In this document: positions 1-64,000 of the stretch, one piece after another
Layout: the number at the start of each line of letters is the position of its first letter
Position numbering within the stretch: the stretch's first letter is position 1
DNA from: Eledone cirrhosa
Lineage: Eukaryota
Direction of reading: 5' to 3'
Assembly: GCA_964016885.1 (NCBI GenBank)
Contig: OZ024747.1
Location: forward strand, 68,138,001 to 68,202,000
DNA length: 64,000 nt
The notes under the pieces: generated by a model
The model's input: only the letters and a program-made list of their open reading frames with translations
Told to the model about the DNA's origin: nothing
Database searches by the model: none
Position numbers and translations under genes: made by a program

Positions 1-22300: not shown

Positions 22301-22761
22301 CCTGCATAGTCCCAACGTGCATCCAGGATGTCATTCCAATCCCCCGCTAGAAGCAGGGAACGCGACGTTCCCAGAAAAGTCTCCAAACGCTGGAAGAAGT
22401 CGGGCCGTTCAGCTCCGAAAGGGGAGTAGACGGCGACCAGTCTCAAGGCCGCACTTTCACTACTGCCAACGTCTAGCACCAACAAACGACCCTCCGGGTC
22501 CGAGTGCACAACCTGTACGGCAAGACCCAGGTGTTTTTGCAGCAGCACGACAACCCCACCCCCACCTCCAGGTTGACAGAGAGATGCATGCACCTCAAAG
22601 TCATCGAAGGTGGGGGCCAGCTGCCGCATGACGCTGATTCGAGTCTCACAGATAACCATTACATTTATACTACATGACCTGAGGTCATTTAGAAGCTTTG
22701 CTTGCTTCCAAGTTGAGCCCAGGCCACGTGCATTCAAACATCCTACTCTTAACACATCCAT
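19324..22761 (-). CDS. Tx1-type ORF2: apurinic-like endonuclease, reverse transcriptase, C-terminal zinc finger
   Basis: LNARGL, ICET, GDWN, LDRF, TDH (endonuclease); KSPGLDG, NFRPITLLN, DQSKAFDRV, RQGCPLS, YADD (RT); CPRC...ETVAHALVQC. Confidence 0.96.
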   Translation of the reverse strand: MDVLRVGCLNARGLGSTWKQAKLLNDLRSCSINVMVICETRISVMRQLAPTFDDFEVHASLCQPGGGGGVVVLLQKHLGLAVQVVHSDPEGRLLVLDVGSSESAALRLVAVYSPFGAERPDFFQRLETFLGTSRSLLLAGDWNDILDARWDYAGACPNRGGCNSLKGLLDRFNLVDRYRLDFPTVPTWTWRNHSGQSRSYLDRFLVRSKDRDILSCPEMRTVGYTDHKLVTCVVNLEKTHRQGPGYWKLNLSLPAKETYRNRISRLVKERLTGAIVNNRWWASLKREIRTESISYSKMLAANRNRNEKELTGKLEEAIKSEDVARVLASRTALNQFFDAKHEGCVIRSKIRALGNEGAKAVGWARVTEAKSGNRSTIRSLQDEDGRVIREPKQMCEAFQKHFARLFGGGEGPGRGVDFGPYLDGLPRLSNKEAESCEGPISADEIGDALSQCSRRKSPGLDGIPYELYLAMPVFFSELLEAVYCNWQQNGRIPCSVAKGVVTLVRKDENKGDSINNFRPITLLNTELKILAKVLAKRLALVVGGLVGDAQTCAIPSRSIHDNLHLMRYIIERVGNKPGFGGALINLDQSKAFDRVDHGYLDAVLAAAGFGPVFRGWITALHSNHICSRIKVNGYLSKPFEITRSIRQGCPLSSLLYVLTLEPLLRKLELLQGIPLEPGLSKAVSAYADDVTVMVSTDSEIEAIGTLLEEYERLSGAKLNREKSIGLQLGTWRGKPMPPDGVVGHWTEGPVKLLGVWFGPDLQVEKNWNEVTNKVFALTQKWAKCKLSLKGRAEVANIYIASVTYYRLTVVPCPKETLTTMERMLFQFLWKKRPPMVRRSICCQQPSKGGLGMPWLMMRRHALRLRHLQVFLTGQPVWAPFVKRAFPRLVSLTELQSWVKQRSGKLGDWHTECAQALRALWQAGRAIGGESTSSFYRGLVASRGDDTLGESLDMEEDELASLFGRTFGPGPMDNFQKSLAWQCYRGALPVRERLYRHGRPGRDPSKKICPRCVRHEETVAHALVQCPGVADLWGYAEQLLSRVAPIKLTAESVMTIKPPPLFTKEAKAVFLCVIAMLKEVVWWTRLKGLRSGNFLSGHSLVYFFRYHFGRRIRMEREVLGHRQFYERWVIVARMARVNGPSLYTIL

Positions 22762-22794
22762 GTGGGCGGCAGAGCCAAAGGAGAGTGTAGAGAC

Positions 22795-24672
22795 CTACCT
22801 TTCCGCTTCCCGGGGTTCGGGTTGCACGACTTCCATGGGGTCGGGGGTGTTGGGTGAAGGGGTGTCTTGTGGTGGTGTGGGGTCGTCGGTGTGTGGTGGG
22901 GTTGGGGTGTTTGGAGTTGTGTTGGGGAGGGGAAGGGGAGGGGGAAAGCTTTTTAGTAGGACGCGGTTTATGGGTTTGACAGAGGGTGGTCCTACGTCCT
23001 CCTTAAAATCCTTTTTTAGTTTTTGGTAGAGGTTCATTGGGATTTTTATTAGTTTTAAATGTGGGTGGTTTTCTGATGAAACAAAGTTTACACCTTCGGT
23101 TTGTACCGAAGGATTATTGTATATGAGTTCATTTAATTTATTATTGTTTCTGTTGATGTAAGTATAGTGTAATGTCTTTTTTTCCGATGGTGTGAGTGTT
23201 TCGAAGAGGGGAGGGGCAGGTTTGGTTTTGTTTGTTGCTGGAGGGGTGTTTTCTGTTTTGTTAGATTGTGTTGCGATTTGGGTGGGGGTTGTTTGTCCTT
23301 GTGTGTTTTGCACATGTTTTCTTTTTTTCCTTTTAATCTGTCTGAAGGACTCCGTTTCTTCCTCCGAATTCGTTGGGTTATCTTCAGTGTTGGAGGGAAG
23401 AGGTATGTTTGCTGGTAATGTTTCCGTGTTGGTTTTCTTTGTGGGGGAGATGGATGTCACTATGTTAGACTGTGTTGTGTGTTGTGTCTGCGGTGGTTGT
23501 GTTGTTTTATTGAGTGAGAGGTTGGGTGGGCCTGTATTTTGTTTTGGGGTAATGTGTTGTGACTGTTTGTGTTGTGGTGGTGTTGTGGTGTTACTGAGGG
23601 ACGGGTTGGGTGGGACTGAGTTTTGTTGTTTGTTTATCTGTTGTGGTGGTGGTGGTGGAGCTGGTGTTGGTAGCAGGGTTTTCTTTTTGTTGAGTTGGGG
23701 ACAAGCGGCCTTCAGGTGCCCTCTGCCTGCACAGATATGGCAGGACGGCCTTCTCCCCTCCACGCTAATGTTTATATACCCGTGGTCCTCTAATAGGATT
23801 CTGTCGGGTATTTGGGCGATACGTTCAGGCTTCATTTGTACTATCAGCTCTATACCTGTTCCACTGAACGCATTGCCTGTGGTTTTCCCAATGGAAATCA
23901 CGTTGTCATTCACTGGATCGATGAAGCCAGCTATGAGCCAGCAGTAGTCCACATCTGGCATCATTGCATCCAGCCATATGCGTTGAGTTTTTTTCCCCAT
24001 ATAAGATGGATAAAAGGTGAAATTTTTCGAACGAATCGGTGACAAAGCACATTTTTTTGCCGCCGATTCGTTCTTCATGATAATTGCTAGGCTTCCATAC
24101 AGTCTGTCTTTTCTTATGAAAGTTGTTTCATTCAGTACTTCTGCGAGTACTGTTTTGATATCTGCTTGAGAAGGCTGTTCAGGTTTTTTTGTACTGTTGT
24201 TGATGGTCCGAAACTTGACCGTTCGGCTTTCAATGTCTTTCGTGAATTCTTGAGGCATTTTTACCAATAAAATACCATTCTCACCTTCACTTATGTATTG
24301 TTTTGCGTCCGTGATCCTTCGTACCACATCTGAAATGTTTTCCGCTATATAAGTCAAAGATTTCTTTGTTTTCTGTGCAAATGAAATCTTGTCGTCTGCT
24401 TTGTTTTCTGATATTATGTTATTTTCAACTGTTATTTTTTTGTTTGTTGTGTCTTTGTTTGTGTTATTAGTATTGTCATGCAATTTTTCAAATTTTTTTT
24501 CTTCGTTGTTTTCGACATTTAATTTTTTCTCCGCAGATTCGTCCGTTTTTATTTTCATTTTTCCTTCCTTCTCTATGACGTTAGTTGGGAAGGAAGGGAG
24601 GACTAAAGCGTGCGAGCTTACAACTCTTACCGCTGTCCCCCCACCACTATTTTCGTTCGCTGCGTTTAACAT
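22795..24672 (-). CDS. Tx1-type ORF1, gag-like nucleic-acid-binding protein
   Basis: 625-aa ORF upstream of ORF2 with CCHC knuckle CHICAGRGHLKAAC and a Pro/Thr/Gln-rich disordered tail. Confidence 0.88.
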   Translation of the reverse strand: MLNAANENSGGGTAVRVVSSHALVLPSFPTNVIEKEGKMKIKTDESAEKKLNVENNEEKKFEKLHDNTNNTNKDTTNKKITVENNIISENKADDKISFAQKTKKSLTYIAENISDVVRRITDAKQYISEGENGILLVKMPQEFTKDIESRTVKFRTINNSTKKPEQPSQADIKTVLAEVLNETTFIRKDRLYGSLAIIMKNESAAKKCALSPIRSKNFTFYPSYMGKKTQRIWLDAMMPDVDYCWLIAGFIDPVNDNVISIGKTTGNAFSGTGIELIVQMKPERIAQIPDRILLEDHGYINISVEGRRPSCHICAGRGHLKAACPQLNKKKTLLPTPAPPPPPQQINKQQNSVPPNPSLSNTTTPPQHKQSQHITPKQNTGPPNLSLNKTTQPPQTQHTTQSNIVTSISPTKKTNTETLPANIPLPSNTEDNPTNSEEETESFRQIKRKKRKHVQNTQGQTTPTQIATQSNKTENTPPATNKTKPAPPLFETLTPSEKKTLHYTYINRNNNKLNELIYNNPSVQTEGVNFVSSENHPHLKLIKIPMNLYQKLKKDFKEDVGPPSVKPINRVLLKSFPPPLPLPNTTPNTPTPPHTDDPTPPQDTPSPNTPDPMEVVQPEPREAER

Positions 24673-25089
24673 TTCTGTTAGACGATTGAAATTTTTTGCA
24701 CAAAATTTTTTTTTTTTTTAAAACAGGTTTTTCACCTCTAGGAGGGGTAAAGATGAGCTGACCCACCGCCTGACAGTTCAGACGGAGGGTCAAGCTACAC
24801 AATTGTATCAAAATTAAGTTTGAACTCACAAAATTTCCTCAATAAATTTGAACAAAACTTCTGTGCGAAGTGAATGACATCCACACTGTAGAACAGACGA
24901 CAGCTAGATTATATATAGATATATATATATAGATATATATATATAGATATATATATATAGATATATATATATAGATATATATACATATAGATATATATAG
25001 ATATATAGATATATATAGATATATAGATATATATATATAGATATATATATAGATATATATATAGATATATATATAGATATATATATATG

Positions 25090-25609
25090 TTTCTTTTATT
25101 TGCCACAAGGGCATCAAAAGTGGGACAAGTACAATGGGGGGAGTTTACAAAACAAGGCGTCCTCAATAAGGAGGAGGCAATAACAATATATAAAAATAAA
25201 ATAAAATATAACAAAAAATAGAATTATAACAAAATCCTCAATAGAGAGGAGGCGCCTTGGGGGGTCGCACACACCCCCGAAAAAAGTGTGCAACCCTTTT
25301 CCTCAGGAGCACAGAGAGGGGGTGCTCCCTCGTTCCTTCCTCTTTTCCACCTACAGGCTCATGTAAAGAGAAGGCCCATTCACACGGGCCATTCTCGCCA
25401 CTTTCACCCATCTTTCATAGAAACGGCTGGGGTGCAGCACCTCTCTCTCCATCCTGATCCTTCTTCCGAAATGATATCGGAAGAAACGGACCAGTTGTTG
25501 GCCAGAGAGAAAAGTGCCTGACCTCAGTCCTTTCAGACGCGTCCACCATACAACCTCTTTCGCCATGGCTATTACGCACAGAAACACCGCCTCTGCTTCA
25601 TCTTTGAAA
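25090..25609 (-). mobile_element. 3' fragment of a related Tx1 subfamily
   Basis: ORF 25351-25587 matches the ORF2 C-terminus (KEVVWWTRLKGLRSG...ARMARVNGPSLY); similar 3' UTR. Confidence 0.92.
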
Positions 25610-26910
25610 TGAAAAATTTACCATTATATCTAACCTAGATTCTATAATAAATAGACGCTCAGATTTGTTTTCTATCTGCCTGCATAAATTCCATAGAACT
25701 TTTCACAAAGTATACAGTTAATATTCAATTCTTTATCAATTTAGAATCTTTTCTCAAAGGCACATATACATACACCTCTTTAAAATATACCCATCTACCT
25801 TACTTTAAAGGGCATTATACACTCTATAATACTCGTTTACTCATTACCCTCATTCTATCTTCTTGTAAAATCATAACATCTGTTTTTGACATTTGAATAT
25901 TCATCCGCAATCATTATTATTTTTTCTCTCTATCATAAATCTTTTTAATCTCAATTTCATCCTTAATTTATTATTATTTTTTTCTCCCCTTCAACGAACT
26001 CATTATTAATACATATTAACTCTTTATTCGCACATATTATCAATTCAATCAATATACAAACTTTAACTTCACATTATTTTTCTCAAATCCTTCTACACAC
26101 AAACCTTAACAATTTTTCTCTTCGCTAATTTTGAAATTGCCACAATACATACATTTCTTTTTTTGACGTTAGAATATTCACCCACAATTATTTTTTTCTC
26201 TCTATCTTCATACATAATTTCCCTTCTTTAATTTATACATTATCTTCCAACGGTTCCCAAGCTCTCTATATTAAAACAATATATCTTTTTCTCAGTTATA
26301 AAAACTATCTCTTTCTCTCTATCACCCATCTCTCCCTCTCCACCTTCACTCTCATCTCCTCCCCCTTTTTTTCATCCTTTCCACCCCCCCCCCCCCCTCC
26401 CTAAATAAAATATTTTTTCCTCGCACATATCCTCCCTTCGTTAATTTTCAAAATTTTTAATTTATACAGTATCTTCCAACGGTTTTCAACCTCTCTATGT
26501 AAAAAATATATCTCCTCTCAGTTATAAAAACTATCTCTTTCTCTCTATCACCCATCTCTCCCTCTCATCTCCTTCCCTTTTCATCCTTTCCCCCCCCCTC
26601 TCTAAATAAAATAATTTTCCCAATATCACACATCAATCTAAAACCACTTTTCATATGTTGATTTAAAACTGCACTATCCACAAGTGTTTTTTAGCCTTCA
26701 TATCATGTTCTCCTATTTTATCTGATGAAAACACAAATATTATTGCTTGATGATGTTTGTTTTTGAAATGCGCATAATAAAATATATGGAACTCCTTTAA
26801 CCATCTTTTGATCTTATATTATGCATACTCCAGTCCCACAAACTGTTGAGTGCTTCTTATCCGATATCTGCATTGCTTTATTGTACTACAATAAAACTCA
26901 CCTCCTACAT
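25608..26910 (+). mobile_element. 3' fragment of a Penelope-like element (ORF tail, 1-kb 3' UTR, hammerhead, tail)
   Basis: 25611-25721 encodes EKFTIISNLDSIINRRSDLFSICLHKFHRTFHKVYS*, matching the end of the 820-aa ORF (ELFEIM...LLNKRQELIISCNHK). Internal duplication at about 26230-26420 and 26460-26620. Confidence 0.85.
26714..26784 (+). ncRNA. Type I hammerhead ribozyme (helix III TGCGCA)
   Basis: Perfect 8-bp stem I TATTTTAT/ATAAAATA, CTGATGA 26722-26728, long stem II 26729-26764, GAAA, TGCGCA, TA. Confidence 0.88.
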
Positions 26911-27390
26911 TATATATAGATATATATATATAGATATATATATATAGATATATATAGATATATATAGATATATATATATAGATATATATATATAGATATA
27001 TATATATATATGTAAATATGTATATGTATATATAGATATAGATATATATATATAGATATATATATAGATATAGATATATATATATATAGATATATATATA
27101 TATAGATATATATATATATAGATATATATATATATAGATATATAGATATATATATATATAGATAGATATATATAGATATATATATATATAGATATATATA
27201 TATATATAGATATATATATATATAGATATATATATATATAGATATATATATATAGATATATATATATAGATATATATAGATAGATAGATAGATATATATA
27301 GATAGATAGATATATATAGATAGATAGATATATATAGATAGATAGATATATATCTATATAGATATATATCTATATAGATATATATCTATA
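26911..27390. repeat. (TA)n/(TAGA)n microsatellite
   Basis: Direct reading. Confidence 0.97.
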
Positions 27391-29708
27391 TAACTTTGAA
27401 TAACTTTGAAATGTTTTGGCCAGTATTGGCCCAGGCCATGTCTAACTTAATAGCACCACCTGGCGAAGTCTTTCAATTCAGGATTTGGGCACCATGGCCC
27501 ATTCGAGAAGAGAATTACTGTTTGCGGAGACATATCCGGGTGTGGGTGGTTTGTCCGGGATTACTTGGAGGAATTTGTCCAAAGACTTCTTGAATTTTGT
27601 GTGGTCAGTTTCTGTTTTGACGTGTCCTGGTGTGATGTTGAAGAGAGCAGGGCCGATTGAGGTGAAATAATTGTGCCGTATTGTTGTTATGAGTTGCGAT
27701 TTAGATTTTTGAATGGGACGGATAGCACGGGGCCCAAGCCTTGGGTGTATCTTGAAGGCGATGCCAACATCATTTGGGCAGTGATGATGGAACATTTTCC
27801 ACATCATGCAGATAATATAACGCTCACGGCGACGTTGGAGTGAGTAAAGTTTCAGGTTTTCCAATCGACCCCAGTAGTCAAGGTCTGACATGCCATCTGT
27901 CTTTTTCGTGATTGCCCTTTGAGGAGCTTCAAGTTTCATGATACTTTGTTTCGTGTGGGGAGACCACAGTGGACAACAGTATTCAAGGTGTGGTCGGGCG
28001 AAAGTAGAGAAGAGAAGGATAATGGTGCGGGAATCTCTCGACTGGAAGGTTCTGAGGATCCAGGAACACATTCTGCGGGCCATGTCAACTTTGCTGCTTA
28101 TATGCGTGGTCCAGCTTATGTTGCTGTCCACGGTTACTCCCAAGTCTCTGATGTTGTTAGATGCCACGAGAGTTTCCCCGGAGGGAAGGGAGTACGGGAG
28201 TTTCAGAGCATCCTCTTTTCCAAAGTGGATCAGTTCGAATTTGTCTTCGTTCAGTAACATGTTGTTCTTTTCTGCCCATTGGGTAACAGCCAGTAGGTCT
28301 GACTGAAGGCTTATCCGGTCATCCACGCCATTGATGACCTTTTGGAGCTTGGAATCATCAGCGAAAATTTTAATGTTGCTGTGTTTGATGATGTCAGTGA
28401 TGTCATTAATATAGATGATGAAGAGAAGTGGGCCCAACACAGTGCCTTGTGGGACTCCACTACTGACTTTGGCTGGGCTTGATTTGACTCCCTCAACTAC
28501 AACATGTTGGGTTCTGTTTGACAGGAAGCTCTTGATCCACTGCAGCAGCTTTCCAGTGACACCAATATTGGACAGCTTTCTCAGTAGAATGTTATGATCA
28601 ACCCTGTCAAAGGCCTTGCTGAAATCAAGGTAGATAACATCAGTGTTGGAACCCTCTCCCAAGGCTCTCAAAATGTCATCAAAGTGATGCAGTAGTTGCG
28701 TCAGGCAATCCCTTCCATTACGGAATCCATGCTGGTTGGAGTTCAGCATATTGTTACTCTCAAGGAAGTGGGTCATTCGCGATCTCACCACTCGCTCAAA
28801 TACCTTAATGATATGAGAGGTGAGTGAGATTGGACGGTAATTCACGGCAAGGGATTTGTTTCCCTTTTTGAAAACTGGGACAACAGACTGGGATAGAAGG
28901 TTTTCTGGCACATATCCAGCATCCAGTGAGTTCCGCCACAGATTGGCAAGAGGAGAAGCAAGTTGGTGTTGACACGCCTTCAAGACACAAGCAGGGAACC
29001 TATCGGGACCTACTGCTGAATTATGCTTGATTTCCTTTATTGCCGCCAAGACATCAAGGGCGCCAAACGTTATGTCCGATAAGGTGTAATGGGGAGTAAC
29101 ATCGCCGATACAGCCCAGATCGGCCATATCAGGATTGCTGAAAACAGAGCAGTATTGTTTCTGCAGTATCTCACCCATGGTTTTAGCATTGTCTTGAAGA
29201 GTGCCATTTTCATCAATTAGAGGGCCAACAGTAGAGCCAGTGATTTTGTGTTTTTTTGCAAATGAAAAGAACACTTTGGGATTGAGTTTGATCTTCTCAA
29301 TGGCCCAGGCCTCTTCAGCTCTTCTCTGATTGTTGATGAGGGACATTATGTTGTTTTGGAGGTTATGTTTTTTAATCTCTAGTGATGAAATGGCAGTCAA
29401 GTTGATGTGTTGCTGCTGACAGTATTTCAGCTTGTTGATTTTTTTGTTCGTTCTCTTAATTTTTCTGATGAGCGTTTTTCTATTTCTAGGGATTCTGCTC
29501 TTAGATTTGTTTATAGTTCTTAATGGGGTGTGTTTAGCACATATGTTTGTAACAGTGTCCACAAATGTCTGCCAGGACTTTTTGATGTTAGTGGGTGTAT
29601 GAGTGTGCGTGAAGGACCAGTCGACATGTGCAAGATCATGACTGATCGCTTCCCAGTTTGCATTGTGGAAATCCATAGCGTCAAACGGATGGACAGGAGA
29701 GATGACAT
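27391..29708 (-). mobile_element. CR1-group LINE, 5'-truncated, RT frame intact (27478-29676)
   Basis: NYRPISLTS, QHGFR, YLDFSKAFDRV, GVPQGTVLGPLLF, FADD, RDLGV, RPHLEYC..WSP motifs; 3' tandem repeat (TTCAAAGTTA)2. Endonuclease domain missing. Confidence 0.92.
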
Positions 29709-31487
29709 ATCTATATAGATATATATCTATATAGATATATATCTATATAGATATATATCTATATAGATATATAGATATATAGATATATATCTATATAGAT
29801 ATATAGATATATAGATATATATCTATATAGATATATAGATATATAGATATATATCTATATAGATATATATCTATATAGATATATATCTATATAGATATAT
29901 ATCTATATAGATATATATCTATAGATATATATCTATAGATATATATATATATAGATATATATATATATATATATATATATAGATATATATATATATAGAT
30001 ATATATATATAGATATATATATATAGATATATAGATATATATAGATATATATATATAGATATATATAGATAGATATATATATATATATATAGATATATAT
30101 ATATATAGATATATATAGATATATATATATATATAGATATATATAGAGATATATATATATAGAGATATATATATATATAGATATATATAGATATATATAT
30201 ATATATAGATATATATAGAGATATATATATATAGAGATATATATATATATATATATAGATATATATATATATATAGATATATATATATATATAGATATAT
30301 ATATAGATATAGATATATATATAGATATAGATATATATATATATATAGATATATATAGATATAGATATATATATATATATAGATATATATATATATATAG
30401 ATATATATATATATAGATATATATATATATAGATATATATATATATATAGATATATATATATATAGATATATATATATATATCTATATATATATATATCT
30501 ATATATATATATATATATATATATAGATATATATAGATAGATATATAGATATATATATATATAGATATATATAGATAGATATATAGATATATATATATAT
30601 ATAGATATATATATATATATATATATAGATATATATATATATAGATATATATATATATAGATATATATATATATAGATATATATAGATATATATATATAT
30701 ATATATATATAGATATATATAGATATATATATATATAGATATATATATATATATATATATATATAGATATATATATATATAGATATATATATATATATAG
30801 ATATATATATAGATATATATATATATATATATATATATAGATATATATATATATAGATATATATATATATAGATATATATATATATAGATATATATATAT
30901 ATAGATATATATATATATAGATATATATATATATAGATATATATATATAGATATATATATATATAGATATATATATATATAGATATATATATATAGATAT
31001 ATATATATATAGATATATATAGATATATATATATATAGATATATATAGATATATATATATATATAGATATATATATATAGATATATATAGATATATATAT
31101 ATATATAGATATATATAGATAGATATATATATATATATATATATATATAGATATATATAGATATATATAGATATATATATATAGATATATATAGATATAT
31201 ATATATATAGATATATATATATATAGATATATATATATATAGATATATATATATATAGATATATATATATATAGATATATATAGATATATATATATAGAT
31301 ATATATATATATATATAGATATATATATATATAGATATATATATATATAGATATATATATATATAGATATATATATATATATATAGATATATATATATCT
31401 ATATATATATAGATATATATATATATATATATATATAGATATATATATATATCTATATCTATATAGATATATATATATATCTATATA
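29709..31487. repeat. (TA)n/(TAGA)/(TATC) microsatellite
   Basis: Direct reading. Confidence 0.97.
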
Positions 31488-31982
31488 TATGTAGATAAAT
31501 CTACCAAGAGTTTACGGTAGTGTCCAATCCGTATGAAGAACTCAATGTATTCCGGATATCATGGAAAGAAGAGATGTAATGAAAATCCAATTTCGGTGAA
31601 AGATAAACGGTATACAGAGTCAAGATAAAATATTAAACAAATAATGAACAAACAATTCCTTATATTAAACAAAAAAAGTTCACTATTAGATATCTTGACT
31701 CTGTATACCGTTTATCTTTCACCGAAATTGGATTTTCATTACATCTCTTCTTTCCATGATATCCGGAATACATTGAGTTCTTCATACGGATTGGACACTA
31801 CCGTAAACTCTTGGTAGATTTATCTACATAATTTTGCTCCTATTTTCACGGAAATATTCGTATTTTTGTACTGTATGTGTGTATTAATTTTATATTTATG
31901 TATAAACATATATATATGTATGATTTTGTAAACCCATATACATTTAGTTGAGCTCTTTCAATTGTCCATCATCCATATCACA

Positions 31983-34424
31983 ATGGAAAAACAATATTTA
32001 GGAACCTCCTTAAAAAACATACCAATACCTTCTAAGGACGACTTCTTACTCCTTATGATTCAGAAAACTAATAATTTTATCAGAAGGGTTAGATGGAGAG
32101 CCTACCACTTTGATAGAAAATCTAAACAAGCAGATCGGAAATATATGTATGATTTCAACACTTACAAGAATCCACCACACAACTTTTTACTTGAAGACTT
32201 CGAGAAAGACCTTTTTAATTTAATTAAACACCTCAAATTTAAAAAGTATAAATCCGTCTTTCAAAAGGACCTTGATTCTACCCTATTGGACCTAAAAAAG
32301 TCTAAAAAAATCCATGTCCACTCGGACAAAACTGGTAACTTGTATCATATGGATATTGAACATTATAATGAGTTCATATATAAAGAACTCAGAAAAAATT
32401 ATAAAAAATCTAATAATGCGTCACTCACCAACATCAACAACAAAACACACAACATAGTAAAAAAACTAAATATTGAAGATAGAACTGAACCTTTGGCATT
32501 GAGAAGTCCACACTTCAACCTGAAAGATCACAAATCTAACTTTAACTCTAATCCTTCTATTAGACTTATATGTCCCTCCAAATCAGATATTGGAATAATT
32601 AGCAAAAAAATTTTAGATAGAGTCATCCCACAAATAAGAAAATACGTTATTTTACCACTCTGGGAAAACACCTCCCAGGTAATTAATTGGTTTAAAAATA
32701 TTAGGTGTAAATCTTCTGCTTCTTTCCTACAGTTTGATATAGATAATTATTATTCTTCTATATCACCCATACTCCTGAACAAAGCATTAATATTTGCTAA
32801 AAATAGATCTAATTTAACTTCGGATGACATTAACATTATTACACATGCTAGACAAACACTTATTGAATTTCAGAATGAATACTGGACCAGAAACACTTAT
32901 AGTAATCTTTTTGATATTACTATGGGTTCAAGCGATTCTGCCCAAATTACTGATCTTGTGGGCCTCTTTCTCCTTTTCAACATAAATGCCTCTTTTCCCC
33001 ACCTCAAAGGTGGTTTATATCGTGATGACTGTCTTCTTCTTTCTAACAACCTTAGCCTTTCAGAAATCGAAAAAAACAAAAAGCATATTAGAACTTTCCT
33101 TAAAGACTATTATAATCTTAATATTACTTTTGAAAAAACAAGTAAAGTAGTAAATTTCCTAGATATAACTTTAGATTTAGCTACGGGTATATACCAACAT
33201 TACCATAAACCTAACCAAAACTTACATTACATACACTCACAATCTAATCACCCTAAATCTATCCTTAAAAACCTTGCATATAATATATCACTTAGAATTT
33301 CTAACCTTTCTTCTAACCAAGATGTATTTGATAAAAATGCGACCTTTTATAATGAAGCTCTAGATAGAAGTGGCCACAAAAATAGATTAGAGTATATAAC
33401 TTCTACTAAAAATACTGAAAACATACAGCATAATATTACCAACAAACACCAAATGAAAAGTACACACCTAAATGCCACCCACAGTATACCCCAAAATACT
33501 AAATCTTCTAATATAAAGTATAGCAACCCTCAAAAAACTACTCATCATAAGACTATAATAAATATTAATAATAAAACTCCTAATAAAAAAGATAAAACAC
33601 CTAAATCTACAAATATAACTAAAAATAGTTGTGGTGAGATCATTAACATTATTCCTCCTAGTAAAAATCATGATACAACATATAAAAATAATAAAAATAA
33701 TAAACAACATAGAAACCGTAATAGACGAGTTACTTGGTATAATGCTCCTTTTAATTTACAAGTTAAGGATAATATTGCTAAAAAATTTTTTTATATCCTT
33801 GAGAAAAACTTCCCGCCAAACCACAAATACCATCAAATCTTAAATAGGTCTACAGTTAAATTCTCATATTCTACAACAAATAACATAAAACAAAATATAA
33901 GTGCATATAATGCATATAAATGTAAGAAAACTATAAGTATACCACCAGTACATCAAATTAACAATAATATCTCCTCAAATACAGAATTAACGAAAGGATG
34001 TAACTGTAGAAACAAAACAAACTGCCCATTAAAAGGGAATTGTCTTGTTAACAACATAGTCTATAAATGTAATGTTAAAACTAAAGATTCTATTTGCTCA
34101 TATATAGGAGCTACCTCTAACAATTTTAAGACAAGGTATAATACCCACAAACATAGCTTTAAAAATGCCGCACTGGCTAATACAACATCTCTAGCAGAAA
34201 AAATCAATAGTTATAAAAATAAAAATATAAAATATGATTTGACCTGGAGTGTGCTCAAAAGAGCCACCCCTTATCAAAATAATAGAAAGGAATGTAGATT
34301 ATGTTCCCAAGAACTATTTGAAATAATGAAGTCTAGGGATATCTTATTAAATAAAAGACAGGAATTAATTATATCGTGTAATCATAAACTAAAAAAAACA
34401 TTTAAATATTATAAACCTAATTAA
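31983..34424 (+). CDS. PLE polyprotein: reverse transcriptase plus C-terminal GIY-YIG endonuclease
   Basis: QFDIDNYY, MGSSDS, YRDD, NFLDITL, YHKP (RT); CNC-x5-CPLxGxC; IVYKC...YIGAT...FKTRY (GIY-YIG); CxLC and terminal CxH. First ATG at 31983; the frame is open from before 31962. Confidence 0.93.
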   Translation: MEKQYLGTSLKNIPIPSKDDFLLLMIQKTNNFIRRVRWRAYHFDRKSKQADRKYMYDFNTYKNPPHNFLLEDFEKDLFNLIKHLKFKKYKSVFQKDLDSTLLDLKKSKKIHVHSDKTGNLYHMDIEHYNEFIYKELRKNYKKSNNASLTNINNKTHNIVKKLNIEDRTEPLALRSPHFNLKDHKSNFNSNPSIRLICPSKSDIGIISKKILDRVIPQIRKYVILPLWENTSQVINWFKNIRCKSSASFLQFDIDNYYSSISPILLNKALIFAKNRSNLTSDDINIITHARQTLIEFQNEYWTRNTYSNLFDITMGSSDSAQITDLVGLFLLFNINASFPHLKGGLYRDDCLLLSNNLSLSEIEKNKKHIRTFLKDYYNLNITFEKTSKVVNFLDITLDLATGIYQHYHKPNQNLHYIHSQSNHPKSILKNLAYNISLRISNLSSNQDVFDKNATFYNEALDRSGHKNRLEYITSTKNTENIQHNITNKHQMKSTHLNATHSIPQNTKSSNIKYSNPQKTTHHKTIININNKTPNKKDKTPKSTNITKNSCGEIINIIPPSKNHDTTYKNNKNNKQHRNRNRRVTWYNAPFNLQVKDNIAKKFFYILEKNFPPNHKYHQILNRSTVKFSYSTTNNIKQNISAYNAYKCKKTISIPPVHQINNNISSNTELTKGCNCRNKTNCPLKGNCLVNNIVYKCNVKTKDSICSYIGATSNNFKTRYNTHKHSFKNAALANTTSLAEKINSYKNKNIKYDLTWSVLKRATPYQNNRKECRLCSQELFEIMKSRDILLNKRQELIISCNHKLKKTFKYYKPN

Positions 34425-35729
34425 TAACATTATTCTAGAATTTAATTTAATTTAAATGTTAGTTAACCTATAAATTTAATTTAATTAATATTTTATTACA
34501 GATGAGAAAATATTATGTAATCATTAATTTTGAAAAACCTTTAAATATTACTAATATATATTCAGTAATTTAATTTATAGATTAATTTTAACTTATTTTA
34601 ACCTTTTATTATAATTTTTTAATTTAGTTTAACCTTTTATTATAATTTTTTTTATTATAATTCTTTTACAGATAAAATATAACAAAATAATATCATGTAT
34701 CCTATGACGGAGAAAGAATTTTTAGTATTATTGACCTAATTAATATACATTTTGGAAATATATTTATTATTTGGTTTTAGCTTTAATCAACCTAAAACTT
34801 TAATTTTAATTTTAATTTGCTTAAAATTAGTATCCTTGTACAGACGAATTGCAGAATTTCATGTAATCATAGAATGGGAGGTGTTTTTGGATATATACCT
34901 AGTTAATATATTCTGTGCAAATTTTTTGAAAAAGATATGTATATCTATATGTATATGTATATGTGTGTATTGTATGTGTATCTGTATGTATATTTATGTG
35001 ACTATATATGTATGTATGTGTATATGTATGTATATATATATATATATATATATGTGTATGTATATGTATATGTATGTGTATGTGTATGTATATGTATATG
35101 TATGCGTATTAATTTTGATTTTTATTTGCATATAATTATATTATGCTATTGATGAAATACAATATCTGCTTTATGTATTGTATACCTAATTAACATATAC
35201 TAATTAACATATACTATTGAAATAAATATATAATTTTTAACTTAGTTAACTTATAATTTATATGCTACTACCGATGTAATACTTTATTTTATTTTTATTT
35301 GGGTTTCTTTTCCCTATTACTAAATTCATCTCCTAATATTGATACCATAACGTTATTAACTTTTATTTAGTTATAATGTAATTAATAATCTACTACTGTT
35401 TGACTTCATAATTCTGCTTCAAATATTATAAACCTAACTAATTTACACCTTGGAAATCAATATGTTGACTATCTTTGGTTTAGTTGACATATGATTAATG
35501 GTATACTTTTTTATTTTGTGATGCATAGATTTCGTATTTCCTAGCACTGAAAATATGTAAGAACATACATTGAATTAAGATATGGAAAATATTATAGGTT
35601 TCTTGAAACATATATTTACTTTGATCCCCTTCTCCAAACCCCCCCCTTTCCCCCATACTATTATCATCTGTTTTTGTAAGTGTATATGTATGAATATATG
35701 TGTAGATGGGTGTCTATATAGTTTTTTTG

Positions 35730-35765
<36 letters not shown>

Positions 35766-36260
35766 GTATTTATTTCTAAATATAAAAATACATATATGAG
35801 CATGTAAATATGAATGTATGATTGAGTGTGTATATATGATTGTACATACATATGTATGTATATATATGTATATATATGTATTATATATGTACGTGTATGT
35901 GAATGTGTGGTATATATATGTGTTTGTATATGTATATATGTGTGTGTATGTGTATGCTTGTATATAGGAATATATGTGTGTGTATATATGTATATATATG
36001 TATATGCGTGTTTGTATGTATGTGTATATGGGTTCTGTATATATTTGTATGTCTCTCTATTTATATGTTTATCTTCGTATCTATGTGATATATGTGTGTG
36101 TGTGTGCACGTATGCATATGTATGTGTTTGTGTGTGTTTGTATGTGTGTGTGTATATATATATATATGTATTTGCGCACACTCACATACACATATATATA
36201 TATATATATATATATATGTGAGTGTGTATGTGTGTCTGTATGTGTGTGCGTGTGTGTATA

Positions 36261-36291
<31 letters not shown>

Positions 36292-36319
36292 GTGTATGTA
36301 TGTGTATGTGTGTGTATAT

Positions 36320-36359
<40 letters not shown>

Positions 36360-36498
36360 ATATAGGTGTCTATGTGTGAATATATGTCTTTATTCGTATG
36401 TGTGTATTTATATATGTTTATATTTAGGTGTATGTATGTATGTGTATGTATGTATGTATATGTATGTATATGTATGTATATGTGTATATGTGTGTATA

Positions 36499-36529
<31 letters not shown>

Positions 36530-36746
36530 TATTCTTTATTATTATTGTAATATAACTTATGTGTATATGTGTATAAGTGAGGTTGTGTATGTATATATAC
36601 TATGTGTATATATAAGAGTAATGAAATATATATATATATATATATATATATGTGCATGTCTGTATTTTATGTGTGTGTGTATATATATATGTGTATGTGT
36701 GTATATATGTATGTATATATACATATATGTGTACGTGTGTGTATGT

Positions 36747-36789
<43 letters not shown>

Positions 36790-36900
36790 TGGATGTTTGT
36801 ATGTGTTTTCATGGTGGTATGAGTGTGGGATATATATGTTTGTGTATAAGTATATGTATGTGTATGTATATATATATATGAGTCTATGTGTGTGTGTATA

Positions 36901-36951
<51 letters not shown>

Positions 36952-37719
36952 ATGTGTGTATGTGTTGCGCGTGTGTGTGTCCGTATTTTTATCTTTTTAC
37001 ATGTGTATGTGTATGTTCGTGTAAATGTATGTGTGTGTATGACAGTATAGGTATGTGTGTATGTATGTATGTGTAGATATCTCTATGTGCGCGTACATGT
37101 ATGTATGTGTATGTATATCTGTATGCATATGTACATTATATTATATGTAATATATTTTATTGTTTTTATTTTTTTATTTTTCATAATTTATAGATACATT
37201 TATATTAGGCTGTCTGGTCTGACAACCTAATACTGACCCCTCCCCCCCCCTCCCACCTAATTTCTGTATCTTGATCTTGAAATGTGTGTACCAGTGTGCT
37301 TATGTGAGTGACTTAATTTCTATTTGCTTATGATTTTATATCCACATATATAAATGTGAGTGGGGGAGTGTGTGTGTTTGTGTGTTCGTGGTTATGTGTA
37401 TATTTATATATATACGCACATGTATGTGTGATTATACTGATATGTGTGAGTATGAAAAAAATATATTTATATGCTTGACTCCATAAGTATCATTGCGTAT
37501 CTTATCAGCGCATTAAGCTTACAGAGATATTAACCTTGAAATTTTTTATTTGCATCCATCTTTTTAGTATGCACATACAAATTATACACACATTATTGTA
37601 AAATGTGTGTAGGGTTTTACATGTATATACACACACCAAACTGCTTTTTAACCCTTTGTGTTTTCATTGGTCAATTTTGAACTGATATTTTGAATTGTTG
37701 TTATTATCAATAAATATAC

Positions 37720-37874
37720 TTCATTATTTCTGAAGACGGCGTATATATGAGTTAGGTATGTATATTTAATCTTGATAATTTGTATAATTTTGTATAATTT
37801 TGTACATAGATCTGTTAAATATGCATACCAATTATAACACATATATACCCTAGAAACGATCGTTAAATAGTGAA
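37720..37874 (+). ncRNA. Type I hammerhead ribozyme with a 116-nt helix II (helix III CGATCG)
   Basis: 10-bp stem I TTCATTATTT/AAATAGTGAA, CTGAAGA 37730-37736, stem II with GTATATATG/CATATATAC and GGTATGTATATTTAA/TTAAATATGCATACC, GAAA 37853-37856, CGATCG, GUU site with predicted cut after 37864. Confidence 0.85.
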
Positions 37875-37930
37875 CTTTTTTTGTTTAATATAAGGAATTG
37901 TTTGTTCATTATTTGTTTAATATTTTATCT

Positions 37931-39105
<1,175 letters not shown>

Positions 39106-39311
39106 TGGTTGCAGTGGTGTTGGTGTTAGCAATGGGTGGCATGTTGACAGAAATGACACTGTGTCAGAGTATATATATAATTTATAGGTTATATTTCTAT
39201 CTTATCTATTAGTTCTGAGTTCAAATTGTTCCAGGGATAATATCTACCTTTCACCCACCTGGCCTTCAATAAATAACAACCAGTCATGTAGTAGAGTCAA
39301 TTTATTTGGGG

Positions 39312-39972
39312 ACTCAGCTCACCCCTGTAAAGTGGTCATGTTGGTGATGGGAAGCACCTGGCACCCAGCTCACCCCTGTAACGTGGTCATGTTGGTGGCA
39401 CAACAGAAGGCGCCCAGACCTCCCTGTAAAGTGGTTGTGTTAGTGACAAAGATAAATGCTCAGTCCACGCTGTAAAGAGTTTGTGATGGAGTCACAACAA
39501 AAGCACCCAGCCCAACCTGTAAAAGGGTCATGATGGTGACATGACAAAAAGTGGCCATTTTGGTGCCAAGCACCCAGTCCACACTGTGAAGGTGTCACTT
39601 TGGTGCTGCAACAAAAAGCACTTAGTCCACAATGTGAAGTGGACATTTTGGTGTCATAACAAAAGTGCTCAGTCTTCACTATAAAGTGGTTGTTTTGGTG
39701 CCACAACAAGACGTGCCTAGTCCACACTATAAAGTAGTCATGTTTGTGACACAACAAAAAGTACCCAGTCTACACTGTAAAGTTGTCATTTTGGTGACAT
39801 AAATGGCACCCAGTCCATGCAGTAAATGTGGTCGGAATTAGGAAGGGCAAGCCAGAAACAGTTTTGTATGAGCAAGACACAATCATCTGATCTGACTTGT
39901 TTCATAATAGGTTAATTTGTCTAATCCATGCAAGCATGGAAAAATGGACGTTAAATGGTGATGATGATGATA
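39312..39972 (+). repeat. Minisatellite of about 42-45 bp expanded from the RTE/SINE tail, ending in the normal tail
   Basis: Repeats of CAAAAAGCACCCAGTCCACACTGTAAAGTGGTCATGTTGGTG, then GGAAGGGCA...GGACGTTAAA(TGA)n. Confidence 0.78.
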
Positions 39973-40776
39973 AATGTAATTCTCAAGGAGAATCAGAGTG
40001 ACATATGTGACAAGTCTGAGCCATTGAAATACAGGTAGAATCCATTTTGTATTATAGTGCAAGTGGCTGACCATTTAACAAACCTATATATCCTTAACAT
40101 AGTTCTCAAACATAATCAGCATCACACAATGTATGACAAACCTGAACATTTGAGTTACAAGTATAATCAATCCAACAGGCTTCCACATATGTTTACAATC
40201 TATCTAGTTTCACTTACAAGATTTTAAGCTGCAATATATCTGTGTCAGGGATTATGATGCCAATATTGTAACAGAAAGTTTGACACCAGGAAATAAATAA
40301 TAAATGTAAAGTAAATCCAACAGTTTTTTTTGTAGGGGGGGGGGGGGTCTTATTGAATGACTAAAATGACTCTTCCCCGATGTAAATGCCAAATCTTTCT
40401 TGACACATAACTCATGCGTTACCATATTTCTAATAAATGGCACCGCCAATTATTTTCAAATAATTGTGAAAATAATCAAGAATTTGCAAGGATCTAATTA
40501 CATAACAAATTTTCTCATTATTAATTTGGTGTTTGAAACAAAGATTCTTACATGAAATTATGGTGGAAAGTTGTTGGATAAATATAAACACTTTAAAATA
40601 AACAGCTTAGTAGTATAGAATCAAGGGGGTGGTTTGGTATCCAAAGGATTAAGGAATACAAGCACAAACAAACATACAAAAATAATGGTGTGTTGAGAAT
40701 TTTAATACAGACATATATAGATAGCTGCAGGAGAGAGGCTTCTCATTATTATAAATATATTTATTTACATAGACAC

Positions 40777-41135
40777 AAGCATGGCTGTGTGGTTAAGGAG
40801 TTTGTTTCACAACTATCTGGTTTCAGGTTCAGTCCCACTGCACAGCACCGCGGGGCAAAGTGTCTTCTACTACAGCCATGAGTAAACTAATGTCAGGTTA
40901 GTAAACTCTGGTAGACAGAACCTTCGTAGAGGCTTGTCGTACACAAGTGCGTGTGTGTGTGTCCATTTCAGTTTGTGTTTATGACTCGTAACTTAGTAAT
41001 TCGACAAAAAGAGATCGATGAAATAAATACCAGACTGGAAAAAAAAGTGTTGGCGTCGATATAATTGACTAAATCTCTTTAAGACAGTTCACCAGCATGG
41101 CCGCAGTTTAATAACTGAAACCAGTAAAAATATCA
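40777..41135 (+). mobile_element. Degenerate tRNA-derived SINE
   Basis: TGGCTGTGTGGTTAAG A box, GGTTCAGTCCC B box, GGGCAAAGTGTCTTCTAC core. Its 3' part resembles 47200-47440. Confidence 0.6.
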
Positions 41136-41303
41136 AGATAGATAATTGAATCTGACTAAAATGTGTTATTTATGAGTTACCTCCCCTTGAAAAACTCTAG
41201 CATAATCAGCAGTTCTAAGGACAGCCGAGATATGGATAATTCAAGAGCCTTTATGTCACGAGTAGCATGGTCAGTCATAAATACCAACACACATATATAC
41301 ATA

Positions 41304-41341
<38 letters not shown>

Positions 41342-41446
41342 TATGATGATCCTGTGAGTGAACAGGTGAAACTCCAGTCTAACAAACTCTCCATTTCGCC
41401 ACAATAAAGAATATAAAAATTTTACTTCAGAATTAAGAACGTCACA

Positions 41447-41494
<48 letters not shown>

Positions 41495-41734
41495 CATATA
41501 TATATACACACACACACATAACTAAATAACACGTACGCATGCATGTTAAGTGTAAACATGTAACAGTCCACACACACATGTATATACATGACACACAACA
41601 ATACCAACATAGGCACATGTGTATGTGTGTGTGTGTGTGTGTGTGTGTCGGGTTCAACAGGGGGCGGGGGTGTAACCACAGTTAGTAAGGCACTCAATAC
41701 ATCAGTAGTAAATGTAAAAGTCAGGTTGATATAT

Positions 41735-41765
<31 letters not shown>

Positions 41766-41811
41766 TAAAACTTGAAGCCATTTTTCTATATTAAATTTGT
41801 TTATATATACA

Positions 41812-43308
41812 TATCATCATCATCGTTTAACGTCCATATTCCATGCTTGCATGGGTTTGGACGGGAGTTTTCCCACTTGAGGCAAGAGTGGTTGTCTTGC
41901 TCGCATAGGACTGTCTGGCGGGTTTTCTACAGCTTGATGCCCTTCCTAACACCAACCACATTTACAGTGTGGGGCTGGGAGGTTTTTACCGTGTTACCTA
42001 CACAGCCACATTACAGCGTGGACTGTGTTTTTTTGTCGTGACACCTACACGACCTCATTTGTTTTGGCCTGGATGTTGTGGTCCCAACATAACTTTACAT
42101 TGAAAGGGGCGGTGTGGGTGAGGTGGGGGTAGTGGGACAGGGGTGTATTTTGTTAGAGGTGCCTACTGACTGTAGTAGGTTTTACTTTGTATTTAGGTAA
42201 GGCGGGTCTTCTCTATTACTGAGTACCGCCAAAGATCTCGGTCCAGTGACATTGTCTTGGAGAGGTGTAAGTGTGTGAGGTCGGAATTTATCAAGTCGTC
42301 CCAGGTTTTTCTGGGTCTGCCTACTCCGTAGCTACCGTCTATCTTTATTGCCCTGCACTTTTTTATACAGCTGTCGTCTTTCATGCACATCACGTGACCA
42401 TACCAATGTAGCCTTCTCTCGAGTAAACAACATCTGATCCCTCTAATTCTAATTTTTCCCTTAGTTCGTTAATGCTTTGCCGTTCACGTATATTACTATT
42501 ACACATCCAGCGGAGCATGCAAGCTTCGTTCCTCTCTAGTCTGCGTATATCCTCTGCACACAATGCCCAGGTCTCACTGCCATGCAACATTGCTGTTCGT
42601 ATGCAGGCATCATACAGCCTGCCTTTCATTTTTAGGGAGAACCCTTTAGCGGCTAATAGTGGTATAAGATCTCTGAACTTTTTCCATCCAGTTCTGACTC
42701 TAGCTACTGTACTTTCAGAGCACCCTCCCCCACTGCTGATTTTGTCACCTAGGTAACGGAAGCTGTCCACTATTTCTATAGAACCCTCTGTGCAATTGAA
42801 AGAGCTAGTATTTTGTGGGCACTTGCTGCTACTTATTGCACCAGAGCACCGGCTACATGTAAAATCTATGTTCTTAGTTAGCTTACCTGTGATCCCACTA
42901 CATCTTTTATGCATCCATACTTTGCATTTGGGACATAAAATGGAGTTTCTACCTACGCCTTTCCTACACACTGAGCATGGCCATTTCCCGGATGGGACCG
43001 GCGCCCTATTTTCCTTCCTACAAACTAGAACTTTAGTCTTAGCCAGGTTAATTTTAAGGCCTTTTGATTCTAGGCCGTGCTTCCATGTTTAGAATTTCTT
43101 CTCTAGTTCGGCCATTAATTCAGCTATGAGTGTTAGATCATCTGCGTATAGCAGTTCCCATGGGCAGCCGGTCTTGAACTCCTCTGTTATAGCCTGAAGG
43201 GCAATAATAAATAGTAGGGGGCTGAGAACAGAGCCCTGATGGACGCCAACTTTTACGCTAAACTCTTCACTATATTCGTTGTTAATTCTAACCTTGCTGA
43301 CTGTTTCT
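41812..43308 (-). mobile_element. RTE-clade LINE, 5'-truncated
   Basis: Reverse complement of the 14280-15780 family; ORF pieces 42390-42971 and 42193-42393. Confidence 0.93.
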
Positions 43309-43323
43309 CACAATATAGCCCTC

Positions 43324-43373
<50 letters not shown>

Positions 43374-43569
43374 GGAAAATGTTTGACCCCGACGGCAGAG
43401 CTCAAGCCGTTTCGACGGCTATTTCTGTCCAGAAACATTTTCCTATTACCCACTCTACTACCCTAAGTATTGAGTACTCTGGTGCATTATGGTCTATCTG
43501 GTTCCTTACCACACCTCCTTTGTTATATATATATATATATTTATATAAACAAATTTAATATAGAAAAAT

Positions 43570-43621
43570 GGCTTCTACAGGACTAAAACTGTTTCATTCG
43601 AATGAAATCATCAGGAAAGCC
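43570..43621 (-). ncRNA. Type I hammerhead ribozyme in a non-coding PLE-type fragment (43541-43982)
   Basis: Minus strand reads GGCTTTC / CTGATGA / TTTC-ATTC-GAAT / GAAA / CAG-N8-CTG / TA / GAAGCC. Confidence 0.8.
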
Positions 43622-43979
43622 AACTGGCAAGTGGTATTTGTAAGTTTTCTGATGGTTGGGGAAGGTGGTGATTTTGAGAATGTGTAGAGGACATTGGCTG
43701 AGGGATTTTAATGTGTCATTGTATTGTATATTTTTAGAAATATACAATACAATGACACAGATCTAAGGTTCATATTCACACTTAAATACCTATAGACACT
43801 CATACATACTGACGCCCACACATTTTTAAGGTTCATTTGTTCTAAGTAAACAAAGAGATTTCATTAAGTGGCTGTATTGTCAGGATCTGGTCAAAAATTC
43901 ATTATTAAATTTATTGTATACACTCTACTAATGTATTGAGTACCTTACTCACTGCGGTTACCCCAGATTGAACCTGGGA

Positions 43980-44054
<75 letters not shown>

Positions 44055-44264
44055 CTAAGAATACCAACACACACATATACATAACAAACCCCAAAGAAAG
44101 CCCTCATTTGTTGATTGAAGTATGACTAGAGGTTAAACAACTACAACAACAAACAGGAGCAAACAGACACTCAGGTAGACACACACATACGTTCACAAGC
44201 ACACACACATACACCCACAAGTACACAAGCACACACACATACAGGGACAGCAATGGCCACCTAC

Positions 44265-44488
44265 CTCATCTGCCGACTGCAGCATGTCTTCCGCCACATG
44301 AGATACATTATCTTTGGTCTGAGTCATCTTCCTACTAAGGTTTGCAATATGTCTCTCTTCCTTCTTGCAGGGCAACCCAACAGGTTTCTGCCCCACACTA
44401 CCATTGTTAACATCCAGCTGTACCTTGCTGCTACTAGAATCCTCTGGTGATATCATCTTTGTATCTTTCTTTCTGTCACCTGTTTCCA
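44265..44488 (-). CDS. Ig-domain gene, coding exon 7 of those found (phase 1-0), VETGDRKK...MLQSADE
   Basis: TTCAG acceptor, GTAGGT donor, open frame, phase matches the upstream exon. The next exon was not found. Confidence 0.65.
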
Positions 44489-44999
44489 CTGAATGAGTGA
44501 TTTAAAAAATAAATAAAATAACAGATATACTGTATATGTATATATGGTCCCATAACTCCTGATAGAGTCGTAGGAGCATTTTAAGCCTGGTGGAGCCCAC
44601 CCCACTCCAGGCCTGAACATAGCAGATTTCTTCCAGAGAAAGATAGAAAGTGAGAGAGAGGAAGAATTGATCCCAGTGCTAGACTGGTACTTTTTTTATC
44701 AACCTCAAAAGGATGAAAGGCAAAGTTGACTTCGGCCGGATTTGAACTCAGAGAGCAGGAACATTCTCTCCAACGTTCTAATGACTCTGCCACCACCTAT
44801 ACTTCAATATAAATATATATCATCATTGTTGTTTTAATGTCTGCTTTCCCAGCTAGTAAGGGTTTTATATATATATATATATATAATATATATATATATA
44901 TATGGGAGTTTATTTAACATTACCTATTGAGTACGCTGAGATATAACTGGTCCTAACAGTGAAACCCATGCTAGTTCCGTCAACTTATTATTATTATAT

Positions 45000-45031
<32 letters not shown>

Positions 45032-46019
45032 AGTGTGTGTGTGTATGTGTGTGTATGTATGTAAAGTGGTATGTAATTTTTGAGGTATGTGGTTCTGCTT
45101 ATTCTGAGAAAGCTGGTACAATGCAAGATAGAAATACAAGAGTAAAAACTAAAAGTAAGAAACACAAAACAACAATTTACATTTTTATCATACATTTCAT
45201 GAAATTTCAACGTTCGTCAGAAGAAAGGAAATGAAGTGTGTTGTGGGTAATAAGTGATACGTAAACTGTTTGTTTTTCATACTTTACTCTAGTTTTCACT
45301 CCTGTTTTTCTAAATTGCATTGAACCAGCTTTCCCAAAACAATCTGAACTAAAACTAAATTTAATTATTAAAATAATTACACAGCTTATTAACCCTTTCA
45401 ATACCACATTTTTAATGAAAGACCCATGAATTTCAAATAGTTTTGAACATATTCAAGAATTTGGCGAGATTTAGTAATATAACTAACTTCCTCATTTTTC
45501 ACATGGCATTTTTAGCATAAATTAACAAATGTTCTTACATAAAATTATGATGGAAGGTTTTTAGATAAATATAAACACCTTAAAACAAAATGTTTTGTAT
45601 GCTAGTACCAAGAGCAGTTTGGGGCAATTTTGTATTAAAGAGGCTAAGATCACAATAAATCACTTTCAGTAAATTTGAACTCATGAAACGACATTAAATT
45701 GACCAATTGACCACTATCTTATCTACTCAGTCTTGTAACTTCAGTGCTACAATTGAAACACAAAAATTCAAAATTCATTAACTTACTTTCATTGACCATA
45801 CTTCTAATGAAATATATTTTAATTCAGTTAATAAATGAAGAATTTTGAGAGATTTACCAAAATCATTAATTCATTTCATTATATTGGCAATATCGGTAGA
45901 GGATTGGACGCCATGCTTTCCAGCATAGTTACGTCCCTTTACGGTCTGAGTTCAAATCCCGCCGAGGTTAGCTTTGCCTTTCATCCTTACGGGGTCGATA
46001 AAATAAAGTACCAGTAATC

Positions 46020-46520
46020 ATCATCATCATCACCGTTTTACGTCCGTTCTTCCATGCTAGCATGGGTTAGACGGGTTGTCCTGTTGTGGGCAGTGTCTGG
46101 TCGGCTGACCATGCCTTGCTCATACAGGAACTGATTTGGGCTTGATTTCTACAGCTGGATGCCCTTCCTAACACCAACCTCATTTACAGTGTGGGCTGGG
46201 TGCTTTTTTGCCGTGGCACCTCCACGACCACTTTGCAGTGGGAGGGTGTGGGGCATACTGTCTATATGCTTCAGCTTGTACCCATGGGAGGTCGGGTACT
46301 CTGTATTACTGCGTGATGCCAGAGGTCACGGTCGTGAGAGGTGTAATTGGGTAAGGTCGGCTTTTATCACCTCATCCCAGGTCTTCTTGGGTCTCCCCAC
46401 TCCGCGGTTTCCAATGACTTCTAGTGCTCTGCACCTTTTTATGCAGCTGTCATCCTTCATACGCATCACATGTCCATACCAACGCAACCACCTCTCCTGC
46501 CATACCAACGCAACCGCCTC
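46020..46520 (-). mobile_element. 3' fragment of a second RTE subfamily
   Basis: LRWYGHVMRMKDDSCIKRC...GRPKKTWDE followed by the shared tail and (GAT)n. Confidence 0.85.
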
Positions 46521-46634
46521 TCCTAATGTACTGGGTAATTGCTGGCCTTGTGCCAAAAAAGTAGAAACAATTATTAAGATAGTAACTTAACAAATGGTTC
46601 TTATACAAAAATATGCTGGAAGATTTTGATTTAA

Positions 46635-46836
46635 CCCTTTAGCATTTACATTGCTTTATATACACTATTGTATTTTTGTGGTAAAGGCTTTACTTTACAT
46701 ATCGAATCTACGAGATTTTGATATTTATTTTGAGAACAATACCTTAACATCAGTGTGAGTGAATGGTTACAGCTGGTTTGAACAGAAAGAGGTGAGAGAA
46801 TTCTGGCTGGATATGGCCAGTTTAAATGCTAAAGGG
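46635..46836. mobile_element. piggyBac-type MITE
   Basis: TTAA-CCCTTTAGCATTTA...TAAATGCTAAAGGG; homologous to 17299-17499. Confidence 0.75.
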
Positions 46837-46924
46837 CTAAAGAGGAAACCTTCATAATCAGTGGTTTTGTTTCATAAAACCAGAGCTAATTTTGGCTAGG
46901 TTGGTATCCAAAGGATTAAGTTAC

Positions 46925-47074
46925 CTTCTTTAAAACTCTCTGTTGGCTCCACAATTAGCTGGGCACAGTGTCTTACTTCTCCAACAAGGTTTCGCCCAAG
47001 AACACAGTATTCAGCATCATCATCAAGGGTTGCATTGTCTATTGATAAACTGTAATCTCGGTTTCCAAATTTCT
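46925..47074 (-). CDS. Ig-domain gene exon: C-terminal half of the second I-set Ig domain
   Basis: YSLSIDNATLDDDAEYCVLGRNLVGE fits the I-set E/F strand pattern; polypyrimidine-CAG acceptor, GT donor, phase 1-1. Confidence 0.9.
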
Positions 47075-49637
47075 CTGAGGAAAAATAAGAGAAAGAAAAA
47101 AATTCAAACATCAAAAGGTAGAAATATACAGACATGGCTCTATAGTACAGAACTTTTTTACTTCTGCAACCATGTTGTTTCAGATTCACTCCTATTACAT
47201 GGCACTTTGGTTTGACCAATGCTTTGAGAGAAATTTGGTAGATGGAAACAGTGCAGAAGTCCATCATATGCATATATATGACCAAGTGTATTTATATCAC
47301 ATAACATAGTGGGTTCCATAAAAGGATTGATAAGATAAGTACCAGACTACAAAAAATAAGTACTGAGGTTGATATGTCTAACTGTATCCATTTAAGGTAG
47401 TGCTCCAGCATGGCTGCTCTCTAATGATTGAAACCAAGAAAGTAACAAAAGAACACAAAAGAACACAAAGATAAACATATATGTACATTCATATATGCAT
47501 ATATGAAAACAAAAAGTGTTCAAAAGTATTTGCTCACACCAATAGTTGACTTGATCCATATGTCAACATACCTAAATACATTTTAGTACCAATGTAAAAA
47601 TGTTCCAGATAGAGAGAGTTAGGAAATACTAGTCCAAAACTAATAATATAATGACTATTCTCAATGTAATTACTGCAATCAAAATAACATTGTTTTTAAT
47701 TAGCCATGTCATTTATTTATCTTTCTCACGCTCTCTTGTTTACATTAGCATTAGCCAAATGTATCCTGTAACATGCTAGAGAGAATGCTCTGCTAGTAAG
47801 AATATGTAATATATATGAATGATGATGGATTGGGAGAAGAAGTGTCAGGCGTTCCAAACAGAAGGAAGCCATGAATGAGGAAGACCAAGGAAGACATGAT
47901 CAGAAGTGGTGAAAACTGATCTCAGACTAATGAACCTCACAAGGAGATGGCATAGAAAGGACCAAAGAAGATGTTGGCAGTAGTAGTAAGTTGGCAGGAT
48001 TGAAACCTCACAAAAGAGATAACGAAGGAAAAACAAAAGTAAAGGGATGCAATAAACTAGGGAGGATTCCCCTAATCTATGCAAATATGGAAATCAAACA
48101 TAATGAAGTTAGAAGAAACAGTAAGAGACCATACCAAAATATGGGACATATGTGAGACATGGCCCCTGGTGTGTCCAAGAGGACAGTAGCTTCAATTAAG
48201 TACTGAGTTGGTCTGTGACAATCCATCAAAAACCCATGCCAACATGAAATATCTAAAGATCTAAAGTCTGTCTTAAGCCAGAAGGCTTATTAGGCTGGTG
48301 CTTCTCTTGGTTTCATAGTATGAAGCGACTGAGAGTACAAGACTTCCTCCTGGACAGGATGCCAGTCCATCACAGGGTTAAACACCCAGCTATTGCTGCT
48401 ACTCATTTAAGTTGAGTATACTGGAGCAATGTGAAATGAAGCGTTTTACTCAAGAGCACAACACACAACCCAGACTGGGAATCGAACCCACATTATGATC
48501 GTAAGTCCAACATCCTTACCACAGACCTCCACAAGCATGATAGAACTGACGTTAAATGATGATGATGTCCTCTATATTTACACTGTTCAATATTCTCTCC
48601 AACATTTACTCCTACATCTAGACGTTTTATATTCCAACTTACTGACCCATCACCCCACTCCCATACATATGTTTCTATTTAGCAATTCTCTTTCCCTTGC
48701 TTTATGTCCACCATCTTCTCTCTCTCTAAATGTACGTATACACACACACACTCTTTTCTTGACGCTTCTCTTTTTCTGAGTATGTCTTTCTGAGTATTTT
48801 TCCAATCAGCAAGACCTTACTCTTTTTCTCTAATCCTCATGCTATCTACCTATTTCCCTGTTTAACACCCCAAATATCCCTACTTTTCGTTCATATATTA
48901 CTCTTTCTATTTACATGTGAGGAAGGACTCTATATTTTGAAAAACATCAAAAAGCACAACAGCTTGAACATAGTTGAAAGTCTTACATTCACCCTTTCAC
49001 ACTCTCAAACATACACACAAATACAAACGCACATGCACACACACTCTCTCTCTCCTGCTTTTATTCATTTTATAACTTTATATGGACACGTGGTTAGAAT
49101 GTCTCAGGAAAGAATCACTGGACAGATTTTACAGGTAGGATACCCAGGGGTAAACCACGAGCAAGATGGCTGGATAACATCCATGAGCTTGGTCAGTCAC
49201 ACTTGGGGATCCAGCTGGATCAATTGGAGATGGTTGCTTCTGACAGGACCTGCAGGAAGGAGTGTTTGAGGAATCTTACCCCACGACCCTCTCAGGAGGA
49301 GGAGGGGGAGAAGAAGAAGAAGAAGAAGAAGAAAAAGAAGAAAAAGAAAAAAAGAAGAAAAAGGAAAAAGAAAGAAAAAGAAAAAGAACTAATACAAACA
49401 CAAATATATCTATCCACATGTCCTCTCACTCCTACCACCAATGCCATTACAGAGTCTATAGCTAAACATTCTTCTCATCTTTCAACCTGACAATCCACTT
49501 AGCCCACCACTCTGAGTTGAACAACCTGTTTAAATGAAATTAATTCAAATTAAAATATCAAACTACATTAACCTAGGTGAAGGAGGTGTGAGGGGAAGAA
49601 TGAGGGGTGGGGGGAGAAACAAGTACAGGTAAGTGTA

Positions 49638-49733
<96 letters not shown>

Positions 49734-50564
49734 ACAAGTGTGGATACAAACAAAAGAGCTACACTAAGTTAGAAGATAGGTGGTGATGATGATGGAGGTG
49801 GGAGAAGAATGGGACAGAAAGAGAGAGAGAGAGAGAAAGAGAAAGAGAGAGAAGCTGGCAAGTGTATGTATGAACGAAGTATGTATGTATGTATCATCAT
49901 CATCATTTAATGTCCATTTTCCACGCTAGCATGGGTTGTATGTATGTATGTATGTATGTATACTCAAGTGTAGATACAAACAAAATAACTACACTAACTT
50001 AAAAGTTATGTGATGTTGAGGGGGTGGGGGAAGAATGAAAGAGAGGGAGGGAGAGAGAGATGTATGTATGTATGTATGTATGCATCATCATCATCATCAT
50101 CAGGTTTAGCGTCCGTGTTCCACGCTTGCATGGGTTTGGACGGGGGTTTTCCCACTTGAGGCAAGAGTAGTTGTCTTGCTCGCATAGGACTGTCTGGCGG
50201 GTTTTCTACAGTTGGATGCCTTTCCTAACACCAACCACATTTACAGTGTGGGGCTGGGAGGTTTTTACCGTGTTGCCTACACGGCCACATTACAGCGTGG
50301 ACTGTCTGGCGGGTTTTCTACAGCTGGATGCCCTTCCTAACACCAACCACATTTACAGTGTGGGGCTGGGAGGTTTTTACCGTGTTGCCTACACGGCCAC
50401 ATTTACAGCGTGGACTGTGTGTTTTTTGTCGTGACACCTACACGATCTCATTTGTTTCGGCCTGGATGTTGTGGGACCAACATAACTTTACATTGAAAGG
50501 GGCGGTGTGGATGGGGTGGAGGTGGTGGGACGGGGGCATGTACGCATGTATGCATGTATGTATG

Positions 50565-50861
50565 TTTGGTAAATATCATCTTGGTTAAGAGAGTGGGACT
50601 GGCTTTGTGCAGTGCCTTTGCTCACTATAAAAGCTTCACGGCACAGGCATTGCTTTATATCTGGAGATCTCTCTGCACTTGTTGTCACATGGTGCCATGG
50701 GCCCAGCACTATGTGTCAATAATTGTCACAAGTGTAGTGTTTGTACCAGAGTTTTCAAGTCGCTGGCTGGACTAAAAAGTCACTCGTTCAGCGCGTCGGT
50801 AGGGGTTCTCCTACATGGATATAAAGTAGTGGCCGTACTCGAAAACGATTAGCAGCCACCA
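50565..50861 (+). mobile_element. 5'-truncated copy of the non-autonomous element at 53698-54287
   Basis: Near-identical reverse complement of 53698-53996. Both end in CAGCCACCA followed by microsatellite. Confidence 0.8.
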
Positions 50862-51569
50862 TGTAGTATGTAGTATGTATGTATGTATGTATATAGTATG
50901 TATGTATGTATGTATGTATGTATGTAGTATGTATGTATGTATGTATGTAGTATGTATGTATGTAGTATGTATGTATGTAGTATGTATGTATGTAGTATGT
51001 ATGTATGTATGTATGTAGTATGTATGTATGTATGATGTATGTTATCTCTTTCTCTTAATTTTGAGTATATTTTTTTGACCGGCCACCTTCCTGGTGGCAA
51101 GGTTGTAAAAGAATGTATGTATGTATGTAGTATGCATGTACAAGTGTGGCTACACACGAAAGAAAAGAACAATCAACACAATGTGGATATTGAGTGGGTT
51201 TTATATCAACAGTGACAGATTTACGCATTACCAAATGGTTTTGTGGGCATAAAAATGGCCTACCCCTTCAGATTCTTTGAATGGATGTATGTATGTGTAT
51301 GTATATATATGCATGTATGTTGTTTGTATGTATGTTGTATGTATGTTGCATGTATATATGTGTGGGTGGGTGTATGCATGTATGTTTGTATGTGTGTATG
51401 TATGGTGTATGTATGTGTGTGTGTAAATATATACATGTATGTATATGAATATACATATATGTGGGGAGGTGAATGCATGTGCATACATATATATATATAT
51501 ATATACATGCATACACACATATATATATATATATATATACATTCACACATATATATATATATACATTCA

Positions 51570-51600
<31 letters not shown>

Positions 51601-51634
51601 TCACACACATATATATATATATATATATATACAT

Positions 51635-51673
<39 letters not shown>

Positions 51674-51702
51674 CACACATATATATATATATATATATAC
51701 AT

Positions 51703-51741
<39 letters not shown>

Positions 51742-52489
51742 CACACATATATATATATATATATACATTCACACATATATATATATATATATATACATTC
51801 ACACACATATATATATATATATATACATACAGGTGTGGAAGAGACATGTGAAAGAGAGTGAAATGCGTGTAAAAGAAAGAGAGATGTAAAGTGGGTGTAT
51901 ATATGTCAGTCCATCCCTCCAGCTACCTGTCTGTCTACCTGTCTGTCTACCTGTCTGTCTACCTGTAATCAAATATCTTATGACTACAAACTGTCCTAAT
52001 TTCCTTTAAACAGGTTTTGACAGAAATAAGAGGAAGGTGTGTCATTCATAGAATATTTAACACACACACACAGACACACACAACATAGACATGACACATA
52101 CATCTTATACATCACACACAACATAGACATGATACACACACAACACACACATAAATACCCCATATATTGTGCGTACACACAACATATATGCACACATACA
52201 CCCCATATATACACATACACCCCATATATACACACACACCGCATATATACACATACAACATATATACACATACACACCATATATACACATACACACCATA
52301 TATCACACACACAACATATATACACATACACACAACATATATACCACGCACAACATATATACCGCACACAATATATATACCACACACACCATATATCACA
52401 CACACACACACACACACACCATATATACGCATTCACACCATATATTACACACACACACACATACATACACATAGCCCATATATCACACA

Positions 52490-52996
52490 CACACACAGCC
52501 CATATATCACACACCCATACACACAGCCCATATATTACACACACATACACACAGCCCATATATTACACACACACATACACACAGCCCATATATTACACAC
52601 ACACATACACACAGCCCATATATCACACACACAGAGCCCATATATCACACACACAGAGCCCATATATCACACATACACACAGCCCATATATCACACACAC
52701 AGAGCCCATATATCACACATACACACAGCCCATATATCACACACACACAGCCCATATATCACACATACACACAGCCCATATATCACACATACACACAGCC
52801 CATATATCACACACACACAGAGCCCATATATCACTCGCACACAGAGCCCATATATCACTCGCACACAGAGCCCATATATCACTCGCACACACAGCCCATA
52901 TATCACACACACACAGCCCATATATCACTCGCACACACAGCCCATATATCACTCGCACACACAGCCCATATATCACTCGCACACACAGCCCATATA

Positions 52997-53032
<36 letters not shown>

Positions 53033-53075
53033 CCCATATATCACACACACAGAGCCCATACATCACACACACACA
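52490..53075. repeat. Minisatellite of about 22 bp (CACACAGCCCATATATCA...)
   Basis: Direct reading. Confidence 0.9.
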
Positions 53076-53108
53076 CACAACAGCAGCAGTCTGAGGTTCA
53101 ATACTTAC

Positions 53109-53279
53109 CCAACTTCAAGTTAGCTGACTTCTTCAGAAATTTGCCATCTTTGTACCAGGTGATGCGTGGTGGTGGATATCCCTTCACTTTACACCTGAAC
53201 CTCACCAGTTGACCTTCCCTCACCTCAATGTCGTCAAATTTCTTCAACAGTTCTGGAATTTTCATTGGCTGTGAGTTTT
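53109..53279 (-). CDS. Ig-domain gene exon: N-terminal half of the second I-set Ig domain (absent from the ORF track)
   Basis: PELLKKFDDIEVREGQLVRFRCKVKGYPPPRITWYKDGK; TTTCAG acceptor, GTAAGT donor, phase 1-1. Confidence 0.92.
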
Positions 53280-53527
53280 CTGAAACAGGACAAGATCATG
53301 AATTACTACCACAACCACCTGCGATAGTAGGACTATTACATTTTATTATTATTATTATTATTATTATTAATATTATTATTATAGGGTGGTGGATTGGCAG
53401 TATCGGTAGAACATCAGACACCATGCTTTGAAGAATTAGAGTTACGGCCCTTTAATTTCTGCATTCAAATTAGTTTTGCCTTTCACCCTTATGGGGTTAA
53501 TAAAATAAAAATACTACAGATGATTAA

Positions 53528-53561
<34 letters not shown>

Positions 53562-53697
53562 ATCGGGTCTCGAATAATCAGCAGTCATATATATATATTA
53601 TATATCTCGTATATATATATATATACACATATATATATATACACACACACATACAAATAGACATATACACACACATACATACATCTACATATATATA

Positions 53698-54287
53698 TGG
53701 TGGCTGCCAACTCGTTTTCGAGTACGGCCACTACTTTATATCCATGTAGGAGAACCCCTACTGATGCACTGAACAAGTGTGACTTTTAGTCCAGCCAGCG
53801 ACTTGAAAACTCTGGTACAAACACTACACTTGTGACAATTATTGACACATAGTGCTGGGCCCATGGCACCATGTGACAACAAGTGCAGAGAGATCTCCAG
53901 ATATAAAGCAATGCCTGTGCCGGGAAGCTTTTATAGTGAGCAAAGGCATTGCACAAAGCCAGTCCCACTCTCTTAACCAAGATGATATTTACCAAAAAGA
54001 AGAACAAGTCAACATCATTGGATACCATCAGGGTTGCAGGTGTTATATCAGAGTTTTCCTTCTCCTAGAATTCTGCCTTGACAAAGGCTAAGGGGTCATC
54101 TCTCCCGGTGATTTTGGATGGCCATTGACTCTTAAGAGCTCCTTTGCCCTTTGACAGGTTTTGTTTTTAGTCCTGCAGGATGTCCAAAGTCACCCTCCTC
54201 ACCAAGAAACCTTGGTGGGGTTGCCAGTTTAGTCGCCAACGACCCGACCATGGGACAGGTTGCACTGGAATGCATGTTACCAGTAGC
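53698..54287 (-). mobile_element. Non-autonomous retroelement with an RTE-like 5' UTR and a candidate HDV-like ribozyme head
   Basis: Contains CTAGGAGAAGGAAAACTCTGA and GGCGACTAAACTGGCAACC, which I recall as RTE 5'-UTR-like; no credible ORF; second truncated copy at 50565. Confidence 0.55.
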
Positions 54288-54786
54288 ACCAACATACATA
54301 CATACACACAGACATAGATGCCTGTCCACACACATACACACACACACATGCATATATATACATACACACATGGATGCCTACACACATACAATCAAATGAT
54401 AATATTCCAATTACGGACTCAATACATGGCGTCTAGTAGTTAGTGGTGTTGATGGTTGGGTGTAGTGGTGATGGTTGGCTGCAGTTGTTGATGATGGTGA
54501 TGGTGGTTATATACACATATATATTCATTTATATATACATATATACATACAAATCATCGTTGTCATTTTTCCACACTAGCATGGGTTAGACAAGTTGTCT
54601 TGTGAGAGAAGCCAGGTCAAATGACTATGTCTTGCTCATATAGAACTGATGTTAGCTTGGTTTCAACCACTGGATGTCTTTCCTAATGCTAACCTCATTT
54701 ACAGTGTATGTACTGGGTGCTTTTTTGTTGTGACACCTACATGACCACTTTGTAGTGTGGGCTGGATGATTCTTATACATATATTC

Positions 54787-54819
<33 letters not shown>

Positions 54820-54968
54820 CATCATCACCGTTTTACGTCCGTTCTTCCACGCTAGCATGGATTAGACAGGTTGCCGTGTTGTGGGCAATGTTAGGTCAGG
54901 TGACCTTGTCTTGCCCATACAGGAACTGATTTTGGCTTGATTTCTACAGCTGGATGCCATTCCTAACA

Positions 54969-55012
<44 letters not shown>

Positions 55013-55227
55013 TTTACGTATCGAGAAAGAGAAAAAAAGGGGGGATAGGTGATACATATAGTTATTTGCCAAGTAGCGTATGCCAAAGGTGCTCGATACT
55101 AGTGCCGGCAGTATTAAATATTCGAAGTGTTAATATTTAGTGGGCTAGAGAGTTAGCAGAGCGTAAGCACGTGGGAAAATAAAAAAAAATCGGAGAATAG
55201 ACCGTTAAAACATGTTTATTTAAAACA

Positions 55228-55267
55228 GCACCTACGTACGTTTCGCCCAGTTGGGCTTCTCAAGAGC
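55228..55267 (-). ncRNA. Hammerhead ribozyme, inverted copy of 57760-57799
   Basis: Reverse complement of the fold at 57760-57799. Confidence 0.7.
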
Positions 55268-55420
55268 ATAAATAATCACAAGTGTTCCTTATATTGCTCG
55301 GAAAGAGTTTTTGGGGTTAAATCCACATCAAGGTTCATTGCTCGCAAAAATATCTTGTTTTGATTTTGCAGCAGGTCAAGGGAGGTAACTCTGGCCGGTG
55401 TTAGGGCAGTCTTTCCCGGA

Positions 55421-55456
<36 letters not shown>

Positions 55457-57759
55457 CCTCCTTTTGTCTGAGGCTGGGTCTGGTATGCAAGGATTGTTTC
55501 CTGGGTGTTATTTTGCAGCGCCTGCCCGCCGGGGTGTTAAGACTTGTTGCAGGGAGATCCAGTGTACTGTTTCACTCTTCATCCTTAACCCATCTGAAGA
55601 AGGATATTTTTAAGCGATGTGTACAACTTATCGCTGTTTCAGCTCTGCTGTTGATGAGCTCGTGGGGTGCAGTTATGATGTGGTAGAGCTCCATGAGGCA
55701 AAGATCGCATTTCCTCTTGAAGTTGTACGGTGCAGCCCTGCCGACAATCTCCCAGTGCGTGGAGAAGCTGATGTTTAAGTCCTTTAGTGATGTGATGTAG
55801 TCCGCGAGCGAAGTGGAGTGCCTTAGTTTTCTATTTGTGAAAGAGTGGAGATGTGTTCGAAACCTAATTTTGAACGGGCCGGAGGTAGCCTCTATATAAT
55901 GTTTAACGCTATTGTGGCTAGCCGTTACCCATGTCTCTCAAGTGTATCCCCTTACCCAGCAGAAAAACCTACCTTAAACTGCTTATAGACGCTACTAATT
56001 CGTTTATACGGCGAGTCAGGTGGAAGGCCTACCACCTGGATAAGAACACCCGTAACCTTCCTGAACCCAAAGAGAGGTATGGCTTCAAAACATACCGAAA
56101 CCCACCGCACAACACCTTACTGGACTCCTTTGAAGAGGACCTGCTGAAAATGATCCAAAACGTTAAGCTCAGAAAGAAACACCAATGCAGCAATCCATTC
56201 TTAATGTCCCTTGATACACTAATAACTAAGATCAAGAATGACCCGCACCTCTTCGTCACCTCCGACAAAACCAAAAAGCTGTACAAGATGGACGCGAGTG
56301 AGTATAAAAATTCATCTATAAGGAACTACACAAAGACTACAAAAAGACACCCTCTAGTACCCTAAATGACATCGAGTTGGGAAGGATATAGTCACCAGCT
56401 TAGAAATAGAAAAGTACACTAACCCATACGTCCCTCTGACGCCTAAATTCTCTCTTAAGGATCACAAATATGACTTTAATGAAAGCCCCTCTATTAGACT
56501 AATATGCCCCTCTACATTAGATATAGGTAAGATTAGTAAAGTGATCCTCGACAGAGTACTACTGGAGCTTAATAGAAAGGCTAAGGTCTGCCTCTGGGGC
56601 AACACCGACCAGGTCATAAATTGGTTCACAGAGTTGCCGGATAAAGCCACCCTGAAATTCATCCAGTTTGATATAGATAGTTACTACGCCTCTATCTCCC
56701 CCATACTCTTAAATAAGGCACTTATCTTAGCTAGATCTAACACTAGCCTCACTAAAAAAGAAATAGACATAATTCTAGCGGCACGTAGAACCATTATCCA
56801 GTTCGAAGGCTCCCACTGGACCAGAACCAACCATCCTGATAACTTCGATGTCACGATGAGGTCCAGTGACTCAGCGCAAGCAACTGACCTGGTCGGGATA
56901 TACCTCCTACATAAGCTTAGGGAAGAAATACCGGCCCTACAAGGAGGTGTATATAGGGACGACGCCCTGTTTACCGTTAAGAACCATAGCCCCCATAGGA
57001 TAGAGAACCTTAACAAACATATACACAGGTTCTGTAAGTCATACGGCCTATCCGCTGCCCCCTTAGAGGATACTGCTTGACTGATAGGGTTATATATAGA
57101 TGCACTATTACTAGCCACAATAGCGTTAAACATTATATAAGGGCTACCTTCGGCCCGTTCAAAATTAGGTTTCGAACACATCTCCACTCTTTCACAAATA
57201 GAAAACTAAGGCACTTCACTTCGCTCGCAGACTACATCACATCACTAAAGGACTTAAACATCAGCTTCTCCACGCACTGGGAGATTGTCGGCAGGGCTGC
57301 ACCGTACAACTTCAAGAGGAAATGCGATCTTTGCCGCATGGAGCTCTACCACATCATAACTGCACCCCACGAGCTCATCAACAGCAGAGCTGAAACAGCG
57401 ATAAGTTGTACACATCGCTTAAAAATATCCTTCTTCAGATGGGTTAAGGATGAAGAGTGAAACAGTACACTGGATCTCCCTGCAACAAGTCTTAACACCC
57501 CGGCGGGCAGGCGCTGCAAAATAACACCCAGGAAACAATCCTTGCATACCAGACCCAGCCTCAGACAAACGGATGCAGCAAAAAAAAAAAAAAAAAAAAA
57601 AAATTGTCCGGGAAAGACTGCCCTAACACCGGCTAGAGTTACCTCCCTTGACCTGCTGCAAAATCAAAACAAGATATTTTTGCGAGCAATGAACCTTGAT
57701 GTGGATTTAACCCCAAAAACTCTTTCCGAGCAATATAAGGAACACTTGTGATTATTTAT

Positions 57760-57799
57760 GCTCTTGAGAAGCCCAACTGGGCGAAACGTACGTAGGTGC
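57760..57799 (+). ncRNA. Minimal type I hammerhead with U3-A8 core (helix III CGTACG)
   Basis: GCTC / TTGAGAA / GCCC-AACT-GGGC / GAAA / CGTACG / TA / GGTGC; stem I is short and bulged. Confidence 0.7.
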
Positions 57800-57854
57800 T
57801 GTTTTAAATAAACATGTTTTAACGGTCTATTCTCCGATTTTTTACTTTCCCACG

Positions 57855-57888
<34 letters not shown>

Positions 57889-58639
57889 CACACACATGTA
57901 CATATACACACCCACATCATATATATATATATACACACACACATAGATACATGTATATGTTCATAATATATATATAAAAGAGAGATGTTTGTTGGTTGGT
58001 TGGTTGGTGTCTTTGTGCATCACACAAAAATGAAAACTCAGAATCAAAAAGTACACCAATGGAATAAGGGTATATCTAGATGGTTTATTGTTACTCATTT
58101 CATAAAATCAAAGAAGAAAAATATCCTGGATATGCTAACCAACCCGACTGCTATTTCTAAACCAAGCAATTGCGAAGTAAACTCCTTAGCCATACAGCCA
58201 TGCCTTGCATAGCGTACATATATTACAGTAGTTCTGGGTGGAGTTTGCAAAGTTATAGCCAGCTGAAATGGAATCACATGATGGTTGATGAAGTATGATT
58301 GATATTGTGAACAAACAACAAAAAGGTTTTGAAATCTTCTTCAAGCCTAGAGGCTTGGCAGTGTAGAGTTTATCCAAGTGTCAAAGATGTTAAGTAACAC
58401 TGAGTTAAAGACTCCCTCCTGAATGGAATAACAGTCAATTGAGAGTTAACTTTCAACTTCTGCTTGTACTCATTTTCAGTTGATTGGAGTAATGTGAATT
58501 TAAATATTTTTCTCAAGGACACAACATGCTACCCAATCTGAAAATTGAACCCATAACAATACCATTGTGAGTCCAACACCTTAACCACTAAGCTATGCAG
58601 CTTCAATGTGAAAGAAGCAAATAATTTTCAAATACTTAC

Positions 58640-58834
58640 TGTTAATTGTTACAATAAAACATTCTGAACACTTTCCTACTTCATTAACAGCTATACACAT
58701 ATACTGTCCAACATCATCTTTGGAAGGGTGATACATTATTAGAACATGTCTCTCTAACTCATCCTTCTTAATCTCATATTTTTCACCATCTTCCAGCTTC
58801 ACCACTTTACTTCCCACACGGTACCAAAACACAT
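58640..58834 (-). CDS. Ig-domain gene exon: C-terminal part of the first I-set Ig domain
   Basis: VFWYR...HVLIMYHPSKDDVGQYMCIAVNEVGK; TTTCAG acceptor, GTAAGT donor, phase 1-1. Confidence 0.92.
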
Positions 58835-58896
58835 CTGAAATACAAATTTAACATATTTACTCTTTTGTAACTATCTTTAATGAATGAATTAATTAA

Positions 58897-64000: not shown

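What the first reader, a model, noticed from the sequence alone, without database searches (positions are those of the whole stretch)
31488..37930. Intact PLE whose structure records the ribozyme cut and one exact permuted lap
Seen: the inverted 5' arm (31488-31687) stops within 1 nt of the predicted hammerhead cut; it matches from 37866 and the cut is after 37864. The direct part starts at TATCT (31691) and ends at the equivalent TATCT (37930), so it is one circularly permuted 6240-bp unit with a 5-nt overlap. Inference: one cDNA ran off the self-cleaved 5' end, while the other copied exactly one unit length, as expected from a circular RNA template or two-ended internal priming.
Basis: partly seen in the sequence, partly recalled or inferred. 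Interest (0 to 1): 0.85.

Follow-up and report, generated by a model that had tools for sequence, protein, structure and literature searches.

The report
Twin-primed, rolling-circle Penelope retrotransposon
This is one copy of a young ribozyme-bearing Penelope-type jumping gene whose relatives in the genome are head-to-head pairs of arms ending at two fixed sites, often with several near-identical tandem laps, which likely means its RNA is copied from both chromosome ends at once and likely as a circle, an idea proposed years ago but never shown.

Summary
The coordinates are right: a 200-bp inverted arm ends 1 nt from a real hammerhead cut site, followed by one permuted 6235-bp unit with an intact 813-aa RT/GIY-YIG ORF that carries Hydra-clade motifs. 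But this copy is weak evidence on its own. Cut-site stops are 12 against 1110 seamless crossings, about 1.6x background (P~0.08). Both 3' ends are fixed family-wide, 64 and ~200 nt past the cut, and long arms stop near 64 no more often than background. The family says more. (1) 87 of 87 resolved two-armed insertions have one arm from each site: twin internal priming, likely on one RNA. (2) Short arms pile up at a 5' end 141 nt upstream of the cut; 0 of 101 arms stopping there is lap-long. (3) Long arms run up to nearly four laps that differ by 0.65/kb within an insertion against a median 15.9/kb between insertions, and laps are as old as arms. One unit is therefore likely reiterated during insertion: rolling-circle copying of a ribozyme-cut, ligated RNA (~0.6), or seamless intramolecular strand transfer. 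No RNA data were available.

The parts
31488..31687 (-). Inverted arm, unit pos 2-201: cDNA likely primed at the downstream site (~pos 200) from the left flank; ends 1 nt short of the hammerhead cut
   Evidence: exact matches; fixed 201 end across the family
31688..31695 (.). Head-to-head junction: 3-nt filler forming an 8-nt palindrome with the start of the direct arm
   Evidence: sequence; the junction pattern finds only this copy in the genome
31691..37930 (+). Direct arm, one permuted unit (pos 62 round to 64-66): cDNA likely primed at the upstream site (pos 64) from the right flank
31983..34424 (+). Intact 813-aa ORF: PLE reverse transcriptase (YRDD) with C-terminal GIY-YIG-type endonuclease and Hydra-clade motifs
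34425..37722 (+). 3.3-kb 3' UTR rich in (TA)/(TG) microsatellites; unit length differs between loci (tandem spacing about 6.05-6.7 kb) but is near-constant within an array
37709..37714 (+). AATAAA hexamer 9 nt upstream of the main 5'-stop site, kept in the subfamilies aligned
37721..37729 (+). Main RNA 5' end inferred from piled-up cDNA stops (mode 37723 = pos 6094, in an Inr-like TCATT): likely transcription start, or a poly(A)-cleavage end
   Evidence: 209 hits; 45 of 101 arms stop exactly at 6094
37719..37874 (+). Type I hammerhead ribozyme, long helix II, palindromic helix III (predicted to work as a dimer); predicted cut after 37864
37926..37930 (+). Upstream priming site (pos 64 = 37928; its other copy is 31693), the 3' end of one arm in every two-armed insertion
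31826..31830 (+). Downstream priming site (pos ~200-201), the 3' end of the other arm; pos 65-201 is this family's 137-nt 'tail'
29887..31487 (.). Left flank, (TA)n/TAGA microsatellite target
37931..38900 (.). Right flank, (TA)n/GA microsatellite target; no target-site duplication discernible

Best explanation
This is a copy of a young Penelope-like retrotransposon with Hydra-clade motifs whose insertions have two head-to-head arms ending at two fixed sites, likely because both ends of a cut (TA)n microsatellite prime reverse transcription on one RNA, and whose long arms likely come from rolling-circle copying of a hammerhead-cut, re-ligated circular RNA. Shown in the DNA: fixed ends at pos 64 and ~201, one of each per insertion; a 5'-stop peak at pos 6094 used by short arms; seamless crossing of the cut site; multi-lap arms that are clonal within an insertion. 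Inferred steps: transcription starts at pos 6094; RNAs with one hammerhead stay uncut (helix III needs a partner) and give short palindromes ending at 6094; RNAs with two hammerheads cut as a dimer, and the unit is ligated to a 6.2-kb circle; two RTs start at 64 and 201, the rear one often stalling at the front primer (stops at 54-66); the two cDNA 3' ends are joined by microhomology or filler. A minority of templates is likely cut at the 5' hammerhead only. The window copy may come from such a template (arm running off the cut end, about 0.45), but its one-lap length cannot be told from chance.
For: One arm per site in 87 of 87 resolved insertions (79 of 80, the one exception a locus-edge artefact resolved; 7 of 7 more). 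Same molecule: 45 of 49 stops at 54-66 are on arms primed downstream; both arms stop at the same internal point in L286 (1281/1281), L093 (5986/5986) and L297 (~4998). No 5' end in long templates: 0 of 101 arms stopping at 6091-6107 is lap-long; 28 of 30 ORF-bearing units (23 of 24 arms) cross 6094 and none stops there; 1110 exact crossings of the cut, and none of the 12 hits of the cut-window pattern is a junction indel. Reiteration: 117 differences in 179,038 compared sites within 34 insertions (0.65/kb) against a median 15.9/kb over 555 between-insertion pairs; 156 alleles private to one insertion are shared by all its laps and arms, 40 are lap-private. Laps date from the insertion: lap-vs-lap 33/51,954, arm-vs-arm 37/67,380 in the 12 of 17 insertions with both comparisons. 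Helix III is a 10-nt palindrome that self-pairs, as in dimer-dependent PLE hammerheads (PMC4209133).
Against: No RNA evidence for cleavage, ligation or a circle. Frangieh 2024 (PMC11167929) found, for a Poseidon element, that hammerhead mutants do not affect insertion in vitro, no RNA-seq reads end at the cut, and RT start sites do not differ between the two target strands. One long copy of an older subfamily does stop at 6094 (L148, 1 of 16 long copies aligned), and one lap-long arm stops at 6076-6079 (X189). Array G is mosaic: its 3'-most lap carries ancestral alleles where three upstream laps share derived ones. The arms of L283 differ at 3 sites whose alleles occur elsewhere. So seamless switching between templates happens, and it could itself make laps. 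Locus H (older subfamily, laps 5.5-26/kb apart) was left out of the clonality count. Long arms are not enriched for stops at their own priming sites, which a one-lap self-collision would predict. True-stop counts were partly judged by eye from listings cut at 100 rows.
Confidence: 0.6

Rival explanations
1. Twin priming as above, but laps come from a linear RNA with two pseudo-LTRs: at the 5' end the cDNA transfers by homology to the 3' pLTR of the same RNA and starts another lap, like a retroviral strong-stop transfer. The hammerhead is incidental.
For: Gives clonal laps and seamless junctions too. Homologous switches between templates are seen (G, L283). Hammerhead activity was dispensable in vitro for PAc (PMC11167929, passages in parts 1-2 of the text).
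Against: Transfer would have to be almost complete, since 0 of 101 arms stopping at 6094 is lap-long while short arms run off there freely. No allele shared by both termini and absent from inner laps was found (the apparent case in F was an alignment artefact), though only 1-2 are expected, so this is weak.
Confidence: 0.25
2. Multi-lap arms are copied from long read-through transcripts of existing arrays, or expand after insertion by unequal crossing-over or gene conversion; no reiteration happens during reverse transcription.
For: The read-through model is the one sketched by Frangieh 2024 (PMC11167929). G and H have heterogeneous laps.
Against: 156 insertion-private alleles are shared by all laps and by both inverted arms. 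Laps are as diverged from each other as from the opposite arm, so they are not later duplications. Lap-specific alleles are almost all singletons not seen elsewhere. Read-through predicts long arms ending at 6094.
Confidence: 0.1
3. The inverted arm arises by fold-back self-priming, possibly on an antisense template (Arkhipova 2013, PMC3846280).
For: Junction palindromes occur, including the 8-nt one in this copy.
Against: The two arms usually cover different, independent extents. In this copy the arm holds pos 2-61, which is not adjacent to the fold point. A fold-back copy of a 64-ended arm cannot gain pos 65-201. Stops of the downstream arm at the upstream site fit two primers on one sense RNA.
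Confidence: 0.05

Closest known systems
Hydra clade of C-terminal EN+ Penelope-like elements (Craig et al. 2021, PMC8557442; section 11 and passages read)
   Same: RW(K/R), DKT, CxCX5C linker, CxxC and CxH around E/N, no conserved CCHH cysteines, C-terminal GIY-YIG, hammerhead, (TA)n target
   Different: Unit is 6.2 kb against generally <3 kb (microsatellite-filled 3' UTR); tail is 137 nt against the 30-40 bp given for PLEs; no mechanism described for the clade in what I read
PAc (Poseidon of Anolis) in vitro (Frangieh et al. 2024, PMC11167929; parts 1-2 of 4 of the text read)
   Same: Internal RT initiation at two sites downstream of the hammerhead that define the tail; both target strands cut and extended; AT-rich target; hammerhead mostly read through
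   Different: There no start-site difference between strands was seen and tandems are ascribed to multi-copy mRNA; here every two-armed insertion uses one site per side, the sites are 137 nt apart, and laps are clonal per insertion
Circular-RNA model for PLEs and metazoan retrozymes (Cervera & de la Pena 2014, PMC4209133, parts 1-2 of 4; 2020, PMC7229834, passages)
   Same: Minimal dimer-type hammerhead; cut-and-ligate circles proposed as templates for more-than-unit reverse transcription
   Different: [quoted passage not shown]
Penelope of Drosophila virilis and Adineta (PMC2377424, PMC3846280; passages read)
   Same: Partial tandems with an inverted pLTR, tail on one of the inverted repeats, junction palindromes, Inr-like motif in the pLTR
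   Different: Head-to-head structure was explained by antisense self-priming; the data here favour twin priming on sense RNA
LINE-1 twin priming (recalled, not from a call)
   Same: Two target ends prime two cDNAs on one RNA, giving an inverted 5' part
   Different: L1 primes once at the poly(A) end and once at a variable internal site; here both sites are internal and fixed, and arms overlap and can run several laps

Membership tests
EN+ Penelope-like element | Single ORF with RT and GIY-YIG endonuclease | tested here: met
   813-aa ORF; D348/D349, Y694, Y707, G709, R718, H722 invariant in 60 aligned sequences; best PDB match a retron RT, E 0.0013. Pfam and NCBIfam give no significant hit; the fold job did not finish.
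EN+ Penelope-like element | Partial-tandem pseudo-LTRs, inverted 5' copy, tail at one end | tested here: met
EN+ Penelope-like element | Type I hammerhead in the pLTR | tested here: met
   core, helices and palindromic helix III by fold and conservation; activity not tested
EN+ Penelope-like element | RT groups with PLE/TERT in a phylogeny | not tested
   homologs found are unnamed; no reference PLE proteins were held
Hydra clade | RWK motif and DKT in place of DKG | tested here: met
   RWR here (K 35, R 17 of 60); D, K 60 of 60, T 54 of 60 (definition)
Hydra clade | CxCX5C linker; CxxC and CxH around the conserved E and N | tested here: met
   C673/C675/C681 in 60, 57, 60 of 60; C771/C774 59 of 60; C799/H801 58 of 60
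Hydra clade | No CCHH motif inside GIY-YIG | tested here: met
   the two cysteines this copy has there are not conserved (C696 4 of 60; C705 not among the top three residues)
Hydra clade | Insertion into (TA)n | tested here: met
   flanks of the arms
Hydra clade | Generally short (<3 kb); a described tendency, not a strict criterion | tested here: not met
   unit 6235 bp; the excess is the microsatellite-rich 3' UTR
Naiad/Chlamys or Neptune | N-terminal EN (Naiad); CX2-5CxxC plus CCHH (Neptune) | tested here: not met
   EN is C-terminal, linker is CxCX5C, CCHH absent
Circular-RNA retroelement (retrozyme-like cycle) | Self-cleaved monomer is ligated to a circle found in vivo | not testable with these tools
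   needs RNA; only DNA-level signs are available

The most novel reading that the evidence does not exclude
An autonomous eukaryotic retrotransposon replicates through a 6.2-kb hammerhead-made circular RNA that an RT pair copies by rolling circle from both ends of the cut chromosome at once, one RT fixed to each of two sites 137 nt apart. The genome holds hundreds of products recording each step: start-site run-off on uncut RNA, primer collision, cut-end run-off, and clonal multi-lap arms. This would explain pseudo-LTRs, tails, inverted arms and the hammerhead of Penelope-like elements with one mechanism.
Probability: 0.5. Interest if true: 0.85.

Novelty: new variant of a known kind. Interest (0 to 1): 0.68.

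Why it matters
How Penelope-like elements, the sister group of telomerase RT, make their tandem and inverted structures, and what their hammerheads do, is stated as open in the papers read (PMC8557442, PMC11167929). This young, high-copy family supplies copy-level rules that separate the published models: one priming site per side, a 5' end used by short but not long arms, and laps clonal per insertion. It favours the 2014 circular-template proposal or an equivalent re-entry step over read-through of arrays and antisense fold-back. It also names exact sites for RT-PCR, RACE and an in vitro assay; 21 of 29 laps checked keep an ORF of at least 780 aa.

Tried and rejected
Rfam finds no hammerhead; Pfam and NCBIfam give no significant family for the ORF. 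Sequencing-run search: no RNA holder listed. AlphaFold job never finished, so no fold comparison. Whole-window self-BLAST timed out. Control window 103-118 was swamped by a T-run variant (3555 hits; 1 of 100 listed looked like a stop), so it served only as a copy-number floor. Stops of long arms at the downstream site: about 6-7 of 59 hits, not above the ORF control (8-9 of 100 listed, 156 hits): rejected as a hotspot. 'One exact lap' as a recurring product: 2 clear cases among 49 stops; the junction pattern finds only this copy. An apparent terminal-versus-inner allele in array F was an alignment artefact, as were arm differences at 5983-5990 in X188/X189. Four-gamete test across the cut site: 10-19% against 8-9% for same-side pairs, with unequal sampling and non-independent pairs: inconclusive. 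A DPE-like match at +28 is not conserved across subfamilies: dropped. First guesses of Naiad and Neptune were rejected on motifs. Earlier scan findings: none returned. Literature: five searches on mechanism listed no paper reporting twin priming or clonal multi-lap arms for a PLE; the library lacks most subscription journals (Arkhipova 2006 and Pyatkov 2004 were not seen), and no supplements were read, including Frangieh's Figs S1-S2 and the bioRxiv files, which may bear on strand-specific start sites.
Full report
Observation. Positions are given in the unit, with pos 1 = window 37865 and length 6235. The inverted arm 31488-31687 is an exact reverse complement of pos 2-201; three filler bases follow; the direct part runs from pos 62 round to pos 66. 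A type I hammerhead sits at 37719-37874 with its predicted cut after 37864 (fold z -5.5); its helix III is a 10-nt palindrome that pairs with itself. In the common variants tabulated the core is unchanged and the base at the cut is T or A, as expected for the free position. Rfam does not find it. The ORF 31983-34424 is open for 813 aa.

Identity. 112 unnamed homologs were found. In a 60-sequence alignment the catalytic DD and the GIY-YIG-type residues are invariant; the best solved-structure match is a retron RT at E 0.0013. The motifs match the definition of the Hydra clade (PMC8557442 section 11): RW(K/R), DKT, CxCX5C, CxxC, CxH and no conserved CCHH cysteines. I did not build a tree against named PLEs. 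The family is young and large: 40 of 40 scored matches were 100% identical to the arm, 1110 copies cross the cut site exactly, and one pLTR pattern has 3555 matches including related subfamilies.

Two fixed 3' ends, one per side. Arms end at pos 64 or at pos ~200-201 (about 292 in window coordinates for related subfamilies) and run into (TA)n. Of 111 head-to-head junctions, 80 had both ends resolved; 79 had one arm from each site, and the exception was a locus cut at its edge, resolved as one-of-each. Seven more were completed and all follow the rule. These loci came from targeted searches, not a random draw, but none selected on the pairing. So the window copy's right end, and 3 of the 5 overlapping bases, are simply the family's upstream site; the other 2 also match the target repeat.

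Both primers likely sit on one RNA. A pattern for 5' stops at pos 52-67 gave 151 hits, 100 listed; 49 were true stops by eye (mode 62, 11 cases), the rest sequence variants. 45 of the 49 are short arms primed at the downstream site that halt at the upstream site, 3 are long (window copy, L178, array B) and 1 was unresolved. In L286, L093 and L297 both arms stop at the same internal point. L283 is an exception: its arms differ at three sites whose alleles occur elsewhere.

Where arms stop. The main stop is not the cut. A window at pos 6091-6106 gave 209 hits, nearly all true stops. In loci covering 99 of the 100 listed hits, 101 distinct arms were classified: 45 stop exactly at 6094 (window 37723, in an Inr-like TCATT), 57 are 64-ended, 44 downstream-ended, and none is lap-long. 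I read 6094 as the transcription start; an AATAAA 9 nt upstream leaves a poly(A)-cleavage end possible, and a DPE-like match is not conserved. At the cut, a six-position window gave 12 hits including this copy, all true stops, spread flat, against 1110 crossings. A control window at 6200-6216 gave 41 hits, about 25 true stops (20 loci mapped); scaled with my approximate detection rates, 7.5 are expected, P 0.08 (Poisson) or 0.12 (binomial). Cut-ended templates probably exist as a minority: in J both lap-long arms end at pos 1-3 and 12-16, and long arms end at 2, 3 and 8 in X188, X189 and X192.

The 'exact lap'. Long arms stop at 54-66 in 3 of 49 cases and at 189-205 in at most 6-7 of 59 hits; the ORF control at 628-644 has 8-9 stops among 100 listed of 156 hits. 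There is no excess, with the caveat that the anchors sample subfamilies differently. The exact junction occurs only here. One thing stays unexplained: both 64-primed one-lap arms (window, L178) have partners that stop at pos 2 and 11. With n = 2 and noticed after the fact, this may mark a template cut at the 5' hammerhead only, or a nicked circle.

Long arms come from a reiterated unit. Of 30 units carrying the ORF's 5' end, 28 (23 of 24 arms by my grouping) run upstream through the cut and through 6094 and none stops there. Arms reach nearly four laps. Within 34 insertions, laps and arms differ at 117 of 179,038 compared sites (0.65/kb); between insertions the median is 15.9/kb (555 pairs, 5th percentile 3.9, minimum 1.0); 156 alleles private to an insertion are shared by all its covering laps, 40 are lap-private. 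Left out of that count: locus H (older subfamily, laps 5.5-26/kb apart, part of a larger duplication) and two neighbouring separate insertions. Lap-versus-lap divergence equals arm-versus-arm divergence (33/51,954 and 37/67,380 in 12 of 17 insertions), so laps date from the insertion rather than from later unequal crossing-over. Against a clean picture: G's 3'-most lap came from a different template or was replaced later; L148, 1 of 16 long older copies aligned, stops at 6094; one X189 arm stops at 6076-6079.

Mechanism. The simplest account (inferred): RNAs with a single hammerhead stay uncut and give short palindromes ending at 6094; RNAs with two hammerheads cut as a dimer and are ligated, losing the 6094 end, and are copied by rolling circle from both target ends. 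Seamless homology-guided transfer on a linear two-pLTR RNA gives the same DNA and cannot be excluded: the tests I could run (terminal versus inner alleles; four-gamete test) lack power. I put twin priming at about 0.9, reiteration at insertion at about 0.85 and the hammerhead circle at about 0.6.

Known work. Frangieh 2024 (PMC11167929, parts 1-2 of 4 read) showed two internal start sites that define the tail, extension of both target strands, no need for the hammerhead in vitro and no start-site difference between strands. Cervera 2014 (PMC4209133, parts 1-2 of 4) proposed circles as templates for more-than-unit copying without in vivo evidence; circles were later shown for small retrozymes (PMC7229834, passages; bioRxiv 10.64898/2026.07.22.740005, part 1 of 5 and passages). 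Arkhipova 2013 (PMC3846280, passages) explained head-to-head arms by antisense self-priming. Schostak 2008 (PMC2377424, passages) describes the internal promoter. Searches listed no paper with the one-site-per-side rule or clonal laps; the library is incomplete and supplements were not read.

Verdict. Observation confirmed; interpretation partly supported. The window copy is a striking but statistically weak witness; its family is a strong one. New variant of a known kind, interest 0.68.

Noticed in passing
window 19324-24717 (-): Apparently full-length LINE with two open frames: 640 aa (no Pfam hit) and 1156 aa (endonuclease, RT, zf-RVT), L1/Tx1-like in layout (label recalled).
   Followed up: partly
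window 27478-29742 (-): 754-aa open frame with an RT domain, a separate LINE inside microsatellite.
   Followed up: partly
window 634-1463, 13920-15396, 42390-43088: Several fragments of one RT-encoding LINE family with a PHD finger.
   Followed up: partly
window 56370-57080 (+): Fragment of a second PLE, 52% identical over 231 aa to the main ORF.
   Followed up: partly
window 16041-16511 (+): 156-aa frame that looks like a Tc1/mariner transposase fragment (recalled; no Pfam hit at 0.001).
   Followed up: no
window 60519-61010 and 61683-62303 (-): Two open frames that look like exons of a host gene; no Pfam hit.
   Followed up: no
window 37750-37761: A splice-donor-like GGTATGT about 33 nt downstream of the main 5' end, kept in most subfamilies. 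An intron from here would split the hammerhead and could remove both priming sites, like the 5' UTR intron of D. virilis Penelope; it also lies in helix II, so conservation is not proof.
   Followed up: partly
L198-L222, L323-L342: Many ~550-bp palindromic mini-copies (6094-64 joined to 6094-201) with slightly different junctions: independent MITE-like products of the same family.
   Followed up: partly
L188 (junction at 693-788), L089, L093: Junction fillers made of short repeated re-copies of the arm ends, suggesting repeated slippage when the two cDNAs are joined.
   Followed up: no
L204, L216, L323 and others: A related subfamily has its downstream end about 90 nt further out (about pos 292) while the upstream end stays at 64, so tail length has shifted within the family.
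   Followed up: no

What the first reader, a model, noticed from the sequence alone, without database searches (positions are those of the whole stretch)
41774..41807. A 34-nt genomic fragment that starts exactly at a hammerhead cleavage site
Seen: GAAGCCATTTTTCTATATTAAATTTGTTTATATA is identical to the sequence immediately 3' of the UA cut in the 43570-43621 (-) ribozyme, but is preceded by unrelated bases. An oppositely oriented motif-bearing tail lies at 41648-41728. Inference: cDNA of the 3' cleavage product, a second independent fossil of in vivo self-cleavage.
Basis: partly seen in the sequence, partly recalled or inferred. Interest (0 to 1): 0.72.

Follow-up and report, generated by a model that had tools for sequence, protein, structure and literature searches.

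The report
Penelope ribozyme cut-site DNA fossils
This 34-base piece is an inverted twin of the end of a neighbouring Penelope-type jumping-gene copy and was likely copied locally rather than being an independent fossil, but elsewhere in the same genome U6 RNA copies are fused exactly at this ribozyme's predicted cut, which suggests that it does cut in living cells.

Summary
The match is real: 34 of 34 bases, starting exactly after the predicted GUA cut. It is not independent. The shared 26-mer occurs only twice in 3.0 Gb, both at this locus. The two copies are the arms of one tail-to-tail palindrome, later split by two insertions.

The family is the hammerhead-bearing end repeat of a Penelope-like element. 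In 183 loci, 271 of 301 arms run past the cut, and 191 end about 36-48 bases upstream, at a likely transcription start. Three-base windows show no spike at the cut. At single-base resolution the young subfamily has an excess (17 loci against 4) and the window's own subfamily does not (8 against 8).

The better fossils lie elsewhere. All 3 U6 snRNA chimeras with this family join exactly at the cut, as do 5 loci from two other hammerhead families. The scan noted U6-at-cut chimeras before, in another genome.

Verdict: cleavage in vivo is likely real but rare among templates. This fragment is more likely a local fold-back copy (about 0.55) than cDNA of cut RNA (about 0.3).

The parts
41774..41807 (+). 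The finding: 28-nt arm (first base after the predicted cut onward) plus TATATA; inverted twin of the neighbour copy's 3' end
41767..41773 (+). 7-nt junction flank between a TA run and the fragment; also present in the neighbour copy at -73..-67 over a private base (weak hint of local templating)
   Evidence: 9 occurrences in the window, both strands; 24 of 27 relatives carry another base there
41648..41730 (-). Diverged, separate copy of the family's 3' tail; not shown to belong to the same event
41802..43308 (-). 5'-truncated non-LTR retrotransposon (RTE-like, label recalled) inserted in the TA centre between the two arms; 95.6% identical to the copy at 14279-15790
   Evidence: RVT_1 in the sister copy's ORF and PHD at 42393-43088
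43375..43520 (.). Short two-armed copy of a second hammerhead-bearing repeat family ('family Y'), also inserted in the TA centre; its GAAA-stem-GUC half lies at 43413-43391(-)
43542..43899 (-). Neighbour copy, sense arm (-324 to +34 relative to the cut) of the Penelope-like end repeat, subfamily A
43570..43621 (-). Type I hammerhead motif: helix I, core, short helix II with U.U at 10.1/11.1, helix III with CUAG-type loop, GUA triplet; cut predicted between 43576 and 43575
43903..43990 (+). Inverted 5' arm (tail, about +12 to +91) of the neighbour insertion, the usual head-to-head Penelope arrangement
12300..12376 (+). Copy of subfamily B of the same family (helix I with compensatory changes)

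Best explanation
The 34-nt piece is an inverted twin of the 3' end of the Penelope-like hammerhead copy 1.75 kb away, likely made by local fold-back copying at a TATATA run, and its start at the predicted cut is likely a coincidence. Shown: exact identity, shared private variants, locus-only occurrence, and TATATA on the inner side of both arms. Inferred: the two arms once formed a compact tail-to-tail palindrome (28-bp arms around TATATA), later pushed apart by a family-Y copy and a LINE that inserted in the TA centre. Family-level mechanism. Shown: most sampled arms run through the cut and end 36-48 nt upstream. Inferred: that site is the transcription start and most templates were uncut RNA. 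Shown: U6 chimeras join at the exact cut. Inferred: a small share of transcripts self-cleave in vivo, and their 5'-OH product is ligated to U6 or copied to its end.
For: The 26-mer occurs only at this locus and the five-T variant 4 times genome-wide, 2 of them here. Both arms share the same unusual inner junction. The neighbour copy carries 14 private substitutions in 347 sites (4.0%), so two arms of equal age would be identical with probability only 0.06-0.12. The neighbour's own same-event inverted arm differs from its sense arm in their short overlap. The flank AAAACTT matches the neighbour over a private base. A DNA-level inverted duplication that includes non-element flank exists at another family locus (L289), and compact tail-to-tail palindromes exist (L254, L215). 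The window's subfamily has no exact-base excess at the cut (8 against 8, by eye). 271 of 301 arms pass the cut. A TATA-like motif lies at -75/-76 in 26 of 31 matches.
Against: The fragment ends on exactly the predicted base; a random stop would do so only about 1 time in 30-60 (estimate). Subfamily B shows a single-base excess (17 against 4 loci, p=0.007; pooled with A 25 against 12, p=0.047). Three loci have both arms ending at the cut (L275-L277). L254 is a tail-to-tail palindrome whose short arm also starts at the cut, though it was selected by that property and is TA-ambiguous. The identity argument is only about 3-fold, and the 7-nt flank match has a chance of roughly 0.05-0.1 (from one search counts), with other possible sources.
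Confidence: 0.55

Rival explanations
1. The piece is a run-off cDNA made on a self-cleaved RNA during the same complex insertion as its neighbour: both strands of one TA tract were primed, one cDNA on uncut RNA (ran to -324) and one on the 3' cleavage product (ran off at the cut). It would be a true cleavage fossil, but not an independent one.
For: Exact start at the cut. Cut RNAs of this family do get copied: U6 chimeras at the cut in 3 of 3, including one of the window's subfamily (L298). Exact-base excess in subfamily B. Arms of one insertion can share the five-T variant (L297).
Against: No exact-base excess in subfamily A (8 against 8). Zero differences, although the neighbour has aged 4% (p 0.06-0.12). 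Shared inner junction. It needs three cDNAs in one event, in the rarer tail-to-tail order.
Confidence: 0.3
2. Same-event cDNA on uncut RNA that was 5'-truncated at this base by chance or by microhomology.
For: Arms end at every position near the cut: 24 of 301 at -20..-3, 11 at -2..0, 8 at +1..+20. Sense sequence starting at the cut also arises without cleavage when cDNA folds back on helix I (33 exact cases in subfamily A; L118).
Against: No helix-I fold-back arm or microhomology is present at this junction. The identity and age argument applies here too.
Confidence: 0.12
3. One reading: an independent second insertion of a cleavage-product cDNA.
For: Exact start at the cut; a family tail lies just upstream in opposite orientation.
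Against: Two of only four five-T copies in 3.0 Gb lie within 1.8 kb of each other, against 5,462 exact copies of the common three-T form. The upstream tail is a diverged, different copy.
Confidence: 0.03

Closest known systems
Penelope-like element pseudo-LTRs with hammerheads, tails and inverted 5'-truncated arms (PMC4209133, parts 1-2 of 4 read; PMC8557442 and PMC3846280, passages read)
   Same: Type I hammerhead in the end repeat; optional tail at one end; head-to-head inverted arms; (TA)n targets; TATA-like motif upstream; tail running into an RT/GIY-YIG-type ORF (subfamily B). PMC3846280 names tail-to-tail order as the rarer product of self-priming.
   Different: Helix II here is 3 bp with U.U at 10.1/11.1 (136 of 138 arms) instead of the conserved G-C, and helix III is 4 bp with an 8-nt loop. 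Those papers give no genome-wide map of 5' ends against the cut in the parts that I read.
PAc (Poseidon) of Anolis in vitro (PMC11167929, parts 1-2 of 4 read)
   Same: [quoted passage not shown]
   Different: That study found no RNA-seq reads beginning or ending at the cut. Here rare DNA fossils at the exact cut are seen.
U6/LINE-1 chimeric pseudogenes made by RtcB ligation (PMC6789731 and PMC13247085, passages read)
   Same: U6 3' end with its T run joined directly to retroelement sequence; ligation needs a 2',3'-cyclic phosphate on U6 and a 5'-OH partner.
   Different: The partner here is a Penelope-like repeat, the junction is the predicted hammerhead cut (which yields 5'-OH; own knowledge), and some chimeras carry Penelope-type inverted arms. 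These chimeras are at other loci, not at the finding.
Non-LTR retrozymes (10.64898/2026.07.22.740005, part 1 of 5 read)
   Same: Short type I hammerhead units derived from Penelope end repeats.
   Different: The copies sampled here are mostly dispersed one- or two-armed insertions, not tandem monomers.

Membership tests
Type I hammerhead ribozyme | CUGANGA and GAAA core with a UH cleavage site | tested here: met
   Window copy; triplet GTA in 130 of 138 arms selected on the core
Type I hammerhead ribozyme | Helices I-III with compensatory change | tested here: met
   Helix I differs between subfamilies on both strands (AGATTC/GAATCT 26; GCTTTC or GGCTTC/GAAGCC 17); helix II TTC/GAA in 122 of 138 with at least 12 loop variants. 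Copies are related, so counts are not independent events. A single copy folds as a three-way junction but no better than shuffles (z -0.81).
Type I hammerhead ribozyme | G10.1-C11.1 pair typical of canonical and minimal motifs (PMC4209133) | tested here: not met
   U.U in 136 of 138 arms; no Rfam match in the window. It is therefore a variant motif, not a canonical member.
Type I hammerhead ribozyme | Self-cleavage at the predicted bond | not testable with these tools
   Indirect only: U6 junctions at the predicted base
Penelope-like element pseudo-LTR | End repeat and tail continue into an RT plus GIY-YIG ORF | tested here: inconclusive
   Seen for subfamily B: in L081 and L266 the tail runs into an ORF 43-50% identical to window ORF 31932-34421, whose Atlas neighbours carry GIY-YIG, RVT_1 or HTH_animal in part of their members (a lead). 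Pfam gave no significant hit (GIY-YIG E=0.019 in L257). No ORF-linked copy of the window's subfamily A was found.
Penelope-like element pseudo-LTR | Inverted 5'-truncated arm, optional tail, microsatellite target | tested here: met
   118 of 183 loci have an adjacent inverted arm; 3' ends fall near +15-31 or +91, in TA or CA runs
cDNA of a hammerhead 3' cleavage product (the finding itself) | 5' end exactly at the cut | tested here: met
cDNA of a hammerhead 3' cleavage product (the finding itself) | Excess of such ends in its subfamily over a control position | tested here: not met
   Subfamily A: 43 against 59 (3-nt windows, p=0.14) and 8 against 8 (exact base); met only in subfamily B
cDNA of a hammerhead 3' cleavage product (the finding itself) | Origin independent of the neighbouring copy | tested here: not met
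U6 chimeric retrocopy made by RNA ligation (other loci) | U6 3' end with T run joined with no spacer to a 5'-OH-type end | tested here: met
   L274 full-length U6 (Rfam 115 bits) and L298 (97 bits); L299 holds a 5'-truncated U6 not listed at the gathering score; junctions. Ligation by RtcB itself is inferred from PMC6789731.

The most novel reading that the evidence does not exclude
Penelope hammerheads in this animal do self-cleave in vivo, but only in a small share of transcripts. Most insertions are copied from uncut RNA back to a start site about 45 nt upstream, while rare cut products are ligated to U6 and retrotransposed, so U6 chimeras map ribozyme cut sites across families (3 of 3 for this family; 5 loci in two other families; 2 more at weaker motifs). 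The probability given is for this family-level reading; that the 34-nt piece itself is such a fossil is only about 0.3.
Probability: 0.75. Interest if true: 0.7.

Novelty: new variant of a known kind. Interest (0 to 1): 0.52.

Why it matters
[quoted passage not shown] This genome holds a readable record of both sides: read-through of uncut RNA as the rule, and rare products that begin on the exact base, U6 chimeras above all. It names the bond to test for a motif with a non-canonical helix II. The 34-nt piece alone adds little; it is local repeat debris with an ambiguous end.

Tried and rejected
Rfam found nothing in the window. Pfam and PDB sequence searches did not name the Penelope-like ORFs.

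RNA evidence: no RNA holder listed. Contigs of 4 runs did not span the junction and say nothing either way.

An extra G at the -46 ends as a copied cap was considered and left undecided: the same base and 1-4 further ones are explained by fold-back on helix I.

Five long stretches with paired copies (L257-L261) gave no full-length element; L257 is a local duplication. A shared upstream extension beyond about -460 was not found for subfamily A. L289 first looked like two cut-starting arms but is one DNA-level duplication, so it was counted once. The 41648-41728 tail as partner of the fragment was rejected (different variants).

Literature searches for U6 snRNA + hammerhead + chimera + Penelope and U6 snRNA + self-cleaving ribozyme + retrotransposon + chimera + ligation returned 0 papers. 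The library lacks most subscription papers, and I read no supplements.

Full report
Coordinates relative to the predicted cut: 0 is the first base after GUA; upstream is negative.

1. Observation. Window 41774-41807(+) equals 43575-43542(-) over 34 nt, and identity stops exactly at the predicted cut. There are two matches in the window and none in 100 shuffles. Six of the 34 bases are TATATA. Upstream lie a 7-nt flank, a TA run and the reversed 3' tail of a diverged family copy at 41648-41730.

2. The family. The window lies in a 3.0-Gb genome. A 451-nt query gave 3,724 candidates, of which 40 were scored. Exact patterns give 5,462 copies of the post-cut 21-mer of subfamily A, 2,530 of a tail 24-mer and 5,117 subfamily-B copies with native upstream sequence.

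Among 138 arms with a full core, helix I changes on both strands between subfamilies. Helix II is TTC/GAA in 122 with a variable 4-nt loop, position 10.1/11.1 is U.U in 136, and the triplet is GUA in 130. One copy folds as a three-way junction but no better than shuffles, and Rfam has no match. It is a variant type I hammerhead whose cutting is untested.

In two loci of subfamily B the tail runs on into an ORF 43-50% identical to the window ORF at 31932-34421. The Atlas neighbours of that ORF carry GIY-YIG and RT-type families in part of their members; Pfam gave no significant hit. With inverted arms, optional tail and TA targets this matches Penelope-like elements as described in PMC8557442 and PMC3846280 (passages read). 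The ORF link is shown for subfamily B only.

3. The fragment is not independent. The 26-mer is found twice in the genome, both here. The five-T variant is found four times, twice here. Both arms have TATATA on their inner side. Between them lie a 1.5-kb 5'-truncated LINE, 95.6% identical to another window copy, and a short copy of a second hammerhead family. Removing these leaves a tail-to-tail palindrome with 28-bp arms (inference).

The neighbour has 14 private substitutions in 347 sites against 29 relatives, so equal-aged arms would be identical with probability 0.06-0.12. The flank AAAACTT recurs in the neighbour at -73..-67 over a private base; it occurs 9 times in the window, so this is a weak hint. 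A scan of 332 sense arms listed 15 tail-to-tail rows, several of them alignment noise or other subfamilies. L254 and L215 are compact palindromes, and L289 is a DNA-level inverted duplication that includes flank.

4. I aligned 194 loci (the first 100 rows, all on contig 1) and dropped 11 duplicates, leaving 183 loci and 301 arms. Their 5' ends were: 17 beyond -49, 191 at -48..-36, 39 at -35..-21, 24 at -20..-3, 11 at -2..0, 8 at +1..+20 and 11 further 3'. So 271 of 301 run past the cut.

Two biases apply. The subfamily-A anchor cannot see sense starts after the cut. The tail anchor picks a variant rich in short copies, so the share at -45 is inflated (compare). A TATA-like motif lies at -75/-76 in 26 of 31 matches. 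With the usual 30-nt spacing (own knowledge) this puts the transcription start at about -45, on the peak. The peak is therefore likely run-off at the start of uncut RNA, in line with PMC11167929 (parts 1-2 read); stalling at helix I is an alternative.

Genome-wide pattern counts, classified by eye. Subfamily A gave 73 rows at -2..0 (43 junctions, 30 internal indels, 11 of them one amplified event) and 89 rows at the control -10..-8 (60 junctions, 58-59 independent, 29 indels), p=0.14. Subfamily B gave 85 against 78 rows. So there is no spike at 3-nt resolution. The patterns exclude helix-I fold-backs; these number 33 exact cases in A and put sense sequence at the cut without any cleavage.

At single-base resolution (base before the anchor not the family's A), A gives 8 against 8 and B gives 19 rows, 17 loci, against 4 (p=0.007; 16 against 4, p=0.012 without one fold-back-like row; pooled 25 against 12, p=0.047). 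Only one control position was used per subfamily. In three B loci both arms end exactly at the cut (L275-L277).

5. Better fossils. One row was a U6 3' end fused to base 0. A search for U6 3' ends gave 108 matches, 100 listed: 30 in one tandem array and 70 dispersed. By eye, three dispersed rows join this family, one for each of three subfamilies, and all three join at base 0 (L274, L298, L299). If any of about 57 positions were equally likely, that is 5e-6. Rfam confirms U6 in L274 and L298; L299 holds only the 3' part.

L274 and L299 carry the family's inverted arm. In L300 both arms cross the U6 junction, which suggests that the junction was in the template. Two rows (L300, L301) join family Y at its GUC site; native copies show a full hammerhead with a U3.A8 core. 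Four rows (3 loci, not fetched) join a third family right after GAAA-CCGG-UA, with helices I and II recovered by folding. L315 and L316 join similar motifs whose helix I is weak. Many other dispersed rows join non-hammerhead repeats or were not assigned.

PMC6789731 (passages) shows that RtcB joins the cyclic-phosphate end of U6 to 5'-OH RNA. Hammerhead cleavage yields 5'-OH (own knowledge). Ligation of U6 to the cut product followed by retrotransposition is thus the likely route (inferred). I found these chimeras before consulting the scan's notes; two notes report the same in another genome.

6. Weighing the fragment. For local fold-back copying: perfect identity to an aged neighbour, a shared inner junction, the flank hint, a DNA-level precedent, and no exact-base excess in its own subfamily. 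For cDNA of cut RNA in the same event: the exact end, proof that cut RNAs are copied (including a subfamily-A U6 chimera), and L254. I put these at 0.55 and 0.3, chance truncation at 0.12, and an independent insertion at 0.03. These are judgements, not computed posteriors.

7. Novelty and verdict. The fragment is ordinary Penelope debris with an ambiguous end. The family-level picture, read-through as the rule with rare cut products marked by U6, was not found in print (0 papers; limited library). It is a variant of known U6/LINE-1 chimeras and was noted before by this scan. Interest 0.52.

Noticed in passing
L274:781-887(-), L298, L299 (G000 C10, C5, C2): U6 snRNA copies fused with no spacer to the first base after the predicted cut of three subfamilies of this family; two carry Penelope-type inverted arms.
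   Followed up: yes
L300, L301; window 43375-43520; native copies L010, L039: Family Y is a second hammerhead family with a U3.A8 core, a long helix II and a GUC site; two U6 chimeras join at its predicted cut, and in L300 both arms cross the junction.
   Followed up: partly
G000 C3:87128457, C4:274669677 and 274669867, C4:280260136; L315, L316: U6 joined right after GAAA-CCGG-UA motifs of further repeat families with U3.A8-type cores; helix I is clear in one family and weak in two.
   Followed up: partly
L303, L304, L305 (compare L306, L251): Three U6 chimeras join one LINE-like 3' region at the same base, with no hammerhead core upstream: an unexplained RNA break or template-switch hot spot.
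   Followed up: no
L307, L308, L302: Two U6 chimeras share one junction in an unassigned repeat (both arms cross it in L307); L302 joins a sequence that starts like the post-cut strand of the window-457 family (7-nt match only).
   Followed up: no
family-wide: 5' ends pile up 30 nt below a TATA-like motif, at the 5' edge of the ribozyme; many arms show 1-4 extra bases from fold-back on helix I.
   Followed up: partly
window 457(+), 11506(-), 12742(+), 26722(+): Other hammerhead-like motifs of different repeat families, with short palindromic helix III at 457, 11506 and 12742; 11506 and 12742 flank the 12303 copy as an inverted pair.
   Followed up: no
window 31932-34424(+) and 55572-57460: Penelope-like ORFs (830 aa open; a second one frameshifted, with an inverted 5' piece); no Pfam hit.
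   Followed up: partly
G000 C19:31778864-31840389: Tandem array of at least 30 U6 copies with about 1.8-kb spacing.
   Followed up: no
G000 C1:83679806-83691723; C18 and four small contigs: Tandem array of at least 12 subfamily-B copies about 1.08 kb apart; one internally deleted copy amplified to 11 places.
   Followed up: no
L293 (G000 C20:20231418): A family copy with a 7-nt insertion exactly at the predicted cut.
   Followed up: no
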